Assembly (NCBI GenBank): GCA_051531975.1
Contig: JAOPTT010000021.1
Span: forward strand, 1-33,733
Reading direction: 5' to 3'
Length of the DNA: 33,733 bases
DNA from: Spirochaetaceae bacterium
GTDB lineage: Bacteria > Spirochaetota > Spirochaetia > DSM-2461
Below the pieces are notes generated by a model. That model saw only the letters and a program-made list of their open reading frames with translations, was not told the DNA's origin and did not search any database. The position numbers were made by a program, and so were the translations under genes. This document shows positions 1 through 33,733 of this stretch, in pieces. Each line of letters begins with the position of its first letter. Within the stretch, counting starts at the first letter, position 1.

Positions 1-1217
1 ATAACTTCGTCTGTAATCTCTTTACACTTCATAGCTGGAGCCTGTTCAAATGGGATAACATCTGAAGGTATTTCAACAAATGTTTCTAACTCTTCATCAA
101 ACTTACCAGACTTATTACCATTAAAGAAATAAGTAACATGTCCAAATTTTTGTGTTTCGGAAATTGCATACTGTGAAACTTTATTAAAAGCTAAATATTC
201 AGCCATAGTTCTTGTAATTGTAGGAGGGTTAACTAAATATTGTTTTGGAATATGTAAATCACCATCGTACTCCATCATTCCTGCATATTCTACTTTAGGT
301 ACTCTAATTCGATCGAACTTATCAAAATCGTCACCATCTTCAAATGCTTTTGTAATTTCTAAAGATCTATCACCTCTGAAGTTAAAGAAAATAATACTAT
401 CGTTATCTTCTATTGATCCAACTGGTTGTCCATCTTCATCTGCAACAACAAACCCAGGAATATCCTGATCAATTGCTTTAGTCTCTTCTCTTAACATATG
501 AATAGCTTCAACTGCAGATGGAAATACCTGACCAATTCCTAGTACATGAGTTTCCCAACCCTTTTTAACCATATCCCAGTTAGCATTGTATCTGTCCATA
601 GTCAAAACCATTCGACCACCACCAGAAGCTATTTTAGCATCAAATGAATCATCTGATAATTCTTCTAAAAATGCCTGGAATGGCTCAAAATAATCTAAAG
701 CAGAAGTTGCACCAACATCTCTTCCATCTAATAAAGCGTGAACTCTAACAGTTTTTACTCCATTAGATTTTGCTGTTCTAACCATATGCTCTAAGTGATC
801 TATATGAGAGTGAACATTACCGTCTGAAAGTAGACCTAAAAAGTGTAATGTACTATCGTTTTCTTTAACATTATTTGTTAATTTTAACCAAGTATCACCT
901 TGATAAAGATGTCCTGTAGCAATTGAGTTTGAGACAAGTTTTGCACCTTGAGAAAATACCCGGCCACAACCTATTGCATTATGTCCAACTTCTGAGTTAC
1001 CCATATCTCCATCTGATGGTAAACCAACAGCAATACCATGAGCTTTAACAGGCACATTTGAACATGTAGCTGTTAAATTATCTAAATTAGGAAGGTTTGA
1101 AGCTTTTACAGCATCACCTTCTTCGTATTTTCCATAACCAACACCATCCATTATTGCCAATACAACTGGACCACTCTTTTTATTTAAAGTTTGGTGTTTT
1201 TTTAATTCTTCAACCAT
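1..1217 (-). CDS. gpmI: 2,3-bisphosphoglycerate-independent phosphoglycerate mutase (runs off the left edge; not in ORF track)
   Basis: Manual translation from ATG at 1217 (RBS GTAGGAG upstream) gives MVEELKKHQTLNKKSGPVVLAIMDGVGYG...GLPSDGDMGNSEVGHNAIGCGR...LLSDGNVHSH...HALLDGRDV...GGGRMVLTMDRY...NFRGDR...SETQKFGHVTYFFNG, which are iPGM signature motifs. Confidence 0.96.
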   Translation of the reverse strand, partial: MVEELKKHQTLNKKSGPVVLAIMDGVGYGKYEEGDAVKASNLPNLDNLTATCSNVPVKAHGIAVGLPSDGDMGNSEVGHNAIGCGRVFSQGAKLVSNSIATGHLYQGDTWLKLTNNVKENDSTLHFLGLLSDGNVHSHIDHLEHMVRTAKSNGVKTVRVHALLDGRDVGATSALDYFEPFQAFLEELSDDSFDAKIASGGGRMVLTMDRYNANWDMVKKGWETHVLGIGQVFPSAVEAIHMLREETKAIDQDIPGFVVADEDGQPVGSIEDNDSIIFFNFRGDRSLEITKAFEDGDDFDKFDRIRVPKVEYAGMMEYDGDLHIPKQYLVNPPTITRTMAEYLAFNKVSQYAISETQKFGHVTYFFNGNKSGKFDEELETFVEIPSDVIPFEQAPAMKCKEITDEV

Positions 1218-1254
1218 ATCATTCTCCTACGTAAAAGATATATAAATATCGATA

Positions 1255-2145
1255 CTATTTCAATTGTTTTAGCCAATTAGGAATACCTTCTTCCTTATAT
1301 ACAGATGTTGCCTGTATGAAAGGTCTTCCAAGTAAAACTCTAGTGGCTCCTAATGTTTTTGCTTTATACATATGTTCTTTTGTTCTAATTCCACCATCAA
1401 CCCAAACTTCATCACAAATATTTTTTAGTTCAGATATAATTTCTTTTAATCTATATGCGATACCTTCACCATCATCAAAAACTCTTCCACCATGATTAGA
1501 AACTACAACAATATCTGGTCTAACTTCTTTCATTAATTCTAGATCGGCTTGGCTCTGAACACCTTTTATAATAAATGGTTTGTTACAGTGGGATTTTAGT
1601 TCTAGTAATTGTTTAGCATTTTTTTTCTCTAATGAAACTAGACCTTCCATTGTAGGGATTCTATATGAATCGATATCAACACCTATTATATTCGCAATAC
1701 CTTCTACAAGCTCAAAACGTTCCAATATATTTTTATTAGGGTATGGTTTTATAAATGCCGTACCTTTAAAATTATTATTTTTTAATGCTTTAATACCACT
1801 TAAAAGTTTAAAATCCGGGGTGCCATCACCAATACAGTACATAATATCAGCTTTTTGTGCCCCTTTAGCCATATAGTTATGAAATACAGCTTCTGGAAAG
1901 ACATTACCCATATTTTGACCAACTCCTGTCATTGGAGCTACTCCTATCAATGGTAGTTCATTCGAAATATTTTCAACTTCAATATCATTCCATGAGTTAT
2001 AGTTATTAATAAATGTTTTAGCTTTACCTTTTCCACCCATTCCAGGGACTTCACCAACACACCCATGTCCATTACATTTTGAACACCCACGACATGCTTC
2101 ATGTGTAGCTAAAGAAATTGCTCTGTTATATTCTATTTTATTCAT
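1255..2145 (-). CDS. FMN-dependent alpha-hydroxy-acid dehydrogenase/oxidase family protein with N-terminal Cys cluster
   Basis: Motifs APMTG, PFIIKGV, VVSNHGGR, VDGGIR, LLGRP; N-terminal CRGCSKCNGHGC-x4-PGMGGKG. Confidence 0.85.
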   Translation of the reverse strand: MNKIEYNRAISLATHEACRGCSKCNGHGCVGEVPGMGGKGKAKTFINNYNSWNDIEVENISNELPLIGVAPMTGVGQNMGNVFPEAVFHNYMAKGAQKADIMYCIGDGTPDFKLLSGIKALKNNNFKGTAFIKPYPNKNILERFELVEGIANIIGVDIDSYRIPTMEGLVSLEKKNAKQLLELKSHCNKPFIIKGVQSQADLELMKEVRPDIVVVSNHGGRVFDDGEGIAYRLKEIISELKNICDEVWVDGGIRTKEHMYKAKTLGATRVLLGRPFIQATSVYKEEGIPNWLKQLK

Positions 2146-3628
2146 TGCATCCTTTTAAAAGATCATCATATATTTCTATATATTGTTTAGCAGAGTTGGA
2201 CCATAAAAATTGCTGTTTAAAGCCCTCTCTTCTTAATTCATCAAATTTATCTGGTTCATTATAGAATAAATCAGTAGCTTCTGTAACTGATTGAACAAGG
2301 TTTTTTAGAACCTTTATTTTTGACATTCCATTAAAACCAAAACCTGTACCACCCTTCTGTTTATGAGGAATAACCGTATCTTTTAAACCTCCAACAAATC
2401 TAACTAATGGTGGTGTTGCATTACTTAATGATTCCATCTGGGTAATTCCACATGGCTCGTATAAACTAGGCATTAAAAAGAGGTCACAACCTAAACTGAT
2501 TTTACTAGCTAGTTCTTTATCAAAAGCTAAAGTAACTGATATATTTTTAAAATCTCTGAATTCCTTTAAAAAATCCTCATATTCCGGAAGACCTGTTGCT
2601 AATATAGCTATGTTTACATTTTTAATATCTGCTATATGCTCTAATATGCTTTTACCACCAAATTTTTCTTGCAATAATTTAAATTTCTGCTCAACTGCCC
2701 TACCAACAAATCCAATTAAGAAGTTATTTTTATTATCACTTTCTACAAATTTACTACTTAGTTCAGATTTACACTTCTGTTTTAAAGAGATAGTTTTTGA
2801 ATAATCTCTGTTTTTAGAGTATTCAAAACCATTTAAAATCCCATATAAAGAGTTGTTTTTATTATGAATTTTTAAAGATTTCTCTAAACCATGACCTCCG
2901 GAGAAAAATCTATAGGGCCTATCTTTTTTTAATATCTCGTTTTTATAAGTTGGACTAACAGCATTAACCGCATCTGCAGATTTAATGCCAAATAGAAGTG
3001 GATTTACCGAATTCCATTTTTTTCTAGGATCTTTAAAATCTTTTCTCATCTCTTTTGAATGCAGATAAGACATAACACTCCAGTTTCTAATTGCTGGAAT
3101 CCACATATTTCCCTGATAGGAATTATTGTGAATTGTAATTAATCTTTTTGCTGAATTATTATCTAATTTTAGCTGCCCTAATAAAAATCCTAATCCCCAA
3201 TCATTAACATGAACTATATCTGGTTGTTGTTGTTCAACTATTTTAGCACCAGCTAATGAAAAGAAGTGGAATCTAATAAAATCATCATAAAAAGGTGTAT
3301 GGTCACTAAATACATATGGTTCACCATACTCCGCTTCAAAATATGTACTATTTTTTATAAATGAGACAGAGATATCTTTATAAGTAGATTTATGAATTGA
3401 TACAAGTTCAGTAACTTTAATACCCTCTTTATTTCTAAATGGTATTGAGAATTCTAAATATGGTTTCTCATGGACCCATTTTTTATCAATCGATGAATAT
3501 AGAGGAGTTATTATTTCAATGTCTACACCTAATTGTTGGACTGCTAGAGGTAATTCTAGGGCAACATCCCCTACACCTCCTACTTTTGAAAATGGTTTAC
3601 ATTCTAATGCAAAATATAAAACTCTCAT
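2138..3628 (-). CDS. glgA: Glycogen/starch synthase (GT5)
   Basis: PFSKVGGVGDV (KxGG ADP-glucose loop), HVNDW, TIHN, NAVSPTY, GILNG, LMPSLYEPCGITQM, VGGLKDTV. Confidence 0.92.
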   Translation of the reverse strand: MRVLYFALECKPFSKVGGVGDVALELPLAVQQLGVDIEIITPLYSSIDKKWVHEKPYLEFSIPFRNKEGIKVTELVSIHKSTYKDISVSFIKNSTYFEAEYGEPYVFSDHTPFYDDFIRFHFFSLAGAKIVEQQQPDIVHVNDWGLGFLLGQLKLDNNSAKRLITIHNNSYQGNMWIPAIRNWSVMSYLHSKEMRKDFKDPRKKWNSVNPLLFGIKSADAVNAVSPTYKNEILKKDRPYRFFSGGHGLEKSLKIHNKNNSLYGILNGFEYSKNRDYSKTISLKQKCKSELSSKFVESDNKNNFLIGFVGRAVEQKFKLLQEKFGGKSILEHIADIKNVNIAILATGLPEYEDFLKEFRDFKNISVTLAFDKELASKISLGCDLFLMPSLYEPCGITQMESLSNATPPLVRFVGGLKDTVIPHKQKGGTGFGFNGMSKIKVLKNLVQSVTEATDLFYNEPDKFDELRREGFKQQFLWSNSAKQYIEIYDDLLKGCNE

Positions 3629-3632
3629 TGAG

Positions 3633-4325
3633 TTAGTTCTCCTTTAAAAACCTGTCAAAGTTATTATATATATTCTCTTTTAAGACATCTAAAGGAATGT
3701 TCTTAATAGATGATATTGATTTATAAGTAGTTATTATTTGATCTGTATAGTTCTTTGAACCTAAAGATATAAAGTCTTTAGATAACATATCTGATTCTAT
3801 CAATAATTTATCAATTGGAACAGATTTAATTATATGATTTAACCTTTCATTTTTTATTTCTCTATTTGAAAACGAAAAAAAGCTATTTAATTCCAATAAT
3901 TGTCTAAAAGTTTCATAACTACCTGAATAACCATGAAACATTGCTGGAATATCTTTATTAAAGTTTGATTGTAAGCAGTTAAGTAAGGGACCCCATGCTT
4001 TTACACAATGGATACTAATACTTCTACTATATTCTTTAGATAAATTTAGAAATGTATTAAAGACATCTACCTGTTTTATCATGTTATTATTTCTTTTATC
4101 TAAACCTATCTCACCTATTTTAATATCTCTATCATTTTTTATATTATCTATTATATTATTCCAATTAATATCTGTTTCTAGAAACAGAGGATGTAATCCT
4201 ATGGATTTATACATTTTTTTAATGTTACTTAATAACAAGATATCTGAAACCTGGTAAGAATTATATAACGATAAAATTGGTGTTGTTTCTGTTATATGGT
4301 TATGGGAATCTATATAGTCATTCAT
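3633..4325 (-). CDS. tatD: TatD-family hydrolase/DNase
   Basis: IDSHNH, GLHP, IGEIGLD, SIHCVKAW, MFHGYSG, LLIESD. Confidence 0.88.
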   Translation of the reverse strand: MNDYIDSHNHITETTPILSLYNSYQVSDILLLSNIKKMYKSIGLHPLFLETDINWNNIIDNIKNDRDIKIGEIGLDKRNNNMIKQVDVFNTFLNLSKEYSRSISIHCVKAWGPLLNCLQSNFNKDIPAMFHGYSGSYETFRQLLELNSFFSFSNREIKNERLNHIIKSVPIDKLLIESDMLSKDFISLGSKNYTDQIITTYKSISSIKNIPLDVLKENIYNNFDRFLKEN

Positions 4326-4373
4326 TAAATATATTATACACTATAAAAAAAAATTGTAATTTCAAAAAAAGTA

Positions 4374-4402
4374 TTGACCATTTTTTCTGTGTAAAGTATA
4401 TT
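4374..4402 (+). promoter_or_regulatory. sigma70-type promoter of tRNA-Phe
   Basis: TTGACC (4374-4379), 17-nt spacer, TATATT (4397-4402), with an A-rich UP-like tract upstream; ends 14 nt before the tRNA. Confidence 0.7.
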
Positions 4403-4416
4403 TTGTCACGTTGTTA

Positions 4417-4489
4417 GCCGCTGTAGCTCAGTCGGTAGAGCAGGGGACTGAAAATCCCTGTGTCAAGAGTTCAAGTCTCTTTGGTGGCA
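4417..4489 (+). tRNA. tRNA-Phe (GAA), CCA not encoded
   Basis: Cloverleaf: acceptor GCCGCTG/TGGTGGC, D arm GCTCAGTCGGTAGAGC, anticodon arm GGGGA-CTGAAAA-TCCCT, T arm AAGAG-TTCAAGT-CTCTT, discriminator A. Confidence 0.96.
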
Positions 4490-4498
4490 TAAAACAAT

Positions 4499-4528
4499 AA
4501 CCGTAGATCTAATCTACGGTTTTTTTTT
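4499..4528 (+). terminator. Rho-independent terminator after tRNA-Phe
   Basis: AACCGTAGAT-CTA-ATCTACGGTT followed by a T run. Confidence 0.88.
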
Positions 4529-4561
4529 GCACTAAGTTGAATTTATTGTTATATTTAAACC

Positions 4562-5080
4562 ATGATGAAAAATATTATTATTATATTCAGCATTTTATTT
4601 GTTTCTAGTTGTATAACTGTAAAAGAAAAAGAGTTTATTCCAGAAAAAATAGAAAATGTAACAGCTAATAAAGTAGAATTAAAAAATATTAGAACTATTA
4701 GGCAAGCACTTTCTGATGGTGTAATATTAAACTCAGACCCGTATTATTCAGATTTTGCAGTATTAATTTTAGATTTAATAAATAGTAAGAATTGGAATGA
4801 GATATCTATATTAACAATTAAGGAATTATATAACGATTATGTTATTGATAATAATGGAGAGTTAATAGATTATTGTATGTTTATGTTACATACAGGAGAC
4901 GAAGGTATATCTACAAATTACACATTAAATCAAATTGACAATGCTTTTTATACTGATAGTTACTTAATTGATGATAAAATTATATATGAAGGAATATATA
5001 CTTATCCTACAGGTGAAACTGAATTCTTTAAGATTCTTTTATCTGAATCAGACGAAGGCTTATTAATAACTAGGGAGTAA
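4562..5080 (+). CDS. Hypothetical lipoprotein
   Basis: 172-aa ORF; signal peptide MKNIIIIFSILFVSSC ending in a lipobox-like Cys. Confidence 0.7.
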   Translation: MMKNIIIIFSILFVSSCITVKEKEFIPEKIENVTANKVELKNIRTIRQALSDGVILNSDPYYSDFAVLILDLINSKNWNEISILTIKELYNDYVIDNNGELIDYCMFMLHTGDEGISTNYTLNQIDNAFYTDSYLIDDKIIYEGIYTYPTGETEFFKILLSESDEGLLITRE

Positions 5081-5081
5081 A

Positions 5082-6104
5082 ATGGAAAATGTAGCAATAT
5101 TATGGGATATCGAAAATGTAACCCCTAAAAGTAACAATACACTTTTTATTGAAGGAATGTGGGAATATTCTGAATCTATTGGAAGAGTTGTATCTAGTCA
5201 TGCATATGCAGATTGGAGTAAACCTCAATTTAGAAAAATTGGACCAGTATTAAGCTCCCTACATTTTCATATGGTGCATATACCAAGAGAAAAAACAAAA
5301 AAGAATAGCGCAGATATGCAACTTGTAACTGATTCTTTAGAGCTTCTTAGATATTATAATCATATTGATACATATATATTAATAACAGGTGATAGTGATT
5401 TTAGACCTCTATTGCATACCTTAAGAAAAACAGGTAAAAAGATACATATTATTTGTGATATCACAACAGCAAGCCAAGACCTACTCTATTTAGCAGACTT
5501 TTTTGTGGATTATAGGGATATTATTCAGTATAGCGAGCACGAACACGAGGAACTTGGTTCTATGTTTGAATACAATTCAGATGATGATTCAGCAGAATCT
5601 TCTTCTGTGGAAACATCATACAGAGGAATTAATTCTAGGGAGTTTTGGTATCCCGCAATTGGAGAAGCTGCTGCCCTACTTGAGAAAGAGAATAAAATTT
5701 GCAATATGTCCACACTAAAAATAAAATTAAAAATGTTAAATCCTGAATTTGATGAAAAAAAATTAGGCTTTAAACGTTGGAGTTTATGTGTGCACCTTGC
5801 GTCAAAAGCAGGTTTTATAACACTTGAAGAGAGTGATAATCAAACTATAATTAAGCCTTTAAAAGAAAATTATATTAGTGGAGAACTACAAAATGCATTT
5901 GTGGTATTAAGTAAAATATTAAAGGAAGATATAGATAATGAATTTCAGAGTTTTGCTTTAATAAGCTCCAAAATGTCAAAATCAGGAATAATCTTAGAAG
6001 ATTTAGGTTTTAAGAAGTTTAAGAAGTTTATTTTAGCCGCCGAAGTCAGGGGCCTAATCGAAACAAAAATTGAAAATAATGCTCAATATATTAGAGCGAT
6101 ATAA
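5082..6104 (+). CDS. NYN (LabA/DUF88, PIN-like) domain protein with C-terminal LOTUS/OST-HTH domains
   Basis: WDIEN, KNSADMQL, ITGDSDF PIN-like motifs; C-terminal FDEKKLGFKRW and LEDLGFKKFKKFI LOTUS-like motifs. Confidence 0.85.
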   Translation: MENVAILWDIENVTPKSNNTLFIEGMWEYSESIGRVVSSHAYADWSKPQFRKIGPVLSSLHFHMVHIPREKTKKNSADMQLVTDSLELLRYYNHIDTYILITGDSDFRPLLHTLRKTGKKIHIICDITTASQDLLYLADFFVDYRDIIQYSEHEHEELGSMFEYNSDDDSAESSSVETSYRGINSREFWYPAIGEAAALLEKENKICNMSTLKIKLKMLNPEFDEKKLGFKRWSLCVHLASKAGFITLEESDNQTIIKPLKENYISGELQNAFVVLSKILKEDIDNEFQSFALISSKMSKSGIILEDLGFKKFKKFILAAEVRGLIETKIENNAQYIRAI

Positions 6105-6115
6105 GAGGTAATAAC

Positions 6116-6394
6116 ATGAATTGGAGAGCATCCCACATATTAGTAAAAGATCCAGAGATTGCATCACGAATAATTATTGAATTAAGAAATGGAGCTGATT
6201 TTAAAGTACTAGCAAAAAAGTATTCAACCTGTCCAAGTAAAAAAAAGGGTGGTGATTTAGGATGGTTTGGCCCTGGAGCTATGGTTCAGGCATTCGAAAA
6301 CTCTGTTAAGAGCTTATCTGTTGGTAGAACCAGTAAACCAGTTAGAACGCAATTTGGATTACATATAATTAAAAAAACAGGACAACGTGGCTAA
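6116..6394 (+). CDS. ppiC: Parvulin-type peptidyl-prolyl cis-trans isomerase
   Basis: ASHILVK, LAKKYSTCPS, GGDLGWF, MVQAFE, TQFGLHII; 92 aa. Confidence 0.93.
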   Translation: MNWRASHILVKDPEIASRIIIELRNGADFKVLAKKYSTCPSKKKGGDLGWFGPGAMVQAFENSVKSLSVGRTSKPVRTQFGLHIIKKTGQRG

Positions 6395-7733
6395 AATAGA
6401 TTCACTTTTTCTTAAAAATATATTTAGGTTAATGATTCCAATAGCTCTACAAAATCTAATTTTTTCTGGCCTAAACATGGTTGATACATTAATGATTGGC
6501 CAGTTAGGTGAAGAATCTATTGCAGGAGTATCATTAGCTAACCAATTTTTCTTTATTTTAACTCTAATCTATTTTGGTATATCTGGTGGTTCTGCAATCT
6601 TTACAAGCCAGTTCTGGGGTGCAAAAAAATATGATAAAATAATTAACATCCTTGGTGTTGCTATAAAATTAGCTGTTATTGTTGGATCTATTTTTACAAT
6701 ATTTGGCTTTTTCTTTCCCGAGGTTGTATTATCAGTTTTCACTAACGATGAAGAAGTTATTAATATTGGTGCGGGGTATCTGAGAATAACCTCTTTATGT
6801 TATATTGTTAGTGGTATAACTTTCATATTTAGTGGTGTTTTAAGAAGCACAGGGCAAGTCAAACTGCCCTTAATAATATCTGGTATATCACTAATGTTAA
6901 ATACAATCATAAACTATCTTCTAATATTTGGTTCTTTTGGGTTCCCTAAACTCGGTGTAAAAGGTGCGGCAATTGCAACTTTAATTTCTAGAATTGTAGA
7001 GTTTAGTCTGTTATTTTTAGTACAAAAAATTAATAAAAGTGAGTTGCTTAAATTTAAACTCAGAGATTTTTATCTGTTAGGTGAATTAAAACAAAAATTT
7101 AGGAAAACTGTACTGCCTGTTGTTTTAAATGAAGGTTTTTGGGCAGTAGGAGCTGCTTTTTATAGTGCAATATATGCAAGAATGGGTACTCCAGAGGTTG
7201 CATCTTATCAGATTCAACAAACTATAACTAATATTTTTCTAATTTTTGTTTTTGGTATTGGAAATGCCAGTGGAATTTTAATAGGAAATAAAATTGGTGA
7301 AGGTGATCTAAAAACTACTTATACCTACGGTAAACAATTAATTATCCTATCTATTTTTATTGGTGTTATAACAGGTATTTTTGTCTATATGTTTGCCCCA
7401 TATCTAGTAAGTTTTTTTAATGTATCTTCTTTAGTTATAGATACAGCAAATAATTTAGTCAAACTTTTTGCAATTGTATTAGTATTTAAATCAATAAATA
7501 TAACCTTAATTGTTGGTATTTTCCGAGGTGGAGGGGATACTAAAACAGCAATGTTTATGGATATTATTTCAGTGTGGTGTATAGGTATACCACTTGGAAT
7601 ATTAGCTGCATTTATTTTTAAACTACCTATCGAGATAGTTTACCTTATAATAACTATAGAAGAATTATCAAAATGTATATATGGATACTATAGATTAAAA
7701 AGTAAAAAATGGATGCATATTTTAACAGATTAA
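6387..7733 (+). CDS. MATE family efflux transporter
   Basis: About 12 hydrophobic segments; PIALQN...NMVDTLMIGQLG, PKLGVKGAAIATLISR, RGGGDT; GTG start overlaps the ppiC stop. Confidence 0.92.
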   Translation: MAKIDSLFLKNIFRLMIPIALQNLIFSGLNMVDTLMIGQLGEESIAGVSLANQFFFILTLIYFGISGGSAIFTSQFWGAKKYDKIINILGVAIKLAVIVGSIFTIFGFFFPEVVLSVFTNDEEVINIGAGYLRITSLCYIVSGITFIFSGVLRSTGQVKLPLIISGISLMLNTIINYLLIFGSFGFPKLGVKGAAIATLISRIVEFSLLFLVQKINKSELLKFKLRDFYLLGELKQKFRKTVLPVVLNEGFWAVGAAFYSAIYARMGTPEVASYQIQQTITNIFLIFVFGIGNASGILIGNKIGEGDLKTTYTYGKQLIILSIFIGVITGIFVYMFAPYLVSFFNVSSLVIDTANNLVKLFAIVLVFKSINITLIVGIFRGGGDTKTAMFMDIISVWCIGIPLGILAAFIFKLPIEIVYLIITIEELSKCIYGYYRLKSKKWMHILTD

Positions 7734-7751
7734 TACCTTGATTATTATATT

Positions 7752-7770
7752 AGTAATGATTATCATTTCT
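7752..7770. promoter_or_regulatory. Fur-box-like operator upstream of pgl-zwf
   Basis: TAATGAT-T-ATCATTT 7-1-7 near-palindrome; 14/19 match to GATAATGATAATCATTATC; the core 11-mer recurs upstream of gnd. Confidence 0.5.
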
Positions 7771-7781
7771 TAGGGGTTGAT

Positions 7782-8429
7782 ATGAATTTAAAATCCAATA
7801 AAAATATTAAAATAGAGAGTTTTCAAGAGCTAAAATTACTTTCTAAACAGCTTCTTAATGAGTTAAAGCCTGGTAATATTGCACTTTCAGGTGGATCTAC
7901 TTATCTTCAGCTATTAAAATTATGGTCACATGAAGAATTGGACCTAAAAAATATTAATTTTTACCCAGTTGATGAAAGAGTTGTAGATTTTGAAAGTCCA
8001 GATAGTAACTGGGGAAATACATATAGAAACTTCTTAAAAAAATATGATAAAAACCGAAAAAATCATTTTATTGATGGGGTGAAATATAATCAGTATCTTG
8101 AAGATATATCTTTAAATACAATATTTTTAGGAGTTGGTGATGATGGTCATACAGCAAGTCTTTTTTCTTCTGAAATGGTTTTTTCAGATAATAATTTAAA
8201 AGTTATTGAAACATTAAGTCCAAAAGCTCCAATTAAAAGAGTATCTTTAACTGGTAATTACATAATATCAGCTGATAATATTATTATAATATTTTATGGA
8301 GATGGAAAAAAAGATATTGTAAATAAAGTATTACAAGGTAATGATTTACCAATAACAACACTATTAAACAGAGTAAAAAGAGGAATTATATATATTCATA
8401 AACCTCTTCTAGGAGATATCGATGAGTAA
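7782..8429 (+). CDS. pgl: 6-phosphogluconolactonase
   Basis: IALSGGST, VDERVV, DSNW, LGVGDDGHTASLF, RVSLT; overlaps the zwf start. Confidence 0.92.
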   Translation: MNLKSNKNIKIESFQELKLLSKQLLNELKPGNIALSGGSTYLQLLKLWSHEELDLKNINFYPVDERVVDFESPDSNWGNTYRNFLKKYDKNRKNHFIDGVKYNQYLEDISLNTIFLGVGDDGHTASLFSSEMVFSDNNLKVIETLSPKAPIKRVSLTGNYIISADNIIIIFYGDGKKDIVNKVLQGNDLPITTLLNRVKRGIIYIHKPLLGDIDE

Positions 8430-9738
8430 AACAGTACTTCTAATCCTTGGTGCATCAGGTGATTTAACTAAAAGAAAATTAATTCCCGCTCTAAGTTCTA
8501 TTCAAGAAAAAAAATTGCTGCCAGAAAATCTAGTTGTTATAGGATCTGGTAGAACACCTTATACCAACGAAGAGTATCGAAAACATGTAGAAACAAACGA
8601 TGAACTTTGTAACTGTCTCTATTATCATGTAGGGCTAGAAAACATAAAAGAGTATATTTATAGTTTTGGTAATATTGACAAAATTGTAGTATTTCTATCC
8701 CTACCTCCATCAGTATATGAAAAGACGATAAAAGATCTGTATAATCAAAATATTACAGGTGATAATGTTTCAGTTATAATTGAAAAACCTTTTGGAAGAG
8801 ATCTAAAAAGTGCTAAGCAATTAGAAAAAAATATTCTAAAATTTTATCCTCAGGAATCTATTTTTTTAATTGATCACTATTTAGCAAAAGAACCAGTGCA
8901 AAATATTTTAATATTTAGATTTGCAAATAAAATATTTGAAACAAATTGGAATAGATTTCACATTGAATCAATTCAAATAAACTGTTCAGAATCTATTGGA
9001 ATTGAAGATAGAGCTAAATATTTTGATCAGAGTGGTATGATTAGAGATATGATTCAGAGTCACCTAATACAATTATTAACTATTTTAACAATGGAAACTC
9101 CTAAAAGTAGCTCTGCTGAGGACATTGTAGCAGAAAAGTTAAAACTACTTAAAAAACTAAAGGTTAAAAATGTTGTTCGTGGACAATATAATGGATATAA
9201 AAATGAAAAAGGTGTTGCAGCAAATTCTAAAACAGAAACTTATGCTGAAATTGAGTTTAGAATTGAATCAGATAGATGGAATAATGTACCAATTTTTATA
9301 AAAACAGGAAAAGCACTATCAAGAAGAGGAACAGAGATTGGTGTTACTTTTAGAAATGCTGATAACCCAATTTTTGAAAATGAAAAATTAGAAAAAAATT
9401 CAATAGTTTTTACTGTACAGCCACAATCAGGTATTTTTGTGAATCTTGTTAATAAAGTTCCTGGTTGGGGTGCCACTTTAACCAATGCAAATATGAGTTT
9501 TTGTTATTCTGATAAATTTGAGGGGAACATTCCAGACGCTTACCAAAGACTGTTAGTCGATGCGATACATGGAGATAAATCATTATTTGTTGGTGTTGAT
9601 GAGACTACAGAGGCGTGGAAAGTCATAGAACCCGCTTTAGAAGACTCAGATTTGATTTATTATAATAGAGGTGAAGATCCAGCAGATATATTAAACAGTG
9701 AGCCTATAAACTTTAAAAATTACACTAATTTATGCTAA
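8422..9738 (+). CDS. zwf: Glucose-6-phosphate 1-dehydrogenase
   Basis: LGASGDLTKRKLIPAL, IEKPFG, IDHYLAKE, GMIRDMIQSH, RGQY, RW-x-x-VP, DAYQRLL. Confidence 0.95.
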   Translation: MSKTVLLILGASGDLTKRKLIPALSSIQEKKLLPENLVVIGSGRTPYTNEEYRKHVETNDELCNCLYYHVGLENIKEYIYSFGNIDKIVVFLSLPPSVYEKTIKDLYNQNITGDNVSVIIEKPFGRDLKSAKQLEKNILKFYPQESIFLIDHYLAKEPVQNILIFRFANKIFETNWNRFHIESIQINCSESIGIEDRAKYFDQSGMIRDMIQSHLIQLLTILTMETPKSSSAEDIVAEKLKLLKKLKVKNVVRGQYNGYKNEKGVAANSKTETYAEIEFRIESDRWNNVPIFIKTGKALSRRGTEIGVTFRNADNPIFENEKLEKNSIVFTVQPQSGIFVNLVNKVPGWGATLTNANMSFCYSDKFEGNIPDAYQRLLVDAIHGDKSLFVGVDETTEAWKVIEPALEDSDLIYYNRGEDPADILNSEPINFKNYTNLC

Positions 9739-9768
9739 AAAAATCCCCAAATTAGGGGATTTTTTTTA
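9737..9768. terminator. Bidirectional intrinsic terminator between convergent zwf and gnd
   Basis: AAAAAAATCCCC-AAATTA-GGGGATTTTTTT; the A/T tracts overlap both stop codons. Confidence 0.85.
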
Positions 9769-11214
9769 TACAATATAATTAGTAGAAGATGTATTTCCTC
9801 CTCTACCAGTCCAGTTTGAATGAAAAAACTCATTTCTTGGTTTATCAACCCTTTCATAAGTATGAGCACCAAAATAATCTCGTTGTGCTTGGATAAGATT
9901 AGCTGGAAGTGTAGAACTTCTTAATCCATTAAAATAGTTTAATGAAGATGTAAAAGTTGGTACAGGAATATCATTTAATACTGCCAATGAACAGATTGAT
10001 CTAAAACCATCTAATGATTTTTTAATCTCTTTTGTGAAATATGTATCTAAAACTAAGTTTTCAAGTTTTTTATTTTTTCTAAATGCATTTGCAATTTTAT
10101 CTAGAAATGAACTTCTAATAATACATCCACCTCTCCAAGTTTCAGCAATTTCTGCCATATTTAGATTCCAAGAGAACTTAATATCAGCATCAGATAACAG
10201 AGTAAATCCCTGAGTATAAGAGATAATTTTAGCTGCATATAATGTATCTTTAAGATCATTTAATATCTCTTCTTTACTTTTAGTTAAAGTAACTTCAACA
10301 CGTGAAAATTCTTTAGATACTTCTTCTCTAATACTCTTTATTGAAGACAAATATCTACTAAATACAGCCTCTGTAATTAGTGTTAAAGGGTTACCAAGTT
10401 CAAGTGCTGTTTCAACAGTCCATCGACCTGTACCTTTTTGTCCTGCTACATCTAAAATTTTATCTAAAACATATTCATTGTTTTCTTTATATTTAAAAAT
10501 ATCAGCCGTAATTTCAACTAAATAACTATCTAATACACCACTGTTCCAAGTAGTAAATTGTTCACCAATTTCACTATTATTCATACCTAATAAATTTTTC
10601 ATTATGTTATATGCTTCTGATATTAGTTGCATATCACCATACTCTATTCCATTATGAACCATTTTTACAAAATGACCAGCACCACCACGTCCCATCCAGT
10701 TACAACAAGGATCTCCATTATCAGCTTTTGCAGAAATAGATGTAAATATCTCTCTAATTAGTGGCCACGCCTCTGGATTACCTCCTGGCATTAAAGATGG
10801 GCCTAAAAGAGCACCCTCCTCACCTCCAGATACACCTGAACCTATAAATAGAATTCCTTTACCATTTAGAGAATCTACTCTTTTTTCAGTATCTCTGTAA
10901 TCAGAATTACCACCATCAACAATAACATCACCTTTTCCCAAATATGGTAATAAGGATTCAATTGTCTTATCTACAACATCACCAGCTTTCACCATTAAAA
11001 TAATCTTTCTTGGAACTGAGATAGATTTTACAAAATCTTCTATTTTATCTGACCCAACAAAGTTTTTATTTAAGGCTCTACCTTCGATAAAATTCTTTGT
11101 TTTACTATAAGTTCTATTAAATACAGAGACAGAATATCCCCTACTTTCAATGTTTAATGCAAGATTCTCACCCATTACAGCAAGACCAATTACACCAATA
11201 TCTGTTAATTTCAT
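9766..11214 (-). CDS. gnd: NADP-dependent 6-phosphogluconate dehydrogenase, decarboxylating
   Basis: GLAVMGENLALN, FNRT, GVSGGEEGA, GHFVKMVHNGIEYGDMQ, GQKGTG, WRGGCIIRS, QAQRDYFGAH. Confidence 0.98.
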   Translation of the reverse strand: MKLTDIGVIGLAVMGENLALNIESRGYSVSVFNRTYSKTKNFIEGRALNKNFVGSDKIEDFVKSISVPRKIILMVKAGDVVDKTIESLLPYLGKGDVIVDGGNSDYRDTEKRVDSLNGKGILFIGSGVSGGEEGALLGPSLMPGGNPEAWPLIREIFTSISAKADNGDPCCNWMGRGGAGHFVKMVHNGIEYGDMQLISEAYNIMKNLLGMNNSEIGEQFTTWNSGVLDSYLVEITADIFKYKENNEYVLDKILDVAGQKGTGRWTVETALELGNPLTLITEAVFSRYLSSIKSIREEVSKEFSRVEVTLTKSKEEILNDLKDTLYAAKIISYTQGFTLLSDADIKFSWNLNMAEIAETWRGGCIIRSSFLDKIANAFRKNKKLENLVLDTYFTKEIKKSLDGFRSICSLAVLNDIPVPTFTSSLNYFNGLRSSTLPANLIQAQRDYFGAHTYERVDKPRNEFFHSNWTGRGGNTSSTNYIV

Positions 11215-11245
11215 ATAAACCTCTCTTAAATATAATAATCTTTTT

Positions 11246-11264
11246 AAGAATGATTATCAATAAT
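11246..11264. promoter_or_regulatory. Fur-box-like operator upstream of gnd
   Basis: AAGAATGATTATCAATAAT; shares AATGATTATCA with the pgl site; 14/19 to the Fur consensus. Confidence 0.45.
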
Positions 11265-11316
11265 AAATTTAAACATTTTACTACTTCAGAGAGAGTTTAT
11301 AATATATAATGTTTTC

Positions 11317-11961
11317 ATGAAAAATATATATCTTTTTAGCTCAGTAATTATTTTATTTTTTATCTGTAATAATACTGTATATTCAGATCAAATTCATTTA
11401 AAAATACCATTAATACAGGAATCACCAGAACAAAACAACTTTTATCATGAACTCTTAGAGATAGCATTGCAACAAAATGGTTTTACTCTAACTTTAGACA
11501 TAATTGAAATACCACAAAAAAGAAGTAGAATTTATTTAGAGAATAGTAATATATCAATCTTGTGGATGGTTGAATCTAAAGAACGTAATAGTAATTTTAT
11601 TCCTATCAAAGTTAATATCACCAATAATTTAATTGGAAAAAGAATTTTTTTAATAAAAAAAGATAATCAATATAAATTCGATAATATTAGCTCTTTAAAA
11701 GAGTTCCAAAAATTAAATTTAGTTTCAGGATTTGGTGAAGGTTGGTTTGATTCAAGAGTTTGGGAGTTAAATAAATTAAGATACAAAGAACATGTTGGAA
11801 ATTGGAGATCTATATATGCAATGCTTGGAAATGATCGTTATTACGACTATTTTCCTAGAGGCATTAATGAAATAATAGAAGATAGTAAAATTCACCCAAA
11901 CGTACAACCGGGGATGATCAGGTTCGTATCGCCTGCTGTTGTAAAAGCCTTCTGGAACTAA
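11317..11961 (+). pseudogene. Secreted substrate-binding (PBP type 2-like) protein, C-terminally truncated at ~11900 and running into foreign sequence
   Basis: Signal peptide, then ILWMVESKERN...LIGKRIFLI...GFGEGWFDSRVW...DYFPRGINEI. After IHPN the composition changes abruptly and the last ~19 residues are an alternative frame of the next gene. Confidence 0.65.
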
Positions 11962-12388
11962 CTGCAACATCAAGAGAGTACGGTATGCGATTAGCATTGG
12001 AAAATATGAGACGCCGTGATGATGCGCCAAATCGAGCAGGAATGCGTGGGGATGATTTATCAGTCATCATCGAGGGAACCGATGAATCAGTTGTCGGTCT
12101 ATGTTACGACACGGAACACGCAACATCAGTGAGAATGAAGATATAGCTAATGCATTCGCCCGTAATGCAAAACGAATGATTCACATACATTGGAATGATA
12201 ATTTTGGAATAGAGGATGAACACTTAGAACCAACCGAAGGCAATATCGATTTCCCGCCATTCTTCAAAACTGCAAAGGAAGTTTCCTATAAAGGAATGGT
12301 CGAACTGGAAGTATCCCCTAGAGATGGTGAAGATCCATTAATATTCTACAAGCGAAATTATAAACGGTTTGTGGAGTTCACCCGGTAA
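11901..12388 (+). pseudogene. Sugar-phosphate isomerase/epimerase (xylose-isomerase-like TIM barrel) remnant, 5'-truncated and frameshifted
   Basis: The frame from 11901 reads ...CKSLLELTATSREYGMRLALENMRR...VGLCYDTEHA. A net 1-nt loss near 12111-12122 then shifts into the 12101 ORF frame: NISENEDI...IHIHWNDNFG..DEHL...GNIDF...YKGMVELEV. The family's metal-ligand motifs are split over two frames, and an in-frame TAA at 11886-11888 removes the N-terminus. Confidence 0.8.
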
Positions 12389-12474
12389 TTCCACTATTTT
12401 CTATAAATTCAAGGATTTGCCATAACTCATTCCATAATTAGTCGGACAATTCCCTTTTTTTCCTATATCCAGCA
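12382..12474 (+). repeat. Direct repeat copy 1 (~95 bp), putative AraC operator/promoter
   Basis: 41/43 identical first block and 28/28 identical last block versus 16442-16536; lies upstream of the 12524 gene. Confidence 0.9.
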
Positions 12475-12523
12475 TTGAGTTAGCCTAATATTATAGATTA
12501 TATACTTTAAAAAAGGAAATATA

Positions 12524-13192
12524 ATGAAACTACTATTAATAAGGCATGCAGATCCTGACTATGCTAATGATACAATTACTAAAAAGGGACATCTTCAGGC
12601 TGATCTTCTAGCAAAAAGTCTACTTAATGTTCCAATTGATCACATTTTAGTATCTCCACTTGGACGGGCTAGACATACTGCGGACTATATTATTAATTTA
12701 AAAAAAATGGATTTTAAGCAGCTTGATTTTCTTAAAGAATTAAGTGGCAAATATACTGATAATGATTTTGCCTGGGATCACCATGGTAGCCATCTGCTTA
12801 AACCTGGACTTGATATAACAAAATCCAACTGGCCTAAACAAGTTCCCTATGGAAAACATATGAGGCCTGTGTTTCAAGAATTCACTTCTAGTTTCGATTC
12901 TTGTATTTCAACCTATGGGCTGGAAAGATCAGGACATTTATACAGGGTGAATAAAACAAAAGACGAAACGATAGCAATTGTATGTCATATGGGAGTAATA
13001 TTAACCCTCTTAAGTCATCTGCTTCACATCCCCTTACCTGTTGCCTTTTCACAGTTCCGTATAGAACCCTCCAGTGTTACAAGGCTTGAATTGGAGATAA
13101 ATGAAGGTTTGGGAGTTTTCCGTCTTATATCACTAAATGATATGTCCCATGCAAAATCACTTCCCGCTAATGTTTATGTGACTGCACAATGA
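12524..13192 (+). CDS. Histidine phosphatase (PGM-like) family protein
   Basis: LLLIRHADPDY, SPLGRARHTA, LKE, IVCHMG. Confidence 0.9.
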   Translation: MKLLLIRHADPDYANDTITKKGHLQADLLAKSLLNVPIDHILVSPLGRARHTADYIINLKKMDFKQLDFLKELSGKYTDNDFAWDHHGSHLLKPGLDITKSNWPKQVPYGKHMRPVFQEFTSSFDSCISTYGLERSGHLYRVNKTKDETIAIVCHMGVILTLLSHLLHIPLPVAFSQFRIEPSSVTRLELEINEGLGVFRLISLNDMSHAKSLPANVYVTAQ

Positions 13193-13201
13193 TGAGTAAC
13201 T

Positions 13202-14008
13202 ATGGATGAAATAAATGACAATAATTTCAGAATCGTACATATAAGTGATACTCAATTAGGTTTCACTGACAGTATGAATAGGAACAGGTTAGCTAAAGAA
13301 CTAGGCAGACCTGAAGAGGATTTAGAATTACAGTATTCTAAAATCGATAAAGAATATTATGAACTTGCAGTTAAAGAAATTAACCAGTTAGACCCTAAAC
13401 CCGATGTAGTCATAAATACAGGAGATCTGGTTGATTCTCCTGAAAACGTGACAGCATGGCAAGATTATCAGGATGTTACAAATTCAATAAGTTCTCCTGT
13501 TTATGAAGTAAAAGGCAATCATGACGGCCCTATTGAAAGAGGGAAAGATTATTACAGCTTTACGTTAAAAGGTCTGTTATTCACTGTAATAAACACCCAG
13601 TTCCTTAAAAATAGTGAATTTTATCCTGAAGAATGTAATAAACAAAAGAGATTTATTGAAAAGGAACTCTCTGATAATCGTTACAATAAAAATATAATAA
13701 TGTTAATGCATCATCCGCCTATACCCCATGAAACCGTTAGAAATGAAGACTATTTTTTTATACCAGCAATACAGAGAAAATGGGTAATCGAATTATTAGA
13801 AAAATATAATATTAGAGCTGTATTATCAGGTCATCTGCACCGGAATATTATTCTTAAATATAAAGATACAGAATTGATAACAACAGGTTCAATCGGTGAA
13901 GCTTTGGGTCACGATTATGATGGGGAAATTGCAAAACGTGGATTCAGAGTAATAGATATCAATCTGAAAACAAGTGTTATTAATCACGATTATATAAAAC
14001 TACACTGA
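13202..14008 (+). CDS. Calcineurin-like metallophosphoesterase (CPPED1/Icc-like)
   Basis: HISDTQLG, NTGDLVD, GNHD, MHHP, SGHLH. Confidence 0.9.
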   Translation: MDEINDNNFRIVHISDTQLGFTDSMNRNRLAKELGRPEEDLELQYSKIDKEYYELAVKEINQLDPKPDVVINTGDLVDSPENVTAWQDYQDVTNSISSPVYEVKGNHDGPIERGKDYYSFTLKGLLFTVINTQFLKNSEFYPEECNKQKRFIEKELSDNRYNKNIIMLMHHPPIPHETVRNEDYFFIPAIQRKWVIELLEKYNIRAVLSGHLHRNIILKYKDTELITTGSIGEALGHDYDGEIAKRGFRVIDINLKTSVINHDYIKLH

Positions 14009-14016
14009 ATAAAACG

Positions 14017-14063
14017 TTCTACTCTTATTTTTTGATCGACACCAACAGAGTGTAGGAGTAGAA
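14017..14063. terminator. Possible terminator hairpin between convergent genes
   Basis: TTCTACTCTTA ... TAGGAGTAGAA 11-bp arms (one G-U pair) with a long 25-nt loop. Confidence 0.4.
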
Positions 14064-14066
14064 AAA

Positions 14067-16388
14067 TTATCTCGATTTCCGATAATCCCCTGGGCTTACT
14101 CCAAAATTCTTTTTAAATGCTTTGTAAAAAGTAGTCTGAATAGCATAACCCGATTCCAATGAAATATCTTTAATATGTTTATAACTTTCATCTTTCAGTT
14201 GCATTACGGCATGATCCATACGGATTTTCTCAAGGTATTGATGAAAACTAATTCCATAATATTCCTTAAAAAGTTTAAAAATATAATTTCCTGTTATCCC
14301 TAATTCCTGTCCTACATGATCAGCAGACAGAAAAGGATTAGTAAAGTTATTGTCAATGTATGTGCATAGGTCCTGTACCATTTTTGCTTTACGATCATTT
14401 TTAACAGTGTTTTTTTGGTCAACCAGCCTGTTTAGAATCTCTTTATGTTTATTAAAATATTCCATGTAATTATTTATAGTGATATTTACATTGACAACGT
14501 CTCTAATAGACGAATCTAATTTATCATCGTTAAAAACCACCCTTTTTGTTATACTGATAAGGATACCTGTCATGGATATCAAAAGAATTTTAATCAATGA
14601 AAAAGAAATTTTGTTTTCAACGAAGTTTTTTAGATATATTTCATCTAAAATCATCTTTAGAGCTATTTCATCACCTGAAATGACGCTGTTTATCAGTTTC
14701 CTTTCAAAATCAACAGGATAATACAGAGGATATGAGTCTTCATCTTCTTTTACAGACCATGAAATGCCTTTATCTGTTTCCAGATTATGTGTATCCCGTA
14801 TGATAGACGCTTGCTCAAAGGAGTAGTGAATATCGTTTATTAATTGCACACCAGAACCCACAGAGATCTTTGTTTCAGAAAAATTCTCAGTTGATATTCT
14901 GGTATAAAGCGATTCAACAAAAGACTTCAACTGTTCATCCTTTATAAAAGAAGCATCCTGTTTTATTAATATTATTTCACTGGGGTTACGGTCATAAAGA
15001 TATATATTTTCCCCCGGCAGTTGTTTTTTCATTATTAATTTTATATGAGATTTCCAGAGGGCTATTTCTCCGATTTCATCGGAACGGGTGATTTTTGAAT
15101 CTGAAATTAAACTGAGTATGATTACAGTATATCTATTTGCATCTATGTCGAGGCAGGAATTAATAACTTCTTTTCTCTCTTCCTCATGGATATGATATCC
15201 TGTAAGCAGCTTTTTGATAACTGTCGATTCAAGCAGTTCCGTCTGTTCCTCTAGATAATCTGTCATTCTGTGAACACTAAAATTGAAAGTGGAGAACAGT
15301 CCTTTGGGATTATTATGTTTCCCTTTGTCTTCACCGTAGAGAATAAGCCGTTCCTGAAACTCAAGATACATTTCATTTACCGGCTTGCTGTTCTGATAAA
15401 CTATTATAAATGAGAAAACCAATCCCAGGAGTATGAGAGAGGACATTATAGATATCAGAAAGTATCGGATTTTTTTTGTCTGATCCCTCAGATATTTTTT
15501 TGATTGAATAACGACATATCTGTAAGGCTGGTTAGGACTGCCGTTTTCTGTTACAAACCATTTGGAGTTCTCTTTGAAAACATCGAGATCCGATTTAGTT
15601 AATACCGAGTTGGATAATAAAGTTTCAAATCGATTCCCCGTTGCCGTTCCAAATTGAATATTATTATCTTTATCGAGAACAAATACACATCCCTCATTGG
15701 ATATATCCAATTTTTTAAGTGTTTTAATCAATGCATTTTTATCTATATATATAACTATAACTCCGCTTTGCTCGCTATAGGAACTACCAAAATCCTGGAT
15801 CATGCCCATTCTATAGGTGAAGTGTGATACTTTGTTATCTGGATTCAAGTCGATTAAAGAAACGATATTAGCAAAAGTATTTCTGTCAAAAGTTTGATTG
15901 TAAAAAAAATTAAAGGCTTCATTTATTTTGTCATCATGAAATCTGAGGGCGTATTTCAGATATGTTTCCAAAGGAAGAGATAATTCGTAGTTCAGTATAA
16001 CCGCAGGTGATTTGATTAGTACAAAATAATCGAGAATATAATCATGACTAATTCCCGATGGAACCAGGCTTTTTTTTACATCGATATCAAATAGTTCTTT
16101 TGACATCGACTGCTTGTTCATATCCTCTAAATCTACGGAAAAGTTAAAGGAAGAGGAAACATAACTAAGATGGGAAAAGAGTTTTTTCGAGTCTACAAAC
16201 AAGGTAGCCATGGATTCCTCGACTTCTTCAAGCAGGAAATGGTTTTTTTGTTTTATTTGATTTTCCGCAAGTTTTAAAGATTGATAATATAGTACACCAC
16301 CCATTAGCCAGAGCAGTAAAATCAGAATTAAATATGGTAAAAACAAAGTTGCAAAAATTCCGTAATAAGATTTTTTTCGATTAATCAT
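14067..16388 (-). CDS. Membrane-anchored one-component AraC-family regulator (Bacillus YtdP/YesS-like architecture)
   Basis: Two TM helices flanking a ~270-aa extracytoplasmic sensor; YYPVDFERKLIN motif; C-terminal AraC HTH (YIFKLFKEYYGISFHQYL...FYKAFKKNFGVSPGDYR); 773 aa; divergent from the ABC operon. Confidence 0.9.
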   Translation of the reverse strand: MINRKKSYYGIFATLFLPYLILILLLWLMGGVLYYQSLKLAENQIKQKNHFLLEEVEESMATLFVDSKKLFSHLSYVSSSFNFSVDLEDMNKQSMSKELFDIDVKKSLVPSGISHDYILDYFVLIKSPAVILNYELSLPLETYLKYALRFHDDKINEAFNFFYNQTFDRNTFANIVSLIDLNPDNKVSHFTYRMGMIQDFGSSYSEQSGVIVIYIDKNALIKTLKKLDISNEGCVFVLDKDNNIQFGTATGNRFETLLSNSVLTKSDLDVFKENSKWFVTENGSPNQPYRYVVIQSKKYLRDQTKKIRYFLISIMSSLILLGLVFSFIIVYQNSKPVNEMYLEFQERLILYGEDKGKHNNPKGLFSTFNFSVHRMTDYLEEQTELLESTVIKKLLTGYHIHEEERKEVINSCLDIDANRYTVIILSLISDSKITRSDEIGEIALWKSHIKLIMKKQLPGENIYLYDRNPSEIILIKQDASFIKDEQLKSFVESLYTRISTENFSETKISVGSGVQLINDIHYSFEQASIIRDTHNLETDKGISWSVKEDEDSYPLYYPVDFERKLINSVISGDEIALKMILDEIYLKNFVENKISFSLIKILLISMTGILISITKRVVFNDDKLDSSIRDVVNVNITINNYMEYFNKHKEILNRLVDQKNTVKNDRKAKMVQDLCTYIDNNFTNPFLSADHVGQELGITGNYIFKLFKEYYGISFHQYLEKIRMDHAVMQLKDESYKHIKDISLESGYAIQTTFYKAFKKNFGVSPGDYRKSR

Positions 16389-16441
16389 AAAAAAATATTA
16401 ACATCCCTCATCAGGAAATGCATTAAAAACTTTCCAACTAA

Positions 16442-16536
16442 CCGGTAATTCCACTATTTACTATAAATTCAAGGATTTTCCATATTTATCTTTCCACAAT
16501 TAGTCTATCAATTCCCTTTTTTTCCTATATCCAGCA
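16442..16536 (+). repeat. Direct repeat copy 2 (~95 bp), putative AraC operator/promoter
   Basis: Near-identical to 12382-12474; sits between the divergent regulator and the ABC operon. Confidence 0.9.
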
Positions 16537-16624
16537 CTAAATAATCCCAATAATATTATTAATGTACTTAAAAAGTAAAAATAATTAGATTCAATAATCA
16601 TTTGAAGGAGATTTAGGAGAGACA

Positions 16625-17569
16625 ATGAATAAATTGATAATTACAAAGAAAATAAGAAAAATACCTAAAAAGCGAAAACATAATTTATATAGTGACTGGA
16701 TGCTTTATACAATGGTTGTACCTGGAGTTATTTTCTTAATTTTATTTAAATACATCCCCCTGATGGGATCTGTTATTGCCTTCCAGGACTATAATATCTA
16801 TAAAGGAATTATGGAAAGCAACTGGGTTGGTTTCAAACATTTTATTACTATTTTTACCTATTATGATATTTGGAGAGTAATTCTGAATACATTCAGGATT
16901 GGATTTGAACTGGTTTTGTTTACTTTTCCTGTTCCAATAATCCTGGCTATTCTAATTAATGAAATAAGCAGTAAAATTGTGAAACGATCTGTTCAGACAC
17001 TGTTTTATCTTCCACATTTTTTCTCATGGGTACTGATTGCCAGCCTTGTATTTAAATTTCTAAGTATGGGCGGTCCTTTTAACAATATTCGTGTAATGTT
17101 AGGTTTGGATAAAATACTATTATTAAATGATTCCAGTTATTTTGACTTTATCCTTATTGTAAGTGATGTCTGGAAAAATGCCGGCTGGGGGACTATTGTA
17201 TACTTGGCTTCTATTGCCAGTATATCCCCTTCTCTTTATGAATCAGCTGCTATTGACGGAGCGAATCGTTTACAGCGTATTAAATATATAACACTGCCGT
17301 CTCTTGTTCCGGCAATAGTTATTCTGTTGCTGCTACGGCTGGGACGGTTCCTGGATATCGGTTTTGATTTTATCTATCAATTTCTAACGCCTATCAATAT
17401 TGACAATGGAGATATCATAGCTACTTACAATTACCGTGCCGGGATTATTGACGGAAAATTTTCTCTTTCCTCAGCACTTGGTATTTGCAGTGCCATTGTG
17501 GGATTAGTGTTTATTTTACTTTTTAATCACATTGCAAAGAAAAACACAGAAAATGGAGGGTTATTCTAA
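16625..17569 (+). CDS. Carbohydrate ABC transporter permease (LplB/YteP-like)
   Basis: FKYIPLMG, WVGFKHF, YLPHFFSWV, WKNAGWGTIVYLA, EAA loop LYESAAIDGA. Confidence 0.95.
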   Translation: MNKLIITKKIRKIPKKRKHNLYSDWMLYTMVVPGVIFLILFKYIPLMGSVIAFQDYNIYKGIMESNWVGFKHFITIFTYYDIWRVILNTFRIGFELVLFTFPVPIILAILINEISSKIVKRSVQTLFYLPHFFSWVLIASLVFKFLSMGGPFNNIRVMLGLDKILLLNDSSYFDFILIVSDVWKNAGWGTIVYLASIASISPSLYESAAIDGANRLQRIKYITLPSLVPAIVILLLLRLGRFLDIGFDFIYQFLTPINIDNGDIIATYNYRAGIIDGKFSLSSALGICSAIVGLVFILLFNHIAKKNTENGGLF

Positions 17570-18445
17570 ATGAGAAGAGAATCAAATGGCGATAAAATTT
17601 GGGTCACTACTATAACAGTTTTGCTACCCGTTCTTGCAATAATCAGTTTATATCCCCTTGTCTATATTCTGGCTGAATCATTCAGTGGGAACAATGCATT
17701 AGAAAAAGGGCTAGTTGTACTCTGGCCAGTGGATTTTAATTTTGAGAACTGGGCTAAAGCTCTTTCAGATGGATATGTGTTTCGGCCAATTATTAATTCC
17801 GCTGTGGTAACTGTGGTTGGAACAATCAGTAGTATACTGGTTTCAATTCTTCTTGCGTATCCAACCTCAAAAAAATCATTCCGATTTAGTAAGATCATAT
17901 CACTTGCTGTTGTGTTTACTATGATCCTTAAGTCTCCGATGATTCCATATTTTTTAACAATCCGGAGTTACGGTTTAATGAATAATCCACTTGTTCTGAT
18001 ACTTCCAAACTTATTAATTCCTTACAATTATTTTGTTCTCAAAACCTTTTTCCAGCAGACTCCTGATTCTCTAGAAGAATCGGCTCTGATGGATGGGGCT
18101 AATTTTTATCAGATTCTGTTCCAGATTGTTTTGCCGATATCCAAGGCTGCCCTAGCTACAATCGGGCTGTTTTATGCAGTACTCTTATGGAACCAGTTTT
18201 ATCATCCCAAACTGTTTATTATGGATGAAAAATACTACACAATTCAGCTTTATCTTAGACAGATTCTGGACCGAACGTCCTCTGCAGATCAGCAAACAAT
18301 GTTGATGAATCCAAATATAAAATATGGACCCAAGGGATTAAATGCAGTGTCTATCATAATATTGACTCTGCCCATATTAGTTGTATATCCATTTATACAG
18401 AAACATTTTGTAAAAGGTGCCACATTAGGTGCCATCAAAGGTTAA
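17570..18445 (+). CDS. Carbohydrate ABC transporter permease (LplC/YtcP-like)
   Basis: LEESALMDGA, ATIGLFYAVLLWN, YPFIQKHFVKGATLGAIKG. Confidence 0.95.
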   Translation: MRRESNGDKIWVTTITVLLPVLAIISLYPLVYILAESFSGNNALEKGLVVLWPVDFNFENWAKALSDGYVFRPIINSAVVTVVGTISSILVSILLAYPTSKKSFRFSKIISLAVVFTMILKSPMIPYFLTIRSYGLMNNPLVLILPNLLIPYNYFVLKTFFQQTPDSLEESALMDGANFYQILFQIVLPISKAALATIGLFYAVLLWNQFYHPKLFIMDEKYYTIQLYLRQILDRTSSADQQTMLMNPNIKYGPKGLNAVSIIILTLPILVVYPFIQKHFVKGATLGAIKG

Positions 18446-18490
18446 TTTGACAATCGTTGATTGTCTAGTAATATTAAGAAGGAGAATTTT

Positions 18491-20062
18491 ATGAAAAGAA
18501 ATTCAATTATGTTGATGATGTGCTTTTTTATTGTTGGCTCTTCAGCTATTTTTGCTGGTGCTCAAAATGAAAAGGCTAGTACGGAAAGCGAAATTCCTGT
18601 ACTGGAAGTTTGGTGGGCTGCAGCAAATAATAAAATGGCTGAGACTATGGATGAACCGAATGTTTACCAGCAAAGGGTAATAGATGCAATTGGGATTGGT
18701 TATGAGAAACCAAATGTTCCATGGGGTGGTAGCCGGGATTATGCTGAAAAACTTAAACTGCGTCTTGTAGCCGGTGATGCACCTGATATTATGCGTCTGC
18801 CAAATTCAGGGTTCAGTATTCCTGAATTGATTGATGGTGGAGTTGCTGTTGATATAACAGAACTTCTACCAAAATATGCTCCAACAGTTTATGCCGCAAT
18901 ACCGGATGATATTAAGCAAGTGGTAAAATATGAATCTTCAAATAAAGATAAGATGTATTTTATTCCTGTTATCAGAACTGCTGCTAATCACGGAGCGTTT
19001 ATCAGAAAAGACTGGTTGAAAAGAGTTGGTCTGGATATGCCAAAAACTGAAGAAGATTTCTTTAATGTATTAAGAGCATTTAAAGTACAGGATGCCAATG
19101 GAAATGGTGACCCTAATGATGAAATCCCAACTAGTGGACGTGGTCCAGGTAGATGGTGGGATCACCTTTTTACACCTTTTGGTGTAGCTATGATTGAAGG
19201 ATTCCCAACCTGGGATGTTTATGATGGCAAAGTTCAATACAGCGGTGTTCAACCGGAAATGAGACGGGCTCTGGAAACTTTAAGCAAAGCATATGCAGAA
19301 GGGCTTATTGATCCGGAAGTATTGTTAAATAAACCAAGTGTCTGGGAAGGGAAAATTTTTAATGACCAGGTAGGAATTCATTTTCATATGCCTATATTCC
19401 TTGGCGGAAAAATCCCAAAACTATATCCAAATTACCCGGAAGCTGAATGGGCATGGTTACCTCCTTTTAAAGTATCGGGAGTAGACGCAAAATGGTCGAA
19501 AGGTTATGTTTCTTCACAGAATACCAATGAAAAAGTTGTCTTTACTGGTGATGAAGAGACTGTAATTAATGCTCTGAAACTTCTTGAATACCTGCAGACA
19601 CCGGAAGTTACTAAAGCCAATATTGATGGGATTGAAGGACATAGTTATAATATTGTAAATGGTAAAATGGTTGTAATTCCTAAAACTGAACAAGGTGATG
19701 AAATTAACTCCTGGGTTCAGGATGTACCGGTACGGACTACAGAAATTTTCAAATATGCCACACTAAAGAGTGTAAATGAAATGGATGCAGGAATACTACA
19801 GACAAGAGCTGCTGATACAATGAAGAACGTGTATAATGATGCTAAAATAATCTCTACTGTAGGGCCAAATCTTCCATCAGCTATTTATGACGGTTTTCCA
19901 GATATATCATCACATCAATTATACTTCTCTATGATGGCTAAGATTCTTATTGGTGAAAAACCAATAGAATATTTTGATGATTTTGTTAAAAAGTGGTATG
20001 CCACTGGTGGTGATGAAGTAACTAAACTTGCTCAAAAAGCTGCTGCTGACCTTGGATTATAA
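18491..20062 (+). CDS. Carbohydrate ABC transporter substrate-binding protein
   Basis: Start reassigned to ATG 18491 (AAGGAG RBS). Signal peptide MKRNSIMLMMCFFIVGSSAIFAGAQNE; IRKDWLKRVGL, QDANGNGDPNDEIP, FDDFVKKWYATGG. Confidence 0.92.
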   Translation: MKRNSIMLMMCFFIVGSSAIFAGAQNEKASTESEIPVLEVWWAAANNKMAETMDEPNVYQQRVIDAIGIGYEKPNVPWGGSRDYAEKLKLRLVAGDAPDIMRLPNSGFSIPELIDGGVAVDITELLPKYAPTVYAAIPDDIKQVVKYESSNKDKMYFIPVIRTAANHGAFIRKDWLKRVGLDMPKTEEDFFNVLRAFKVQDANGNGDPNDEIPTSGRGPGRWWDHLFTPFGVAMIEGFPTWDVYDGKVQYSGVQPEMRRALETLSKAYAEGLIDPEVLLNKPSVWEGKIFNDQVGIHFHMPIFLGGKIPKLYPNYPEAEWAWLPPFKVSGVDAKWSKGYVSSQNTNEKVVFTGDEETVINALKLLEYLQTPEVTKANIDGIEGHSYNIVNGKMVVIPKTEQGDEINSWVQDVPVRTTEIFKYATLKSVNEMDAGILQTRAADTMKNVYNDAKIISTVGPNLPSAIYDGFPDISSHQLYFSMMAKILIGEKPIEYFDDFVKKWYATGGDEVTKLAQKAAADLGL

Positions 20063-20095
20063 TCTAATAACCAGCAAAAATAAAATATATTAACT

Positions 20096-20123
20096 GGGAG
20101 AGGTCTGGAAACAGACTTCTTCC
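20096..20123 (+). other. Intergenic stem-loop after the binding-protein gene
   Basis: GGGAGAGGTCTG-GAAA-CAGACTTCTTCC: 12-bp stem (two G-U pairs), GNRA loop, no strong U tract. Confidence 0.7.
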
Positions 20124-20157
20124 TATTATAAACAGGAAAGGAAAACGGATACCATAA

Positions 20158-22524
20158 ATGAGACCATTAAATTCCCAAGGGTTTGTGACTGCCTGGCTTA
20201 TTTCCGGTCCAATTGAAATGCCATTCCATCGGTCAAATAACCGAAATAATCAGATAGAATTTGAACAGGATCTTCGGGCTGCTCTGGCTGAAGAAGAGTT
20301 TGTCTCAATGAGCAGTAATTATATACTTGGAAACAATAGTGAACTAGGGGTTCCTTGGAGGTATTTCTACTCTTATGACAACTGGTTTGTTGACGTTTCC
20401 ACATTTTACCGAATTCCACAAAAAGTGGAATTACAGACAGTATGCTGTATCTATTCCCAGAAAGACAGAGAAGTTCAGGCAACAGTCTGGACATATGCTG
20501 CACTGGATATCCAAATAAATAAACAGCATATATGCTCTATAAAACAACCGGTTTATAAACCTATTCAAAGTAAAACTTTAAATATTAAATTGTCTGCAGG
20601 TAGCAACATTATTGAAGTCAGAATGTTAAATCTTGGACTTAGAGACACCCGTAATCTTTTTGGATTTCAGCTACATGATGACTCTAATGAGCTGCTACAG
20701 TATCTACCGAACCAGCAGACTTCAGAGGAATATTTTACTATAGCCGACTGGCTCGATGAAATAAACATAACAAACGGAAAACTAATCTTTAACGGATCTG
20801 CTCCTGAAGGAACCTTCATGAAAGCCGGGGATGAAATTATTCATCTAGAAAAAACAAATGTTAAATTATTGAATAATAGCTGGAAAACATTAGAGATTTC
20901 TGTACCAGTTGAGAATGGTTTATTAAGTAGAAATCTGGATATTATAGAAAATATTAAACCTGAATTTATAGACCTGAAGCTGCCTACGGAAACCGGAATA
21001 TTTAAAGAAATAGCTGATAAAGATAATATGATATTTAATATTCTGGCTAAATGTGCCCTAGGACACTTTGAAAAAGCCGATAAAAAAAATATTTTATATA
21101 CTTTGTCATTGATAGAAAATAGGATCGATACTGCGGATTTTCTACTAACAGCTCTGTTCAGACTGTTGAATGAGTATGAGTATGAACTGGATCTGCAGCT
21201 TATAGCGAGGATAAAAGAAGTCCTTTTGAAATTCAGATATTGGATGGATGAAAAAGGTTCTGACGGAATGTGTTTCTGGAGTGAAAATCATTCCTTAATG
21301 TTTTTTAGTGCAGCAATGTTTGCAGGACAACGTTATCCAACTGATCTATTTTCATTATCAGGGAAAACTGGTAAAGAAATTCAAATGGTAGCCAAAGAAC
21401 GATGTCTAGAATGGTTAACTGATGTTGAAATTAATGGATTTGAAGAGTACAACAGTTCTGGATATATGGTAGTTACTTTCTGTGCCTTGCTTAACATTGT
21501 AGATTACGGTGATGTCGATATTTGTGTAAGAGCTAGCTCATTGGCTGATCGACTTCTGGAAAATCTTGCTCTTCATTCATTTAATGGATCTGCAATTGCT
21601 CCACAGGCAAGGGTATATCATGATGTAATATACCCATTCCAACAGGGAACACAGGCTCTGATTAATTATATAGATCCGGAACAGCCTTACAGATATCAAC
21701 ACTGGTTATCCCTGACTGCAGGTACAAAATATAAAGCCCCAGAGCACTTGAAAAAACTGATGAAAAACAGTGTGGATACAGAATATCTTTCAGGTAATGC
21801 AAGAATAATTATTAAAAAAACAGCGGATTATATTTTGACTTCAACACAATCGGAAAAAAGTGATGCTGAAAACCGAAGATGGCCAAATATTTTAAATAAC
21901 ACGGATGCAGCTAATAGAAGTCTGCTGTATGTGAAATCGATGAACGAATGTTACCATGGAACTACATATTTCCGCCCTGGCGTTTACGGTTATCAACAAC
22001 ATTTATGGTATGCCGCTCTGGATAATGATTGTGTAGTTTTTGCCAATCACCCTGGTGGAACATCAACAGCAAGTTCAATGCGTCCAGGTTATTGGTATGG
22101 AAACGGTGTTCTACCGGCTGTTAAGCAGAAGAGTAAAATATTAGGTACTATATTTAATATACCTGACTGTCATCCCATCAGTTTTGTCCATCTGTTCTGG
22201 CCTGAACCTAAATTTGATTTTACTGAATCAGATGGACAATGGCTGTGGGCCAGAAAAGCCCATGGGTATATTGGCATCTGGTGTAATCACTCCCTAGAAA
22301 AATATAATGACAGGTTATTTGATTGCGAATACAGGGTATATAAAAAGAAAACAGCATTTATTGTTAAATGTTCTTCTGAAAAAGAGAGTGGGAATTTTGA
22401 TAATTTCAAAAATGAATGTTTGAATCTTAAACCTTTATTCGATTCAGATAGATTATTATTAACAACAACAGAGGGTTTCAAATTGATATTTAAAGGATCT
22501 GAGGATCTTACCCAATATATTTAA
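20158..22524 (+). CDS. Uncharacterised 788-aa protein, possible carbohydrate-active enzyme
   Basis: Long ORF inside the operon, no signal peptide; motifs FRYWMDE, CFWSENH, FEEYNSSGY, GYQQHLW, NHPG, RPGYWYGNG. Function not established. Confidence 0.75.
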   Translation: MRPLNSQGFVTAWLISGPIEMPFHRSNNRNNQIEFEQDLRAALAEEEFVSMSSNYILGNNSELGVPWRYFYSYDNWFVDVSTFYRIPQKVELQTVCCIYSQKDREVQATVWTYAALDIQINKQHICSIKQPVYKPIQSKTLNIKLSAGSNIIEVRMLNLGLRDTRNLFGFQLHDDSNELLQYLPNQQTSEEYFTIADWLDEINITNGKLIFNGSAPEGTFMKAGDEIIHLEKTNVKLLNNSWKTLEISVPVENGLLSRNLDIIENIKPEFIDLKLPTETGIFKEIADKDNMIFNILAKCALGHFEKADKKNILYTLSLIENRIDTADFLLTALFRLLNEYEYELDLQLIARIKEVLLKFRYWMDEKGSDGMCFWSENHSLMFFSAAMFAGQRYPTDLFSLSGKTGKEIQMVAKERCLEWLTDVEINGFEEYNSSGYMVVTFCALLNIVDYGDVDICVRASSLADRLLENLALHSFNGSAIAPQARVYHDVIYPFQQGTQALINYIDPEQPYRYQHWLSLTAGTKYKAPEHLKKLMKNSVDTEYLSGNARIIIKKTADYILTSTQSEKSDAENRRWPNILNNTDAANRSLLYVKSMNECYHGTTYFRPGVYGYQQHLWYAALDNDCVVFANHPGGTSTASSMRPGYWYGNGVLPAVKQKSKILGTIFNIPDCHPISFVHLFWPEPKFDFTESDGQWLWARKAHGYIGIWCNHSLEKYNDRLFDCEYRVYKKKTAFIVKCSSEKESGNFDNFKNECLNLKPLFDSDRLLLTTTEGFKLIFKGSEDLTQYI

Positions 22525-22559
22525 ATTCCTAAATGGAATAGCTGAAGGGATATAAATGA

Positions 22560-25500
22560 ATGAGTAATAACTATAAAACAAATGGAGATATGAATATGGA
22601 CATACAAAGCTTAAAAGATAAATCTTATCAGATTAAAGAGAATATATATAAGGGGATCTGCCCTTTTCAAATAGAAGCCTGGGTAACGAAAGAACCCCTA
22701 CCCTATAGTGACAGAAAAAGTGGAACATATAAAAAACTTAATGTAGGTGATAAGTGGGGAGAAGAACTTTTCGATTGCGCCTGGTTCCGGTTCAGCTGTG
22801 ATGTTCCGGAGGAGTGTATTGACGAAAGGCTTTTTGCCCTGCTGGATATAAGTGGTGAAATGCTTGTCGTCGATAAAAATGGGAATTCCGTAGAGGGATT
22901 AACTAACCAGAACTCCGTCTTTTCTAAAGAACTAGGTAAACCAGGTAAAATTTCCTATGAACTACCGAAAAAAGGTGAAACTTTTGTAGAAATATGGGCC
23001 GATGGAGGTCTTAACGATCTATTTGGCGCCATTCAGGATGAAGGAAAAATCCTTAGAGCATCCCTGGTTATACGTAATGAGAAACTACATCAGTTATGGT
23101 TTGATTTTCTATTCCTGACAAGTCTTATAGAAGCTATGGAAGATGATTCTGAGAAACAAAAAAAGTTGATTCTGGATCTAAAAGAGGCAACGGATATTCT
23201 GAAATCCTTTTCCGATAGTGAAATATCACAGGTTACAGCTCTTCTGCAACCTCACCTCAATACATCTGTTTCAGTCGATAGACAGGATAAAACGTTTCAG
23301 GTATCGGCAGTAGGCCATGCCCACCTCGATCTCGCCTGGCTTTGGCCTATCCGGGAGACCATTAGAAAGGGAGCCAGAACTTTTGCCACTGCCTTAAGAT
23401 CAATGGAACGTTATGATGAATATGTCTTTGGAGCTAGTCAGCCCCAGCTTTATGTATGGATAAAAGAGTATTATCCAGATTTATATGAAAAGATAAAGGT
23501 AAGAATTGCTGAAGGGCGATGGGATGTTCAAGGGGGATTGTGGACTGAGTGCGACACCAATCTTGTTTCAAGTGAATCTCTAATCAGACAGCTTGTATAT
23601 GGAATCCGGTTTTTTGAAGAGGAATTTGGTATTAAAGTAAACAATTTTATGCTTCCCGATGCCTTCGGATTTTCCGCAGCTCTACCACAGATAATGTCTC
23701 TCTCCGGTATAGAGTTCTTTATAACCATGAAGCCAGCCTGGAATTTGATCAACAAATTTCCTTATCACTCTTTTATATGGAAAGGAATCGATGGTTCGGA
23801 AATACCTTCCCACATTATTCCCGAGGGAACCTATAATGGCCGAGGAACAGCCAGGTCATTTACAATGACAAAAGATAATTACCGTGAAAAAGATGTATCG
23901 GATCACGCACTTGTCCTTTATGGAATAGGAGACGGCGGTGGAGGTCCTGGACTGGAACATATTGAATCTTTAAGAAGATCTTCAAGGTGTGCAGAACTCC
24001 CTAAAGTCAGACAGGAGCGAGTTGGGGCATTTTATAAAAGGTGGATAAAACAGCGTGATAGTTTTCCTATATGGAATGATGAAATCTATTTAGAAAGGCA
24101 TCAGGGAACCTTTACGAGCCAGGGTAGAACAAAAAAGATGAACCGTTCCACTGAACATTCCCTGTTCAAAGCGGAATTTCTCGCAGTAGTTTCTAATATA
24201 TTAACAAATAAAAAGTTTGATTCTGATGAACGGCATATGATAAAAGAGATATGGAAAGAGACTCTACTCTATCAATTTCATGATATTCTACCTGGATCAT
24301 CTATTAAAAGGGTTTATGATGAGATTATTCCCCGATATGTGGAAAACCTGAAAACTCTTAATGGTTATATAAATAATAAAATATCTCTGATAGCTAAATT
24401 GATTCAAACAAACAACAGTAATCCATCTAAAATGTATATGAACTTCACCTCATTTCAACGGGATGAGTGGGTTAATAATGGGGAAAACTGGAACAAAGTA
24501 TCAATGGCTCCAATGGCTTTTGCATTTAGCGATTCTATAGACAAATCAACCAATAATATAGCTGTTTCTACAGATAAAACAGGAACTATAGAAAATGAGT
24601 TTTTTAAACTTACATTCTCTTTAGAAGGATGGATAAACTCAATTTGGGATAAAAAATCAAAAAGAGAAGTTCTAAGTTCAGAAGGAAGAGGAAATCTGCT
24701 TTCAGTTTATCAGGATGATGGTGACTGTTGGGATTTCCCACTGGATTATAGGAGTAAACTTATAAGTAACCCAAAACTAGAATCGGTTTTATATAAAGTT
24801 GAAGGACCCTGTGTTTCTGCACATATGAATTACATATTTGGAGATTCCACTATTGAGCAGGAGGTTCGATTGACCTCAGGGAGCAAAAGAATCGATTTCA
24901 TAACAAAAGCAGACTGGAAAGATGAGGCAAAGATGCTTCGGGTCGGTTTTGATGTTAATGTATTATCTAGAGTTGCAGCATATGAAATTCAGGGTGGTTA
25001 TATAGAAAGACCAACTCATGATAATACGAGTTGGGATAAGGCAAAAGAAGAAGTTCCTGCACAACGTTGGGCCGATCTCTCACAGGCTGACAAAGGTGTA
25101 GCGTTACTCAACGATTGTAAATATGGCCACAGAATAAAGGGTAATACTATGGAACTAACCCTGCTAAGAAGTAGTCAGTTACCTCGGGTTTTTGTTGATG
25201 TCGATTCAACAGATAGATTCAATGATTGTTACACGGATCTAGAAGACCACGAGTTTACCTATTCTCTTTTTCCCCATAATGGAAATGATCTGAAACAGGT
25301 GATAAGGGAAGCCTCATTCCTGAATAGCCCTATTGAGATTTACAATATTGATTCTTCTATAACAGCTGAATCGGCTGACTTCTCTTTTTTCAGAACTGAT
25401 AATGATGCAGTAATCATTCAGTCTGTAAAACCGGCTGAAGATAATAATTCTATAATAATCCGGCTTTATGAATCAATCGGTGGTGATGTTGATTGTAGTT

Positions 25501-25640
25501 TATCTTTATATAAAACACCTTCCTCAGCTTTTACTTGTGATCTGCTTGAGGAAAGTGGAGAACATATTCCTGTAATCGATGGAAAATTACAGCTGCACTT
25601 TAAACCCTTTCAGATTATTACAATAAAACTGGAGTATTAA
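22560..25640 (+). CDS. Alpha-mannosidase, GH38 (start may be ATG 22596)
   Basis: GHAHLDLAWLWP, LPDAFG nucleophile motif, GIGDGGGGP, YLERHQGT, QFHDILPGSSI, LLNDCKYG. Confidence 0.95.
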   Translation: MSNNYKTNGDMNMDIQSLKDKSYQIKENIYKGICPFQIEAWVTKEPLPYSDRKSGTYKKLNVGDKWGEELFDCAWFRFSCDVPEECIDERLFALLDISGEMLVVDKNGNSVEGLTNQNSVFSKELGKPGKISYELPKKGETFVEIWADGGLNDLFGAIQDEGKILRASLVIRNEKLHQLWFDFLFLTSLIEAMEDDSEKQKKLILDLKEATDILKSFSDSEISQVTALLQPHLNTSVSVDRQDKTFQVSAVGHAHLDLAWLWPIRETIRKGARTFATALRSMERYDEYVFGASQPQLYVWIKEYYPDLYEKIKVRIAEGRWDVQGGLWTECDTNLVSSESLIRQLVYGIRFFEEEFGIKVNNFMLPDAFGFSAALPQIMSLSGIEFFITMKPAWNLINKFPYHSFIWKGIDGSEIPSHIIPEGTYNGRGTARSFTMTKDNYREKDVSDHALVLYGIGDGGGGPGLEHIESLRRSSRCAELPKVRQERVGAFYKRWIKQRDSFPIWNDEIYLERHQGTFTSQGRTKKMNRSTEHSLFKAEFLAVVSNILTNKKFDSDERHMIKEIWKETLLYQFHDILPGSSIKRVYDEIIPRYVENLKTLNGYINNKISLIAKLIQTNNSNPSKMYMNFTSFQRDEWVNNGENWNKVSMAPMAFAFSDSIDKSTNNIAVSTDKTGTIENEFFKLTFSLEGWINSIWDKKSKREVLSSEGRGNLLSVYQDDGDCWDFPLDYRSKLISNPKLESVLYKVEGPCVSAHMNYIFGDSTIEQEVRLTSGSKRIDFITKADWKDEAKMLRVGFDVNVLSRVAAYEIQGGYIERPTHDNTSWDKAKEEVPAQRWADLSQADKGVALLNDCKYGHRIKGNTMELTLLRSSQLPRVFVDVDSTDRFNDCYTDLEDHEFTYSLFPHNGNDLKQVIREASFLNSPIEIYNIDSSITAESADFSFFRTDNDAVIIQSVKPAEDNNSIIIRLYESIGGDVDCSLSLYKTPSSAFTCDLLEESGEHIPVIDGKLQLHFKPFQIITIKLEY

Positions 25641-25641
25641 G

Positions 25642-25899
25642 ATGGAATTAACAGAAGAAAATATTAGAGAAATAGTAAGAATAAACCTCCAGCCCTTTAT
25701 CAGGGTTGATGGTGGTGATATTGAATTTGAAAAGTTTGATAGTGATAACATCATTCATTTGGGAGCTCATGCCGAATGTGCAATCTGTCCGGCATCACCA
25801 GACAGGCTCAAATGGTGGGTTGAAAAAGAGTTTAAAAAGGCATTTAACCGGGAGTGTCAAATTATTATAAAAAACCGTATCCCGTATTTTGAGCAATAG
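25642..25899 (+). CDS. NifU C-terminal / Nfu-like CxxC domain protein
   Basis: LQPFIRVDGGDIEF...ECAICPAS..RLK resembles the Nfu pattern xRPxLxxDGGDVE...GACxxCPxS; GGAG RBS inside the upstream gene. Confidence 0.8.
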   Translation: MELTEENIREIVRINLQPFIRVDGGDIEFEKFDSDNIIHLGAHAECAICPASPDRLKWWVEKEFKKAFNRECQIIIKNRIPYFEQ

Positions 25900-25910
25900 G
25901 AATTAGATAG

Positions 25911-28900
25911 ATGGCACATGTAAAAGTAGAAAGAAGAAGTATGTCCCAGAAACAGTGGGCCCGACTGGAATTTGCACGGATTGAAAAACTAGTAACCCGG
26001 CAGAATATAAAAACAGATAACTGGAAAGTACGGATTGGACAGTATTTTCCGGAAAAATATATATGGGATGGTGATTTTCAGCCCATAAACAATGGAGATC
26101 TCTGGGGACGCCCTGACGGTACTGCTGAATTTCGTAGTACTTTTAGAATCCCCCAGTCCATGAAAGGGAAAAAAGTATGGTTATCCATGCTGACCGGGGC
26201 TGAGGTAATTGTCCATAATAATGGTAGGATGTTAGATGGCCTGGACCCAAATCGTACCCGTATTATTTTAACTGAAGACGCCGGTCCCGAGGAGTTCTGT
26301 GAAATTGTTATGGAAGCCTATGTACGTTCAAAACCCGATGATGAACGCTCTCCTAAAACTGAACATCTACGGGGTAGTATACAGAGATTCGATATACCTA
26401 GGTTAGTCGTAATCGATGAGGTTGCCCTGGAACTAAACTATGATCTGTCACTTCTATATGAAATGGCATTTGGTGATTCCATCCCGGAAGATTTGCAGTC
26501 CAGACTTCAGCGTCAAATTGAAAGTCTGCTGAGATTGTTTCCACCTTATGACTGTGAAATAGCTGACTTGTATAGAGCTATGGGGCAAATTATTGAGTTT
26601 CTTAAAGCCCATGTATATCAGGAAATTCCTGTATTTGGACATCAGGGTAAATTGGCCTGTGTAGCCCATTCACATTTGGATATAGCTTATCACTGGAAAG
26701 TGGGCCAGACAGTTCAGAAAAACGCTCGAACTTGCTTGATTCAGCTTCGGCTGATGGATCGTTATCCTGAGTTTACCTATTCTCATACTCAAGCATGGAC
26801 ATATGAAATGTTAGAAGAGTTCTATCCAGAGCTTTTTGAAGAAGTGAAACAACGGATAAGTGAAGGCCGCTGGGAAATAGTCGGCGGAATGTATGTTGAA
26901 CCGGACTGTAATATCCCATCAGCTGAAAGCCTTGTTCGGCAGATTGTTTATGGTAAGAGATATTTTCTCGAAAAATTTGGTATAGAGGTGGATAATTGCT
27001 GGCTTCCAGATGTTTTTGGTAATTCAGCCATTTTGCCTCAGATTCTTAAACTAGGGGGAATTCCTTATTTTGTTTCAAATAAAATGTCCACATGGAACGA
27101 TACTAATCTCTTTCCCCATAATAACTTTCTTTGGAAGGGGCTTGATGGATCTGAAGTTTATGCCTGTGTTCCTCCTGTTCATTTTATTAGCTGGATGGAT
27201 CCTAACGATCTAGCAAAACACTGGGAGACATTTCTAGATAAAGATTGGTGTGACGAGTCTCTACACATGTACGGGTATGGAGATGGTGGCAGTGGAGTAA
27301 CCGAGGATATGTTAGAAACTTTCCCCCGTATACAAAAAATGGCAGGGTTGCCACAGGTTCGTCAAACTACAGGAAAAGAGTATCTGCACTCAGTATTTGA
27401 TAACATTGATAATTCAGAACTACCAGTGTGGGATGGAGAACTCTATCTGGAAATGCACCGTGGAACATTCACTACTAAAGGGGATCTGAAACGGGAAAAT
27501 CGAAAGGGTGAATTACTAGCATATGTAGTTGAATCCTTATGTGTTATGGCAACACTGAATGGTAAAAATTACCCATCAGAAAAGATCAGTAAAACTTGGA
27601 AGAAGTTACTTCTTAATCAATTCCATGACATAGTTCCAGGAAGTCATACACAACCTGTATTTCTAGATGCGATGGAAACCTATAGTAGTATGGTTGAAGA
27701 TTTTGATAAATTAAAAAAAGATGCTATGAATATAATTGCTCCTGAATCAGAAATTGATGATGTCTGTATTATTAATCCTTTTAGTGATTGCCGCTCAGGG
27801 ATTGCTGTACTAAAAAACAATCTGGATTCTGTAACTGTCTGGGGAAAATCCCTAAGCGATTTTGAAGGCAGAACCTACCCTATTCAAGATCAATATGTAC
27901 CTCAGCAGAATATTTCCCGGACCGTAACCGCCATACCAGACATAACATCATTCAGCAGCACAAACTTCAAACTGGTTGATTCCGGCCAAAAACAATTGAA
28001 TGATTCATTTATAATAAAACCATCATATATGGAAAATAATTTTTTCACATTAACTTTTGATGACAATCACTGTCTTGTATCCATTTTTGACAAGAAACGA
28101 AGTCGTCAGGTTTTACCTCCTGGAACAATTGGAAATGAATGGCAGATATTCGAAGATAAACCGGGCAAATACAATGCCTGGGATATTTTACCTAACTATG
28201 TTGATCATAGGATAGAGATTAATAATTGGCAGAATGTAGATATTGTGGAAGAAGGACCTTTGTCTATTGCCCTTAAATTCACAAGGACTTTTTCAAAAAG
28301 CAGAGCAGAATTGGTAATCCGGCTTCATGCTGAAATCCCCCGAATTGACTTTGAATCATGGGTGGACTGGCAGGAAACAGAGAAACTGCTCAAAGTGGCA
28401 TTCCCCGTAAATGTCAAATCCCGATATTTCACTACCGATACATCTGCAGGAGGATTGGAACGGGAAAATCATCGTAATACCTCATGGCAGAAAGCCAAAT
28501 TTGAAGTGACTATGCATAAATGGGTTGATCTGTCTGAAGGTCTGTTTGGAGTAACCCTATTAAACGATTGCAAATACGGTTGTGATATCAATGGTAATGT
28601 TATGCGAATATCTCTGCTACGTGCTCCTATTCGCCCCGATCGTGTCAGTGATAAAGGAGAACATCGGTTCACTTATTCACTTTTTACTCATAATGGGGAT
28701 TGGAGAACTGGAGGCGTGACAGAAGCAGCTTATGTCCTAAATGCGCCATTAACTGCAATAATCGGGCATCATGTAGAAACGCCTGAGAATACACCAGTTC
28801 TTTCAATTGATACTATGGCACTCAAATGTCAGTCTTTTAAATGCGCTGAAGATGGTTCAGGTGATATAATTTTAAGATTGGTTGAAGTCTATGGTTCCCA

Positions 28901-29054
28901 TGGTACAGCAGTAATCCACCCAACATTTTCATTTCAGGAAGTGACTATTTGTGATCTCCTAGAAAGAACTATTGATACAGTCACCTTCACATCAGATAGA
29001 GTCAAACTTTCATATCTGCCCTATCAGATACAAACCATACGTTTTAAAAGATAA
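25911..29054 (+). CDS. Alpha-mannosidase, GH38 (second paralog)
   Basis: AHSHLDIAYHW, WLPDVFG, GYGDGGSG, YLEMHRGT, QFHDIVPGS, LLNDCKYG. Confidence 0.95.
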   Translation: MAHVKVERRSMSQKQWARLEFARIEKLVTRQNIKTDNWKVRIGQYFPEKYIWDGDFQPINNGDLWGRPDGTAEFRSTFRIPQSMKGKKVWLSMLTGAEVIVHNNGRMLDGLDPNRTRIILTEDAGPEEFCEIVMEAYVRSKPDDERSPKTEHLRGSIQRFDIPRLVVIDEVALELNYDLSLLYEMAFGDSIPEDLQSRLQRQIESLLRLFPPYDCEIADLYRAMGQIIEFLKAHVYQEIPVFGHQGKLACVAHSHLDIAYHWKVGQTVQKNARTCLIQLRLMDRYPEFTYSHTQAWTYEMLEEFYPELFEEVKQRISEGRWEIVGGMYVEPDCNIPSAESLVRQIVYGKRYFLEKFGIEVDNCWLPDVFGNSAILPQILKLGGIPYFVSNKMSTWNDTNLFPHNNFLWKGLDGSEVYACVPPVHFISWMDPNDLAKHWETFLDKDWCDESLHMYGYGDGGSGVTEDMLETFPRIQKMAGLPQVRQTTGKEYLHSVFDNIDNSELPVWDGELYLEMHRGTFTTKGDLKRENRKGELLAYVVESLCVMATLNGKNYPSEKISKTWKKLLLNQFHDIVPGSHTQPVFLDAMETYSSMVEDFDKLKKDAMNIIAPESEIDDVCIINPFSDCRSGIAVLKNNLDSVTVWGKSLSDFEGRTYPIQDQYVPQQNISRTVTAIPDITSFSSTNFKLVDSGQKQLNDSFIIKPSYMENNFFTLTFDDNHCLVSIFDKKRSRQVLPPGTIGNEWQIFEDKPGKYNAWDILPNYVDHRIEINNWQNVDIVEEGPLSIALKFTRTFSKSRAELVIRLHAEIPRIDFESWVDWQETEKLLKVAFPVNVKSRYFTTDTSAGGLERENHRNTSWQKAKFEVTMHKWVDLSEGLFGVTLLNDCKYGCDINGNVMRISLLRAPIRPDRVSDKGEHRFTYSLFTHNGDWRTGGVTEAAYVLNAPLTAIIGHHVETPENTPVLSIDTMALKCQSFKCAEDGSGDIILRLVEVYGSHGTAVIHPTFSFQEVTICDLLERTIDTVTFTSDRVKLSYLPYQIQTIRFKR

Positions 29055-29072
29055 TTTTAATAAGGAATATAT

Positions 29073-30611
29073 ATGATTACATCTATTTCAAAAAAACAAA
29101 ATATTTTACTAATCATGAGTGATCAGCATAATGCCAATGCCATCGGTTATACAGGGAATTCCGAGGTTAAAACACCTAACCTTGATAGCCTGGCTGCAGA
29201 TGGGGTAACTTTCTCCAATGCATTTTGTAATAACCCTATTTGCGCTCCAACTCGGACTAGTTTTATTACAGGTCAATATGTTCATACTCACGGTTTAGGT
29301 GGTAATGATAACCGATCTCTATCTAAGTCAAATGAGTATACCCTTGGCAGTGTTATTAAAAATAACGGTTATGAAACTGCTTTCATAGGTAAATCCCATA
29401 CAGTTCCCAAATGGGATAAAGAAAGTTATGACTTCCTCAAATATAACGGATTTTGTGATGCAGACTATGACGATCCATTGACCTGTCACTATCTTAAGTA
29501 TCTGCATGATCATAATCTTAGTAATTATTGTGTGGAAGGTACTGAAAACAAAAAGGGATTTCCCGAAGCGTTTAATGGCTCAGCCCCTTTTGATTTAGCT
29601 GATGAACACTCTGTGGAACACTATACCGGAGAGATGACTCTGGATTTTTTAAAAAACCGTGATGATTCAAAACCCTTTTTTGTAACTACTAGTTTTTTAC
29701 GTCCCCACGATCCTTATACACCTTCATCAGAATATTTTGGAATGTATGATCCAAACAAAATTACTCTTCCTGAAAATATGACGGATTCCAGTGAGGGATT
29801 TACAGGTAAACCTAGATATATGCAAAACCAAGCCAAAAAATCCTTTAAAATCATGGATGATGAGATTAATCGTTTTGCATTTACACAAAATTCAAGTGAT
29901 CCCCTGAAAAGAGTAGTTGCCAGTTATTATGGCCTTATCAGTGCCAATGATTATGAAATAGGCAGAATTATAGATTATTTAAAAGAGATTGGGGAGTATG
30001 AAAATACTATTATTGTATATACCTCAGATCATGGAGATTTTGCAGGAGAACATGGATTGATGGGGAAGTGTTTCAGTATCTACGATGCCATTCACCGTAT
30101 CCCGTTTATTATAAAGTATCCCGGTTGCCAGAAAGGGCAAACCTGTGAAAATATTATCGAATCAATTGATCTCTACCCCACTCTGGCTAAGCTGATAGGT
30201 ATATCGGTACCTGATTTTGTAGATGGCATTTCATTTATTGCCGATGGTAGGTTAGTGGATAATAAAGATGAAGCTTATTGTGAAGCAAATAATATTTGTG
30301 CTGTACGAACCCAAGATTATCGGCTCATTTATCATAATGGGTATACTCATGAACTTTATGATTACACAAACGATCCCGGTGAACTTTTTAATGTGTATAA
30401 CCATCCTGACTATAATGAAATTCAAACAACACTCTATAAAAAATTAAATCAAAATAGTTATATAGTCAAAGATACAGAGGATCATAGTAATTCTCTTACA
30501 ACTCTTATTCATAAAAAAGGGTATTTCTACTCAGAAATAATTAATAAAAAACCAGGAGAAACTACACCTCTCAATAATAGTATTCCATTAGAAATAGAAG
30601 GATTAGTATGA
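29073..30611 (+). CDS. Formylglycine-dependent sulfatase (S1, Cys-type), cytoplasmic
   Basis: LLIMSDQH, CAPTR (CxPxR), GKSH, PHDP, SDHGD, ELYD...DPGE; no signal peptide. Confidence 0.92.
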   Translation: MITSISKKQNILLIMSDQHNANAIGYTGNSEVKTPNLDSLAADGVTFSNAFCNNPICAPTRTSFITGQYVHTHGLGGNDNRSLSKSNEYTLGSVIKNNGYETAFIGKSHTVPKWDKESYDFLKYNGFCDADYDDPLTCHYLKYLHDHNLSNYCVEGTENKKGFPEAFNGSAPFDLADEHSVEHYTGEMTLDFLKNRDDSKPFFVTTSFLRPHDPYTPSSEYFGMYDPNKITLPENMTDSSEGFTGKPRYMQNQAKKSFKIMDDEINRFAFTQNSSDPLKRVVASYYGLISANDYEIGRIIDYLKEIGEYENTIIVYTSDHGDFAGEHGLMGKCFSIYDAIHRIPFIIKYPGCQKGQTCENIIESIDLYPTLAKLIGISVPDFVDGISFIADGRLVDNKDEAYCEANNICAVRTQDYRLIYHNGYTHELYDYTNDPGELFNVYNHPDYNEIQTTLYKKLNQNSYIVKDTEDHSNSLTTLIHKKGYFYSEIINKKPGETTPLNNSIPLEIEGLV

Positions 30612-32722
30612 CGATAACATTAACCAATAACCAGATACAGTATCAGTTGTATACCGAATCAGAAAAAGCATTAAAAAGGATATTATTAAAAATAACCGAT
30701 GAGAAAGGAATTCATGGACCCTTTCCTATGACAGACTGGGAAAAAATTGATAATCCTACAGCAGTTCTTAATGAAAACTGTTTGTTTTTGGCATGGGAAT
30801 TGTATGAGGATAATTGCCGAATTCAATTTACTAAACTAAATTTAAAGACATTAGTAAACGTCGAAAGTATTTTTGAAGCGGGAAAAAATAGATATAATCT
30901 GACAGGCATTGAGGAAAGGTGCTACAGGCCACGATTGAGTGTCTCCTGTGGTAATTTACTTCTCTGTTATGAGCAGTTTTATGAAAAACAATACATTATC
31001 AATGGTAAATTGTATCAGAATGGTACATTTTCAGGGCCCTTTGAACTTGGATCGGAAAAAGGTAATAATCAAGAACCATGGCTTACACCTACAGAAGATG
31101 GATATATACTTTCTTATGAAAATTCCAGTCCTCTTTATAAAGACTATGTCTGGAGAAATTCTAAAGGAAATGAAGTAATTATTCCCGCCTTTGGACACGG
31201 TTGGCGGGTTGAAACACGGTCGTTTCTTAAATATCTTGAAGTTATAGAAGATAGCCTTACTACCTCTGTATTGGAACAACCCATCGGTAATTCCGATTCT
31301 CGAGGCTTTATCCCTCTTGATGGAAAAGAGTCCTCCGGCTGTCCAATAATACTTACACTCCCGGACAGTTCCCTTATGGTTTTGTTCTGCAGCTACATAG
31401 AGAAGGTCTGGCATATATGCTATTCCTTTTACAGAGAAAATTATTGGTCTTCCGCATTTGACACAGGCTTAATAACAAAACTGAGAACTACTCCAGAGGC
31501 ACGTCTTGGGCAAGAAGGTGATTTTGTTGAAGTTTTTCCAGGTCCAGACAGTCCAAACTCACAAAACTCAGTCAAAATACGTTCAAAAGTAGGAAACTCT
31601 AACTCATCATTACCTGGAAAATCAATTTATATGGATCAAAAACTTTGTCCTCTTTTTATGGGTATTCAACTAAAAAAATCCAGCAGAGAGTTGGAATATA
31701 AAGGTGAAAAGAGAAAATTACTCTGGGGAGATCTTCATATGCATACCAATATCTCATCATGCAGTTTACATGCGAAGTTTCATTGTAGTGAGTTGGAAGA
31801 GAAATACCGTCAATGCCATGATGTAGGACAATTAGATTTTGCTATGGTTACGGATCATGACAGAATGTCCGATTCTGAATGGCAACGTACAGTAGAAGTC
31901 GCTGATTTCAATAACCGTCCTAGAGTTTTTACAGCCTTTCAGGGCTTTGAGTGGACTGCTACTGAAGGTGGAATACCTAAACAGGGACATTATAATGTTT
32001 TATATAAAGATACGGGGCGTTTATACCGCTTAAAAGAAGATGATGGATCACATATTACTAAGCTCTGGGAGGATATGGTTGAAGGGGAAGTTCTGACTAT
32101 TCCTCATCATCCAGCAGATGAAACCCATATGCTGGACTGGAACTTTTTTGACCCTCGTTTTGAACCCCTTGTGGAAATTTTCCAGGTTCGAGGTTCCTAT
32201 GAATACCCAGGTAACTCTATGGACCCTTCACTATACCGGCCTGAAAAGATGGTAAAGGGAGCCAGCATTTTAGAAGCTCTTGAAAAGGGTTATGAATTTG
32301 GTTTTACTTCTGGAGGTGAGCATGAAGGTGTAGGAACTACAGCTGTATTTGCAACAGAAAATACCCGGGAAGCTATATTTGAAGCATTATGTAATCGTCA
32401 TGTCTTCGGAACCACTGGAGATCATATATATTTAGATTTCCGGGTCAACGGTGTACTCATGGGTGGTGTGATTTCTGACCCAGTCACTGTTCCTGAAATC
32501 ACGATGACTATAAATGGAACTGCTGCAATTAAAGAGTTACGAATTATGAGGGATGGAAAAAAGGTTTTCTCCAGGAGTTTTGAGGAAAAGGATGTTGAGT
32601 TAACCTGGGTGGACGAAGATTTTGTTAACATAATAAATAGCCGTCAGGTTCATTATTACTACATGGTAGTTGAGCAGGTAAATAATGAAATTGCTTGGGC
32701 AAGTCCTGTTTTTATAAAGTGA
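30608..32722 (+). CDS. PHP-fold metallohydrolase (DUF3604/CehA-McbA-like) with an uncharacterised N-terminal half
   Basis: WGDLHMHT, VTDHD, GFEWT, GHYNV, IPHH, VEIFQ, GFTSGGEH, AWASPVF; start overlaps the sulfatase stop. Confidence 0.8.
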   Translation: MTITLTNNQIQYQLYTESEKALKRILLKITDEKGIHGPFPMTDWEKIDNPTAVLNENCLFLAWELYEDNCRIQFTKLNLKTLVNVESIFEAGKNRYNLTGIEERCYRPRLSVSCGNLLLCYEQFYEKQYIINGKLYQNGTFSGPFELGSEKGNNQEPWLTPTEDGYILSYENSSPLYKDYVWRNSKGNEVIIPAFGHGWRVETRSFLKYLEVIEDSLTTSVLEQPIGNSDSRGFIPLDGKESSGCPIILTLPDSSLMVLFCSYIEKVWHICYSFYRENYWSSAFDTGLITKLRTTPEARLGQEGDFVEVFPGPDSPNSQNSVKIRSKVGNSNSSLPGKSIYMDQKLCPLFMGIQLKKSSRELEYKGEKRKLLWGDLHMHTNISSCSLHAKFHCSELEEKYRQCHDVGQLDFAMVTDHDRMSDSEWQRTVEVADFNNRPRVFTAFQGFEWTATEGGIPKQGHYNVLYKDTGRLYRLKEDDGSHITKLWEDMVEGEVLTIPHHPADETHMLDWNFFDPRFEPLVEIFQVRGSYEYPGNSMDPSLYRPEKMVKGASILEALEKGYEFGFTSGGEHEGVGTTAVFATENTREAIFEALCNRHVFGTTGDHIYLDFRVNGVLMGGVISDPVTVPEITMTINGTAAIKELRIMRDGKKVFSRSFEEKDVELTWVDEDFVNIINSRQVHYYYMVVEQVNNEIAWASPVFIK

Positions 32723-32803
32723 AGTTCTTTCAACAGCAACTATATAGACCAAAGTCATTTTTAACAGCACAAACTGACCGAATAGATCAGGGAAAATAAG
32801 ATA

Positions 32804-32950
32804 ATGCAAATGAATAACTATTTGATTGATGATCTGGTATCATTTTATATGAAAATATTAATGAAAAAAGGATTTTCTAAGTTTAGAGTTGAGAAAATTG
32901 CCCGTGTTCAGGTGGAAATTCAGGCTTTTGCCATAAAAACCCACGGCTGA
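32804..32950 (+). pseudogene. N-terminal fragment of an Ldh_2-family (malate/L-lactate/sulfolactate dehydrogenase-like) oxidoreductase
   Basis: 48 codons, MQMNNYLIDDLVSFYMKILMKKGFSKFRVEKIARVQVEIQAFAIKTHG*, matching the family's N-terminal helices and (S/T)HG motif, then a stop. Confidence 0.6.
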
Positions 32951-33104
32951 AGTTCGAGCATCCCAATATGACTTACTGCACCGGAATCGATTATTTAATA
33001 ATATTATTTGAATAATTTTCATTATCAAAAACTTTACAATTTTAAATTATGGTCTAAACTTGGTATATAATTAGTATATAAAAACTGCATATAAGGAAAT
33101 AAAA

Positions 33105-33371
33105 GTGAAAAGCAATAACTTTTGCCAAAGTTGTGGATATCCATTAAATAAGGATAAAAAAGGAGGAGGAACAGAAAAAGATGGGTCAATAAGTAAAACT
33201 TACTGCTCTATGTGTTATAATGACGGATCATTTTTATCTCCTCCGGAAGTAAACAGTGCTAAAAAAATGCAGGATTTTTGCATCCAAGAGATGAAAAAAG
33301 ACGGTATGAATGGATTATTAGCCTGGATTTTAACCAGAAGTATACCAAAACTTGAAAGATGGACTACATAA
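33105..33371 (+). CDS. Zinc-ribbon domain protein (Zn_ribbon_2-like)
   Basis: FCQSCGYP...GTEKDGS.S..YCSMCY.DG.F...LERW; GTG start with AAGGA RBS. Confidence 0.88.
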   Translation: MKSNNFCQSCGYPLNKDKKGGGTEKDGSISKTYCSMCYNDGSFLSPPEVNSAKKMQDFCIQEMKKDGMNGLLAWILTRSIPKLERWTT

Positions 33372-33396
33372 TATATTAGAATTATTGTTATAAACT

Positions 33397-33454
33397 AAAA
33401 AAACCAATCCTTTGAAATATATTTTAGTTATAAAATTATTTCAAAGGATTGGTT
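33397..33454 (-). terminator. Long hairpin terminator (U tract on minus strand; may be bidirectional)
   Basis: Perfect 18-bp inverted repeat AACCAATCCTTTGAAATA (33402-33419) / TATTTCAAAGGATTGGTT (33437-33454), plus an inner 6-bp stem; A run to the left. Confidence 0.75.
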
Positions 33455-33488
33455 CTGTATATCTAGACAGTTTAAAACTGAAATTAAT

Positions 33489-33614
33489 AAAAAAAAGTCT
33501 AGCTGTTGACCCCCAACGCAAAGCAGTTTGCCTTGGGCCTACTCTCCCACTAACACTATACTTTTCGATGAGAAAATGTATAGCCACTTCTCGACGAGAG
33601 AATGTTTGACTATC
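33489..33614 (-). ncRNA. Candidate structured non-coding RNA of unknown family
   Basis: GC-enriched non-coding stretch with three hairpins (two are near-duplicates with a compensatory pair), a short closing helix and a 3' U8 tract on the minus strand. Confidence 0.5.
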
Positions 33615-33733
33615 TTAATGCTTAGTTTAAATATTCGAAGATAATTAATTGGGTACACGATGGTACGGAGTTAGTGTTATGATAAATTGGGTTTGTATTA
33701 ATCAGAATCGATTATAAATAAAAAAAGTCTAGC

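Follow-up and report, generated by a model that had tools for sequence, protein, structure and literature searches.

Diverged tandem repeats carrying covarying hairpin modules behind 5S rRNA genes in a spirochaete genus

Repeats at the ends of stable-RNA operons

The tRNA-linked repeats (TLRs) of E. coli are the natural place to begin. According to Stenum et al. [quoted passage not shown] Those named rrA, rrB and rrF lie after 5S, between the terminators T1 and T2 of rrnA, rrnB and rrnD, are made by read-through and bind both Hfq and CsrA in vitro; TLRs have been known since 1978 and are still without an established function (PMC8144298). The locus described here sits at one end of a DNA stretch of 33,733 nucleotides from a Spirochaetaceae bacterium, which we call the window and which is the whole of contig C21 in an assembly of 29 contigs (58 contig ends; 98.5% complete). 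A preliminary description had proposed a discrete sRNA gene of ~125 nt at this end. On comparison with its homologues, the proposed gene is instead the 3' two-thirds of a 231-bp repeat unit, probably from the trailer of an rRNA operon, and positions 33489-33719 (minus strand) are one such unit of a diverged tandem array, not a stand-alone structured RNA gene. The post-5S array is a lineage-specific variant of a known, unexplained kind of element, and is unrelated in sequence to the TLRs of E. coli.

By analogy, the closest known system is nonetheless that of the TLRs (rrA/rrB/rrF), with a likeness that is architectural only. Both kinds of unit lie directly downstream of a stable-RNA gene within an operon (in our case behind six of eight 5S genes in a near-complete relative from the same genus, and, as deduced from contig ends, in the window's own genome); both come as one to several tandem units per locus (one to four in the relative, at least one to three at the contig ends); both have unit ends that copy the 3' end of the upstream RNA (26-31 nt in the short-form units of the relative); both arrays would be bracketed by a leaky first stop and a strong final terminator; and in both the function is marginal at most or not established. 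The differences are that the two are not similar in sequence and that Rfam, RtT (RF00391) included, yields no match here at the gathering score or at E<=10; that the units here add an antisense 5S segment and dispersed hairpin-repeat modules; that the 5S copy in the window unit is split by a 34-nt insert; that at least six operons bear arrays here; and that the organism has no detected RNase E/G, while CsrA is encoded and no conserved GGA loop motif is present. As an independent instance in another phylum, unrelated in sequence, the arrays show that the layout of repeats at the ends of stable RNAs arises repeatedly, and, with at least six rRNA operons bearing clear modules (anti-5S, covarying hairpin and 5S tail), they furnish a second system for asking whether such trailers help to terminate transcription, control the quality of precursors or give rise to functional small RNAs.

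REP elements, the other obvious comparison, are extragenic imperfect palindromes of 20-40 nt that occur in hundreds of copies, with a GTAG/CGTC tag and a RAYT (Y1/IS200-like) transposase. Surveys of them are found in PMC3733652 and PMC12306157. The hairpin module of our units resembles the REP/BIME elements of enterobacteria and the BOX elements of pneumococci in that it is a short palindrome, imperfect in a way that is preserved, with compensatory stem changes, and also in its extragenic placement, often just after terminators, in both orientations and in tandem clusters of variable number. It is unlike them in that its copies number only tens (29 in the window's genome and 21 in the relative), in that its arrays are direct 26-27-nt repeats and not alternating pairs, and in its strong bias to stable-RNA operons; unlike REP in particular, the aligned modules have no GTAG/CGTC tag at their flanks (GTAGG, which precedes the third hairpin of the unit, is 5S sequence), and no RAYT/Y1 transposase (PF01797) was found in the window's genome. 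Set beside the dual terminators T1/T2 of rrnB (PMC8144298), the arrays likewise have repeated stop signals after 5S, a strong hairpin terminator at the far end, and unit tails that carry the genome's terminator tail; the unit ends differ in having no proper GC stem beside the U-run, and a unit greatly exceeds a terminator in length. With 5S rRNA itself (RF00001) a unit shares 17 nt from loop D, helix IV and loop E and the final 7 nt of helix I, and it has nt 69-87 in antisense. It gives no RF00001 match at the thresholds used, and it lacks helices II-III as well as the loop-E 5' strand.

The unit and its place behind 5S genes

A BLAST search of the whole assembly placed copies of the unit, at 72-90% identity, in five other parts of the window's genome, all of them contig ends. 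The arrays are confined to these six contig ends of the 58 (C1 end, C16 start, C17 end, C21 end, C22 start and C27 start), and at all six, read in the sense of the window's minus strand, the same stretch is seen, where an array of 165-231-bp units (at least one to three per contig end) comes to its downstream end and is closed by a hairpin terminator. Six equivalent downstream ends at contig breaks mean that the upstream side must be another multi-copy sequence, one that the assembler could not resolve, and the six arrays would most simply belong to the ends of rRNA operons, six or more in number, that the assembly lacks; post-5S arrays would then explain why this assembly breaks at the edges of its rRNA operons. 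We infer the link between array and 5S in this genome and do not see it, because its rRNA operons are unassembled and the sole 5S detected at model level is an orphan on C22 (RF00001 match at C22:5737-5845), which has its own promoter-like site.

In the near-complete relative (G001, two contigs) the position is seen directly. Behind six of its eight 5S genes, beginning immediately after the 5S T-run and lying on the strand of the gene, come one to four units of 185-220 bp, to which the window unit is homologous. Its operon-type 5S genes end in ...GTTAGTGGGAGAGTAGGTGATCGCTAGAC followed by T7-8, so that they close with the GCTAGAC and T-run that also stand at 33719..33733, and every one of its units ends likewise, either with the final 26-31 nt of 5S unbroken or with a hairpin inserted after GTAGG. 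The former, short-form units end in AGTGGGAGAGTAGGTGATCGCTAGAC, as 5S does, with the 26-31 nt identical to the 5S end; short-form units in the window's genome keep only about 12 nt of it. The relative's units are collinear with 5S and end in the same string, and therefore the window's minus strand is the 5S sense strand; this would bear out the preliminary preference for the minus strand, on which, as judged by homology, the neighbouring 5S gene is read. The repeat nature of this DNA, its post-5S position in the relative and its 5S-derived pieces are established.

Table 1. Features of the window unit and further sites of the hairpin module (5S numbering in nt).
Feature	Position	Strand	Remark
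Complete 231-bp unit, last of the array in 5S sense	33489..33719	-	Bounded by two GCTAGAC + T-run copies
GCTAGAC + T7 + A, 3' end of the preceding element (further unit or operon 5S)	33719..33733	-	At the contig end; contig stops here
Copy of 5S nt 69-87 (17/19), an anti-5S segment in the sense RNA of the unit	33658..33676	+	Unit nt 44-62
Sigma-70-like TTGACT-18-AATATT (9/12), antisense to 5S	33606..33635	+	-35 overlaps hairpin outer stem
Hairpin module with truncated outer stem, first of the twin in 5S sense	33582..33609	-	Contains 33586-33605
Hairpin module with full 6+5-bp stem, bulged A and loop TCATC	33556..33583	-	Contains 33560-33579; model R1 42.9 bits, E 4e-5
GTTAGTGGGAGAGTAGG, exact 17/17 copy of 5S nt 81-97	33538..33554	-	Unit nt 166-182
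Third hairpin, species-specific	33512..33537	-	Inserted directly after GTAGG
GCTAGAC + T8, last 7 nt of operon-type 5S + terminator-type T-run	33489..33503	-	Unit nt 217-230; 14/14 vs 5S end + tail of the relative
Long AT-rich hairpin then T7, closes the array	33402..33454	-	Faces convergent Zn-ribbon gene 33105-33371
Module copies in tRNA-Asn operon	C25		Three to four per spacer
Module copies between tRNA-Ser genes	C13		Three
Module array after a terminator	C2		27-nt x 5.9
Module array	C16
Solitary unit-like module copies	C2		Two

The window unit (Table 1) contains its 5S copy in two pieces, an exact 17/17 match to 5S nt 81-97 (that is, loop D, the 3' strand of helix IV and the 3' strand of loop E) and the last 7 nt, with a 34-nt insert between them. 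This accounts for two features that the preliminary description had singled out, a GAGUA strand resembling loop E and a U8 tail: both are present (the A8 at 33489-33496 is indeed U8 on the minus strand), and their origin lies in copies of the 3' part of 5S and of a terminator tail. The earlier expectation that no known family would be matched held as well. At the Rfam gathering score, the whole window together with nine contig-end or small-contig loci yielded only a tRNA and a 16S fragment, while positions 33300-33733 gave no family at that score and, at E<=10, no RF00001 match and only weak miRNA-family matches to the AT-rich hairpin at 33402-33454, which we regard as spurious. Small ORFs that run across the unit (38-65 aa) were set aside as candidate coding sequence, their frames being broken by 26-27-nt module indels and by blocks that are absent from one unit or another.

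On balance we lean towards the view that the array is a 5S-linked repeat, in which tandem units of 165-231 bp make up the rRNA-operon trailers of this genus and would be transcribed by read-through. The transcription, any termination or processing at the ends of units, and any role for the RNA are things that we infer from sequence comparison. The element is narrowly distributed. In a DNA search of 41 genomes the unit was found only in the window's genome and the relative, whereas the matches in two further members of the genus (G002 and G003) and in another genome, G022, were limited to the end of 5S with its flank; none of 26 5S loci in 19 genomes from the other four genera carries it, and in two g4 genomes the 5S gene is followed by degenerate copies of its own 3' half that are unrelated to the unit. 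A 17-mer common to units of the window's genome and the relative was found in unit context in none of the 80 metagenome stretches examined (of 115), and collections of phages and plasmids gave none either. The 165-231-bp arrays escape TRF, their units having diverged too far from one another, and our search of the literature on tRNA-linked repeats, repeats downstream of 5S and spirochaete 5S tandem repeats brought up no such arrays outside the enterobacteria.

What is kept and what is lost among units can be judged from 17 complete ones, five from the window's genome, 11 from the relative and one from G003. At least one bulged hairpin is present in 16; the 5S 84-97 block occurs in 13, as does the anti-5S 19-mer, whose distance from the start of the unit is 41-46 nt in every case. 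Three type-B units of the relative have the anti-5S piece in a shifted version, and the single, short unit of G003 consists of just a diverged 5S block, the hairpin and a T-run. Outside the anti-5S, hairpin and 5S-tail blocks, units cannot be aligned between the window's genome and the relative. A hairpin directly follows GTAGG in three species, with three unrelated sequences: CTAATTG-CACTG-CAATTAG in the relative, CTAGCTGC-GTAA-GCAGGTAG in G003 and, in the window, the third hairpin, which was correctly described as CCCAA-C-GCAAA/GCAG/TTTGC-C-TTGGG with a 1x1 internal mismatch. This third hairpin is missing from 6 of 11 units and fragments in the window's genome and from 3 of 11 units in the relative, and it is decayed in terminal units.

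Such latitude might lead one to think of neutral or selfish DNA, in which 5S 3' ends have left scars of unequal or inverted recombination and a hairpin repeat that spreads near stable-RNA genes has invaded them, any transcript being incidental. This we consider unlikely, with a good deal on either side of the question. It is consistent with the restriction of the hairpin family to two of the four species of the genus, with free variation in the number of units (0-4) and of hairpins (0-2), in the 5S block and in the third hairpin, and with the decay of terminal units; the absence of the unit from all 26 loci of other genera points the same way, and the 5S 3'-half copies of the g4 genomes show that such duplications recur. 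One hairpin in the relative holds a second hairpin in its loop, between GATC repeats, and the long-range pairing of anti-5S with the 5S block has, by eye, undergone no compensation. What neutral drift would not lead us to expect is that the anti-5S, hairpin and 5S-tail blocks are still recognisable between two genomes whose units have otherwise diverged beyond alignment, and neither a REP-type transposase (PF01797 has 0 matches in this 98.5% complete genome, so far as Y1/RAYT proteins are concerned) nor a relative among phages or plasmids was found. We continue, then, to favour a read-through trailer, and the hairpin itself provides a further argument in this debate.

The hairpin module and its relatives

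The preliminary description rested chiefly on a pair of hairpins, and its reading of them was accurate in detail. The 20-mers ACTTTTCGATGAGAAAATGT (33560-33579) and ACTTCTCGACGAGAGAATGT (33586-33605) are 17/20 identical and differ at positions 5, 10 and 15, of which 5 and 15 pair with one another (T-A in one, C-G in the other) and 10 lies in the loop; each keeps one bulged base, T on the plus strand and A on the minus strand. Judging by the alignment and scans that follow, the twin hairpins represent a bulged hairpin module of 26-28 nt, present twice in tandem and belonging to a small, genome-wide, REP/BOX-like family. Covariation across homologues, one of the checks suggested earlier, is found in an alignment of 30 module copies (29 distinct), in which 87.9% of the stem cells are paired and 9 of 11 pairs have changed on both sides. 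Double-change cells number 38, as against 9.0 +/- 2.5 in shuffles; none of 500 shuffles reaches 38, and slid registers all score far lower. One of the 30 rows (C16_88k) is misaligned and adds noise only. Compensatory changes in a DNA palindrome can of course also come from template switching, without any selection on RNA. The bulged base, retained in 30 of 30 aligned copies despite double substitutions in the stem, is difficult to reconcile with a neutral origin of this kind, as the 'correction' of a palindrome should erase a bulge.

A covariance model of the module (R1), built from this alignment, finds 29 copies in the window's genome, 12 of them in the six contig-end arrays and 17 elsewhere. 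Structure-based scanning together with a motif search found the further sites in this genome that are given in Table 1. Its 21 copies in the relative are made up of 15 in 5S trailers, one in a 16S leader and five weak matches ~3.4 kb upstream of 5S genes, which probably lie inside 23S; no copies were found in G002 or G003. The module measures 28 nt, and every copy that we inspected is intergenic or in a spacer of an rRNA or tRNA operon. Where modules stand in tandem, only two pairs of the outer stem are left and the junction reads ...AAGTGG..., which is exactly the junction of the window twin: that of the module at 33582..33609, ...GAGAAGTGG(C), is the one found within the 27-nt arrays at C2:161937-162108. 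Both the covariation and this distribution of the hairpin are established, and they carry a more general lesson, namely that a covarying hairpin found beside a stable-RNA gene may belong to a repeat family and need not signal a new RNA gene.

The orientation of the module in tRNA-operon spacers and in the 16S leader is opposite to that in 5S trailers, and a single strand-specific function for it as RNA is therefore unlikely. The few wobble pairs are G-U on the strand presumed to be transcribed in four of the five copies that can be assigned, too few to weigh much. Degenerate copies in tRNA spacers keep the half-motif GAGAAAATGTTT without any potential to form the hairpin, and this retention hints at recognition of the sequence itself. 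It is reasonable to ask, as the preliminary description did by way of a fallback, whether the modules are protein-binding sites at the level of DNA, in other words a palindromic operator or upstream element of stable-RNA-type promoters, which in 5S trailers would stand upstream of an antisense promoter. The site at 33606-33635 has homologues that speak for this idea. Two type-B units of the relative carry TTGACA-16-TATAAT (12/12), directed against the rRNA operon and with its -35 in the outer stem of the hairpin, and two units on C17 have TTGACT-16-TAAACT (9/12), so that the GTTTGAC end of the module overlaps a -35 whose site is 12/12 in those two type-B units and 9/12 in units of the window's genome. 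The order 'module then downstream transcription' is also common to the tRNA-Asn and tRNA-Ser spacers, and degenerate copies do retain a single half-site.

We find this account improbable all the same. The half-sites covary where an operator's would be expected to converge on one consensus, and the antisense promoter-like site is absent from type-A units, the commonest kind in the relative. The tRNA-Asn cluster has one strong promoter before it and one terminator after it; the only strong promoter is that before the first tRNA, and the modules must therefore lie inside transcribed spacers. The leader copy of the relative lies ~125 nt downstream of the predicted tandem rRNA promoters, and no promoter follows the six-copy array on C2. 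As for the 12/12 sites, about a dozen such matches would be expected by chance in a 3.7-Mb genome, on an estimate from base frequencies.

Unit ends and the possible fate of a trailer transcript

The suggestion that the minus strand encodes a discrete, novel sRNA or protein-binding RNA of ~125 nt, in which a multi-stem junction would present two equivalent hairpin sites, has its attractions, as Rfam has no match for it, its hairpins covary, the unit ends in a U-run, a sigma-70-like TTCGAA-16-TAAGAT can be picked out by eye with a start near AGTC, and E. coli RrB is an example of a trailer repeat that can be a protein-binding sRNA (PMC8144298). We nevertheless hold it to be very unlikely. Two equivalent sites are not a property of the family, the number of modules per unit being variable (two in 2/17 units and none in 1/17), and the twin occurs together with the third hairpin solely in the window unit among the 17 complete ones, so that the multi-stem junction, put forward as a conserved structure, belongs to one unit and not to the family. 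The two strands of its closing helix are where they were said to be (AGTC at 33496-33499 and GACT at 33609-33612). The helix has 4 bp in the window's genome and 3-4 bp in type-B units of the relative, while type-A units use a different register, CTAG(T)/(G)CTAG; with an overall range of 3-5 bp and differing registers it is without covariation, because its 3' strand is fixed 5S sequence. The 132-nt stretch folds slightly better than shuffled sequences on either strand, with z-scores of -2.65 on the minus and -3.38 on the plus strand, similar enough that folding picks no strand. The promoter seen by eye was not picked up by the scan and is not conserved in the relative, and the element is an array unit behind 5S and not a separate gene.

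Three more specific possibilities were considered and set aside. A CsrA sponge like RrB would have a candidate partner, as CsrA is encoded, but the hairpin loops have no conserved GGA. A long-range helix between anti-5S and the 5S block is predicted in the window unit and, by eye, is not kept in type-A units of the relative or in the second unit on C17, and a 5S mimic with both strands of loop E is confined to those type-A units, the only ones with the sense sequence GATGGTAC.

How, then, might a trailer of this kind work? RNA polymerase that passes the weak stop made by 5S helix I and its U-run would go on to transcribe the array, in which each unit repeats the 5S 3' end (nt 81-97 and/or the last 7-26 nt) with a T-run/ATTTATAA tail, each such tail offering an extra site for stopping or trimming, until the strong terminal hairpin ended transcription. 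The hairpin modules would fold in the transcript in either orientation, and might serve as stable punctuation or as barriers to exonucleases. The strict form of the unit-tail motif, TTTTT[AG]TTTATAA, occurs 52 times in the genome, against 18 for a reversed control, mostly after GC hairpins; a loose terminator-tail pattern is not enriched (655 vs 891), the strict form alone being so. Unit ends share only the T-run/ATTTATAA tail with real terminators: they have no GC stem beside the T-run, and a simple rule for intrinsic terminators scored none of them in the window or among the units of the relative. The same scan scored the hairpin that closes the C17 array and left its equivalent in the window (33402-33454) unscored.

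The most speculative reading is that the trailer decides the fate of 5S precursors which failed to terminate, either because the anti-5S segment captures nt 69-87 in a modelled duplex of 17-20 bp or because units are released as anti-5S RNAs, and each unit would then offer, further on, a spare 5S 3' strand with its terminator tail; this we rate as a distant prospect. Neither RNase E/G nor RNase M5 was found in the window's genome, and therefore the E. coli processing route is not simply transferable to it. RNase III is encoded, and a duplex of anti-5S with 5S is a plausible substrate for that enzyme. When 5S and the first unit of the relative are folded together, the minimum free energy structure uses a 20-bp anti-5S duplex and pairs the 5' end of 5S with the unit tail, at -98 kcal/mol (z -4.96; 0/100 shuffles).

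An orphan 5S gene and its surroundings

The window's own assembly (G000) carries an orphan 5S gene with a TTGACT-17-TTTAAT site of its own, and its helix I reads GTCAG...CTGGCT, whereas that of the operon type is GTCTAG...CTAGAC. Genes of the orphan type are also found in a same-genus relative (G001) and in a further species of the genus (G002). Some 80 nt past the orphan gene of G000 begins a 64-nt tandem repeat that bears no relation to the 5S-linked units. A 24-nt repeat, GACGATCCCTCCTTTTGTCGGTGG, forms GATTCC...GGAATC hairpins and, in several arrays, sits after the last unit and before the closing terminator. G024 and G042 belong to another genus of the same family. Downstream of 5S, both carry degenerate copies of its 3' half, which have terminators of their own; the copy in G024 is interrupted by other small repeats.

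Features near 5S genes, hairpin modules, and neighbouring genes
Feature	Genome, contig	Position	Locus	Remark
Orphan 5S	G000 C22	5737-5845	L010 1501-1609	TTGACT-17-TTTAAT
Orphan-type 5S	G001	3375353-3375461
Orphan-type 5S	G002		L018
64-nt repeat	G000 C22		L010 1688-1996	~4 copies, 71-79% matches (TRF)
24-nt repeat	G000 C17		L006 1384-1452	2.9 copies
24-nt repeat	G000 C1	243400-243480
24-nt repeat	G000 C27	270-460
24-nt repeat	G000			one copy past orphan 5S
5S 3'-half copy	G024		L057	400-600 nt past 5S
5S 3'-half copy	G042		L054	~255 nt past 5S
tRNA-Asn(GTT) tandem operon	G000 C25	14280-14950	L070	partly N
Six-module array	G000 C2	161937-162108	L067 238-408	27-nt modules
Module with nested hairpin	G001 C1	~1270950-1271050		array tail behind 5S at 1271738-1271846
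Sulfatase (PF00884); DUF3604 protein, 704 aa; convergent Zn_ribbon_2 protein, 88 aa	Window	29073-33371

Processing genes, terminators and neighbours

Searches of the whole G000 genome matched neither RNase E/G (PF10150) nor RNase M5 (TIGR00334); RNase III and CsrA are both present. Many intrinsic terminators of this genome share an extended tail, TTTTT[AG]TTTATAA, which occurs 52 times genome-wide against 18 for the reversed pattern. The genes that neighbour the repeat in the window are unrelated to it.

Further hairpin modules

The bulged hairpin module also turns up outside the 5S trailers. The ~140-nt spacers of the tRNA-Asn operon of G000 consist of three to four copies of a 32-39-nt repeat that contains either the module or its half-motif only. 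On C2 of G000 six modules stand in tandem in the interval that separates the terminator of one gene from the beginning of the gene after it, and this interval has no promoter-like site. Within a G001 array tail, one module holds a second hairpin in its loop, flanked on each side by GATC, and this looks like an insertion event.
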